This document shows positions 1-64,000 of a DNA stretch of 64,000 bases, piece after piece (the first letter of the stretch is position 1; each line of letters opens with the position of its first letter). A program made the translations under genes and the position numbers. The notes beneath the pieces are model-generated. The model searched no databases. It was given only the letters and a program-made list of their open reading frames with translations, and was not told the DNA's origin. Source of the DNA: Dendrobates tinctorius (Eukaryota); assembly GCF_039654945.1 (NCBI RefSeq), contig NW_027361687.1, forward strand, positions 5,518,001 to 5,582,000, written 5' to 3'.

Positions 1-2603
1 CATACTACATGCTACATACATACCATATACATACTACATGCATGCTACATACATACTACATGCATGCTACATACATACTACATGCTACATACATACTACA
101 TATATACTACATGCATGCTACATACATACTACATGCTACATACATACTACATATATACTACATGCATGCTACATACATACTACATGCTACATACATACTA
201 CATATATACTACATGCATGCTACATACATACTACATGCATGCTACATACATACTACATGCTACATACATACCACATACATACTACATATATACTACATGC
301 ATGCTACATACATACTGCATGCTACATGCATGCTACATACATACTACATACATACTACATGCTACATACATACCACATATATACTACATACATACAATAC
401 ATTCATACAATACATACATAGACATACAGTACATATAACATAGAATAACATACTTACCAATACTTGTCACATTGTTCCCCGAAGCCATTGTCTTTTCCGG
501 AATAAATATTAACATAACAAACCACAAAAATACTCACCCACGATCCGAAGCAGTCCACGAGTGTGTCCCACGACGATCTTGGGTAGAGAACTGCAGCATC
601 AGCTGTTGCTGCCGTTCTCTACGGGCTGCAGAAATCCAATGACGGAAGGTAGGTATCCTTCCGCACTGTATTCCTCCGCCACTTAAAAAAAAAAAAAGTC
701 CCTAGTCTCACTTTATGCCATTGCTGTGTGGGAAATTCCCACGCAGCAATGGCATAAAGTGAGACTAGGGACTTTTTTTTTTTTAAGTGGCGGAGGAATA
801 CAGTGCGGAAGGATACCTACCTTCCGTCATTGGATTTCTGCAGCCCGTAGAGAACGGCAGCAACAGCTGATGCTGCAGTTCTCTACCCAAGATCGTCGTG
901 GGACACACTCGTGGACTGCTTCGGATCGTGGGTGAGTATTTTTGTGGTTTGTTATGTTAATATTTATTCCGGAAAAGACAATGGCTTCGGGGAACAATGT
1001 GACAAGTATTGGTAAGTATGTTACTCTATGTTATATGTACTGTATGTCTATGTATGTATTGTATGAATGTATTGTATGTATGTAGTATATATGTGGTATG
1101 TATGTAGCATGTAGTATGTATGTAGTATGTATGTAGCATGCATGTAGCATGTAGTATGTATGTAGCATGCATGTAGTATATATGTAGTATGTATGTAGCA
1201 TGCATGTAGTATATATGTAGCATGTATGTAGTATGTATGTGGTATGTATGTAGCATGTAGTATGTATGTAGCATGCATGTAGTATATATGTAGTATGTAT
1301 GTAGCATGTAGTATGTATGTAGTATGTATGTGGTATGTATGTAGCATGTAGTATGTATGTAGCATGCATGTAGTATATATGTAGTATGTATGTAGCATGT
1401 AGTATGTATGTAGTATGTATGTAGTATGTATGTGGTATGTATGTAGCATGTAGTATGTATGTAGCATGCATGTAGTATATACGTAGTATGTATGTAGTAT
1501 GTATGTAGCATGCAGTATGTAGTATGTATGTAGTATATATGTAGTATGTATGTAGTATGTATGTAGCATGCATGTAGTATATACGTAGTATGTATGTAGT
1601 ATGTAGTATGTATGTAGCATGTAGTATGTATGTAGCATGCATGTAGCATGCATGTAGTATGTATGTAGCATGCATGTAGTATGTATGTAGCATGCATGTA
1701 GTATGTATGTAGTATGTATGTAGTATGTATGTAGCATGCAGTATGTAGTATGTATGTAGTATATATGTAGTATGTATGTAGCATGTAGTATGTATGTAGC
1801 ATGCATGTAGTATGTATGTAGCATATATGTAGTATGTATGTAGCATGCATGTAGTATGTATGTAGTATGTATGTAGTATGTATGTAGCATGCAGTATGTA
1901 TGTAGCATGTATGTAGTATGTATGTAGTATATATGTAGTATGCATGTAGTATGTATGTAGCATGTAGTATGTATGTAGCATGTATGTAGTATGTATGTAG
2001 TATATATGTAGTATGTATGTAGCATGTAGTATGTATGTAGCATGCATGTAGTATGTATGTAGCATGCATGTAGTATGTATGTAGTATTTCTTTTTTTTTT
2101 TTTTTTTTAACATTTAACACATTAGCCGGATGATGGGACTACTACTGTCCCATCATTGGCTAATGTGTCAATCACTGTCATGGTAGCAGGCATCGCCCGA
2201 TGGGACTTGTAGTCCCATCGGACGATGCTTGCACAGACCCCCGGACATCAGCACAGCCCCCCGGCAGGCCGGCACAGCCCCCCGGCAGGCTGGTACAGAC
2301 CCCCACGGGGTGCACAGACCACCGGCAGGCCGGTACAGCCCCCCGGCAGGCCGGTACAGACCCCGGGCAGTCCACACAGCCCCCCGGCAGGCCGGCAGAG
2401 ACCCCCGGAAGGCCCGAAATGACGGCGCATCATGATGCGCACACACCGCGCATCATGATGACGTCAGGCCGTCAATCAACTGAACTTCCGATTCCGATGC
2501 CGAATTCCGATATTGAAAAAATATCGGAAGTCGGTATCGGAATTCCGATACAGCAAGTATCGGCCGATACCCGATACTTGCGGTATCGGAATGCTCAACA
2601 CTA
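1..2603 (+). mobile_element. Non-autonomous hAT-type foldback (palindromic) element, copy 1; left end lies outside the window
   Basis: Palindrome centred at 735 (GTGGGAA-A-TTCCCAC), with CATA/CTA/CATG microsatellite arms and a GC-rich minisatellite. Right terminus ...ATGCTCAACACTA at 2603 matches the complete copy at 19349-22903. Confidence 0.9.
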
Positions 2604-2700
2604 GTCCCCAGGGGTCATGTTTTCAGGATTTCCATAGTAAATAGAAATCCTGAACACATGATCCGTGGGGACCACGAGGACTGGAGTTCGGGAAACACTG
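2604..2700. mobile_element. Right part of a small palindromic MITE (CAGTGTTTCCC terminus, hAT/Charlie-like), interrupted by foldback copy 1
   Basis: Inverted repeat TCATGTTTTCAGGATTTC / GAAATCCTGAACACATGA; terminus GGGAAACACTG; lies in the intron after exon 5 of the MADF gene. Confidence 0.55.
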
Positions 2701-4164
2701 GTTTACATCAAGCAACCGGTACTGTATATACTTACGCTCTTTAATCTGGGCCCGAACATCGAGGTCCTCCCAGCGGCCCACAAGGAGCAAACAGATTTCC
2801 TCCCAGAGTCGTCGGGTAACGATAAGGTCAGCGTGGCGGCGGTCAGCCATATTCCAGAGCGGCTCCCTTTCTCTGACGAGATCGATGAGGTGGTCCACAT
2901 CGAGTCCTCCATCCTCACCGTCAGAGTCGGGAGCACGCTGTGAAGGCTGTTAAAGAAAAAGACAAAAATAACATAATTAGCCTCCACAAAAGAAATGAAA
3001 TAAAAAGTGCAAAAAAACAAAGCAAAAATATTTATACTTACACGCTGGTGACCGCCGCGTTGCTGTCGCCGACGACCCTGGGAGGCACTGCGAGGACCTC
3101 TTGGCCGAGCACCAGATTGGGAAGACTAGAGAAGAAAACAAAAAATGTTATGTCTTTGGATGTAGGCATTTGTTTGCTGTGTGTGGTCTGCAGAACATTG
3201 TTTTCTATGTGTTGTGTGTAGTGTGATGTTGTGTTTCTGCGTTTGATGCAAAAAACTTACCAATTGTGAGCCCACTCCAAGTGTCTGTCCACCCCTTCCT
3301 TCTTCTTCTGGGAGCTCCTCTTCATCTTGTGAATCCTGTTTTGAAATAAAAGGCAATGAATAGACATATATTACAGAGATGATGGATTTTGGAAATAAAA
3401 ACTTACCGTCAAACGCTGACGATGAGAGGGAGGGCTCCCAGAAGAAGATGTGCTGTCCTGTTGATGGCCAGACTCCATGGCTGTGGGTATTGCTGCTGCT
3501 GTTGCTGCTGCCAGTGATGCCATTTCTGCTGCTGCTGCTGCTGCATCTCTTGGGCGGCTGTTGAATAAAGAGAAACAAAGGGCCAATGAATATCTTGATA
3601 TTCAATAGTCCTAGTTTGGAGGACTGGGGGATTTGATAATTACCGTCTCTCATCTGCTGCTGGCCTCCCCTCCTCAGCATGTTCCATTTGCTGCTCCATT
3701 TGGGGTGGTGGTGCTGATGGTGCTGCAGTGGTCTCCTGCCTTCTCCTGCTGCGCTTGGTTGCTTTCTTGGGTGGCATGTTGGGTGTGGCTGTGGGTCCCA
3801 CTGTCTTGCTTTTATATATGTCTTGTGGGCAGAGCTACTGAGCATGCTCAGACCAAAAAACCGGATCCGGCCACCGGATCCGGCTTTCGCCGGATCAGGC
3901 GCATTGCGGCGCTCATAGGCTTTCATTGTGTGAAAAAGCCGGACGTGCCGGATCCGGCGTGTCCGGCTTTTTCGCCGGAGACAAAAAACGTTACAGTAGC
4001 CGTTTTTTCCAGACGCCGGATCGCGACACATTGCCGGATCCGGCGAAAACCGGATGAAACGCATGGCCATCCGGCGAGATCCGGCGCAAATGCAAGTCAA
4101 TCCGGTTTCTGTCAAAAGTGCCGGATCGCGCCTGACGGCGAAAACCTGATGTGTGAAAGAGGCC
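2701..4164 (-). mobile_element. PIF/Harbinger DNA transposon, MADF-gene end; the remainder is interrupted and outside the window
   Basis: Terminus GATGTGTGAAAGAGGCC followed by TAA (4165-4167); subterminal CCGGATCCGG repeats; encodes a MADF protein. Confidence 0.8.
2736..3777 (-). CDS. Spliced Harbinger Myb/SANT-like (MADF) DNA-binding protein, exons 1-5; 3' part not visible
   Basis: Exons 3777-3644, 3557-3407, 3335-3261, 3125-3042, 2946-2736 all have GT-AG boundaries and splice in frame: MPPKKATKRSRRR...LDVDHLIDLVREREPLWNMADRRHADLIVTRRLWEEIC (MADF signature). TATA-like TATATAAAAG ~35-40 nt upstream of the ATG. Confidence 0.8.
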
Positions 4165-4545
4165 TAATCCTATCCTGTGTGATACTTTCTGCTGAGTTGT
4201 GTGCCTAATCCTCTCCTGTGTGATACTTTCTGCTGAGCTGTGTATCTAATCCTATCTTGTGTTACGGACTGCTCAGCCATGTATCTAATCCTATCTGTGT
4301 GATACTGACTGCTGAGCAGTGTATCTAATCCTATCCTGTGTGATACCATCTGCTGAGCCATATATCTAATCCTATCCTGTGTAATACTGACTGCTGAGCC
4401 GTTTACCTAATCCTATCATGTGTGTTACTGACTGCAGAGCTGTGTATCTAATCCTTTTCTGTGTGATACTGTCTGCTGAGCCGTGTATCTATTCCTATCC
4501 TGTGTGATACTGACTGCTGAGCTGTGTATCTAATCCTATCCTGTC
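4165..4545. repeat. ~39-bp minisatellite (GTATCTAATCCTATCCTGTGTGATACTGACTGCTGAGCT)n
   Basis: About 10 tandem copies; the Harbinger terminus abuts the TAA of one unit. Confidence 0.9.
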
Positions 4546-7500
4546 ACCCGCGACACTCCCCTCAGTGGTGGGAGTGTCACGGGTGGCAGCATGCTGGCTT
4601 TGTGAGCAGCGCACTGCAGATAACAGTGCAGGATAGCTAAGGGTGGCGCAGTGCTGGCCCGTATGAACCAGGGGCGCAAGGATCATCAGGGGGACACGGG
4701 CAGCAGTCGGCTGCCTCAGCCAACAATATGAATGACATCATACAGGGCACGAGTGGGGCATCTAACTATGGACAGCAGGATGCTGGCCCCAGATCCAGTG
4801 CGTCTACAGCAGCAGCAGAAGCTCAGAGGGTCCCTGCACAGTTGGCTGGCATGGCTATTGATATCAGTTGGCTGTCTGTGGGACAGGGAGACTAAGGAGC
4901 TGCAGAAACTACCTTGGATCAGCACAGGAGGGGATCTGGACAACTGCTGCTGGATAACAGATCTTCGGCTGCTGGGTTCACAGCGTCAAGGCACCCTGTT
5001 AACCCTTATTAGCTTCCCCTGAGTTTAGGAGTCAGGATGCATTTTCTGGAGGTGTTAGTGGGGGTGTGGGGTTAATTCTGCATGGGCTGAGAGATTTAAC
5101 TATGATATGGGGGTCTGGGGGGCTTCAGAGAGGGCTATCACCTTCCTCCGTGTGGCTGGGGAATTCTAGGGCGACTTTAGGGTCTGGGGGTTCACCAGGA
5201 ATTTTTGGTGGGTATGTAATTCCGGTGCAGGGGCAGGTGTTTCAGAATCTTCAGGAGGAAGTAGTGGGGCATCCGGTGTTACTACACCAGCAGATGATTC
5301 ATCGGGTTTGGGTCAAGCGACGGGGCAAGTGGGGAAAACGGAAGGAAGAAGCAATACGCTTGGATGATGCAGTGAAGGGAGAGGTATATGTATGTTTTGA
5401 CCGTTGGGGGCTCACCTGAAGCAAGATTTTAGAGAAAAAATCTGGAAAGGGGAATACATTGAAATATATTCCTTGCTGCCATTTAATTTAGATAGGATGT
5501 GGAGAGAGGATTCCAAGAAGGAAGATGAGGAGAAGAGGAGGTATCGTTCAATTCTCAGAACCATCTCTAACTGGTTGCAGGCGTTCCCTATTTTGGCTAG
5601 TGTAATTGGTGAGAAAGCCCCTGAAAATCGTTCTGGCCTTTTTTTTTATATGGATTCGATAGGTGAGGCATATCAGGTATATGGCGGTCAGTGCTGGTTA
5701 AGATATGACGAACAGTTTCATCAGCGGAAGGCAGTTCGGCCTAGTATTCAATGGGACCATAAGGATATAGCTTTGTGGATGAGTGTGATGGTTCTGTCTA
5801 GGATGGGGCAAAGTAGCTAGCCTTTTCCAGGGGGCACTGGGAGTTCGGGACAGTCAGGACACCTGGTGGCAATGCAAAGAAAACTGTGTTTCTCATTTAA
5901 TGAGGGGTCGTGCAAATTTGGGAACAAATGTAAATTGAAGCATGAGTGGTCAGCTTGTGGGGGCACGCATGGAGCAGCAAAATGTTTTAAAGGAGGCAGA
6001 CAAAGGGGGGGTGATACTGTTGAGAAAAGGAGTGATGCCAGTTCGGCTGGACATGATAGAGGGATTTCTAAACAGGTACTCTGATGCAGCGGCGGCTGCT
6101 TTGTTAAGAGAGGGTTTTAGGGATGGTTTTAAGATTCCATTTGTTGAGACAGTAGTTTAGTTTTCCACAAAAAAATTTAAGTTGGCATTGCAGTTTCCTG
6201 AAGTGGTTACTGATAAGATAAGGAAAGAATTTGCTTTGGGTAGGATGGCAGGTCCATTTGAAGTGGCTCCCCTCAGTAACTTGAGGGTTTCACCACTTGG
6301 TGTGGTTCCAAAGAAATAGCCCAATAAATTTAGGCTAATTCATCACTTATACTTTCTTAAAGGGTCTTCAGTGAATGAAGGGATTAATCCTCAATTTTAT
6401 TCTGTGTTGTACACATCGTTTGATATGGCCATGGATTGGGTGCGGTTGTGCGGAAAAGGGGCGTTGTTGGCTAAAACTAACATAGAAGCGGCATTTTGTT
6501 TGTTACCGGTACACCCTGATAGCATGAATTTGTTGGGCTGTTTTTGGGACTGAGGATTTTTGTTGACAGTTGTCTTTCTATGGGTTGTTTTCTTTCCCTT
6601 GCTTATTTTGAAACGTTTAGTACTTTTTTGGAATGTGCTGTTAAGGACGGGTCAGGGTTGAATTCGTGCATTCATTATCTCGATAATTTTTTATCGGTCC
6701 AGCTCAAGCTTCTGATTTTTCTTTGTTACTGCATACGATGGAAAGTATGGCAAAGAAATTTGGGGTTCCATTGGCGGAGGAGAAGACAGTTGGGCAGGTG
6801 ACTTTGTTAAGTTTTTGGGGATTGAAATCGACACTATGGCAATGGAGTGTAAGGTTATTCACAGGAAGGTTTGGCGGGGTGCTCAGTCTATTGAGGGGGT
6901 GAATGAAGCAAGAATTAAGGTAAATAGTGTGGTGTCTTGCTTTATGGTGAGGAACGGTGCGGTAGTAGTGCGACATGTGGATTTGGAGTCGGAAGAAGTG
7001 GAATTTTGGAGGACGAACGGAGTTCATTTGAATGCTGTCAACACAGATATGTGGTGTTTTGCCATACAAGATGGTATTGAAACAGGTTTAAAGGTGTGGA
7101 GGGATATAAATGTTTAAGGGGTCAGAACATTTATATTAGCGGCATGAGGGGAGGTCCTCAAAGTTGGTGGAATTGGGGAATGGCGGATTGGAAGGAGGGG
7201 ATCTCAAGTGTTCCTGGACTCCCCCAGGGTGAATTCAAGTGGATGGGGTTTAAGTAGTCCCGCGGAAGGGATGATAAAGGGACTCGTTAATGGGTTGTTG
7301 GTTTGGACAGGTTAGTTATTATCTGTCGCTAAGCTGGTGCATAGCGGCAGGGGGTAAAACTTAACGTGGGGGCCAAGGTGGAATTTGTATATCTGCAGTT
7401 TATATTTTGGGGCTTCGAGGACCACACCTTCTGGGAGGATATTGTTTTTTTTGTATTAAATGTTAATAAAAGGCTGCTGCGGCCAATTAATCCAATTTAA

Positions 7501-7590
7501 GTCTGGTGTGTTTATTGGGTTTTAGAGTAAAATAAATTTTGAAGAGTCAGAGGTTAAATTGGTTAAGTAAAAAGCTCACGAGTCATCATG
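4546..7590 (+). mobile_element. Degenerate, internally deleted DIRS/Ngaro-type tyrosine-recombinase retrotransposon
   Basis: Gag-like region (WLRYDEQF...WD; Cys/His motif CFSFNEGSCKFGNKCKLKH), RT motifs (SPLGVVPKK*PNKFRLIHHL, LLAKTNIEAAFCLLPVH, HYLDNF, FLGIEIDT), then an abrupt jump near 6850 to an SGNH-hydrolase-like C-terminus (NGVHLN). Multiple stops and frameshifts; boundaries approximate. Confidence 0.75.
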
Positions 7591-9319
7591 AATGCCCCTT
7601 ATGTCATGAAAAAAAATATGACTTTTGTAACAGAAAGTTATTGATCTACGTCACAATTTTTCAAGGTGTGTAAGGGGTAAAGTTTAACATTTGATGTGGG
7701 GAGACTTATAGTCCATGTAATTTTACAACACTTCCTAAAAGCACTAAAACACTGAAACAAGCAAAATAAATTTTACCTCATTTTCATTTTTGATCATTGT
7801 TCTTTTAGCTATTTTGCAATTTAGTCCGGATAGATAAACTTCTAAGGAGAAGGCTAAATAAGTCAAAGGGGAAAAAAATGTCAAATAAGAAAGCATATGT
7901 TGGAAACTGTCTATGTAATGTGAAAAACCATACCAAGGCAAAAAAAAGGCATAAAAAAATGTGTAGAAATAACTTGTATTTGATCCCTACAGGAAAAAAT
8001 ATGTAGCAACATAAGTTTATAAAGAAAAAATGGATATTGAAATCTGCCATGTCAATGTCAGGAAGGAAATAGAAAATTAAAAGAAAATAAGAGAAAAAAG
8101 TACAGTTAGAAAAAAAACACGCACAAAATGTCCTTTGATAAATACATAGTGGTAATTAAGTTATTTAGCAAGATATATAGTTTTAGCCCACTTTTCAGAG
8201 TTACTGAAGAAATGTATATTTCACTTTTAAACACTGTAATTATTATTTTTTTAATTGAGAAAGTTGATTGAGCTTACCAGAAGGTAAAAAATAAATTATA
8301 GGATTACATTCTGGAGAAGTTATTAGCAGGGTAACTTTTTTAATGTTTACACTATTTAACTTAGCTTTCGGAAATTTTGAAATTGTAAAATTTATATCCT
8401 AGTGTAAAATAATATATCAAGAAAATGTTTCCAGTGCTTTATCATAAATTTCATTAGAGTCAGAGCTTCACTGCTAGTTAAAATGATTTCATTTAGATTC
8501 TTTAGTCTATCTTTGATTTTGTGCTGTACCATCCGAGTGATTCCTTCTGCTTCCTAACCAATGTTTTCCAATGATATGAAGTATGAATCACTTAAACTCA
8601 GCTCAGACAGTAGGATGCCACCAGAGTATTCAGGTAATGTGATGTATCTATCAGTGTTCACTATACTTCTCTACATCATCATTGTTCAACTCCATTACAT
8701 AAACTCTGCTATTACAGCTCTGTCACATTAGTCTCCAACTCCACTAAAACTACTTCATTGCTCCAGTTCATCTATTCCAGCTCACTACATATTTAACATC
8801 ACTGTGTAATAGTATATCTGCCTTGCCATTGTCGCATGTGTTGCCTAAGATCTGCTCATCTGAATCAGTCTTTAAGGATTAACCTCATCATATAAGACAT
8901 AACAAATACATAAAATATCTCAGCATATACCACAAAAATAATATATTGGGTGAATAATTGAGGTTTAATGAAAAGTATATCAGATTAAACTCACTGGTTT
9001 ATGAGAAGGTCTTATAACTTAATCTAATTTTCAAAAACTGTAGTGTTTGCTTTTTCAATTTTTGCAAAGATTACAGTTTGAGCATTTGTGAGCCATGACT
9101 TTATTGATGGGATAATAAGCTCATTAAGTTATTCTCTTTATGAAGATTTTCCATTTTATGAATGATAAGACATGGCCCATTTTGAAGAAAACTAGAAATG
9201 GTTTCAGGATTATTTCATCAGGATTATTTAATCAAGGGTTTTTCAAGATAATAACAATGTAGTACCTGCTGAATAGGATAATGTGTGACTGGTGGTGAAA
9301 AGAGCCCTCTCTTCTAGCA

Positions 9320-10400
9320 ATGTTTACTCTACTTGCTCTCCTGGCATTGTTTGTTCAGTTCACCAACCTGGTACTCTACTTTGTACTTACTCACATGGCT
9401 CTCAACTCTCTATTTGCTCACTTGACACTGGCCTATCTACTTGCTCGACTGGCACTGTTCTCTCTCCTTGCTCGCCGGGCACTGTTTCTACTACTTGCTC
9501 ACCTTGAACTGTGCTCTCTATATTCTCACTTGTCACTGTTCTATCTTCTTGCTCAACTGGCACTGTTCTCTCTACTTGCTCAACTGGCACTGTCTCTACT
9601 ACTTGCTCACCTTGAACTGTGCTCTCTATATTCCCACTTGTCTCTGTTCTATTGTCTTTCTCAACTGGCACTGTTCTCTCAACTTGCTCAACTGGCACTG
9701 ATTCTACTACTTGCTCACCTTGAACTGTGCTCTCTATATTCTCACTTGTCACTGTTCTATCTTCTTGCTCAACTGGCACCGTTCTCTCTACTTGCTCAAA
9801 TGGCACCGTTTCTACTACTTGCTCACCTTGAACTGTGCTCTCTGTATTCTCACTTGTCACTGTCCTATCGTCTTGCTCAACTGGCACTGTTTTCTCTACT
9901 TGCTCAACTGGCACGGATTCTACTACTTGCTCACCTTGAACTGTGCTCTCTATATTCTCACTTGTCACTGTTCTATCTTCTTTCTCAACTGGCACCATTC
10001 TCTCTACTTGCTCAAATGGCACAGTTTCTACTACTTGCTCACCTTGAACTGTGCTCTCTATATTCTCACTTGTCACTGTTCTATCTTCTTGCTCATCTGA
10101 CACTGTTCTCTCTACTTGCTCACCGTGAACTGTTCTCTCTTCTAGTTCATTTTTCACTGTTCTACCTACTTGCTCAACTGTTCTCTCTATGTGCCCACTT
10201 GCCACTGTTCTCTCTACTCGCTTAGGTGGCACTGTTCTCTCTACTTGTTCACATGGCGCCGTTCTCTCTACTTGCTCACTTTGCACTGTTCACTCTATTC
10301 ACTCATCTGGCACTGTTCTTTCTACTTACACATTTGGCATTATTCAATTTTCTCACTCACTTGACACTATCCACTTTACTTTCACTGTCCAATTCACTCT
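9320..10400. repeat. 27-bp minisatellite organised as a 108-bp (4 x 27) higher-order repeat
   Basis: Base unit CTGGCACTGTTCTCTCTACTTGCTCAA; marker CCTTGAACTGTGCTCTCT recurs at ~9502, 9610, 9718, 9826, 9934 and 10042. Confidence 0.9.
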
Positions 10401-13329
10401 CAGCACCTAGCATCATTCCTTTCTACTTTTCAAATAAATTAAATGCTGTGTTGAGCATTTATGACAACAGTCTGTGACTGGAATCATTGGTCATTGGCCT
10501 TATACATTTGGCACTTGTGATACACCAATAGCCCTATTTATATAACTGGAGACTCACCAGTCCTATCCCCCTGATTGTCTCTTCTGTGGCACTGTATGGG
10601 TTTCAGATTTAATACTAGATGCAATGTATATAAAATATAGACTAATTTTTATTGCAATAAGAATTAAGGTGCTCAAGCTATAATTGACAAAGAAAAAAAA
10701 AATCTACATTTCTCCTGTCTGTTGAGCTGTTAAACCATGACCACTGACAAAAACTACTCCATTAGCCCTCGTAATCCCTAACCATGTAATATATATCTTT
10801 GTAATGAGATGTTTCTGAGCGTAGCCATTCCATTACTAATTGGTTCTTTGAGTGGAGATTTGATGAAAGTGTTAGCTTGGCACAGCAACGTTAAGCAACA
10901 TAGCAATTACTGTACCTTCCTTTTTCAGAAGGACGGTTACAAATGAATCTCTGGGAGCAATATGTCTAAACATAACTGTTTGTCAGTCTATTTCTTGTTT
11001 GTTTTGCAGAGACTTCGGTTCTGTCATTCATTTTGTGACAAAGAGCGATACACAGTCCATGTACAACCAGATCTGTAGTGAAATGAATTACAATGAAATC
11101 ATTATAATGAGGTGAATAAAGCAGGAGGTCACAGATTTCATATTTTGACTTCAATAAGGGCAATGTTGCATTTTAATGATTCCCTTCATCAGTGTTTTTC
11201 TTAACTTTGTAATTGAAAGTGAAGCTGAGAAAATAAGTTGAATTGAATGCTACTCAAATTTTGCAAAAATCCGCATTTGCCAAAACGTAGATATTTTGAA
11301 ATTTGCTTCAGCATGAATTCAGCAAAACAGTGTCCATTGGCTGCTATTTTTCGGAGCCATGATGGGTCATCAAATGGTTAACAGAGTAAAAAAAAGTTCT
11401 TATATCCTCTTCACCATTCACCTCTCCAGCCTCTTTGTTACTCACTGTCCACTGTCCAGATCTTTTAATCCACCGCAGCTGCACTTGTGAGTACGAATGT
11501 CATTGTGAATGTCATGACTTCATGATGCCGTTGACCTCCACTTTGCTTGCACAGAAGCCTCCCGGAAGCCACGACAGCCTGAAGTCTGGTAGAGTCTGAG
11601 AGACCCAAAGAATGGAATGAGAGTGGGGTTGAATCAGAAGATGCCATGAGGACTTGACTGGTGATGGTGAGGAGCGGATGGTCCGGAGAAAAGTGACAAG
11701 CGAATTGGTTCGGAAAACGATCACCAAACATAAATTCAGCACAAATATGGCACATTCGGATTCGTGATTGGAAACCTGAGCAAAATTTTTCAAAATAAGT
11801 AAAAATCAGTAACATTCAGTAAAAGTGCGGGATAATATTTGCCATGCCACAAAATTATTTTCAGCACTTTAGAAACAATAATGGTGGTGTATCATGAGCA
11901 TTTGGCATGTATTTAATGAAGGAAGGGAGTTTTCAGAGCCCAGAGGTGCGGCAATCTTGAAAGCACAGCAGTCTTTTCTTTTTTTTTTTTCGTTCTTAAC
12001 TTTATGTGTGCACATTGAAACTAGCCAATGAGGGCGCAGGAACAACCCCCATGTCCTGATACAATGGCTTGTGTCATTGGCTGCTGAAATCACATGTCCC
12101 TCTCCATATAAATAGCGGACATCTTGTTTTAGAACCATTCTGACACTAACAGCGCAGAAAGGCTGCTCCTGACGCATGTCATTGTTAGCAGCAAGATTTT
12201 AGCTAGTTAGTTAGGCGGTTGCATATCAGTCAGATAGTGTAGCTAGTGTCCAGTGTAGCTGTAAAATTTACCTTCTTGAATTTTTATTTTTTTTAGGGGG
12301 GGCATTACTGAGGTCCACAGACAAAGCCAGCAGGGCACATGTCCTACAAATGTGTTGTGCACTGCTTCTATTGTGCTTCATGCACGAGTATAGCATTCTA
12401 AATAATATTATATCAGTAGCTAAGTGTGAAAAAGCCTGCTGTATCCCACCTTGTCATTTAGTGCTGTGGTGATATGAAACTGCTACAGACCTAAGGCACA
12501 TTAAAAAAAAGTATATTTTTTCTGATGCTAAAGGTGAAAAAGCCTGCTGTATCCCATGTTGTCATATTGTGGCGGTGATATGAACCTGTCTGCAGATCTA
12601 ACGTGCATTTAGAAAAAAAATCAAATTTTTTTCTGTTGCTGAATGTGATACAGCCCGTCGTATCCCACATTGCCATGTTGTGGTGGTGATATGAAGCTCT
12701 CAGCAGACATAGCGCACATTAAAAAAATTAGAATATTTTGTTTTGCTAAATGAAATACAGTCCGCCACATCCCACATTGTCATGTTGTGGCAGTGTTATG
12801 AACCTGTCTGCAGACCTAACGCGCATTAAAAAAAAGTTCTAGTTTTTTTCTGTTGCTGAATGTGATACAGCCTACCATAGCCCACATTGTCATTTTGTGG
12901 CATTGATATGAAGCTGTCTGAAGACCTCAAGCACATTAAAATATTTTTTTTTTCTGTTGATAAATGTGGTACAGCTCGTTATATCGAACCTTTTCATTTA
13001 GTGGAGTTGAAATTGCTCTGTGTACAGAGCTGTTGCACATTAAAATTAATTTATTTTATTTTTTTTACAAACGTGATGCAGCAGTCAAGATCTGAGTTTG
13101 AAATTGTTTTGAGCCTATCTTCTAGATTTTGTGCTTCTTTGGCATCCAATTTAGCACGGGCATCTTTTATACCTAGCTTGAGACGCACTTCTGTTATACC
13201 TACTATCTGACAAGCATCAAACGCTCTCTGGTAATTGATGCTGGGTAGATGAGTAATAGTTGTAGGCTGGATCCTGGATCTTATACTTCCCATAGCCACC
13301 CTGTTATTGATCCTGTTGTACATTCCCAT

Positions 13330-14520
13330 TCTCTTCTGTTACTAACTTAATACAGTAGGGGACATGGCACTTTTAACCATCTTACAGGCCTTATCGATAG
13401 ACCCCCAAAAATTATTCTGTTATTAACGTCATACAGTAGGGGACATGTCACTTTTAAATTGTTTGAAGCATCCACTCAATCTTATACAGGCCTTATCGAC
13501 AGGCCCCCAAAAATTCTTCTGTTACTAACGTCATACAGCAGGGGATATGTCACTTTTAAATTGTTTGGAGGCTATCTTGAAGATTATGTGTATCTGTGTA
13601 TCTTTGCCATCCAATTTCTCTTGAGCATCTTTTATACCTAGCTTGAGACACGCATCTGTTACACCTATCTTCTGATGCGCATCAAGTGCTCTCTGGTAAT
13701 TGGTGTTGGGTAGATAAGTAATAGTAAGCTGGATCCTGGATCTTGTACTTCCCATAGCCGCGCTGTTATTGATCCTGTTGTACGTTCCCATTCCCACCCA
13801 AAAAAATTCTTCTGTTGCTAAAGTCGTACAGTAGGGGACATGTCATTTTTAAATTGCTTTGAGCATCCACTCAATCTTATACAGGCCTTATTGATAGGCC
13901 CCCAAAAATTCTTCTGTTACTAACGTCATACAGTAGGGGGACATGTGACTTTTAAAATGTTTTGAACATCCACTCAATCTCATATATCTAATATAGGCCT
14001 TATCGACAGACCTCAAAAATTCTTCTGTTACTAATGTCATACATAAGGAGACATGTCACTTTTAAACTTTTTTGCACATCCACTCAATGTTATACAGGCC
14101 TTATCTACAGGCCCAAAAAAATCTTCTGCTACTAGCGTCATACAGTAGGGGACATGTCACTTTGAAATTGTTTGGGGCAGCTAGTCATTCTTATACAGGT
14201 CTTATCGACAGGTCCCCAAAAATTATTCTGTTACTAATGTCATACAGTAGGGAACATTTCACTTTTAAATTGTTTGGATCATTCACTCCATCTTATACAG
14301 GCCTTATTGACAGGCCCAAAAATATTCTTCTGTTACTAACCTCATACAGTAGGGGACATGTCACTTTCAAATTGTTTGGAGCATCTACTCAATCTTATAC
14401 AGGCCTTTTCGACAGGCCCCCAAAAATTCTTCTGTTACTAAAGTCATACAGTAGGGGAGATCTCAGTTTTAAATTGTTTGGAGGCCTCATCCACACAGAA
14501 TTTTTTTTTCTGTTACTAAC
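13330..14520. repeat. 102-bp tandem repeat inside the hAT derivative
   Basis: Repeated TTATACAGGCCTTATCGACAGGCCCCCAAAAATTCTTCTGTTACTAACGTCATACAGTAGGGGACATGTCACTTTTAAATTG; 34-aa period in the ORF track. Confidence 0.85.
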
Positions 14521-14853
14521 TCAAATTAGCACGCCATATTTCACCTTCTCAGTTAGTGCCACTGAAATTAAGCTGTGCAGAGGTGTTGCGGAGTAAAAAA
14601 TCTAATTTTTAGTTGCTAATACTGTGCTCATAGCACACTATCTGAGCAACATGACTGGGAAAAAGCAAGGTCGTGGTGGAAGGGGGATTAGGCTCGGTGT
14701 CCGAGGTCTAATTGGCTTAGGTGGTGAAATTGATGCCACTTCATATTTGTCTGCCACTAATTTTTGGAAATGTGTATACTCTTGGGTGGGTGTCCAGTTG
14801 CCTGGTAAGCTGTACTGGAAAAGATATTATTTTAACTCTGGTGAAATTGATGC

Positions 14854-15825
14854 TGTTAGGGACTGCGGAACGCACTAAATAATAAATAATAGAAAGTGCG
14901 TTCACCGCCCGGGGTCCACCGTGCAGAAGGTGTTACTCTGCTGCTAGGTAATGGTGGAAACTCAATATGGCGGTATATCACATGCCGGTTGAATGTCACC
15001 CGGTGTGCACTGAGCGTACTCTGTTGATTCACAGAGGCGCCAAAGCAATGAACATAAATGCCGAGCCTGTTGGACTCACAGGTCTAAGTGGAATGCACGC
15101 ACGGTATATGGTCACAGGACTAGGGCCCAAGACACAGGGTCAGTGTCGGTGTAGACCTACCGTGCGTGCGACCTCGCTACCGCGGACACCGACAAGTGCT
15201 GCTGACTGCAGCGTGGCGACTGACACAGCCGCTATACGACAATGCCCAGGAGGGAACGCACTGTCGGACGCTAGTTCTGTGGAGATAAGCACTGTGGCCT
15301 GTAGCGTGCCACTGACTGGCGCTGACTCTATAACTAAGTCCCTATCCACACACGTAATATCAGAGGGAAGGGAATCTTAATGAGTCATTCGCAGGTTCAT
15401 GCATCCGTCATCATTCACACAGTAGCAACTAGAGTCTATACTAGCGCATGGCCGAGCGGCCATGCAAACCTTTTAAAGCCGGGACCTGCCGGAAGCTTCC
15501 AGATCCCTGAGATGGACCAATCGGATCTGGAGAAGGACCTGGGCATGTGACTCCTGATCTCCAATGGGAGATCGTTTCATGAGCATGCTCAGTGGAGCGA
15601 CGGAAGGACTTAGCCTCTGGAGTGAGTTGCTGCTGATCAGCCTGCGCTGCTATTGCTGGCCCAGAGGTGGCAGCAGCAGCCAGACCCACAGAGCTCGTCT
15701 GACAAGAGCGTCGGGGACAATGGGGCTGCTGAGCAAGCTCCTCTGCGGTCAATGGAGAATGGGAGACCGCAGGATTTGAGGGTCTGGATCCCTGCTGTGC
15801 AGTTGCAGGAACCCGATGCCTAACA
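14854..15825 (-). mobile_element. Solo LTR (972 bp)
   Basis: TGTTAGG...CCTAACA termini with 5-bp TSD GATGC; same family as 49578-50367 in the opposite orientation. Confidence 0.85.
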
Positions 15826-16389
15826 GATGCCACTTTGGTGGTGTCTGCCACAAATTGTTTGAAATGTGAGCATTCCTGGTTGGGTGTCCAACTGTCCATC
15901 TGCTGAGTTGGGTGTAGTGGAAGACCTGTCGGTTCCTATTATACTATTTCTACTGTGGTAAAATTGATGCCATTTTATTGGTGTCTGACGCTAATTTTTG
16001 GAATTGTGAACAATCCTGGTTTGGTGTCCATCTGCTGGGTTGCTGGGTTGGCTGTAGTGGAAGATTTGTCAGTCCCTAGTATACTATTTTTACTGTGGTG
16101 AAATTAATGTCACTTTGTTGTTGTCTGCCAATACATTTTTGGAAATGTGTGCACTCCTGGTTGAGTCTCCTTCATGTGTGTTGCCTGTAGCAGTAGGCCT
16201 CCGAGACTGGCAATCGTCCACCCTCATTGAGTCAACTACCCATGTTACTATTCTTCATTTTTCTGACAATAGTAATCTATGAAACTGATATTTGTACCAT
16301 CTGAGTGTGGCTGAGCATCAATTTCAATTGTTTTATCACTTATATAGCGCCAATAATTCAACATTCACATTTTGAACTGTCCTCCCACC

Positions 16390-16681
16390 TCTCCTCTTGC
16401 TCCCTCTTTGACCGCGTACATACAATCATACTTCAGACCACACTACTAACCGCTAAATAAAAGCAATGCGAGTTGGTCCTCCTCCTTCTCCTTGGCCCTG
16501 CATCTGTCTTTGACACAGTGGACCATTCCCTCTTGCTACAGACTTTCTGATCTGCTGACATTACAGACTTGGCCCTTTGTTGGATCTCCTCATACCTAAC
16601 AGACAGGATATTCAGTGTCTCCCACTCACAATCCACCTCCTTATCTCGTTCCCTATATGTCGGTGTCCACCAAGGTTCAGT
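16390..16681 (+). pseudogene. L2/CR1-group LINE reverse transcriptase fragment
   Basis: Translates to FDTVDHSLLL...ALCWISSYLTDRIFSVS...VGVHQGSV. Confidence 0.7.
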
Positions 16682-18623
16682 TGTAGGACCGGAAATTATG
16701 CTTAGAGTGTGCACTCGTGCGCTTCTCCCTATTAAAGGGACAACCGCATCGACCTAAGGTATTCCCAACCTATAGTTAATTGGCACCTTCTATTTAACGC
16801 TTCCCTCCAATATGGAGGTGCCTGAGCTACGTTGTTGGTTTGCCTTTCATGCTTGCTTGTTGTCAGATTCCCCAGGTCTGTCTGCTTGTCTACTCTGAAC
16901 CCATCTTGTCTTACCTATCTGTACATGTCTGCTCGTACCTGTCTTAGCTCTTCGGTCCATCAGCCCGTCCAGATCGCACTTGCCAGCACCCAAATGTCTA
17001 ACACACGGTCCAGCCCACACCTGCCAGTGCTTTTCTGAACCTCAGTTGATCCTATCTGCACCCATGGTTCCAGAGTCCCTATAGTGCCTGCCTGCATTTT
17101 TCTTGCCTCCTTTGGGCCTTAGCAGCTTACCTGCTGAAGGGGGTCAGCTGACACATTCTGTAGGTCAGCCATGGAGAAGCACCTGGTGCCACCTCTTTGT
17201 ACCTCCTTGGGTCACAGTTTTTGTCTGCTCCTACTTGTCCGAATAGGGATTTTGTAGGCCACCTAGTTACGCCCCTTCCAGGTTTTCAGAGGGATATGGA
17301 ACAGTGATTCCACCACCTTGCCGATTACAGTTTCCATTTGCTGGTTTGGCTGTAGTGCAAGAGGTGTCGGTCCCCGCTATACTAATTCTACATTATTGCA
17401 ATTGATGCCACTTTGTTGGGTCTCCTTCACACGTGTTGCCTATAGCAGTAGGCCTCCACTTCCTTCGACTCAACTACCCATGTTACTATCCTTAAATTTT
17501 TCTGTCAGTGGTAGTCTAGAAATCTGATATTTGTGCCACCTGAGTGTGGCTAAGCATGAAAGCAGGTAGAGGTGTTACATGTGGTATCAGGGCTCCCAGC
17601 AAAGGGGCCCTACACCGATCCCTCAACCACCTCATCTTACTGTGACATTCAATTGAAAGCTGTAGATGCTGTCCCAGACCCGATACCTCATGCCTGCCTG
17701 ATTGCTGCAGTGCCATGCCAAAATCTGTACTGTGGGTGAAATGAGGCCACTTTCCTGGTGTCTGCCCCTCATTTGATGTGTTTTCGCAGCATTTGGGGCC
17801 ATTTTAAGGTGTTGTGCATGCGTTTGTTTTTGCCTCCCATTGACGTGAATGGTGTTCGGTTATATTCGGTGAATATTCGACGAATTAATCCGTGAATATT
17901 GCACATTTGCCGAACGTAATTCGAACTGAATATTGAAATATTTGCTCATCTCTACCAGAGAGGGGAGGGTGACTATAAGAATTTTTTTTTTACATATTAT
18001 GCTTATCAGTCATGTTTTGGAGTCTGGAGAGAGACCACAGAGCATAATAAGTGATATTAAATTAACAGAGAAGAACTTTTCTGTGAATCAAAATCCCTGG
18101 AAAAATCCGCACAAACAGGCAAATTCAAAATTTACCCAATCCACTCATTTCCTCCTGAATGGTTTTACACAGTGTTAACTCAATAACAATTCTAGAATGA
18201 ATATTTAAAGGGGTTGTCCAGATCTAAGATGTAGTGATCTGTCCAGGGGATAGTGAATGGTAAATGAGCGGCAGTACAAGACAAAATCCATTATGCAGTG
18301 CGTGGTGTTTCAGCTCTGAACAATGCGTAATTTTTAGAGCCGTGGGATCCGCTAGCAGCTCATTGATGGGTTTGCTGAATATCGGACACCCAATAATCTG
18401 ATATTGATGACCTATACTGGATCCTGTTAGTTGTGGACTACTTTTTAAAGGGAATGTTCCCCTACTACCTACATTGGCTTTTGTATTCTTTTGCAATATT
18501 TTGTATTGCTGCAATAAAGTTAAATTGCAAATTTTGCTAATAGCCATTATTAAAAATCCCTTACCATTCTGTGTCTGCACCTCATCTGCTGACTTACTTG
18601 TCTCCATGGTTCCAAACTACAAA

Positions 18624-19220
18624 TGTCACGCTTGGACACAGGTAAGTCAAGCAGACGACACAGCAAACTAGTACGACGGGATGGAAATGGAGAGAGGAAG
18701 GCCTTAAACTTATGGAGCAAGGGATGGGACAACTCCTGATACCAAACTGTGTCTGTCCCTAAACTCCCCTAATGCCCTAAGCGAGTCCTTCCCATGGCCG
18801 CCGTCACGTGCCTAGTCAGTTATTGTCACCTCAATATACCCTGGCTAGTGCACTGGCTCTCAAGAACACTAGCATCACCACTGCAGTTGGTAAAACATGG
18901 GAGAAGAGACAAACACGGGTCAGACAAAAAAGGATAAAATACTCTGCTTCAGCATACTCAGTATAGACTCAACATAGACACCACCAACACAAGAAAGCTC
19001 CTCACTCCAGGCAGGTCTGCATAGAATAACTCTTCTAAAGGGTCATGTGAATTTTTAAAGGAAGGTGGGAGTGGTTACCGACCAACATCAGCTGACCATT
19101 CTATAAGAAGCTGCCAGCAAGATACCTATATTAACTATTGCTGGACAAAAAGGAAAAAAAAACAACTTTCAAATTATAGCAGAACCAAAGGTGCCACAAA
19201 TCTCATTATGAATCGTGACA
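18624..19220. mobile_element. Solo LTR (597 bp)
   Basis: TGTCACG...CGTGACA termini with 5-bp TSD ACAAA. Confidence 0.85.
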
Positions 19221-19348
19221 ACAAAACACCATGTTTCAAACTGTATCTTTTATCAACTTCCTGAGAATCTACAGAATATATTTTACACTATGAGAAACAC
19301 CAAGAAGGAATCCAATGGTTTGCGAGGCCCCTCAGCAAAGATAGTCAC

Positions 19349-22300
19349 TAGAGTTGAGCGATACCGTCCGATACTTCAAAGTATCGTATCGGATGGCATC
19401 GGCCGATCTTTAAAAAAAGTATCGGTATCGCCGATTCCGATACCGGAAGTCCCATTCAAGTCTATGGGACTTCCGGTATCGGAATAAGAAAAACCCTTTC
19501 CTGCCCTTGTACAGCCTCTCTGGGGTCTGTACGGGCCTTTCGGGGGGCTGTGCCGGCCTGCCAGGGGGTCTGTGCAGGCTCCGGTGGTCTGTGCCGGCCT
19601 GCCGGTGGTCTGTGCAGGCTCCGGGGGGCTGTGCCGGCCTGCCGGGGGGCTGTGCCGGCCTGCCGGGGGGCTGTGCCGGCCTGCCGGGGGGCTGTGCAGG
19701 CTCCGGGGGGCTGTGCCGGCCTGCCGGGGGGCTGTGCCGGCCTGCCGGTGGTCTGTGCAGGCTCCGGGGGTCTGTGCAGGCATCGTGCGATGGGACTACA
19801 AGTCCCATCGGGCGATGCCTGCTACCATGACAGTGATTGACACATTAGCCAATGATGGGACAGTAGTAGTCCCATCATCCGGCTAATGTGTTAAATGTAA
19901 AAAAAAAAAAAAAAATTACATGCTACATACATACAGCATGCATACTACATACATGCTACATTCATACTACATACTACATACATGCTACATTCATACTACA
20001 TAAATACTACATGCAACATACATACTACATATATACTACATGCATGCTACATACATACTGCATGCTACATACATACCACATATATACTACATACATACTA
20101 CATGCATGCTACATGCATGCTACATGCTACATACATAACACATATATACTACATGCATGCTACATACATACTACATGCTACATACTACATATATACTACA
20201 TGCATGCTACATACTACATGCTACATACATACTACATATATACTACATGCATGCTACATACATACTGCATGCTACATGCATGCTACATACATACTACATA
20301 CATACTACATGCTACATACATACTACATATATACTACATACATACTACATACATACTACATGCATGCTACATGCATGCTACATACATACCACATACATAA
20401 CACATATATACTACATGCATGCTACATACATACTACATGCTACATACATACCATATACATACTACATGCATGCTACATACATACTACATGCATGCTACAT
20501 ACATACTACATGCTACATACATACTACATATATACTACATGCATGCTACATACATACTACATGCTACATACATACTACATATATACTACATGCATGCTAC
20601 ATACATACTACATGCTACATACATACCACATACATACTACATATATACTACATGCATGCTACATACATACTGCATGCTACATACATACTACATACATACT
20701 ACATGCTACATACATACCACATATATACTACATACATACAATACATTCATACAATACATACATAGACATACAGTACATATAGCATAGAGTAACATACTTA
20801 CCAATACTTGTCACATTGTTCCCCGAAGCCATTGTCTTTTCCGGAATAAATATTAACATAACAAACCACAAAAATACTCACCCACGATCCGAAGCAGTCC
20901 ACGAGTGTGTCCCACGACGATCTTGGGTAGAGAACTGCAGCATCAGCTGTTGCTGCCGTTCTCTACGGGCTGCAGGAATCCAATGACGGAAGGTAGGTAT
21001 CCTTCCGCACTGTATTCCTCCGCCACTTAAAAAAAAAAAAGTCTCTAGTCTCACTTTATGCCATTGCTGTGTGGGAAATTCCCACGCAGCAATGGCATAA
21101 AGTGAGACTAGGGACTTTTTTTTTTTAAGTGGCGGAGGAATACAGTGCGGAAGGATACCTACCTTCCGTCATTGGATTCCTGCAGCCCGTAGAGAACGGC
21201 AGCATCATCTGATGCTGCAGTTCTCTACCCAAGATCGTCGTGGGACACACTCGTGGACTGCTTCGGATCGTGGGTGAGTATTTTTGTGGTTTGTTATGTT
21301 AATATTTATTCCGGAAAAGACAATGGCTTCGGGGAACAATGTGACAAGTATTGGTAAGTATGTTACTCTATGTTATATGTACTGTATGTCTATGTATGTA
21401 TTGTATGAATGTATTGTATGTATGTAGTATATATGTGGTATGTATGTAGCATGTAGTATGTATGTAGTATGTATGTAGCATGCATGTAGCATGTAGTATG
21501 TATGTAGCATGCATGTAGTATATATGTAGTATGTATGTAGCATGCATGTAGTATATATGTAGCATGTATGTAGTATGTATGTGGTATGTATGTAGCATGT
21601 AGTATGTATGTAGCATGCATGTAGTATATATGTAGTATGTATGTAGCATGTAGTATGTATGTAGTATGTATGTAGTATGTATGTGGTATGTATGTAGCAT
21701 GTAGTATGTATGTAGCATGCATGTAGTATATATGTAGTATGTATGTAGTATGTATGTGGTATGTATGTAGCATGTAGTATGTATGTAGCATGCATGTAGC
21801 ATGCATGTAGTATGTATGTAGCATGCATGTAGTATGTATGTAGCATGCATGTAGTATGTATGTAGTATGTATGTAGTATGTATGTAGCATGCAGTATGTA
21901 TGTAGCATGTATGTAGTATGTATGTAGTATATATGTAGTATGTATGTAGCATGTAGTATGTATGTAGCATGCATGTAGTATATATGTAGTATGTATGTAG
22001 CATGCATGTAGTATGTATGTAGTATGTATGTAGTATGTATGTAGCATGCAGTATGTATGTAGCATGTATGTAGTATGTATGTAGTATATATGTAGTATGT
22101 ATGTAGCATGTAGTATGTATGTAGCATGTAGTATGTATGTAGCATGCATGTAGTATGTATGTAGCATGTATGTAGTATGTATGTAGTATATATGTAGTAT
22201 GTATGTAGCATGTAGTATGTATGTAGCATGCATGTAGTATGTATGTAGTATTTTTTTTTTTTTAACATTTAACACATTAGCCGGATGATGGGACTACTAC

Positions 22301-22903
22301 TGTCCCATCATTGGCTAATGTGTCAATCACTGTCATGGTAGCAGGCATCGCCCGATGGGACTTGTAGTCCCATCGGACGATGCTTGCACAGACCCCCGGA
22401 CATCAGCACAGCCCCCCGGCAGGCCGGCACAGCCCCCCGGCAGGCCGGTACAGACCCCCACAGGGTGCACAGACCACCGGCAGGCCGGCACAGCCCCCCG
22501 GCAGGCCGGTACAGACCCCCACAGGGTGCACAGACCACCGGCAGGCCGGCACAGCCCCCCGGCAGGCCGGTACAGACCCCCACAGGGTGCACAGACCACC
22601 GGCAGGCCGGCACAGCCCCCCGGCAGGCCGGTACAGACCCCGGGCAGTCCACACAGCCCCCCGGCAGGCCGGCACAGCCCCCCGGCAGGCCGGCAGAGAC
22701 CCCCGGAAGGCCCGAAATGACGGCGCATCATGATGCGCACACACCGCGCATCATGATGACGTCAGTCTGTCAATCAACTTTGAACTTCCGATTCCGATGC
22801 CGAATTCCGATATTGAAAAAATATCGGAAGTCGGTATCGGAATTCCGATACAGCAAGTATCGGCCGATACCCGATACTTGCGGTATCGGAATGCTCAACA
22901 CTA
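19349..22903 (+). mobile_element. Non-autonomous hAT-type foldback element, complete copy 2 (3555 bp)
   Basis: TIRs TAGAGTTGAGC / GCTCAACACTA; perfect 8-bp TSD ATAGTCAC (19341-19348, 22904-22911); internal palindrome centred at 21078. The ORFs here are repeat artefacts. Confidence 0.95.
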
Positions 22904-22999
22904 ATAGTCACATAATGGGATGGCTGCATACATGATTACTTTCTATGCAGTGCAACAAAGACGTGAACAAATGGACAGCTGGAAGGAGACTTTGAGGTG

Positions 23000-23612
23000 A
23001 ACGGTTCAATATTTTGTGTTTTTGCTTGTCCATCCGCTTTTTAAGGATTGACCATAGGTTCTCAATAGGATTGAGAGTTTCCTGGCCATGGACCCAAAAT
23101 GTCAATGTTTCATTCACCGAGCCACTTAATTATCAATTTTGCCTTGTTATATGGTGCTCATTCATGCTGAAAAAAATCTTTGTTCATCACCAAATTGCTC
23201 CTGGATCATTGGGAAGTGTTGCTCTTGGGGAATATTTATATAATTTTCTTTATGCATGGCAGTGTGCTTAAGCAAAATTATGAGTGAGCCCACTCCTGTA
23301 GATGAGCAGTAGCCCCACACATGAATGGTCTCGGGATGTTTTATTGTTGGCAGACACAGGACTCATAGTAGCACTCACCTTCTCTTCTCCAGACATTCTT
23401 CCAGATGTTCCAAAGAGTTTGAAGTGGGATTCATCAGAGAAAATAACTTTACCCCGGGCCTTTACAGCCAAACTCCTGTACTTCCTGCAAAGTTATTTTT
23501 TTCTGGTGAAGCCCCTTTCAAACCATTCTGGACGTGAGGAAGAATGATTTCACAAAATAAAAACTGAGAAAGGCAAAATTTGTGTTATTCTCAAAATGTT
23601 TGGCCTCCACTG
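23000..23612 (-). mobile_element. Tc1/mariner relic
   Basis: Transposase motifs KVIFSDESHF and LNPIENLWSILK on the minus strand; terminus ...TTTGGCCTCCACTG-TA. Confidence 0.75.
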
Positions 23613-24199
23613 TATGTTACAATTGGTGCAAATCATCGAAGAAAAAGAGGAGCCTCAATGTAATGTAAATTTCTAATAAAGCTCTGCGAGTCTCATAAAC
23701 AATCAACACTATAAAAGGTCCTTCTTTACCAGGACGGCGGGAACCCCCGACAGAGGCGCGATGGTTTATATCACATACTGTAAATACACAGTGATACCAA
23801 CTTGCAGGAAGATTAACAGCTCCTGTTTTCTATTTAATATTCTAGACATAAGTGTTAAATATTTTTCATGGAAGCTGTTAACTTTCCAGCTCAATGAAAT
23901 GTATAATTGTGCTATAAAAATATGTATGTCAGGCTCCACATATTCCGTTCAAATACCTCCGCTTAATTAAAATATTGTATTATATTTGCATGGGTCCATT
24001 TATCATTGCTGCTCCAAGACTCTTGCTACCAGCATTGTAAAGATCTCTCTATGCAAAGAATAAAGCTTGGAAAAACACACAAGGACCCGCGCATAAAGAG
24101 TGCAAGATTCTGCTGCTAAAGTAAAATTATAATTGGTGGGATCTGAATATAAAAAATAGCTAAATATTTCCTAACTTCTCATTTTGCCAGTAATTTACT

Positions 24200-24615
24200 T
24201 AAAGAGATTGTCCACTACTTTTTGACTGATGACCTATCCTCAGGATAGGTTATCATTGTCTGATCTGCCCGGATCTGATACTCGGAACCCGAAAATCCTG
24301 CCAATCTGCTGCTCTCGGTAGCTGCGGCAGCGGAAGTACTCACTCGAGGAGCTGCTACGTCTTCTGGTTGTGGCCAATGCTTAGTACTACACATCCACGT
24401 CCTATTCAAATTAACTGGAGGTGGATGTGTAGAACCCTGTGGCGACCACTATCAGAAGACAAGCCAGATTTGCAAGTGAGTACACCTGGCCGGCGGCCAC
24501 CACCTCAACTGATAATAGCTGATCGGTGAGGGTGCCAAGTGTAGGACCCTGGCCGATCAGACCTTGATGACCTATCCTAAAGATAGGTCATCAATCAAAA
24601 AGTAGTGGACAACTT
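24200..24615. mobile_element. TTAA-associated palindromic MITE (T2/Kolobok-like)
   Basis: TTAAAGAGATTGTCCACTACTTTTT...AAAAGTAGTGGACAAC inverted termini; a similar element lies at ~18205-18450. Confidence 0.6.
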
Positions 24616-24894
24616 ATCATTCATGTTCCTCATCACTGTCTATCACAATCTTTTTAACCTTTAATACATAAAACTCTTTAATTTCTGTGCTACATTAAAT
24701 TCCATACATGTCACACTGACAGCACACTAACAGTATATGACACAGATACAGACAGCATGTGGATATCTTATGCATACACATGGATGGCACATGGACATGG
24801 GCCACGGATGTCAAAAGTACTGTTTTTTCCAGCACAGTATTCACCAGGACATGTGATGGGGGATCCTGACAAGCCTACAACCTGCAGTAACCAC

Positions 24895-25704
24895 TAGTGT
24901 TGAGCATTCCGATACCGCAAGTATCGGGTATCGGCCGATACTTGCTGTATCGGAATTCCGATACCGACTTCCGATATTTTTTCAATATCGGAAGTCGGCA
25001 TCGGAATCGGAAGTTCAAAGTTGATTGACAGCCGAAATGACGTCATCATGATGCACGGTGTGTGCGCATCATGATGCGCCGTCATTTCGGGCCTTCCGGG
25101 GGTCTCTGCCGGCCTGCCGGGGGGCTGTGCCGGCCTGCCGGGGGGCTGTGTGGACTGCCCGAGGTCTGTACCGGCCAGCCGGGGGACTGTGCCGGCCTGC
25201 CGGTGGTCTGTGCACCCTGTGGGGGTCTGTACCGGCCTGCCGGGGGGCTGTGCCAGCCTGCCGGGGGGCTGTGCTGATGTCCGGGGGTCTGTGCAAGCAT
25301 CGTCCGATGGGACTTGTAGTCCCATCTGGCGATGCCTGCACAGCCCCCCGGAGCCTGCACAGCCCCCCGGCAGGCCGGCACAGCCCCCCGGCAGGCCGGC
25401 ACAGCCCCCCGGAGCCTGCACAGCCCCCCGGCAGGCCGGCACAGCCCCCCGGCAGGCCGGCACAGCCCACCGGAGCCTGCACAGACCACCGGCAGGCCGG
25501 CACAGCCCCCCGGCAGGCCCGTACAGACCCCAGAGAGGCTGTACAAGGCAAAAACAGGGTTTTTCTTATTCCGATACCGGAAGTCCCATAGACTTGAATG
25601 GGACTTCCGGTATCGGAATCGGCGATACCGATACTTTTTTTTAAGATCGGCCGATCCATTCCGATCCGATACTTTGAAGTATCGGACGGTATCGCTCAAC
25701 TCTA
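24895..25704 (-). mobile_element. Short (810 bp) member of the same hAT non-autonomous family, lacking the large palindrome (copy 3)
   Basis: Same termini as copy 2 in reverse orientation; perfect 8-bp TSD GTAACCAC (24887-24894, 25705-25712). Confidence 0.95.
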
Positions 25705-25712
25705 GTAACCAC

Positions 25713-25934
25713 TGATCCACCAAACCGCTGCATGACCAGCTCTACCCTCGCCTACTGTATCCTCACCCATCCCTTGTAGATTGTGAGCCCTCGCGGGGCA
25801 GGGTCCTCTCTCATCCTGTACCAGTCGTGACTTGTATTGTTTAAGACCACTGTACTTGTTTTTTATTATGTATACTCCTCCTCACATGTAAAGCGCCATG
25901 GAATAAATGGCACTATAATAATAATAATAATAAT
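25713..25934 (+). mobile_element. 3' end of an L2/CR1-group LINE; begins near 24863 and is interrupted by hAT copy 3
   Basis: Typical tail ...TTGTAGATTGTGAGCCC...TGTAAAGCGCCATGGAATAAATGGCACTAT(AAT)n. Confidence 0.7.
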
Positions 25935-27329
25935 CCTGTCTTCAGCAGCCGGCTGGCGCCAGGGAGCAGTGAGAATTGTACCGCTTTTTCCCAGGCACCG
26001 GTACTTGTCACACGGACACATGGACAGCACGCGGATGGCACACGGATGCACGATTGTCAAACACGTACATACGGATGGTACATGGACATGGACCATTGAT
26101 CTCACCAGTACTGTTTTTTCTTTTACAGGAATCACCAGGACATGTGAAGAAGGCTTTACATTGGTTATAAGGTATTTTGGTGAGCCATGTTTTGTAATGT
26201 CCGCTCTCAAATTCTAAATAGTAATTATAGGAGTATCAACTGCTTTAAAAACATTTTTTTACGATTTTGTTTGCTGGTGGAGTTAGAAGGAATTCCAAGC
26301 GTGTCTGAATCCGAAACGACTGTTGCATGGCTTTACACCCTGTATACACTCTCTCCCATGGATATGTATTTTCAAATAAAGGAAGGATTTTATACAGTCT
26401 GGTGAGCATTACACTTTCTTTTTGGTGTCTGGATTTTACACCTCTTCTCTTGAGTGAATTTCATATGCCTCTCTCAACATCTATGTGCTTTACTCCTCCA
26501 GGATGATTTTCATGTGCGCCTCTGAGGTGACTTTCCTGTGTTCGTCTTCATGTTCACCTCTCCTTGGCTGTAACTTTCATGTGCACCTTTCCTCTGTGTT
26601 AACTCTCATGTGCATCTCTCCCCTGCTGGGAATTTTATGTGTTCCCCTTCTCCACAGGGACTTAATGTGCTTTTCTTCTTCAGGGTGACTTTTATAAGCA
26701 CCTCTCCAATTGAGAGACTTATTTACAGTGAATTTCCTGTGCAACTTTTATGCGCTCCTCTCTTCTAGAGTGACTTTGCTGTACACCTCTCCTCCTCAGT
26801 GACTATCATGAGCATTGGCAAGGTACACAAGACTAAGAGAAAAGTAGGTACTCTGGACCAGGTTTTAAGTGTAGACCTTTTCCTTTACATTGTCCAGCAC
26901 TTTGGGACAACTAAAAAAGTATTGTCCAGGAGTGGACAACCACTTTAATTACTTAACCTGGTATCCTATTCATTAAATGTCTTGGTTGTATTCATAGGAA
27001 GAAGATACCAATGATGGTAGTTCATGCGTATTTCACTAAAGGGTAGTAATGTCTGGCACTGATGTTGGGTATCATATTGCTGATACTCAGCTTACAAATA
27101 GCTAGTAGAGTATTTAAAGTGGAGGTGGAGGGGGTGGTCACCCCAGATCCATTTATGTAGCCACTCTCAACTGTTCTGCCATGCACAGAATGCAGATACA
27201 GTTAATTAAAAAAAGAAGGGTTATTCAAGGCACCAAGTCACTTTTGTTCTGTCTGCTATTTCAACCCAAATCCTAAGAAATAGCCTTATCGGATCTCTTC
27301 TGGGTGGTGCATGCATAAAGAACATGTAT

Positions 27330-27609
27330 TATATAAAAAAAAGTAACAAGAAAAGCAGCACTCACACGATCCTTCTTTAAAGATGTCGTTTTAATCCATA
27401 AAACCACGTCTTGAATAAAAACATGGACCCATAGAAACACCAGCAAGGCGTAAAATGGCCGAAGTCCGGCAGGTCTCACTGTTCATGAAATAATTCTCCT
27501 GACTCCTGCACCCGTGCAAATATCAATGTAACCAAATTTATGGATTAAAACCACATCTTCAAAGAAAGATGGGATGAGTGTTGCTTTTCTTGTTACTTTT
27601 TCTGATATA
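27330..27609. mobile_element. Short fold-back relic, possibly Penelope-like
   Basis: ~70-bp imperfect inverted repeats (AAAAGTAACAAGAAAAGCAGCACTCA...TTTTAATCCATAAA and its reverse complement). Confidence 0.45.
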
Positions 27610-28242
27610 GCAGAAACAGTTAAACTCACACTCCATTTTGTAGTCTACAGAACAGCAAGAACGAACACAGAATATTAGTGTTCCGATGCAGGTGGTGCGG
27701 TGTCGTCACTGCATAGCTCTTCCAGTGCTGAGAAGCTAACTGTACCAGCTGACTCTCCATGATTTGTGGTTAGGTGAGTGCATAGTGTTTATATTTTTAG
27801 TTTATGAGTCAGTATTTGAAAGGGAATATAAGAACAATATACTGTGCGAATATACCTACTGTAGGACCTTTATACTGTGTAGGAGATATCATTCTAAGTG
27901 CGGCCTGTGTGGTTGGCTGGAGAAATTGGGCCATCATGCTGTGTGTGTGGGGAACTATGATGGCATCATATTGTGTGGTGTGCAATGAAAGAGGTTTTGA
28001 TGGCCACCATACTGTGTTGAAGCTGAGGAGCTGCATCACACTGTGAGGGAGACTGTAGGGGAATCATACTGTGTGTGTAGGTACCATTGTAATGTGTGCT
28101 GGGAAATGTGAGTGCCTCATATTGTCTGGGAGGACTGTATGGGCATCATACTGTGTGCGCAACACGGTACCAGTCACCTTGCTGTGTGTGTAGGGCTGTT
28201 GGCCATAATACTGTGTGTGGGACCCGTAGGACACCATCATAC

Positions 28243-29209
28243 TGTAAGCAGGTTGCGGGATGCAATGACAGTCAGAAGGCAGAGCAAGAGTTAATAACTT
28301 TACTTACACAGGGGAATACTCCATGCAGGGAGGTAAACAGTTAAATGAGGGAATAAATGGTTCAATTTGGAAAGGATATGCAGAGTTCAGGAACAATGAA
28401 TCAGGTAACAGCAGTTCTTGTGAAACATTTAACGGGTCAGAAGTACCTCAGACTGTGGCTCCTGCTGGGAAGTCAATAGCACCAGCAAGAGCTGGCGCGG
28501 TGCTTATCCAGGAAGGTCATGTAGGCAACGAGGATCTGTCTTCTGGTGGCAATGGTCGGTCTCCGGTTCCTTCCACTGAGACCCTAGTCCATAAGCTGAT
28601 GCGGCCGAGTCAATTAAGACCGCAGCGCTGTCCGGGTCCAACGTAGACATGCAAGTATCAACTGGCAAATCAGGGTGCAAGTGTCTATCTCGTACGTGGT
28701 TTCTCTTATGTGGCACATGCGCTGTACTCATGGACACGGAACGTACGGCACCTTGCTCTCTGGTAGTGACCGGGCACCCTGCACCTCTCTCTTAAGTCCC
28801 CACGGTTGGCGGTGGGGATTAACGGACGCAGGCCTGCACCGTACCGGTGCACTGGGGACAGAGAACTACTCTCAGCCTGCTGCACACCACCTGCCTGCGC
28901 TAAATCTGTCTCTAGGCCATCGAGCCTGCCTGCTGCAGTCAGTCGCAGCGTCGGTAGTTAGGGTGCAGAGCGCGCTGTCTGCCCTGCTGCTCGCATGCTG
29001 ATAGCGGCGGCCTCTCTGCAGCTTTGCACGCTTTCTCCATCAGTTTCCAGCTGGGTTCTCTCACCAGACACGCCCCCTCTTCCTGGGTCATGGAGCTTGT
29101 CATGGGGCCTGTCCGGTACCCTATTCCTTTCCACAGGAAATAGGGAAGGCAGCCTCAACAGTGCCGGTCCCAGCAATCAGGTACCCTCAGCCCAGTCTTC
29201 TTCCTTACA
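28243..29209. mobile_element. Solo LTR (967 bp)
   Basis: TGTAAG...CTTACA termini with 4-bp TSD ATAC, inserted in a degenerate CATACTGTGTG minisatellite. Confidence 0.8.
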
Positions 29210-30886
29210 ATACTACGTATGGGGTCCTGGGAACATCATACTATGTGGACTGCTTTGGTATCTGTGTACTGTATGTGTAAGGGGGTGAGATATAATGTCT
29301 TGCTTTCTCCCCTTCCCTCTGATTGTCTTCCGGTTCTTAATGTTTACTGATGTGTTTTATGATAATTGTCTGTGGTACTGCTACATCTATAACTATGTAT
29401 TACTGCTCATTGTTTATGGTATTGCCACATGAATGTGTTACCGTTTTATAGAAAACTGTAATATATTGGCTAGTATTCCTGCATTATAGTATTGCAGATG
29501 TTAAATGCCTTTTGTACATGTACAGTTAGGGAAAGTTAGTGCATCCTTTCTTGGGACATTAGAGGAGGGCACTCTTAGTACATAGTCTCCCCATAAACTG
29601 GGTAGATGTAATTATGTTGCCGGCCACTAGGGGGGTATACTAGTGGGGCCTGATAGGATGTTCATAGAGGGTTAATTGTAGGAGGGGCTGCTGAGACTTA
29701 AGGTTAGTGCTGAAGAGTGGTTAAGTCAGACGGGGCCAGGGTGCCCAAGTGTCCACATGGGCTATAGGCCTGGACAGCTCGGCAGCTACCAGCGGGCCAG
29801 TACAGGAAAAGGAAGATGTGGCGTCTGATGGCCTGGGCCACTGCTTTTAGGGCAGAAGTCGGCTGAAATAAGAAAATGAAGGGAGTTGGAGCTTCGACGA
29901 GATCAGGACAGATGGGCTAGATGCTTTACCAGGGGCCACCAAATGTAGTGACTAGAGTTGAGCAAAATAGGTCGGCTAGATTCATAAGTCTCTGACTTGT
30001 GCCAAAGTCGGGTTTCACCAACCGAAACCTGACCATAGCGTTAAGTCAGCCATGCAGTCAGCAAGACGAGCGCCAAAGTCGGATTTCCCAGAATGCCAGG
30101 TGCCTTTTTTTCAGCCAATGAGCAAGGATGTACACTGCGGGCAATGAGATGACATGTGAAGCATCCACCACCATCATAGAGAAGGGCATTGCAGTGATTG
30201 GCTTGCTTTTGGTGTCATAGTGGGTGTCATAGTGTCTATAAAAGCCCTGACCGCCGACCTCCATTTTACTTCTGCCTATCTTAACAGTAGGGAGAGGTTG
30301 CTGTTTATCAGTAGGGAGAGAGATAGGGCTGTAAAGATATAAGAAGTTCTTATGTGCTTGTGCTGATAGCAATTGTGCTGTACAGTTAGTGTGCAGTGAC
30401 AGGGGAGGATTTTCTAGTGTGTAGCAGCGCTGGTTATTAGGCTGCCTGATAGCTGTATTGCTGTGTGTATACTGCTGTGCAGACTGCTTTTTACACAGCA
30501 CTAATACTTTTATTCTTTTTTTCTGCACAGTTGCTGACCGTTCATTTTTTCCCACACCGTATAGAGCTGTACGCTCCTCACACACTACCGTGTACCAGCT
30601 GGTATCACAGACAAATACATGCTGAGTGACTATCTGTGTGTGACTCCGGAAATATATATGGAGATTTAAATTTCCCCCTACACCGTATACAGCTGTAGGC
30701 TCCTCATACAGTACCGTATATCTGCTGTTTGTATTACGGTCAAATACAGACTGAGTGAGCGTCTGTGTGTGACTCCGGAAAATAAATACAGAGATTTAAA
30801 TTTTCCCCTACACAGTATAGAGCTGTACACTCCTCACACACTACCGTGTACCAGCTGGTATCACAGACAAATACATGCTGAGTGAC

Positions 30887-33800
30887 ATAGTTGTCATGGG
30901 AGATTTCAACTATCCAGACATTTGTTGGGAATCTTTCTCAGGCAAAACTAACAGGTCAAGGAAATTCTTATCCTCTCTTGCTGACAACTTTATCTTCCAA
31001 AAGGTAGGGAGAAAACAAGGGGAACTGCTACCTTGGATCTAATCCTTATAAACAGGGAGGAAATGGTTGAGGAGGTAAAAGTGGCTGGGACCTTAGGAGG
31101 TAGCGACCATGCTATTTTAGAATTTTGGATAACTAGAGGCGGAAGACCTGTGAAGACTCAGACGTCAAGGTTAGATTTCAGAAAGGCAGATTTTAAGGGA
31201 TTCAGAAAGAGAATTGGAGGGATCCAATGGCTGGATATCCTTAAAGACAAAAATGTCCAGGAAGGATGGGAAATCTTGAAAAATGAAATTCTCAAAGCAC
31301 AGTTGTTAACAATTCCGAAAAGAGGGAAGAATAGGAAGCATTTAAGGAAACCAGGATGGATGAACACAGAACTTAAGCACATGCTAAAAAGGAAGAAAGA
31401 AATGTTTATAAAATGGAAAGAGGGAGGCATATCTAAAGAAGAATATAATGCTGTCTGCAGAACCTGCAGGGCACAAATCAGATTAGCTAAAGCTGAAAAT
31501 GAATTGAGGCTTGCAAGAGATGTCAAAAGCAATAATAAAGGATTTTGGGGATATGTCAAAAGTAAAAGAAAAGTCAAAGATGCTATAGGATTTTTACAGG
31601 ATGACAATGATGAAATGGTAAGACAGGATGTTGAGAAGGCTGAACTTTTAAATTCCTATTTTGCATCTGTTTTCTCTCAGAAAGGAAATGTAACATCAAC
31701 TGTTCTTCACTGTCCTATTAAGGGAATAGAAGAATCCAGGATATCTATAAACAGAAAGATAGTGAGGAAACACTTAGCTAACCTAAATGAATTCAAGTCT
31801 CCAGGTCCAGATGAATTACACCCCAGAGTACTGAAGGAGGTAGCAGAAGAAATTTTTGAACTCCTCTCCAAATTCTTGGAGAACAGGAGAAGTGCCAGAA
31901 GACTGGAGAAGAGCAAATGTTGTTCCTATCTTCAAAAAGGGGAAGAAGGTGGACCCAGGCAACTATAGGCCGGTGAGTCTGACTTCTATACCAGGAAAGA
32001 TCTTTGAACAAATTATTAAACAGCATGTATGTCAATACCTGGATAAGAATGAAGTGATTAAACAGAGTCAGCATGGGTTTGTAACTAATAAGTCTTGTCA
32101 GACTAACTTAATTTCCTTCTACGACGGTATCACTGATTGGGTGGATCAAGGAAATGCTGTAGATATAGTATATCTTGACTTCAGCAAAGCATTTGACAAA
32201 GTCTCTCATACAATCCTTATTGAAAAAATGACTAAGTATGGAATGGACAAGGCAACTGTTAGGTGGATTCATAACTGGCTTAGTGATCGGACCCAAAGAG
32301 TGGTCGTAAATGGCTGCACATCCAGTTGGAAGAATGTCTCAAGTGGGGTACCACAGGGCTCTGTCCTGGGCCCTGTATTGTTCAACATCTTTATCAACGA
32401 TTTAGATGAAGGAATTGAGGGTAAACTGATTAAATTTGCTGATGACACTAAGCTAGGAGGGATAGCTAATACTAGAGAAGAGAGAGAGAGGATTCAAAAA
32501 GATTTAACCCTCCGTCAGGCGCAATAGATCTGACAGGCACACAGTAATTAGTTTCACTTCTCTCTCCTTGCCCACTTATCAGAAAACCCCACCCCTCCTA
32601 GTTATCTCCTGACTCTACAGGCTCTGTGAAACCTGATATAACAGTGACTCAGCAGACCTTCTAGTGAGCAGATATCAACACTTTGGCTTCTCAGGCACAT
32701 TGCGCCTGATTTCAACACAAATTGAAAGGTTAGTATTTTCTTTTTTTATTCATCACGATTGTGTATTTAGCTTGTTTTATGAAGGATTAATGCTAAGTTA
32801 GTATACATAAGTACTGTTTTCTTAGACAAAAGGAGGGTGGCTTCTAAGGCACATTGCGCCCTAACACATACTCTTTCTCTCTTGCTTCAGATTTTCTGCT
32901 GCAATGCCCAGAAAACAGTATGATTCATCTAAACCCCTTCATTTAGAAGAAATGAAGATTTTTTTGTTAGAAGATGATGAGGAAGAACCAGCAGTAACTG
33001 AGGATTTAGAGGAATCTAGTGACATTTCATCTGAAGATGAGGTAGCAGAATGTAACACTGATTCTGGAACAGAGCAGGATGGTGATGACACTGATACAGA
33101 GGAAACAGACACAGATCTAGCTTATTATTTGGGCAAAGATAAAAATACAAAGGACGTCCCAAGGACGTTCCAGAACAAACACCGACTCTACCACCTTCTA
33201 AAAGACGCAGTTGTACTACCTGCTCATTTGTATCTGGTTTCAGAAGGCTTTCTAAATATGACTGCAAAATATGTAAAGAATCAATCTGCCTTTCCCATGC
33301 AACTTTCGTCTGCCAGCCTTGCTTTTCTAAGTGTACCTGTGCTGTACTGCTGCAATTGAAACCACTGAAGATGAGTAGAAAATAATTAAGTAACATCTAA
33401 GTGCAATATCCTTTAAGTTTTTTTCCATAATTTTATATTTAAGCAATAGTTAAGTAAAGATAACTGGAGCCTATTTGGCGGTACTACCGAAAAGTGGTAC
33501 TTTTAGTTTTAATAAGTTTATGGTTAATAAATGTTTTTTTTTGCATCTGATTTGGTGTAATCTCTTTTAATACATTCCTATGAAGGTCACTGACTACTTC
33601 TATAGTCCTGAAATTGAAATATGTAGCTACTATAGGTGGTTTTCTGACCTGTGCTTGTCAGGCACATTGCGCATGAACTGAGGAGAATCTATATTGCGCC
33701 TGACGGAGGGTTAAATAAACTGGAGAAGTGGGCAGCAACTAACAGAATGGTTTTTAACAGGGAGAAATGCAAAGTACTACATCTGGGCAATAAAAATGAA

Positions 33801-34518
33801 AAAAGCATATACAGAATGGGAGGAATAGGGCTAAGTGACAGCACATGTGAAAAAGACTTGGGTATACTAATAGATCACAGACTGAATATGAGTCAACAGT
33901 GTGATGCAGCAGCAAAAAAGGCAAATGCCATTCTAGGATGTATTAACAGAAGCATACAGTCTAGATCACGTGAAGTCATTATTTCCCTCTACTCCTCTTT
34001 GGTCAGACCTCATCTGGAATATTGTGTCCAGTTATGGGCACCACATTTTAAAAAAGACATCAACAAACTGGAGCAAGTTCAGAAAAGAGCGACCAGAATG
34101 GTGACCGGTCTGCAAACCCTGTCTTATGAGGAAAGGTTGCAGGATTTGGGAATGTTTAGTTTGCAAAAGAGAAGACTGAGAGGAGACTTAAAAGCTGTCT
34201 ACAAATATCTAAAGGGCTGTCACATTGTAGAAGGATCAACTTTATTCTCATTTGCACAAGGAAAGACTAGAAGCAATGGGATGAAACTGAATGGGAGGAG
34301 ACACAGATTAGATATTAGAAAAAACTTTTTGACAGTTAGAGTGATCAATGAGTGGAACAAGCTGCCACGAGAAGTGGTGAGTTCTCTTTCAATGGAAGTC
34401 TTCAAACAGAGGCTGGACAGACATCTGACCGGGATGATTTAGCGAATCCTGCTTTGAGCAGGGGGTTGGACCAGATGGCCCAGGAGGTCCCTTCCAACTC
34501 TACGATTCTATGATTCTA
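30887..34518 (+). mobile_element. CR1 LINE, 5'-truncated within the endonuclease domain
   Basis: ORF2 motifs [76 protein letters not shown]; (GATTCTAT)n-type tail; frameshifts near 31010 and 31870. Confidence 0.95.
32508..33710 (+). mobile_element. Internally deleted piggyBac element (1203 bp) inserted in CR1 ORF2
   Basis: TTAA TSD on both sides; 19-bp perfect TIR CCCTCCGTCAGGCGCAATA; acidic N-terminus from ATG 32904 joined out of frame to a Cys-rich domain CTTC...CKIC...CLSH...CQPC. Confidence 0.93.
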
Positions 34519-35160
34519 TGACTATCTGTGTGTGACTCCGGAAATATATATGGAGATTTAAATTTTCCCCTACACCGTATACAGCTGTAGGCTCCTCATA
34601 CAGTACCGTATATCTGCTGTTTGTATTACGGTCAAATACAGACTGAGTGACTATCTGTGTGTGACTCTGGAAATATATACGGAGATTTAAATTTTCCCCT
34701 ACACCGTATATAACTGTATGTTCCTCATACAATACCGTATATCTGCTGTTTGTATTATGGTCAAATGCAGACTGAGTGAGCGTCTGTGTGTGACTCTGGA
34801 GATATATACGGAGATTTAAATTTTCACCTACACCATATACAGCTGTACGCTCCTCATACAGTACCGTATATCTGCTGTTTGTATTACAGTCAAATAAAGA
34901 CTGAGTGAGCGTCTGTGTGTGACTCTGGAAATATATATGGAGATTTAAATTTTCCCCTTCACCGTATACAGCTGTATGCTCCACATACAGTACCGTATAT
35001 CTGCTGTTTGTATTACGGTCAAATACAGACTGAGTGAGCGTCTGTGTGTGACTCCGGAAATATATACGGAGATTTAAATTTTCTCCTACACCGTATACAG
35101 CTGTACTCTCCTCATACAGTACCGTATAGCTGCTGGTATTTTTGGTGCATTTTTCCAAAC

Positions 35161-38100
35161 ATGAGGAAGTATGGTGGAAGAGGCCATGGACATGGGCGGG
35201 GGAGGCAGCTGGTACTGATGGTGGTGGTGGTGCATCTGCTGGCAGAGCCAAAAGCACAATAGCACCTTAGGCAGGAGGTGTTGAGCCTGTGTCATTGTCT
35301 GGCTCCAGAAAGCCTTTAAGGCTCCCTTTTCTGCTAGTAGGTAAACCGCTTTTAAAGCCGGAGCATCAGGAACAGGTTTTGGCTTACATTGCTGAAATAG
35401 CCTCCAGCTCTATCGCCTCCTCTTCTGAAGTTTCAAAAACTGCAAGCACTGAGTCGTCAGTGCAGGCTCCTGGTCAGGAACAGCACCTTTCCTTGTGTCC
35501 TTCACCCCCACCAAAAGTGAAGGATGCGGCAGGCCACACTTTAGATTTCTCCCTGGAGCTCTTTTCACATACCATGCCTAAGTTATCAAGTGGAATCCTG
35601 AATTCCCCAGTCCAAGATGAATATGACATGGCGTGCACTGATGCACAGCCAGTGCTATATGATTCTGCTGGTACATTCACCCAGAGCACTGCATTGCCCT
35701 CACAGTCTACTGAGCCAGATTCTGACCCTGATGAAACTCAGGTGCCCCTTCCCGCATACTATACCACCTTACATGCTTACACAGAGGAAGGTGCAGATGA
35801 AATTGATGAGGGGGTGATGGATGACCCAGCTGTTGACCCGGATTGGCATTCATTGGGGGAAGATGGTGCCGCTGGCAATAGCTCAGAAGAGGAGGAGGAT
35901 CCGCAGCAGGCATCGATATCGCAGCTGCGGTTATCTGGCAGGCCCGTAGCAGTCCAAAAACGTGGAACAAAAACTAAAAGAGTTGCAGGACAGCTTGACC
36001 AGATGGTCAAATTAGCACAGCTTGCAAGGTCTGAAAATTTTTCCCATAGTAGGAAGAGTGCAGTGTGGCACTTTTTTGACCAAAATCCTACTGATGAGGC
36101 AAAGGTTATCTATAAGAAGTGCGGAAGGACCTTTAGCCAAGGGAGAAATATCAGAAATTTGAATACCAGTTGCATGCTTAGACACGTAAACACCATGCAG
36201 TTGCAAGCGTGGACGGACTACAAAACCTCAGGTAGCATACGTGCACCTGCTCCTACTGAAGGTAGCCAGCAATGCTTCATCGCTTCCCCCACTGTAAGCC
36301 CCCCAGTTAGCACACCACCAACAAGAAATGTTGAGGTGTCATCGCAATGCCAAAGCAGTCAGGGAATCACAATGTTTTCCCAACGAAAGACTGCATCTAG
36401 GCCATCACCAACCCCCTTTCAGCCCACCATGTCCACCGTTATTTCCACCATATGCAGCTCTCAAGTCCAGCTCACCCTAGCAGAGAGTAGGACAAGAAAG
36501 TACTCATCCGCGTACACTAGCTTTGAATGCCTACATTGCCAAACAGATCTCATTAGAGCTGATGCCCTTCCGTTTGGTTGAAAGCACAGCATTCCGAGAG
36601 CTCATGGCCTACCCTGTCCCATGCTATGACCTACCCAGTTGGCACTTCTTTTCTAGAAAAGCCATCCCTGTCCTCCACCTGCATGTGAAAGACCGCATTG
36701 TCCATGCACTTAAACAATCAGTGAGTGGAAAGGTGCACCAAACAACAGATGCATGGGCAAGTAGGCATGGCCAGGGCTGTTACGTGTCCATCACTGCTCA
36801 CTGGGTGAATGTGGTCGATGCAGGGTCCACAGGGGACAGCGGCGGTGGGACAGTGCTGCCTAGTCCACGGTATAGGCAACAGTTGGCTGTAGGTGTTCGA
36901 CCCTCCACCTCCTCCTCCTCCAGAAGCGAAAGCTCGTCCACAGAGCGCAGTCGCACGAGCACTCCATCCGCAGCTGCCAGTGTTGCACACAAGGTGTACC
37001 ACTATCGAACAGCTAGTGGTAAGCGTCAGCAGGCTGTGTTGAAGATGATGTGTTTGGGAGACAACAGACACACCGAGGAGGTACTGGCCGACTACTTGCA
37101 GCGACAAACTGAGTCATGGCTGGGCAGTCTACATCTTGAGGCAGGCAAGGTAGTTAGTGATAACGACCGGAATTTTGTGGCGGCCATAGCCCTCGCAAAA
37201 CTCAGACACATACCTTGCCTGGCTCACACCTTGAACCTGGTGGTGCAGTGCTTCATAAATTATTATCCGGAGTTAACACCCCTGTGCCATAAGGTGCGAA
37301 GACTGTGCTCGCACATCCGTCGGTCGCCTGTACACTCCGTTCGTATGCAGAAGCTGCAGCGATTGCTCCACCTCCCCAAGCATCGCCTAATTATCGACGT
37401 TGCAACAAGGTGGAACTCCACCATGCACATGGTTGAGAGGCTTTGCAAACAGAGGCAGGCTGTAATGCATTTGTGGGAGGATACATGGGCAGGCAGTTTG
37501 AGGGCAGACATGGAGTTGTCGGGTGTGCAGTGGTCGAAGCTGAAATACCTCTGTAAAGTCCATCAGTGTTTTGAGGAATGCACACGGCTGGTAAGCGCAG
37601 ACGACGCCATCATAAGCATGAGCATCCCACTTATGCATCTGCTCATGCAAACTTTGACGCACATTAAGGAGCAGGCGTCTGCAGCCGAGGAGGAAGAGGA
37701 GGAGGGAAGCCTTGATGACAGTCAGCCATTGTCTGCTCAGGGAAGTCTCGTGGACGAGGTGAAGGAAGAAGAGGAAGAGGAGGAGGATGAGAGGGATGAT
37801 TATTTTGGGAGGAGGATGCTTTTCGGGGGCAAGAGAAAATATTGGATTGCCAAGGTCAGGTACAGGGTTTGTGCGTGACTGGAGGGATGTGGATTTGGCA
37901 GAAAGTGCTCCTCCACCCACCACTGGCAGTGCATCATTGACACCTGGAACATTGACCCACATGTGTGATTATCTCTTGAGGATCCTAAAATGGGACCCCC
38001 GCATTACCAAAACTATGAAAGATGACGACTACTGTTGGCCAGCATCCTCGAACCACACTATAAAGGCAAATTACAGAGCATCATGCCACAGGAGAACCTA

Positions 38101-38238
38101 GAGCTAATATTGGCGAACAAACAAGCAACTCTGATAACCCGTTTGTTAGAGGCATTCCCAGCACACAGCAGCAGTGATGTTTTTCCAACAAGCCATAGGG
38201 GGCAACATGAAAGAGGTGTTCGTGGTGCACACAGCTGA
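35161..38238 (+). pseudogene. hAT transposase pseudogene (BED zinc finger plus catalytic domain)
   Basis: KSAVWHFF (BED with mutated Zn ligands), LMPFRLVES, TTDAWAS...YVSITAHWV, VVSDN, HIPCLAHTLNLVVQ, DVATRWNST, ASILEPHYK. Several frameshifts; C-terminal dimerisation domain not seen. Confidence 0.9.
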
Positions 38239-39719
38239 AGTGGCGTTGGACACAGGGGGTTTCATGACCATGTTGTGGACTGAAGCATTAGAAATGGGGC
38301 CCATTATATATGGGCCCATAACACAGTGGAGCTTCATCCATGGGGACCAACATATACTGTAGCATTATGTGGAGCTCATCATATACTGTTTCAAACATTA
38401 TATGGGACCAATGATTCTGTATGGAGAAATAGATGGGCCTCATTACTCTGTATAGCGCACTATGCGGTGGCCATAATACTGTATGGAGTAATATACTGTC
38501 TGTTTTTGGAGCTATTGGAGAATTTAAAATGGATATCAGTCATGAGATGTAAGAAGTGAAGTAATTTTCATTGTACTATACTGCTATTTCTCTGCCATAT
38601 CAGAGGATCATGAATTGTGGCATGTGATAAAGGAGCCCATTGACACTCTTTGGCCCTGGGAACACGAAAATCTAGAGCCAGCCCTACTCCCCCCACAACT
38701 TTTGCTAAATAACCCCCAGTTTTCAATGCCTAACTATTATTACAAAGTAAATTAAGGTTGACAAGCTTAAGTAATAAGAATTGATGTTTTTGGCATTAAA
38801 ATGGGCACTCTAGGTATGTTTCCTGTCCTCCACTCACTGCCGACTTTTCTTCCCCATTGACTTGCATTGGGTTTCGTGTTTCAGTCGGCCTTCGACTTTT
38901 CACGATAATCGGCCGATTTCCTTCTACCCGACTTTTGAGAAAGTCGGGTTTCATGAAACCCGACTCGACCCGAAAAAAGGCAAAGTCGCTCATCTCTAGT
39001 CGTGGCTGAAAGAAGTTGCAATGTAAGTCGGGGTCCAATGGAAAAGACGGGAAAAAGTGAACAACTCCATCAGAAAGAACATCATCTGTAAGTCACCCTC
39101 TGTATCTGTACTGCAAGCTCTTACATGTTCTACAGAACTTATATCTACCACTTCAGATTTATCTTTCCTGTACCACTTCATGGTTACTCTATGGTGTTAA
39201 TATCAGTTTTGCTCTACGTATGGCATGGTAGTAGCTTACCAAAAGTTTTCTGCTCATGTGTACCTGAAAAAAATTTACTATTATTTATGCTACAAAGATT
39301 TTATTTTTTGGCTCCTGGACAGAAGATATCTCAAAATAATTAACATGCGTGTTTTTTTTCATTAAGACCATAGCTCCCAACCATCCCGATTCTTGCGGGA
39401 CAGTCCCGTTTTTGACACCCCCCACCCGCGTCCCACCCATGACGCTATTTTTCCCGCATTGCACTGAGCCGCCACACCCCCCCATGCACCGACCCCATCC
39501 TCGCCCCACCAGAGACCCACCGCAGCCTGCAATGATGTGGCTGGGCTGTTCTGTGGCTGCGCGCATAGGACCTGTGATGAGGTCACAGGTGGGGAGGAGT
39601 CAGGGGGTCACATGAGCAGGGGCCTCCGTGTCTGCAGGACTCTGCTTTGCTGGTTGTCATGGTGCTGGATAAGGTGAAGTTTCTGTGTGGGGTCAGGAGG
39701 GGTTTACAGTGTGGATGTA

Positions 39720-40500
39720 GCAGAGCTGTGCGTGCTCGAGGTGTATAGAGCGGAGCCGTGTGTGTATGAGGTGGACTTAGCGGAGCTGTGTGTGTACGAA
39801 GTGTGCGGAGCAGAGGCACATGTGCACAAGGTGTACAGAACAGAGCCACATGTGTGCGAGGTGTACGGAGCAGAGTCATGTGTATGAGGTATACAGAGCG
39901 GAGCTGCGCATGTACGAGGTGTACGGAGCCACGTGTGTATGAGGTGTACGGACCGGAGCAGCGTGTGTACGAAGAGGAGCCATGTGTAGGAGGTGTACGG
40001 AGGTGTATTGAGCGGAGTCATGTGTGTACGGGGCGTAAAGAGCGGAGCCGTGTGTGTACTGGGCGTACGGAGTGGAGTCGCGCGTGTATGAGGTGAGTGG
40101 AGCCAAACGTGTACGAGGTGTACGGAGTGGAGCCATGTGTGTACGGGGCGTACGGAGCGGAGTCACATGTGTACGAGGTGTACGGAGCAGAGCCGCGCAT
40201 GTACAAGGTGTATGGAGCGGAGCTGCGCGTGTATGAGGTGTACAGAGCGGAGCCACGCATGTATGAGGTGTACAGAGCGGAGCCACGTGTGTATGAGGTG
40301 TACGGAGCGGAGCTGCATGTGTGCGCAGCGGAGCCGTGTGTGTATGAGGTGTACGTAGCGGAGTCATGTGTGTATTTGGTGTACGGAGTGGAGCCGCGTG
40401 TGTATGGGGTATGCGGAGCAGAGCCGTGTGTGTATGGAGTGGAGCCATATGTGTACGGGATGTACGGAAAGGAGCCAAGTGTGTATGAGGCATACAAAGC
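39720..40500. repeat. 30-bp minisatellite (GTACGGAGCGGAGCCGTGTGTGTACGAGGT)n
   Basis: Roughly 25 degenerate tandem copies; 10-aa period in the ORF track. Confidence 0.9.
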
Positions 40501-40808
40501 GGGCTATTCCCACGAACACAGAAGTACACGGTGGAGCCCCGAGGAGCACTTTAAAACTCGCACATGACGGTCCACCAGATGTGATGTGCTGGAAGCTGAC
40601 CGGAAATGAGGTAATTTCATGAGGAGATTGTGACGGAACCAGGAATGCTTCAGATCCATCACCATGTCCTCCTCCGACAGTGCGGACAGCAGGATCGCCT
40701 TGGAATAGGGGATGCCGGCCATGTGAGCGGATCATGACATGTCCTGCACTGGGAGGCTCGGGTGGGCATTACAATAGGAGCCAGGCTGCTATAGTATCTT
40801 TATAGAAT

Positions 40809-42226
40809 CTTTCTTTCTTTCTCTCTGTGTTTCTTTCTTTCTCTGTTCTTTCTTTCTCTCTGTTTCTTTCTCATTCTCTGTTCTGTCTTTCCCTCTCTTT
40901 TTCTTACTCTGTTCTTTCTTTCTCTCTCTAATATTTCTTCTTTCTTTCTTTCTTTCTTTCTTTCTTTTTCTTTCCTCTCTTTCTTTCTTTCTCTCTGTTC
41001 TTTCATTCTTTCTCTCTCTGTTCTTTCTCTGTCTCTCTGTTCTTTCTTTCTTTCCCATCTTTCTTTCTCTCTCTGTTCTTTCTTTCTTCCTTTTTTTCTC
41101 TTTCTTTCTCTTTCTTTCTCTCTCTCTGTTCTTTCTTTCCCCTCTTTCTCTCTATTGCTCTGTTCTTTCTTTTCCCTCTTTCTTTCTTTCTTTCCCTTTT
41201 TTCTTTCTCTCTCTGTTCTTTCTTTCTCCTCTTTCTTTCTTTCGGTCTCCCTCTGTTCGTTTTTCTGTCCCCTTTCTTTCTCTCTCAGTTCTTTCTTTCC
41301 CCTATTTCTCTCTTTCTTTCTTTCTTTCTTTCTTTCTGTCTCTCCGTTCTTTCTTTTTTCTTTCCTCTCTTTCTTTCTATCTTTCTTTCTTTCTCTCTGT
41401 TATTTCCCCTTTCTTTTTCTCTCTGTTCTTTCTTTCCCCCTTCTATCCTTCTCTCTCTCTGTTCTTTTTTTCTATCCTCTCTTTTGTTCTCTCTCTGTTC
41501 TTCCTTTCTTTTTCTCTCTCTGTTCTTGATTTCTATCTGTTCTCTCTTTCCCCTCTTTCTTTCTTTCCCCTCTTTCTTTCTCTCTCTGTTCTTTCTTTCC
41601 CCTCTTTCTTTCACTCTCCCTCTGTTCTTTTTTTCTGTCCCCTTTCTTTCTCTCTATGTTCTTTCCTTCCCCTCTTTCTCTCTCTCTGCTCTTTCTTTTT
41701 TTCTTTCCCCTCTTTCTATCTTTTTTTCTTTCTCTCTGTTTTTTATTTCCCCTTTCTTTTTCTCTCTGTTCTTTCTTTCCCCCTTCTGTTTCTCTCTCTC
41801 TGTTCTTTCTTTCTATCTGTTCTCTCTTTCCCCTCTTACTTTCTTTCCCCTCTTTCTTTCTCTCTGTTGTTTCTTTCTCTTTCTCTCTGTTCTTTTTTTT
41901 GTCCCCTCTTTCTTTCCCTCTGGGTTCTTTCTTCCTTTCTCTTTCTTTCTTTTTCTCTTTTCTTTCTTTATTCCCCCTCTTTATTTTTCTCTGTTCTTTC
42001 TTTCCCTCTTCTTTCTTTCTCTCTCTCTGTTCTTTCTTTCGCTCTCTGCTCTTTCTTTCCCCTCTTTCTTTCTCTCTCTGTTCTTTCTTCTTTCTCTCTC
42101 TGTTCTTTCTTCTCTCTGTTCTTTCTCTCTCGCTCTCCTTTCTTTCTTTCTCTTTCTTTCTTTCTTTCTTTCTTTCTCTCTCTCTGTTTTCTTTTTCGCT
42201 CTCTGTTTTCTCCCTTTTTCTTCCTT
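40809..42226. repeat. ~1.4-kb polypyrimidine/polypurine low-complexity tract
   Basis: Almost exclusively C/T on the + strand (TTTC, TCTC, CTCTGTTC units). Confidence 0.95.
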
Positions 42227-44711
42227 AGTACCAGTCAGTGTGCCCAAAGTACCAGCCACTGTGCCCATAATGCCAGCCACTGTGCCCTCAGTACCAGTCA
42301 GTGTGATCAGCAGTTCTAAATGGGTGCAATTGGGCGTGGGTGTGGGTGACTAGTTGCAAAATGGGTATAGTCGGGGCATGGCCTACAATTTGCAGCGGGC
42401 ACTGCAGCCTTTGTCCCTCTTTTCCTTCTTTTAAAGTTGGTAGGTATGTTAAGACCAACCATATTATAACATATTCAGTGTCAAAAGAAATCTGTTTTTG
42501 CAGCTTATAGCTTCAGAGTTTTCTCACACCAAACACATGATTTCTACTGAAGGGATAGAGCTCTCTATGGTATTAGTTCCATTTTTTAAGAAGAAGTGAG
42601 GGTTAGGGAATCTGAAAGGTCTCCTTTAAATAATCACTTAACTTTGCAGTTGAATAGTTGTTTCACCCTTAGGATGGCATAGTTTCATTTACAATTACAA
42701 TTGCATATTTTTTAACTGGTGAAATAGATACTCTACTGCAAAATCAAACGATTGTTTGTTAAACTCTGCGTCTATGGTTTTAGGATGCATACTTGCTGCA
42801 CCAAAGCCACGATGCAGCTAGTCCGAGTGGCCCAAAGAGTCTCAGTCTACATCACCAAAAATAATCCATTTCTTTACATTGTGTTATGACTACCTTTAAG
42901 GACAGAACACTTCTTACATTGTAACATGATTCATTCAATGGTTGAATCTCAAGAACAGGCTGTATGTCTCAGCTCAGCGCCTGGTATTCTTCCTTCTCCT
43001 TTTCATTAACACTCGAAAACATAAATGAGTCTTTGTGACGTTTATAAAAGAAGAAGGATTAGACATAAAGGTAAAATCATTGCTGCTCACAAATAATCAT
43101 AAGCAGATCTGTCTGAACACATTTAGCCAATTTTAACCATTTACGATAATTTCAGTACAACAGCGTCAAGGTAGATTTGTTTCAAGATGGTAAATTTTCT
43201 ACTGAACCTTGACAGTTCATGTTAGTTCACAGTTTTGCTGCTTTCAACACCTCAAAGAGCTTTTTTGACACAATTAACTTTTTTTGAGCAACTAAAATAA
43301 AGGTAGGGACACTGGTTACACTCCTCAGAATTGAAACTGCAGCACCAAGAAGGAAAAGGCTTGGAATTATGGAAGTCACTAGATAGACAGAATAATAATG
43401 ATAAAAAATATTGAAGCAACGTTTTGAAAACAACTCAGTCTTTTTAGGATCACGTGCAGAATATATACAGACTTACATGCCTTGGCATGCTATCAAAGAA
43501 GATCCCAATGAAGAATGTTGTGCAAAGCTGAAAGCGCTTGGGCATGAAAATCAAGATCAGCTGATGCAGCTACTGTGCAATTTCCAACCAAAGAAGTCCC
43601 AGATGTGCTTGTTAGAAATTCGGAAACACCATGGTCATATGATTAGGCCGCTCACAGTACCAAGAGCAGCATGTAGCTAGGTTTTGTCATGTTGAAAAAT
43701 GACTCCTGGGAACCTTTGGAGAAATGATTGTATCACTGATTCCATGACCATATCAATGTAACAGCGAGCTGTTAATGTACCGGGAGTGAAGACTAGAGGG
43801 GTCCGGCTACCATACATTATGCTAGCTCACACCATAATCCTAGGAAAAGGACAGGAGTGATGTTTCTTTTTGGAGACCTCTTCATGACCTCATGCCAGTG
43901 GTCTCAAAGGCTATTATAGCGCAGAGTAATACGGCAATAGAGGCTGGAATGGAGTTCCATCCATTCAGCAATGAGTCTCACTTTTATCTTGGGTGAAATG
44001 ATAGCTGGGGATGGGACGTTGATGAGAACATGTGAGGAACACACTTAAAGAGGTTTTCATGAGGGAACATCACAATCACACCAGTCCTGCTGAGATTATG
44101 CTTTGGTTTTGCATAAAGTATGGTAGCCAGACCCCTACAACTTCATGACAGGTACACTAACGGCTCATCTTCACATTAATTTGATCAAGGAAAAAGTGAT
44201 ATGGCCATTTTTCCCAAGTTTCCAAAGACCCGACAATGCCAGTTTGCATGTTGCTTGGGCTACTCCGAGGAGCCTGTGTAGTGTAAATGTGCTACCTTGG
44301 CCTGTAGAAGTTCTGGACTTTACTCCAATGAAGTACATCAGGAGCATCCGTTGTCGACAATTGCAAAAGGAGCTGCCAGCAGTGGATTTTGATAATTTCT
44401 GTAATCAAGTGCATTCAAGGTGGAAGAAGATTCCTCAGACAACCAGTCGGAAGCTCAATCATAGCAACCAAGACTGCATGTACTAATATATAAATATCAT
44501 TTGGAAATGTTTCATCATCTACATATTATTAACATGTGTGTCTATCCTATGATTTCCATTATTCTATGACTTTTATACCTTGATGTTAATTATGCAAATT
44601 GTCTCTTCAGAGAGGAAGAGGACTAGAACTCTAGTGCCACCTATAGGAAGTAGCAATCCTAAAAGCCAATGTCGATCCTTTAACGAGCCTTCTTACATGA
44701 CTTAGGATAAA

Positions 44712-44749
44712 AGCCAAGCCAGAATCTCAATTTGCAGACACTGTGTTTC
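44712..44749 (-). ncRNA. Type I hammerhead ribozyme, 3' half (GAAA, helix III, GUC cleavage triplet, 3' strand of helix I)
   Basis: Minus strand GAAACACAGTGTC^TGCAAATTGAGATTCTGGCTTGGCT; predicted cleavage between 44737 and 44736. Confidence 0.8.
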
Positions 44750-45021
44750 TTTTTTTTTTTTTAAACCCATTCAGGTTAGTGATAAACAACTCAATATAAG
44801 CTCATCAACTTAAAAGTTGTTGTTTCAACTCTCATCATCATGGTTCATATTTATTTTAGTATAGCAAACCAAGGGTATACACAAAAAACATCCTAAACAT
44901 CAATAAACATAACTAAAATTCACTGATATTTGATCAGGTGCTTCCATTTTTTAAATTTCCAGACACCCTCTGCATCAGAACCACCACCGCCTTCGCTGTC
45001 TAATTTATAAATCAAGTATAA

Positions 45022-47400
45022 CCCCTTAGCAACAGAGCCAATTTGCAGCTTAATGACCAGGCCAATTTTTACAATTCTGACCACTGTCCCTTTATGAGAT
45101 TATAACTCTGGAACGCTTTAATGGATCCCGCTGATCCTGAGAATGTTATTCGTGACATATTGTACTTCATGTTAGTGGTAAAATTTCTGCGATAAGTCTT
45201 GTGTTTATTTATGAAAAAAATGGAAATATGGCGAAAATTTTGAAAATTTTGCAATTTTAAAACTTTAAATTTTTATGCCCTTAAATCAGAGAGATGTGTC
45301 ACAAAAATTTCTTAATAAATAACATTTCCCACATGTCTACTTTACATCACCACAATTTTGGAAGCAAAATTTTTTTTTGTTAGGAAGTTATAAGGGTTAA
45401 AAGTTGACCAGCGATTTCTCATTTTTACAACAAAATTGACAAAACCATTTTTTTAAGGGACCACATCATATTTAAAGTCATTTAGAGGGGTGTACATGAC
45501 AGAAAATACCCAAAAGTGGCAACATTCTAAAAACTAGACCCCTCAAAGTGCTCAAAACCTCATTCAAGAAGTTTGTTAACCCTTTAAGTGCTTCACAGGA
45601 ACTAAAGCAATGTGGAAGGAAAAAATTAACATTTAACTTTTTCTTTTTGCAAAAAATTTACTTCAGAACCAATTTTTTTTATTTTCACAAGTGTTAAAAG
45701 AGAAAATCAACCACAAAATTTGTTGTACAATTTCTCCTGAATACGCCGATACCCCATATGTGGGGGTAAACCACTTTTTCAGCACACGGCAGAGCTCGCA
45801 AGGGATGGAGCGCCGTTTTACTTTTTCAACGCAGAATTGGCTGGAATTGAGATCGGATGCCATGTTGCGTTCGGAGAGCCCTTAATGTGCCTAAACAGTG
45901 GAAACCTCCAACAACTGACCCCATTTTGGAAACTAGACCCATTAAGGAACTTATCTAGATGTGTGGTGAGCACTTTGAACCTTCAAGTGCTTCACAGAAG
46001 TTTATAATGTTGAGCCGTGAAAATAAAAAATCAATTTTTTTTCCACAAAATGATGTTTTCGCCCCCAAATTTTTATTTTTACAAGGGTAGCAGGAGAAAT
46101 CATACCCCTGCAGTTGTTGTGCATTTTGTCCTGATTATGCTGATACCCCATATGTGGGGGGGAACCACTGTTTGGGCGCATGGGAGAGCTCGGAAGGGAA
46201 GGAGTGCCATTTTGGAATGCAGACTTTGATGGAATGGTCTGCAGGCTTCATGTTGCATTTGCAGAGCCCCTGATGGGCCTAAACAGTGGAAACCCCCCAC
46301 AAGTGACCCCATTTTGGAAATTAGACCCCCTAAGGAACTTATCTAGATGTGTGGTGAGCACTTTGAACCCCCAAGCGCTTCACAGAAGTTTATAAATGCA
46401 GAGCCGTGAAAATAAAAAGTCTTTTTTATTTCCACAAAAGTGATTTTTTTAGACCCAATTTTTAGACCCCCCAAGTTGGTAAATAGTGGAAACCCCTAAA
46501 TTCTTGCTCCAACCCTAACCCCAACACACCCCTAACCCTAATCCCAACCCTAACCTTAATCCCAACCCTAGTCCCTAATCCTAATTCTAACCCTAATCCT
46601 AGTTCACCCTAACCCTAATTCTAACCATAGCCCTAACCCGAGCCCTAACCCTAGCTCTAGCCCTAACCCTAGTCCAACCCTAACCCTAACTCTAACCCTT
46701 GCCCAACCCTAACCCTAGCACAACCCTAACCCTAGCCCTAACCCTAGCCCAACCCTAACCCTAGCCCAACCCTAACCCTAGCCCTAGCCCTAACCCTAAC
46801 CCTAATGGAAAACTGAAAAAAAAATTATTTTCTTTATTTCGTTATGTAGTCCTAACTAAGGGAGTGATAAACAGGGGGATTATGTACTATTTTGTTTATT
46901 TTGATCACGATGATAGTTTATCATCGTGATAAAAATGAATGAATGGAATCTGCCAGCCGGAGCCTGCAGCTTCCTGGCGGGCGCACTGCGCATGCACCCG
47001 CCATTCTCTTCCGATCCATGATGGCGGCGCTCACCGGAGGACGTCGGCGGGACGCAGGACCACCGGGAGGGGACAGAGGACCACGGAGAGGTACCGGGGG
47101 GATCGGGGACCCTCTTTCTCTCTCCTCTGATGTGCGATCACGTAAGAGGAAAGAGAAATTTAATGCACAATCGTGGCTTCTTTTTTTTGCGGTCGCAATT
47201 ATAGGGTTAATAACTGCGATCGCAAACGCGTGGTCGGTAAAAAACGACTGATTCATGTTCTCTGGGGTCTCGGCTGCCCCTGAAAATCTGACACTGGGGG
47301 GCGCTATTCACTTTCTCCACAGCGCTGTTAATTAGCGGCGCTGTGGTTTTAGTACCCTTAATTACCGCCGTTAAAAGACGTATCGACGGTCGCTAAGGGG
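45022..47400. mobile_element. piggyBac-like non-autonomous element (2379 bp) carrying telomere-like repeats
   Basis: Termini CCCCTTAGC...GCTAAGGGG at an ATAA (TTAA-like) site; removing it approximately restores Tx1 ORF2 (ILSK-L-YLIYK); internal ~410-bp duplications. Confidence 0.8.
46512..46805. repeat. Degenerate (CCCTAA)n interstitial telomere-like repeat
   Basis: Tandem CCCTAA, CCCTAG and CCCAA variants. Confidence 0.9.
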
Positions 47401-49302
47401 AAATTTAGAAAGGATCAGCCCGACACACTTATTCACAGACACATGCTACTCTTTGAAAATTCCTAAATTCCTCACATCCCACAAACTCTGCATCACACAA
47501 GTCATAATTAACCATAAGATTCTATTCTTCTATTTTTCACACGCCCACATGCACCAATTCCAAACATCGCAACATGCCAGTCAATAAAACTCACACCCGC
47601 TAACTCCTTACACAACCCACCTACACACTTCCACACACTGCACGCATAATCACAGTTCCGCATAGTATGCCACACAGTCTCACATCCACCACATCCTTCT
47701 CTCGGGCACACATCAGTTCTGGTCAGACCTCATCTCTTCTGAACCTATCGCACAAGCAAAATATTGTGCAAGGACATCCATACAATATTGTCTATTAGAC
47801 ATCCCGTGCGTTCCCAAACTCTTCCATGCAACCGAAACTTCATTCCCTCTCAAACCCACAATATTACATTCCACATCATTCTTAGGTATTATTTTCATCA
47901 CATTCTTAGCCATTCTAAAATCATTCATCGGTACACTCCGCAAATCATGCTTCCTCACAAACTTCTCAATCACTTCATACCAGACCGGACACTTGAAAGC
48001 AACAGGCACTCTAGTATCCCTCTTTCTCCAACATAAGCCATATAACATCCAACCAGCAGAATAACTTGCCATATACCCTCCCTTATTTCCATTATTCAGC
48101 AAAATAACAATAGTCTTGATGTACTGAAGCCCCAGAAAAATCTCAATGTTTGGAAAGGCCATGCCACCATGGTGACATGCCTTGAAAAGACTCTCTCTCT
48201 TAAGTTTCTCTATTTTACTGCTCCAGAAAAAAGTAAAAACTAACTTTTCCACTCTTTTTATTTTCCTACATGATAGTGGAAAAACTGTTGCAATAAAAAG
48301 CAAAATCGGAAGAATCACCGCTTTTATGACCAAAATCTTACCACTCAAGGTCAAGTCTCTCAGTCGCCAAAAATTTAACTTACGCTCTATGCGCAATCCA
48401 CACTCCTCCCAGCTCTCCTTACCTTCCAAGTCCTTATTAAATAATACTCCCAGCACTTTGATAGCACCCTCCTCACACTTTACCCCCTCCATTTTAACCC
48501 TGTCATCCCCAAAACATTTAAACTACATTTATTCCAATTCACTCTAAAGCCAGATGCACCACAGAAAAAATCCAGAGGAGACTTAACCCTACTCATAGAC
48601 GTAACACTTCCACTCACAGCCACAATATCATCCATATATCCAAGAACTTTCACATGCTTCCCACCACTCCCAGGTACCAACAAACCTCGCATCATTTTAT
48701 CACGTCTCACCAAGCACCACAGAGGTTCAATCACACACACAAACAAAACAGGGGACATGGGACACCCCTGCCTTACACCAGACTTAATATTCACTTTCTC
48801 ACTCAACCACCCATTAACAAGATACTCACTTGACACACAATCATACAAAGACATTATCCCAGTCACAAATTTTTGAGGAAATCCCATTCTATCCAGAACT
48901 TTAAACAAAAACACATGCGAGACCCTATCAAACGCTTTCTCAAAATCATTTGACAGAACCATACACTTCCGTTTCCTTCCCATGCAGTCTCCAATCAAAT
49001 CCCTTAATAACAATAAGTTATCACTCATACTTCTTCCAGGCACAGCACACACTTGAGCCTCATCCACAACACTACCAATCACCTCACGCATGCGATTCGC
49101 CAACAATTTGCTATAGATTTTGTAATCTGCGTTCAGCAATGTTATGGGTCTCCAATTCTCTAAACACTTTCTCTCACCTTTCTTATGCACAAGCACAACC
49201 ACCCCCTCTTTCATTGATTCACACAACTTACCACTCTCCCACATATACTTACATATCTCAGTCAAATCAGCACCCAGAAAATCCAACGCAAGGACACAGG
49301 AC

Positions 49303-50418
49303 AGAGGTTGAGTCAACTTTAATCCATGTCAACTGGCTGCAAGTGTGATTTAGTTATTGCCAACACCTGTTAGGTGCCACAGGTAAGTTACAGGTGCTGT
49401 TAATTACACAAATTAGAGAAGCATCACATGATTTTTCGAACAGTGCCAATACTTTTGTCCACCCTCTTTTTTATGTTTGGTGTGGAATTATATCCAATTT
49501 GTGTTTTTTCATTTAAGACAAATTAAATGAAGATAATACCAAAGAATTTATGTTTGCAATCATTTTCAGGAAGAAACTGTTAGGAATCTGGGTCATTCTA
49601 TGCATATGCAGCAACCCAGATTCTCACATTTGTCTCCAGAGGCTAAGTCCTTTTTCCCTGCTTCTGAGCATGCTCACGGGACTAGCTCTCATTGAAGTCC
49701 AGGAGTCAGGTGCTCAGGTCCTGCTCCTGATTTGATTGGTTATGCTCGGGGCTCTGGAGATTTCCGGCAGGTCCCGTACGCTATAAAAAGTGCGCATGGC
49801 CGCTATGCCATGCGCTAGTATTTTCCATACTTGCTGCTGTGTGTTTGGTGATGGATGCTTGGACTGGTGAATGACTTATTAAGAAACCCCTTCCCTCTGA
49901 TAATACGAATGTGTGAGTGATTGGGATACAGCCAGTGTGCGCGCTAGCGCCAGCGCGCTCAATCTCCACCTTTTAAAGCAGCCTGCATCTTGCATTGCAC
50001 CTGCTAATTGCTCTTGCAGACGTTTTGGGCGTCCGCAGTTGCGACGCCGTGCACACGTCCAGTCACGGTAAGTCCAATTGGTGGTAGTGACGTCTCTAAC
50101 TACCCCAGTCTCTGGCTACCGCACGTGTGCCGCTGATTATCTGTGCGGTATATACAGACTCAGCATTTTTGTGTTTGTGTTCTTGTGAGCAGCTCTGTGA
50201 GTTCCAACAGAGCTTGCTTTTGTGCATCAGGTGCAGTCCTTCCTTGTGCACATTACCGTCCTGGTGCTCTGCCTTTTCAGTAGCGGTTATTACATCTGCC
50301 GCACGGTGGACCCCGAGCGGCGAACACGCTTTATTTATTTTTTTTAAGCGTGTTCCGCCGCCGTACAGAGTATTATCTGACAGAATTGCAGGGGTGTCAA
50401 TACTTTTGACCACAACTG
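49303..50418. mobile_element. One-ended Tc1-type fragment within Tx1 ORF2
   Basis: Terminus GGGGTGTCAATACTTTTGACCACAACTG and inner repeat GTGCCAATACTTTTGTCCAC; adjacent ORF2 sequence appears deleted. Confidence 0.7.
49578..50367 (+). mobile_element. Solo LTR nested in the Tc1 fragment
   Basis: TGTTAGG start; shares GCATGGCCGCT..GCCATGCGCTAGTA and GCACGGTGGACCCCG motifs with the reverse complement of 14854-15825; TSD not evident. Confidence 0.7.
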
Positions 50419-51517
50419 CATTTTGGTGCGATAGTTGATTTCTTTCCCTTTTTCATCCATAACACGCTTTAATTCACTCTTTGTCTCAGCCAGCAGATCA
50501 GACACATCCATCCCACTTTCTCCACACTTCCTTAACCAGTCTAAGCGCCTGTTTAAATCATTAAATCTACTCCAATAAATTGCAGCTTTTTTATAGTCCC
50601 ATTTTTTGAAGGATTTTTTGCAACACACCTTAACCCAGTCCCACCATTCCAGCACACATGGAAAATCCCTCTTACATACTCTCCACTCTTTATACTTTAT
50701 TTTTAGTTCATTCATCACATCCTCATCTTCTAACAATCTTACATTCAGCTTCCAAACCCCACCCCCATACACACGGTCATCAATCGCACTAAACACACCT
50801 CTCAAACACTCATGATCAGAAAAAGGTACAGCACTTTGTTCAAAATTCATACACAACATATTTTTGGAAAACAACTTTTTATCTATCCTGGATGCAATAC
50901 CACCCCTATCAGCATGGTACATTGGTGGTGGTGGGATGCCAAATTTCAGAGCAAGCATCTAGAAGGGAAAAATCAGAAATAAGATTGGATAACTTTTTAC
51001 CAGTTATGTCAGAATTCCCTTCTGTGATGCAATTAAAGTCTCCATCTAAAACTGTAGGCATTTTGCCCGGAAGAAGCAAACTTAATTTTTCCAAAAGAGC
51101 CAGACACTCCTTTTTCCTGTCGTGTCCTGATGGATAGTACACATTAATAATTCTAGCCCGCCACCCCCTATAGCTAACATGTGCAATTATACATCTGCCC
51201 ACCTCTACCACCGTGTAGCTATCTAAACTAATCTCCCTGTTACCCATTAATATCCCTACACATCATTCCTATTAACACATGAGCCAGACCATACATGATG
51301 TCCATAAGGCCGATCCTTATCGCTTGGAGCATCCACAATCCCACATTCCTAAAGACAAAAGATTTGAGCGTTCATCTGTTTAATATAATCTAGAATGATT
51401 GCCCTCCTGAATTTGGATCTAATTTGCTTGACATTCAGGGACGCAATGCCCCATCCAGCTTGGGGAGCCATAACATAACTGTGTTATTTACATGACGACA
51501 AACACGCCACTTCATCT

Positions 51518-52786
51518 TCAGCCGTTTTCGTCTTCCATCTGGAACTGCAACTCCTCGAATCTGTTTACATCTGTGGGAATGCCTAAGAAAGCATTGGTGT
51601 CAGGAGAGAAAACACTCTGAGGGTAACTATGTTCACTCACTGGACTTAAACCAACTTCACCGGGGCCTGCCCAATCCGTTCTGGGCTTCTTACAGGAAGT
51701 TCTAGGCTCCTCATCCTCAGAAGACCTCGCAAGAGTGAAGTCACCTTTATCTCCACAACTGGCCAACTCCTCCTCAGTAGCAAACCAAGATACACTGGGG
51801 GGATTGTCACGAATACTCTCCAACTCCCCCTCCCCACAGACATCAGACTGATGAGGGAGCTCACATTCAACATCAGCAACTTCCAAAACTGCCACCTCTG
51901 GGCTGAGAGACTCCGTTTGGGGCAGGGCCTCCTCATGTGCATCCATGATTTCAGGTTCCTCAATAAGATCCAGGTCTGAAACCTGTGGAATGTCAACAAC
52001 AGCAGCAGGGGGCGCAGCTGCCCCACCTGAGACCTCAGCGTAAGACTTAGGACTGATCCTGACCTTACAGTCCCGATACTTATGGCCCTCCTCACCACAA
52101 GCATTACACATAACAGGATTTGTGCAGTCTTTTGTCATATGGCCAGAAGCATAAAAATTAATGCAAGTTAGCATCTCCTTGCAACTATCCTGGGTATGCC
52201 CAAAATTTTTACACCTCCTGCAATAAATCGGGGCATCTGGAAAGAACAATAAACCACTATTTTTCCCAATTGAAAAATTAAGAGGGGGGTAATGGATGCC
52301 TCCTGGGCCTTGGGGATCCATCCCAAATCTCACAAAAAAATTGTACTTTCCGGTCCAGAGCCCTTCTCCATTCAGTACCCTGTGGGAGTACTGAACATAA
52401 ATGCAATGTCTTTTCAAAAATAAAGCAATGTCCTCCAGGGAAACAAAAGGGTTGAGCATGAAAACTACAAGTGGGATATCTCCCTTAGAGTACAGCACAG
52501 TAAAGGTAAGACCTTCCAGCAAAGGATTTGCAACTCCTTTTTTCAGGGCAGTAAACAAATTCTGGCAATCTGCCATAGAAGATAGCACCAGTACATACCT
52601 GCCTTCTCTCCTAAACTCCTGCAGGCATATTATATCGGACTTCCGAATCTTCAGGATGTCATAAAACACCATGTTGACCAAATATCCCAGGGAAAAATGC
52701 AACTTCTTATCTTCAGCGATGTCAATCCTGGATCCATTTTTGACCCGGCTATCACCGGTCCCAGAGAATTGAAGTCGGACTCCCAT
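51518..52786 (-). CDS. Tx1 ORF1 nucleic-acid-binding protein with CCHC zinc knuckles (ZCCHC3-like family)
   Basis: Uninterrupted ORF from ATG 52786 (MGVRLQF); CRRCKNFGHTQDSC, a degenerate middle knuckle, and CNACGEEGHKYRDC; acidic tail. Confidence 0.85.
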   Translation of the reverse strand: MGVRLQFSGTGDSRVKNGSRIDIAEDKKLHFSLGYLVNMVFYDILKIRKSDIICLQEFRREGRYVLVLSSMADCQNLFTALKKGVANPLLEGLTFTVLYSKGDIPLVVFMLNPFVSLEDIALFLKRHCIYVQYSHRVLNGEGLWTGKYNFFVRFGMDPQGPGGIHYPPLNFSIGKNSGLLFFPDAPIYCRRCKNFGHTQDSCKEMLTCINFYASGHMTKDCTNPVMCNACGEEGHKYRDCKVRISPKSYAEVSGGAAAPPAAVVDIPQVSDLDLIEEPEIMDAHEEALPQTESLSPEVAVLEVADVECELPHQSDVCGEGELESIRDNPPSVSWFATEEELASCGDKGDFTLARSSEDEEPRTSCKKPRTDWAGPGEVGLSPVSEHSYPQSVFSPDTNAFLGIPTDVNRFEELQFQMEDENG

Positions 52787-52918
52787 TGTCCACAACTCCA
52801 AGGATCTCCTCCCCGAAACCTTCTGGCTATCTCCCAAAAGCAGCAACCGGCTTAAGCCACCGAAGTGGCGATGCCGGAAGGCCAAGAGACAGCACTCAAG
52901 TATTCAGGAAACTTTGCA

Positions 52919-52953
52919 CCTCGTCAGTACAAAGTGTGAGATCTGGTTTGGCT
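52919..52953 (-). ncRNA. Type I hammerhead ribozyme, 5' half (5' strand of helix I, CUGACGA box, start of helix II)
   Basis: Minus strand AGCCAAACCAGATCTCACACTTTGTA-CTGACGA-GG; complementary to the 44712-44736 segment. Confidence 0.8.
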
Positions 52954-54732
52954 GTGAAAGAGGCATCTGACCGATATCCAAGAAGTATCATTTCTCCTTG
53001 CGGAGAATAACATGCTAAGCATGTCGAGATGAGGAGACTTAAAGCCACAATGCTCCTCATCTCGACATGCTTAGCATGTTATTCTCCACAAGGAGAAATG
53101 ATACTTCTTGGATACCTTGATGTTGTAATTTCAATGTTGAGAAATGTATTTTTATTTGGAGATTAGGATATGATGTTCTTAATCCTTCTGGAGGAATGTG
53201 ACAGTAGATTTTTTTTCAGTCCCAGTTTCTTCTATGAAAGCTATGAAACACAAGAGCGTCTTGTACCCAACACACAAGGACCAAGCAGATGTGTACTGTG
53301 TCCATTGTGTAAGTAGATGTGTCAGTCTCTTCAGGACCAGAAGAGATAAGTTCATGACCAGCAGGTTTCTGACCCTAAAGCCAGTCAATGGGCAAAGCGA
53401 TGAGGTGACTTGATCCTCTAGAAGGAACTCCCTGAAAGATTAACAGTGATTCAGTACTACCTAAATGTCGTCATAGTCAAATGGCCCAAAAGTATTAATG
53501 AGGCCTAATAAAAAGAGACAAAGCCAATACTTTAGGACAATGCACGACTTAGAGCACGGTAAATAAAGTCGTTATGATTTCTTCTGTTTGCGCAAACATT
53601 TTGGGGCTTAATGTCTCTTGGTTCCTATTTCCTACCAATTTGCTTATGCGTGTCAACAAATTATCTAATTCTACCAATTCTGATTATAAAGAGAAACTCA
53701 TTATGGCACAAGACATCGGCATATAAAAGATGTGATGTTATTATCAGGATGGATCTATTTACAGTGTTGCAAGTGCTTAATTATATGCAGTCGATTATAA
53801 AGCCTCAGTCACGACTCTATAGAATATAATAAATAAATGACTTCCTGTAGAAATTGATGGGCGATCCTCCATCCGACCTCTGGTCATTTACATATATATA
53901 GCTTTTAGGATTTAATATAATTTGCCATTTGTTTTCTCTCTGAATAATATTTAATGCACGTACATAAATCATACATATATGTCAAGAGGCTACAAAGTAT
54001 GTTTTTCCATGTCGGCACAGAACGTCCCAGCACATCTCAAGATAAACGATTAAAGGGTCCAGGCTAAACACTATGTACAAATGAAATGTTCTCATAATTT
54101 TATATAACAGTTTATGTTCTATAAACCTGCAATATATTTGCTGTGCTAATAATAATATAGGATACAAAGTATTAACCTGCAATATATTTACATTAATAAT
54201 ATAGGACATGTAAAAATCTGAAATATAGTTACTATGATTATAATAATAATGTAGGATATGTTTAATAAACTTGTAATATATTTCCTGTGATAATAATCTA
54301 GGCATGTAAACTTTCTGTATGGGCTCACTGGGTGAGGTGGATCCGTTAATCCTCTGGTGCAAGTGGGTACACTGACCATGAGTGTAAGGCCGGGGTCACA
54401 CTAACCGACGCAAAATACAGTCCGTATTTTACATGCGCAATATGGAGAAATGTCCCCTAAATAGTGCTCCGCATGTCATCCGTAAACAAGGTGTGGTCGC
54501 GTATTTTGCACATGTAAGCATCCGTATGTAATCCGTATGTAATCCGTATGGCATCCGTATGGCGAGATTTTCTCGCAGGCTTGCAAAATGGACATTTAAC
54601 TGTTTTGAGGCCTGCAAACTATTTAAATCATTAGCCTACACCCTATTTATTGGCTCTGGAACAGGTGGCTGCCTCCATTCTGTCCATTTGTGACCTTGCC
54701 TTGACTAGATGTGTTGGTGTTGTATGTGCAAC

Positions 54733-55850
54733 ATGGCAGACAGTCTGAGTTTCAACACAACTGAGCAGGTTCTCTTCAACTGGTTTTTGTCACGCCGGTT
54801 TGGTCACCCATACCCAGTGATAGTGGATCCGCGGAGGAGGAGACGCATGTGGGTCCATCCACTTTTGAGGCAACGACTCACAAGAGGTCACTTTCACCGC
54901 CTCTATTCTTCTCTGTGGGATCATCCGGAAACATTTTTCCAATACTGTCGCATGAGCCTTGCAACATTTGATCTCCTCTTGGAGACAGTGCGCCCTGGGA
55001 TCACCTTTCAGGACACAAGGATGTGCAAAGCTATATCTGCAGAGGAGCGACTTCTCACATTACAGTATGTACTACACAGCCACATTCTCTATGTTCATGA
55101 TGTGTTGCCCAAAGCATGTGTATTTTAGTTTTTGGAATAATTTTTTGGCCTTATCTTACTCCAGATATATTAAAACTTACATACCAGAATGTTATGTGTA
55201 ATATGTACTGAATATCACGTAGTCATTATGCTAGAAAAAATATGTGTGTTAGTAGATATGAAGCAATAAAAAGTTTGGTATGTCTGTAGCTGGTCTTTTT
55301 ATCATTTTTGCCCTCTAAAATGTTCCATTTCTGTTGTTCTTAAGCTTCCTGTCCACTGGCCTGTCTTATGCAGCCCTCCACCATGAGTTTCTCATTGGAA
55401 GATCTACCATTTCTGGCGTAGTCAGGTCGACATGTAGTGAAATATGGTCAAGACTCTATCAACTCATCATGTCCGAGTCCAAGATGGAAGACTGGTTGAG
55501 GATCTCAAGGAACTTTGAGGAGGAATGCCAGTTTCATAATTGTATTGAGGCCCTGGATGGGAAACATATCCGGGTGCGTAAGCCGACGAACTCTGGCTCC
55601 CAATTCTTCAATTATAAGCAATAATTTTCTGTTGTATCGTTGGCTTTGGCCGACCCTCAATGCAAGTTTATTATTGTCGACATTGGGGCCTATGGAAGGA
55701 CGGGAGACTCTCGAGTCTTCAATACTTCCATTATGGGTCGGCGGCTACGCACCAACCAGTTGGATCTAAACCCACCACGCCAGCTACCAGGCTCCACTCA
55801 AGAATCAGTCCCTTATGTCCTTATGGCAGATGAGGCATTTCAGTTAACGT
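54733..55850 (+). pseudogene. Harbinger (HARBI1-like DDE) transposase, two exons, premature stop and 3' truncation
   Basis: MWVHP, FFQYCRMS, ISAEERL, intron ~55066-55344, FLSTGLSY, CIEALDGKHIRV, NYKQ*FS, GRTGDSRVF, ADEAFQL. Confidence 0.9.
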
Positions 55851-57232
55851 GTTTGAAGATCCTCAGAACCTGCTTGAGCAAGCATGTGTGTGGGGTGTCT
55901 AAGGTGCATCAGATTCCTTGGGGAAAGCTGCCACCTCTCCAGATATTCAAATAACTCATATGGGGTATTGGGGTGTGTGCTTGCATCAAGCAGGATCTGA
56001 AAACATCCTCGAATACATAGCCTCACCTCACGGTAAAGGGCCTGAAGATAACGGGCCAGGCTGCGTGAGTACGCCTCCTCCCCATCATCATTATTGACTC
56101 GAGCAAGGTAGTTCAGTACCCCTGTGTCAACATTGGTATGGGTATCTTGGGCAGGGATCTGGGGCCTTATTCTTCCTCGCTGGGATGGTCCAGCAGGCTG
56201 TGGGGAGCCCTGTATCTGGGCAGTTGGGCTGCTGCTGATGTTGCCCTGCTCCTCCTGTATGGCGGATGGTGCTGCAGCAGACGGTCCTGCTTGTGGATAT
56301 GCTCCTGGTGATGGGGTTTGTGGTGCAGGCACTTGGTTTTCAGGAGAGGAAACTTCACCCATGCTTCTTGGAGGGGGAGAAGATGGGCCAGCCACCTCTT
56401 CTCCAGCCACAGGATCAATGATGGGCTCTGTATCTGAGCCAGTTTCCCTTTCCGTAAGGTGGGACTGAGTTTTGTTATGAAATAGATCATAGCCAAAATT
56501 CCAAACATTAGTTTTGTCCTTGTAAAGTATCTGTGTAATGTGGTGTGAGGTATCTACTAACGGTCTCAGATCCAGAATAGGAACGAGGAAGGAGAGGCAA
56601 TCATAATATATATATTTAATCTTTGTGTGTCCCGCATCACCACTCCTGGCCCGCTGCTGACGTTCCCGCCTGTATTGGTCGCTGATGCTGTGCCAGCGTC
56701 TCATCACATCTTCCACTGCAATGTGACAGGAAATATTCTAAATTTCACATATTTGCTAGCTAAAATTTGCAAAAAGTAGCCTAGTCATGTGACCTTCTAG
56801 GGTGTGCTTTCTAGCCAGGGTGGCATGTATAATTGTGGCATCCAGGCCAGAATCACAGGATCACAATAGTTCAGGGGTCAAGTGACTACTCTTAACTTGG
56901 TTGCGTAGGAGGATGAGGAGCTTGTGGCCAGGGACAAATTATGTCAGTGTAAAAAAATGGTTCAATTAAAATTCTACACGCCTCATGAGGCAAAAAGGCC
57001 AAGCACAGGAAAGAAGGGGGGGCTTATTCCAAATGCCTTTTTTGATGTGAGGTAATTTTAAACACTTCTGCTCCTCACGTGGCCAATCACCAAAATTGTG
57101 GAACATCTGGCAACATATGCGCCTCCATGACGCCTCCTTTCTTGCCCGGTTGGCATAATGGGCACCACGTTGGTCCCAGATTTCCGGGCGCTCCGCAATA
57201 AGCATCTCCACATTGAGGCAGTAGGGTGCCAT
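55851..57232 (-). pseudogene. Harbinger MADF/Myb-like gene, degenerate
   Basis: LIAERPEIWDQR...SWRRIC (exon 1), VMRRWHSISDQYRRE and YIYYDCLSFL (exon 2), C-terminal DGEEAYSRSLARYL. Confidence 0.8.
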
Positions 57233-58142
57233 GATGCTGGACTCCGTGGAGGCGTACTTCCTGGATGCCTGGAGCGCTTTTTGAGCTAATTAGCATGTCT
57301 AAGCTTCCTGATGATGGATTGGCCCATTTCCTGTCACCTGCCAAAAGACCGTATTTCTCGCAAGTCACACGTGTGGTCTGTGTGCAATGCGTATTTTTTG
57401 CGCACTCATAGACTTACATTGGAGTACTATGGGCGTAGTACACTGACAATCACAGCATGCTGCGATTGGCATGGACCATAGAATATGGCCGAGAAATATA
57501 CGGCTGAAGGGAGCTACCCCATAGAGAATCATTTGTCCGTGTGCAATGCATGGTTTTTACGCCTCTCACTCATCCGTATTTCACTCTAGTGTGATCCCAG
57601 CCTAAGTGGAACTTCCAGAGGACATGTGGAATCGTGGGGACTAGGACTATCTGGAAACTCAGGAGCAGATGGAGGGGAACACAGCAGGGATAGATGTAAT
57701 CTGAAACACAGTAGTACAGATAATGGGGCGGACCAAGCATGGAACATCAGAGTCTCAATCCCAAGACACAGGAGTTCTTCTAGGAAGATGATGTCATTGA
57801 TCCACACCGGGCAACCTGAAAACCCAATAAGGAGCACAACAGAGGGGAGCGGACCCAGGAGAAGGGATCGGAGTCCAGTATACCAGGGACAGATCTGTGA
57901 CTTCTGCATTATATTTCCTGTGATAATAGTGATATGATGCTGTATGTATGCAATATATTTACTGTAACAGTTCTAATATAGGGTTCTGTGTATGAATCTA
58001 AAATATATTTAGTGGCATAATGATAATATAGGATATAATTTACAAACTCACAATGTATTTAAAGAGGCAGCTATAATAAAAACTACAAAGTATCATTGGA
58101 AAGAAGCAGCATCTGTGACACCTCATCACATCATAAACATCC

Positions 58143-58993
58143 TGTGAGACTGGAGACCTCCGGGAGTTGAACCCTCAGGATCACGACGATGAACCTCCCT
58201 ATACAGGGAGCGATAGGGGCAGACCCAGGGAAAACTATCGCCGCGGAAGCTGATAACTGGGAACAGCCAGAAAGAGGAGTAGGCAGGGGATGTACAGGCG
58301 ACCAGATGAGAGATGGCTACGACCACAGGAGAGACTGCTGTAGCCACGGGGATGGAGGTGGACAGCAAAGGAGGACGGCAGGATCGGGTACAGGGTGAGA
58401 CACCGGAACAGGCAGACGAAGGCAGGAATGGACTGGACCTGGAAGGGAACACAGAAAGGTCACAAGGAGGGAAACTAGCGGAGGACAAGGAAAGGTACAA
58501 AGCGCAGAGACAGGAGGAACACAGGAGAGCGTGGACCCGATATCAAACGTGAACCACAATTGATAGTCAGACAGAGGGCATAGAGTGAGGCTGCCTGATA
58601 TAGGGCACGCTGCAGAACTTCCGTGTCAGGGTGCGGCAGTGTCATGGGGCCAAGGGATAGGGCGCCTAGTCTAGGGGGGCATACCTAGATGTGCGTCTGC
58701 GTACCTGTGAGGGAGCAGTGGCCGGCCGCAGGACAGGAAGAGAGGCAGTTGATGGACAGGCGCCAGCAGTGGAGGCGGACCGAGAGGACCGGAAGCGCCG
58801 GAGAGCCCTGGGCGGCGTGGAGGCACGGGAGGCAGCGGGGGCCGCCGATGCCGTGACATGAGGAACCGTGGCAGGGGCGGACAGAGCGGCGGTGGCAGGA
58901 GCACGGCCAGGGGGAGCTGTGGCGGTCAGAGCAGCGGCCGCAGAAGCCGCAGGGTGAGCGGCAGCCGTGGAACAAGAAGAGGTGAGCGTGACA
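58143..58993. mobile_element. Solo LTR (851 bp)
   Basis: TGT...ACA termini with 5-bp TSD CATCC. Confidence 0.8.
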
Positions 58994-60514
58994 CATCCCT
59001 CATGAGCCACTATTTTTGGAACACATGGATGTACAGACGGTAGAGGCAGTAAAGGTTATCGTACTCATAAAGGTAACTGGCACAAATCTGGCTGCCCAAT
59101 CAATGTAGTGGCAATCGGTACACATTTTTCATCTTCACAGGGACCTGCACATTAACTAAAAAAGGAGATGAAAGCAGCAAGGGACCACAATTCCATTTGC
59201 TATCTCAAGACATGCATATAGGAATCAGTAAGTATCAGATTGTCTGGGTGTTATGATGACATGATGATAGGCTCTACGTACCTATCAATGTAATCCTGAC
59301 TCTGATGATAAGGAGACTGCTGGAAACTCTTCCTAAGAGGGCAGGTAGCATAAGTCTAAAAAAAATCAGTGGCCAGTTGCAAGTGAAAGTTGCAAGATAC
59401 TAATTTACTTTTATGTAATAAAGATCATAACCTAAAAAAAATGACTTTTTTTTGTTAAGTACATGTAACATTGAAAGAGTTGAGATGCTGCACCTTGCAA
59501 AAAAAACACCATAATCAAATAAGGTAAGGAAAAAAATGTAAATATGTGCATTAGAAGCCAGAAATCTCACTTCTTGTGCTGACACTGTAAAACACTGCAT
59601 GCAACAAGAACAATACCTAAAAAAGCAGCCAAAGCGCAGGAAAAACAACATGTGAACATACCCTAATAAGAACTAGAGCATGTGGGAACAATATCTCATT
59701 CAGTAAGTGCCTTCTAGTGATTATTATAGTTGAGCGAAACGGGTCGAAAAAATTCAAAAGTCGCCGACTTTTGGCAAAGTCGGGTTTCATGAAACGAAAC
59801 CCGACCCTAGGATGAGGTCGGCCACGAGGTCGGCGACTTACGCGCCGAAGTCGCGTTTCAAAAGTTTGTTTTGCGCTCTTTTTCAGCCAATCAGGATCCA
59901 CGGACACTGTGGGCAACGTGATGACATAGGCACGGGTCACCACCATCTTTCAGAAGGGCATGCAAGTGATTGGCTTGCTTTGGTGGGCGTCACAGGGGGT
60001 ATAAAAGGGCGTGCACGCCGACCGCCATCTTACTTCTGCCGATCTTAGTATAGGGAGAGGTTGCTGCTGATTCTGTAGGGAGAGCGTTAGGCAGGGAAGA
60101 AGACAGAAAAACTGCTTCTGCTGCTAGCGATTTGGCCTGCACAACACACCAGTCACTGTGTGTGCAGTGCAAGGGGAGGCTATATAGTGGTGTATCAGTG
60201 GTGTTGGTTGTTGGGCTGCCTTCTAAGGCTTCCTGACATTCCTGCATTGCTGTTTACCCACTGCTCCGCAAACTGCTTTTTTAAAAGCAATTCCAATTTT
60301 TTTTTTTTGTCCTGCTGAGAAGAAAAAAAAACTGCTTCTGCTGCTAGCAATTTGGCCTGCACAACACACCAGTCACTGTGTGTGCAGTGCAAGGGGAGGC
60401 TATATAGTTGTGTATCAGTGGTTTTGGTTGTTGGGCTGCCTTCTAAGGCTTCCTGACATTCCTGCATTGCTGTTTACCCACTGCTCCGCAAACTGCTTTT
60501 TTAAAAGCAATCCA

Positions 60515-63260
60515 ATCTCCCTTATCCTCTAGTCACTTTTGTCACAGCTGTGCCATCGAGCCTGTCACATAGCGCTCAGATATTCATTGGGCCTCACACA
60601 ATCCAAAAGTGTCCAGTGTCCAAAAGTGTGTGCAGATTCAAAATCTCCCTTATCCTCTAGTCACTTTGGTCACAGCTGTGCCATCGAGCCTGTCACATAG
60701 CGCTCAGATATCAGTGGGCCTCACACAATCCAAAAGTGTCCATCCAGTGTCCAAAAGTGTGTGCAGAGATTCAAAATCTCCCTTATCCTCTAGTCACTTT
60801 GGTCACAGCTGTGCCATCGAGCCTGTCACATAGCGCTCAGATATCAGTGGGCCTCACACAATCCAAAAGTGTCCAGTGTCTAAAAGTGTGTGCAGAGATT
60901 CAAATTCTCCCTTATCCTCTAGTAACTTTGGTCACAGCTGTGCCATCGAGCCTGTCACATAGCACTCAGATATCAGTGGGCCTCACACAATCCAAAAGTT
61001 TCCATCCAGTGTCCAAAAGTGTGTGCAGAGATTCAAAATCTCCCTTATCCTCTAGTCACTTTGGTCACAGCTGTGCCATCGAGCCTGTCACATAGCGCTC
61101 AGATATCAGTGGGCCTCACACAATCCAAAAGTGTCCAGTGTCCAAAAGTGTGTGCAGAGATTCAAAATCTACCTTATCCTCTAGTCACTTTGGTCACAGC
61201 TGTGCCATCGAGCCTGTCACATAGCGCTCAGATATCAGTGGGCCTCACACAATCCAAAAGTGTCCATCCAGTGTCCAAAAGTGTGTGCAGAGATTCAAAA
61301 TCTCCCTTATCCTCTAGTCACTTTGGTCACAGCTGTGCCATCGAGCCTGTCACATAGCGCTCAGATATCAGTGGGCCTCACACAATCCAAAAGTGTCCAG
61401 TGTCCAAAAGTGTGTGCAGAGATTCAAAATCTCCCTTATCCTCTAGTCACTTTGGTCACAGCTGTGCCATCGAGCCTGTCACATAGCGCTCAGATATCAG
61501 TGGGCCTCACACAATCCAAAAGTGTCCAGTGTCCAAAAGTGTGTGCAGAGATTCAAAATCTCCCTTATCCTCTAGTCACTTTGGTCACAGCTGTGCCATC
61601 GAGCCTGTCACATAGCGCTCAGATATCAGTGGGCCTCACACAATCCAAAAGTGTCCAGTGTCCAAAAGTGTGTGCAGAGATTCAAAATCTCCCTTATCCT
61701 CTAGTGACTTTGGTCACAGCTGTGCCATCGAGCCTGTCACATAGCGCTCAGATATCAGTGGGCCTCACACAATCCAAAAGTGTCCATCCAGTGTCCAAAA
61801 GTGTGTGCAGAGATTCAAAATCTCCCTTATCCTCTAGTCACTTTGATCACAGCTGTGCCATCGAGCCTGTCACATAGCGCTCAGATATCAGTGGGCCTCA
61901 CACAATCCAAAAGTGTCCAGTGTCCAAAAGTGTGTGCAGAGATTCAAAATCTCCCTTATCCTCTAGTCACTTTGGTCACAGCTGTGCCATCGAGCCTGTC
62001 ACATAGCGCTCAGATATCAGTGGGCCTCACACAATCCAAAAGTGTCCAGTGTCCAAAAGTGTGTGCAGAGATTCAAAATCTCCCTTATCCTCTAGTCACT
62101 TTGGTCACAGCTGTGCCATCGAGCCTGTGACATAGCGCTCAGATATCAGTGGGCCTCACACAATCCAAAAGTGTCCAGTGTCCAAAAGTGTGTGCAGAGA
62201 TTCAAAATCTCCCTTATCCTCTAGTCACTTTGGTCACAGCTGTGCCATCGAGCCTGTCACATAGCGCTCAGATATCAGTGGGCCTCACACAATCCAAAAG
62301 TGTCCAGTGTCCAAAAGTGTGTGCAGAGATTCAAAATCTCCCTTATCCTCTAGTGACTTTGGTCACAGCTGTGCCATCGAGCCTGTCACATAGCGCTCAG
62401 ATATCAGTGGGCCTCACACAATCCAAAAGTGTCCATCCAGTGTCCAAAAGTGTGTGCAGAGATTCAAAATCTCCCTTATCCTCTAGTCACTTTGATCACA
62501 GCTGTGCCATCGAGCCTGTCACATAGCGCTCAGATATCAGTGGGCCTCACACAATCCAAAAGTGTCCAGTGTCCAAAAGTGTGTGCAGAGATTCAAAATC
62601 TCCCTTATCCTCTAGTCACTTTGGTCACAGCTGTGCCATCGAGCCTGTCACATAGCGCTCAGATATCAGTGGGCCTCACACAATCCAAAAGTGTCCATCC
62701 AGTGTCCAAAAGTGTGTGCAGAGATTCAAAATCTCCCTTATCCTCTAGTCACTTTGATCACAGCTGTGCCATCGAGCCTGTCACATAGCGCTCAGATATC
62801 AGTGGGCCTCACACAATCCAAAAGTGTCCAGTGTCCAAAAGTGTGTGCAGAGATTCAAAATCTCCCTTATCCTCTAGTCACTTTGGTCACAGCTGTGCCA
62901 TCGAGCCTGTCACATAGCGCTCAGATATCAGTGGGCCTCACACAATCCAAAAGTGTCCAGTGTCCAAAAGTGTGTGCAGAGATTCAAAATCTCCCTTATC
63001 CTCTAGTCACTTTGGTCACAGCTGTGCCATCGAGCCTGTGACATAGCGCTCAGATATCAGTGGGCCTCACACAATCCAAAAGTGTCCAGTGTCCAAAAGT
63101 GTGTGCAGAGATTCAAAATCTCCCTTATCCTCTAGTCACTTTGGTCACAGCTGTGCCATCGAGCCTGTCACATAGCGCTCAGATATCAGTGGGCCTCACA
63201 CAATCCAAAAGTGTCCAGTGTCCACAAGTGTCTGCAGAAATTCAAAATCTCCCCTGTCCT
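60515..63260. repeat. Highly homogeneous 129/133-bp tandem array (~21 units) inside the hAT element
   Basis: Unit CCTTATCCTCTAGTCACTTTGGTCACAGCTGTGCCATCGAGCC...GAGATTCAAAATCTC; 43-aa period in the ORF track; variant units have a 4-bp insertion. Confidence 0.95.
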
Positions 63261-63329
63261 ATAGACACCTTGTACCTTGTTTTACATTACTATATAGTTT
63301 GTTGGATTTTGTCTACATTTCTACCAAAA

Positions 63330-64000
63330 ATGAGGAAGGCTGGTGGAAGAGGTCGTGGAATTGGGCGGGGGTTGGCAGCTGGTAATGATGGTGTTGGTGG
63401 TGGATCTGATGGTAGTGGCAAGAGCAAAATAGGACCGAATGCAGGAGGTGCTGACCCTGCGTCATTGTCTGGCTACATAAGGCCTCGAACGCTTAGTTTT
63501 CTAGGAGTTGGCAAACCGCTTTTAAAGCCAGAGCATCAGGAAAAAGTTTTGTCTTACATTGCTGACTCAGCCTCCAGCTCTATCGCCTCCTCTTCTTCAG
63601 TTGTAAAAAGTAAAAGCACTGAGTCGTCATTGGAGGCTCATGTTCATGAACCACACCATTCCTTGTGTCCTTCACCCCAACCAAGATTGAAGGATGACGC
63701 AGGCCATACTACTGATTACTCCATGGAGCTGTTTTCACATACCATGCCTGGATTATCAAGTGAAATGGTGAATTACCCAGGCCAAGATGAATCTGACATG
63801 GAGTGCACTGATGCACAGCCGCTGATGGATGATTCTGCTGGTACATTCACTCAGAGCACTACATTGTTCTCGCAGTGTACAGAGCCAGATTCTGACCCTG
63901 ATGAGACTCAGGTGCCCCTTTCCGCACACTATACCACCATACACGGTGACACAGAGGAAGGTGCACATGACATAGAAGAGGAGGTGATGGATGACCCAGT
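63330..64000 (+). CDS. hAT transposase, N-terminal ~223 codons, open to the window edge
   Basis: Manual translation MRKAGGRGRG...GKPLLKPEHQEKVLSYIADSASSSIASS...EPDSDPDETQVPL has no stop and is clearly homologous to 35161-35830; absent from the ORF track, presumably because no stop is reached. Confidence 0.85.
   Translation, partial: MRKAGGRGRGIGRGLAAGNDGVGGGSDGSGKSKIGPNAGGADPASLSGYIRPRTLSFLGVGKPLLKPEHQEKVLSYIADSASSSIASSSSVVKSKSTESSLEAHVHEPHHSLCPSPQPRLKDDAGHTTDYSMELFSHTMPGLSSEMVNYPGQDESDMECTDAQPLMDDSAGTFTQSTTLFSQCTEPDSDPDETQVPLSAHYTTIHGDTEEGAHDIEEEVMDDP

What the first reader, a model, noticed from the sequence alone, without database searches (positions are those of the whole stretch)
44712..52953. 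A Tx1 retrotransposon inserted precisely into helix II of a hammerhead ribozyme: candidate ribozyme-targeting LINE
Seen: removing the Tx1 element (44750-52918) joins, on the minus strand, AGCCAAACCAGATCTCACACTTTGTA-CTGACGA-GG to GAAA-CACAGTGTC-TGCAAATTGAGATTCTGGCTTGGCT. This is a type I hammerhead: CUGANGA and GAAA boxes, minimal helix III (ACAC-A-GTGT), GUC cleavage triplet, helix I TTTGTA/TGCAAA extended by AGCCAAACCAGATCTCA/TGAGATTCTGGCTTGGCT. The LINE poly(A) abuts GAAA and its 5' end follows CTGACGAGG, in the same sense as the ribozyme. There is no TSD, and the 3' strand of helix II is missing. Known: Tx1-clade elements are often sequence-specific for multicopy targets (Tx1D DNA transposon, U2 snRNA, tRNA spacers, 5S rDNA, microsatellites). 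Inference: this family may target the conserved core of hammerhead repeats as a transcribed, multicopy safe harbour; I do not know of such a target being described. It rests on one insertion, and this split ribozyme is probably inactive because the helix II closing pair is lost.
Basis: partly seen in the sequence, partly recalled or inferred. Interest (0 to 1): 0.85.

Follow-up and report, generated by a model that had tools for sequence, protein, structure and literature searches.

The report
LINE that targets hammerhead ribozyme cores
In this frog genome a 5-kb jumping gene related to the U2-gene-specific "Keno" elements has landed hundreds of times at one exact spot inside the self-cutting hammerhead RNA motif of small repeat elements, a target I could not find described for any such element.

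Summary
The minus-strand LINE at 44750-52918 splits a type I hammerhead (HHR) between CUGACGAGG and GAAAC.

- **5' ends:** the LINE's 5' 22-mer occurs 291 times in the 6.36-Gb genome. In 241 cases it follows an exact CTGAYGAGG box. Of 13 exceptions fetched, 12 are the same site with a point mutation.
- **3' ends:** in 30 of 30 fetched copies, poly(A) abuts GAAAC..GUC.
- **Hosts:** at least four retrozyme subfamilies (units of about 326 and 353 bp) that share strong similarity only in the ribozyme core. About 15,000 intact cores exist.
- **Target change:** there is no target-site duplication. Eleven nucleotides (the rest of helix II and loop 2) are missing, so occupied ribozymes are disabled.
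- **Independence:** poly(A) lengths differ between copies. Host subtype changes at least 10 times on a tree of 29 copies, so most copies are independent insertions.
- **Relatives:** the element groups beside LINEs that I found flanked by U2 snRNA (Keno type, Tx1 group).

Verdict: a sequence-specific Tx1-group LINE with a new target class. No paper in the searchable library reports it. The endonuclease specificity and any dependence on host transcription are inferred, not shown.

The parts
44750..52918 (-). Tx1/Keno-group LINE copy, 8.2 kb because of two nested foreign blocks. True LINE segments are 50420-52918, 47402-49289 and 44750-45021.
   Evidence: blastn against the 5.0-5.5-kb full-length copies L066 and L061 gives 94-97% identity, and 91-96% against L063.
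44750..44762 (-). LINE poly(A) tail, 13 nt, directly abutting GAAAC of the ribozyme
   Evidence: Tails of other copies are 4-35 nt long.
51518..52885 (-). LINE ORF1 (455-aa open frame): two ZCCHC3-type RNA-binding domains and a CCHC knuckle
48480..49316 (-). Reverse-transcriptase fragment of the broken ORF2. An APE fragment lies at 50909-51247.
   Evidence: RVT_1 E 5e-35; Exo_endo_phos_2 weak
45022..47401 (.). Foreign DNA nested in the LINE 3' part: tandem repeats of about 390 bp and a degenerate CCCTAA-like tract (46500-46816)
49290..50419 (.). 1.13-kb block that replaces about 350 nt of the LINE between the APE and RT regions. It has no match in other copies.
52919..52953 (-). 5' half of the split hammerhead: extended helix I 5' strand (52928-52953) and the CUGACGA box plus GG, the first two bases of helix II (52919-52927)
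   Evidence: The same box precedes 241 of 291 LINE 5' ends.
44712..44749 (-). 3' half of the split hammerhead: GAAA, minimal helix III, GUC cleavage triplet (44737-44749), then the helix I 3' strand
   Evidence: The same sequence class follows poly(A) in 30 of 30 fetched copies.
52919..53111 (-). 5' part of the host type A retrozyme monomer, including a 62-nt inverted duplication (52975-53036 / 53053-53114)
44589..44749 (-). 3' part of the host type A retrozyme monomer
   Evidence: It is the same family as the 326-bp unit in L036.
44576..44588 (.). Left copy of the 13-bp TSD (ATACCTTGATGTT) of the host retrozyme monomer
53112..53124 (.). Right copy of the 13-bp TSD of the host retrozyme monomer

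Best explanation
This is a family of several hundred copies of a roughly 5-kb LINE. ORF1 is an RNA-binding protein with a CCHC knuckle. ORF2 has an apurinic-type endonuclease (APE), a reverse transcriptase and a zinc-binding tail. The family integrates sequence-specifically into the DNA that encodes the catalytic core of type I hammerhead ribozymes carried by frog non-LTR retrozymes.

Shown: the insertion is always in the ribozyme's sense orientation. The 5' end follows CTGAYGAGG and the poly(A) precedes GAAAC. The 11 nt between them (the rest of helix II and loop 2, GGCARTACCCY) are lost, and there is no target-site duplication. The hosts are at least four retrozyme subfamilies that share strong similarity only in about 30-35 bp of ribozyme core.

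Inferred: the element's endonuclease recognises this conserved duplex. It nicks the antisense strand at 5'-GTTTC^GGGG-3' and primes reverse transcription of the LINE RNA there (target-primed reverse transcription). The sense strand is cut upstream, after GAGG or after GGCAA, which produces a small target deletion.

Consequences: each insertion disables that ribozyme copy, because the G10.1-C11.1 closing pair and the helix II 3' strand are gone. About 15,000 intact cores remain, giving a dispensable multicopy landing site. Because retrozymes are transcribed in other amphibians, the site may also supply read-through transcription, as rDNA does for R2. That step is not shown.
For: - **Junctions in the window:**
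- **3' junctions:** 30 of 30 fetched copies have poly(A) followed by the GAAAC..GUC half of two different repeats.
- **5' junctions:** all 31 junctions in the 30 fetched loci have CTGAYGAGG before the LINE start, in four host variants.
- **Genome-wide 5' counts:** 291 exact LINE 5' ends, 241 with the exact box at a fixed offset, and 0 hits for the reversed controls. Of 13 exceptions, 12 are the same site with one mutated base.
- **Genome-wide 3' counts:** 353 exact 3' ends, with 245 matches (a few overlapping) to GAAACA 6-34 nt downstream.
- **Intact targets:** 14,927 exact cores. Their sequence defines the 11-nt deletion.
- **Hammerhead fold:** 96% of cells paired and 5 covarying pairs, against 27-63% in slid controls.
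- **Hosts unrelated outside the core:** z = 2.3.
- **Independent events:** tails of different length; arrays stay in phase beyond the LINE; host subtype changes at least 10 times on the LINE tree; B1/B2 hosts are placed as at random (4 changes against 4-5 in shuffles).
- **Flank agreement:** the flank types on the two sides of each full-length copy agree.
- **Relatives are target-specific:** LINEs at 38-39% identity are flanked by U2 snRNA, and the family sits beside them on a tree.
Against: - No biochemical evidence exists for the endonuclease's specificity or nick site.
- Host type A versus B is clustered on the LINE tree (3 changes against about 9 in shuffles). Some amplification may therefore follow the host, or LINE subfamilies may differ in preference or age.
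- At least one adjacent pair is a tandem duplicate (identical odd tails 5,354 bp apart).
- No clean 5'-truncated copy joined to the box was seen among 30 3' ends. Such a copy would have been direct evidence of target-primed reverse transcription.
- One copy (L077) has an unrelated 5' flank.
- All 12 full-length copies inspected have a broken ORF2, although one search lists open frames of about 1,130 aa at other copies.
- RNA evidence is lacking. The candidate RNA runs are only guessed to be RNA and are kept as contigs.
Confidence: 0.85

Rival explanations
1. Passenger model. One or a few ancestral insertions into a retrozyme unit were then multiplied by the host: by the retrozyme's own retrotransposition of a composite RNA, or by unequal crossing-over or segmental duplication of arrays. 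The LINE itself would not be site-specific.
For: Host type A versus B is clustered on the LINE tree (3 changes against about 9 expected). One pair of copies 5,354 bp apart (LINE plus one 353-bp unit) has identical idiosyncratic tails. Nearly all copies are full length. In the window, the TSD encloses retrozyme plus LINE together.
Against: The same junction occurs in at least four host subfamilies that are alike only in the core. At least 10 host-subtype changes occur among 29 copies, and B1/B2 placement is random among LINEs only about 2-3% apart. Tails range from 4 to 35 nt. Single LINEs sit inside otherwise regular, in-phase arrays rather than in every unit, which argues against rolling-circle copying of a composite. 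Even this model needs several independent hits at the same nucleotide, which already implies specificity.
Confidence: 0.08
2. The hammerhead halves belong to the LINE itself, as terminal sequences carried along with it (a ribozyme-bearing LINE, as R2 carries an HDV-like ribozyme), rather than to a target.
For: Every copy is bracketed by the two halves in the sense orientation.
Against: The order is wrong for a carried ribozyme: the enzyme half lies upstream and the cleavage half lies downstream of the whole element. Sequence beyond the core differs between copies and continues into complete units of distinct retrozyme families on both sides. About 15,000 uninterrupted cores exist without any LINE. 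No Rfam ribozyme is found inside the element.
Confidence: 0.02
3. The integration machinery recognises a nucleic-acid structure, not the duplex sequence. Candidates are a cruciform or hairpin extruded from the helix II palindrome GGGG-CAATA-CCCC, or an R-loop or RNA:DNA hybrid formed by abundant retrozyme RNA.
For: The site is centred on a short palindrome, and the hosts are presumably heavily transcribed (PMC7229834 for axolotl). A distantly related LINE in Ranitomeya ends in loop 2, 6 nt away from the junction used here.
Against: Nothing tested here separates this from plain sequence recognition. Both junctions are fixed to the nucleotide, as in sequence-specific APE LINEs. Known relatives (Keno in U2 genes) are explained by sequence specificity.
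Confidence: 0.05

Closest known systems
Keno (Tx1-clade LINEs specific for U2 snRNA genes; Kojima and Fujiwara 2004, as summarised in PMC4494074)
   Same: Same ORF2 architecture (APE, RT, zinc-binding tail) and same ORF1 type. The element has a poly(A) end, inserts at a nucleotide-precise position and in a fixed orientation in a multicopy transcribed target. Relatives at 38-39% identity (P0011, P0019, P0024), and Anomaloglossus P0195 of the more distant amphibian family, are flanked by U2 snRNA starting at TCTGTTCTTATCAG. The family is sister to the fish U2-flanked clade on the tree.
   Different: The target is a ribozyme core inside another retroelement, not a host snRNA gene. It is recognised across several unrelated-looking repeat families. 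Identity to the U2-flanked elements is below 40%.
Tx1L of Xenopus laevis (inserts into the Tx1D DNA transposon) and crocodilian Tx1 families that insert into Mariner, Harbinger or LTR elements (PMC4494074)
   Same: A LINE that uses a specific site in another mobile element as its landing pad.
   Different: Those targets are single transposon families. Here the recognised site is a functional RNA motif shared by several families, and insertion destroys the motif. Placement relative to Tx1L itself was not tested.
R2 and R1 elements in 28S rDNA
   Same: Site-specific and sense-oriented. The target suffers a small deletion or has no large duplication. The elements are likely to be co-transcribed with a highly expressed tandem target.
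   Different: R2 uses a restriction-like endonuclease and carries its own HDV-like ribozyme for 5' processing. Here the element has an APE and no detectable ribozyme of its own, and it interrupts the host's ribozyme. Co-transcription is not shown.
Amphibian non-LTR retrozymes / newt satellite 2 (PMC7229834; bioRxiv 10.64898/2026.07.22.740005), which are the host, not the LINE
   Same: Tandem or solo units of about 326 and 353 bp carrying a type I hammerhead with a very short helix III. This matches axolotl Rtz331 and Rtz353, whose ribozymes act as dimers. Solo units have TSDs of 12-14 bp.
   Different: Those papers do not mention LINE insertions in the ribozyme.

Membership tests
Tx1-clade (L1/Tx1 group) non-LTR retrotransposon | ORF2 with an N-terminal apurinic-type endonuclease, a reverse transcriptase and a C-terminal zinc-binding motif | tested here: met
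   Pfam Exo_endo_phos, RVT_1 and zf-RVT on unmodified ORF pieces of copies L066 and L072. The best solved-structure match is human L1 ORF2p (E 1e-56).
Tx1-clade (L1/Tx1 group) non-LTR retrotransposon | ORF1 with RNA-binding domains and a CCHC zinc knuckle | tested here: met
   RBD_ZCCHC3_1st (weak, below Pfam's cutoff), RBD_ZCCHC3_2nd and zf-CCHC
Tx1-clade (L1/Tx1 group) non-LTR retrotransposon | Phylogenetic grouping of the RT with recognised Tx1-clade elements | tested here: inconclusive
   The family groups (97-99% SH-aLRT) beside elements that I showed to be U2-flanked, i.e. Keno type, including Danio BAC82621. One relative is named 'transposon TX1 149 kDa protein' by NCBI. No tree with Tx1L, L1 or other clade references could be built.
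Tx1-clade (L1/Tx1 group) non-LTR retrotransposon | Sequence-specific insertion (common in the clade, not universal) | tested here: met
Type I hammerhead ribozyme (the target) | Conserved core: CUGANGA, GAAA, A15.1-U16.1 pair, cleavage triplet GUC | tested here: met
   Core columns are invariant or nearly so in 19 intact copies. 14,927 exact cores in the genome.
Type I hammerhead ribozyme (the target) | Helices I, II and III supported by covariation, with helix I open | tested here: met
   96% of cells paired and 5 pairs with changes on both sides, against 27-63% paired in slid controls. Helix III has only 3 pairs and its sequence is palindromic (dimer type). The monomer MFE fold forms helices I and II only.
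Type I hammerhead ribozyme (the target) | Match to the curated Rfam hammerhead models | tested here: not met
   No hit at gathering threshold in the window, nor at E<=1 on loci with intact copies. This may reflect the minimal helix III, but I did not confirm it.
Type I hammerhead ribozyme (the target) | Self-cleavage activity | not testable with these tools
   Related axolotl and Xenopus retrozyme ribozymes cleave in vitro (PMC7229834; 10.64898/2026.07.22.740005).
R2-like co-transcribed site-specific element | Expression by read-through from the target's promoter and processing out of the co-transcript | not tested
   Only contigs of runs whose RNA status is a guess were available. No ribozyme was found in the LINE.

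The most novel reading that the evidence does not exclude
Frog Keno-group LINEs have switched from a host gene target (U2 snRNA) to the catalytic core of a ribozyme carried by another parasite (retrozymes). They now live as hyperparasites that depend on retrozyme transcription, as R2 depends on rDNA. The niche may be recurrent or old. One Ranitomeya imitator copy belongs to a different amphibian LINE family, whose Anomaloglossus relative sits in U2 genes. That copy also ends in loop 2 of the homologous retrozyme ribozyme, 6 nt from the junction used here. Because each hit kills a ribozyme, the LINE could limit retrozyme and circRNA output.
Probability: 0.3. Interest if true: 0.8.

Novelty: new variant of a known kind. 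Interest (0 to 1): 0.7.

Why it matters
Target-specific LINEs are studied as natural safe-harbour integrators, and as models for how an apurinic-type endonuclease acquires sequence specificity. Known targets are rRNA, snRNA and tRNA genes, microsatellites, satellites and a few transposons.

A family aimed at about 30 bp of a ribozyme core adds a new kind of target.
- It is short and defined by RNA function, so it stays conserved across otherwise diverged repeat families.
- It gives the element about 15,000 equivalent sites that cannot easily mutate away without losing ribozyme activity.

It is also a clear case of one retroelement parasitising, and inactivating, another.

The close neighbourhood of U2-specific relatives makes the target switch directly testable. 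The endonuclease domains can be compared and swapped in ordinary in vitro nicking assays.

Tried and rejected
1. **Rfam.** No hammerhead hit in the window (gathering threshold) or in loci with intact units (E<=1). I therefore showed the fold by core conservation and covariation. No ribozyme was found inside the LINE. A weak U3-like hit on the 3' UTR (29 bits against a cutoff of 55) is taken as chance.

2. **LINE 5' end as a degenerate copy of the ribozyme's 3' half.** Local alignment is not better than shuffles for type B (227 of 1000) and marginal and out of register for type A (12 of 1000). Dropped.

3. **5'-truncated copies joined to the box.** Truncations in 30 loci are nested foreign insertions or rearrangements, not clean target-primed truncations.

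4. **G-interrupted tails ((A)nG(A)mGAAAC, about 28 of 100) as a sign of read-through templates.** The frequency is about what A-to-G substitution at 2-3% divergence would give. Not used as evidence.

5. **Expression.** The runs found are kept as contigs and their RNA status is a guess. They show only that contigs from two other organism labels carry the LINE 5' end running into type A retrozyme sequence.

6. **Closest protein relatives (P0001, P0003).** Their contigs end at poly(A) and give no flank information.

7. **Relatives of the Ranitomeya element** in bullfrog, Leptodactylus and Rhinoderma show neither hammerhead nor U2 at the 3' end.

8. **Own-genome copies of that second family** could not be cut out.

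Only unmodified ORF pieces were used.


Full report
**1. The observation**

Searches confirm both junctions. On the minus strand the upstream flank ends ...CACACTTTGTA-CTGACGAGG (52919-52927). The LINE starts TGCAAAGTTTCC at 52918. It ends in a 13-nt poly(A) at 44750-44762. The downstream flank starts GAAACACAGTGTC-TGCAAATTGAG (44737-44749 and onward).

The 8.2-kb insert is a LINE. ORF1 has ZCCHC3-type RNA-binding domains and a CCHC knuckle, and there are APE and RT fragments. It is a dead copy. Only 50420-52918, 47402-49289 and 44750-45021 match other copies, at about 95%. Foreign blocks lie at 45022-47401 and 49290-50419.

The host is a solo retrozyme monomer bounded by its own 13-bp duplication, ATACCTTGATGTT (44576-44588 and 53112-53124).

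**2. It is a family property, not one insertion**

The window lies in a 6.36-Gb assembly.

- The LINE 3' UTR gave at least 540 candidates. In all 30 fetched loci the poly(A) is followed by the GAAAC..GUC half of a hammerhead, in two clearly different repeats. Type A continues TGCAAATTGAGATTCTGG. Type B continues TGTGGATGGATACC.
- The 5' UTR gave at least 461 candidates. All 31 junctions seen in the 30 fetched loci have CTGAYGAGG immediately before the LINE start, in four host variants: A1, A2, B1 and B2.
- Exact-pattern counts over the whole genome: the LINE 5' 22-mer occurs 291 times. With CTGAYGAGG exactly 5 nt upstream there are 241 matches. The reversed-pattern controls gave 0.
- I fetched 13 of the roughly 50 cases without an exact box. 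Twelve are the same site with one mutated base. One (L077) has an unrelated flank. So about 98% of full-length copies sit in the ribozyme.
- At the 3' end there are 353 exact 17-mers. There are 245 matches (a few overlapping) with GAAACA 6-34 nt downstream. The rest are explained by mutated GAAAC variants, as seen in the 30-locus sample.

**3. The target**

Intact units in the flanks read:
- Type A: CTGACGAGGGGCAGTACCCYGAAACACAGTGTC (unit 326 bp)
- Type B: CTGATGAGGGGCAAYACCCCGAAACAGCTGTC (unit 353 bp, tandem)

The genome holds 14,927 exact cores, so only a few percent are occupied.

Occupied sites lack GGCARTACCCY. This is an 11-nt target deletion with no duplication. The 5' edge is ambiguous by up to 5 nt, because some LINE subfamilies begin GGCAA, like the target.

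An alignment of 19 intact copies shows the full conserved core. The three helices are 96% paired, with compensatory changes at 5 pairs. Slid controls pair 27-63%. Helix III is only 3 bp and palindromic, and a monomer folds helices I and II only. This is the dimer-acting amphibian type described for axolotl Rtz331 and Rtz353 (PMC7229834). It may also be why Rfam models do not call it, though I did not confirm that.

Outside about 35 nt of core, types A and B are barely alignable (z = 2.3). The core is therefore what the LINE recognises.

**4. Independent insertions or passengers?**

For independent insertions:
- Tails range from 4 to 35 nt and differ between copies.
- Arrays continue in phase beyond single LINEs.
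- Flank types agree on both sides of 12 full-length copies.
- On a tree of the first 1.4 kb of 29 copies, host subtype changes at least 10 times.
- B1 and B2 hosts are distributed as at random (4 changes; shuffles give 4-5), even among LINEs 2-3% apart.

Against a purely independent picture:
- A versus B is clustered (3 changes against about 9). I cannot tell whether this reflects subfamily preference, age, or some co-amplification.
- One adjacent pair with identical odd tails, 5,354 bp apart, is a tandem duplicate.
- No clean 5'-truncated copy joined to the box was found.

The passenger model is disfavoured but not excluded as a minor contributor.

**5. What the LINE is**

Full-length copies are about 5.0 kb, with variants of 5.45-6.4 kb. 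All 12 inspected have a broken ORF2. One search lists open frames of about 1,130 aa at other copies.

ORF2 pieces carry APE, RVT_1 and zf-RVT. The best solved relative is human L1 ORF2p. The best database proteins are only 45% identical.

Relatives at 38-39% identity (P0011, P0019, P0024), and Anomaloglossus P0195 of the more distant amphibian family, have their poly(A) followed by U2 snRNA from TCTGTTCTTATCAG. Rfam confirms the U2 identity. They are therefore Keno-type, U2-specific Tx1-clade LINEs (PMC4494074).

On a protein tree the hammerhead LINE falls in a 99%-supported clade with five frog-derived contigs, then X. tropicalis proteins. That clade is sister (97%) to the fish U2-flanked clade, which includes Danio BAC82621. 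I could not include Tx1L or L1 references, so the clade label is supported but not formally proven.

**6. Mechanism**

Shown: position, orientation, the deletion, and multi-family host range.

Inferred from what is established for APE-type site-specific LINEs: the endonuclease recognises the core duplex and nicks the antisense strand at GTTTC^GGGG. The 3' OH primes reverse transcription at the poly(A). The second cut lies 6-11 nt upstream on the sense strand. The GGCAA shared by target and some LINE 5' ends may help join the 5' end.

The interrupted ribozyme lacks the helix II 3' strand and the G10.1-C11.1 pair, so it should be inactive.

A safe-harbour benefit is plausible. Dependence on host transcription is untested. 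Contigs from two other organism labels also carry the LINE joined to type A sequence, but their RNA status is only guessed.

**7. Novelty**

Full-text searches found no report of a LINE in or targeting a hammerhead. The terms were: hammerhead with Tx1; hammerhead with site-specific retrotransposon; retrozyme papers; and Tx1 with satellite.

The retrozyme papers read (PMC7229834; 10.64898/2026.07.22.740005) do not mention it.

Caveats: Repbase reports and subscription journals are not searchable here. Kojima's Tx1 tree lists some families with 'satellite' targets that I could not see.

I rate it a new variant of a known kind: target-specific Tx1-group LINEs.

**8. A lead beyond this genome**

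One Ranitomeya imitator copy (P0058, 33-34% identity to this LINE) belongs to a different amphibian LINE family. It ends poly(A)|CAGTCCGAAACACTGTGTC. That junction lies in loop 2 of a retrozyme unit 73% identical to type A, and eight more units follow. Its Anomaloglossus relative sits in U2 genes.

This is a single case without a 5' junction. Bullfrog, Leptodactylus and Rhinoderma relatives show nothing similar.

Read laying was given 5,901 letters. No N runs were involved.

Noticed in passing
L093:12571-15290 (Ranitomeya imitator, GCA_958301615.1): A LINE of a different amphibian family (P0058; its Anomaloglossus relative is U2-flanked) ends poly(A)|CAGTCCGAAACACTGTGTC. The junction is in loop 2 of a hammerhead, 6 nt upstream of the junction used in this genome. 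It is followed by eight 331-bp retrozyme units that are 73% identical to type A here. No retrozyme lies upstream of it.
   Followed up: partly
LINE tree of L031-L060: LINE lineages are associated with host type A versus B (3 changes against about 9 by chance), but not with B1 versus B2. This could reflect subfamily preference for CTGACGAGG..CAGTACCCY versus CTGATGAGG..CAATACCCC cores, different ages, or homing through read-through RNA. It is unexplained.
   Followed up: partly
window 45022-47401: A 2.4-kb foreign block nested in the LINE: about 2.5 tandem units of about 390 bp, followed by a degenerate CCCTAA-like (telomere-type) tract at 46500-46816.
   Followed up: no
window 49290-50419: A 1.13-kb block replaces about 350 nt between the APE and RT regions. 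The same interval differs in length among copies (347, 815 and 1,130 nt), so it is a variable or insertion-prone part of the element.
   Followed up: no
window 52975-53114: A 62-nt inverted repeat, 98% complementary with a 16-nt spacer. It is an inverted duplication at the 5' end of the host retrozyme monomer.
   Followed up: no
L062 and L064 (own genome, C22 and C7): Two odd 5' junctions. In L062 an apparently complete ribozyme (CTGATGAGGGACAACACCCCAAAACAGCT) is followed directly by GAGG and the LINE. In L064 about 60 bp of upstream retrozyme are missing between two TGATG repeats.
   Followed up: no
G000:C65:2809937 and C65:2815291: Two LINE 3' ends 5,354 bp apart (LINE plus one 353-bp unit) share an identical unusual tail (GGGTTTTTTTC(A)16). 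This is a tandem duplication of LINE plus unit, not two insertions.
   Followed up: no
G000 contigs C65, C574, C652: Dozens of other Tx1-like ORF2 copies with uninterrupted frames of 1,115-1,164 aa lie a few kb to tens of kb apart on these contigs. They are probably the minisatellite-targeting Tx1 families noted by other readers of this genome.
   Followed up: no
one search list of 3' tails: About 28 of 100 tails have one G inside the A run ((A)nG(A)mGAAAC). One tail reads GAAACAAAAAAGAAACA, a duplicated GAAACA. This is compatible with ordinary A-to-G decay, but it could also reflect templates that read a few bases into the target.
   Followed up: partly
L090-L092 (fish or metagenome contigs): U2-flanked Keno-type LINEs sit in clusters with U1, U5 and U6 snRNA and tRNA genes.
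   Followed up: no
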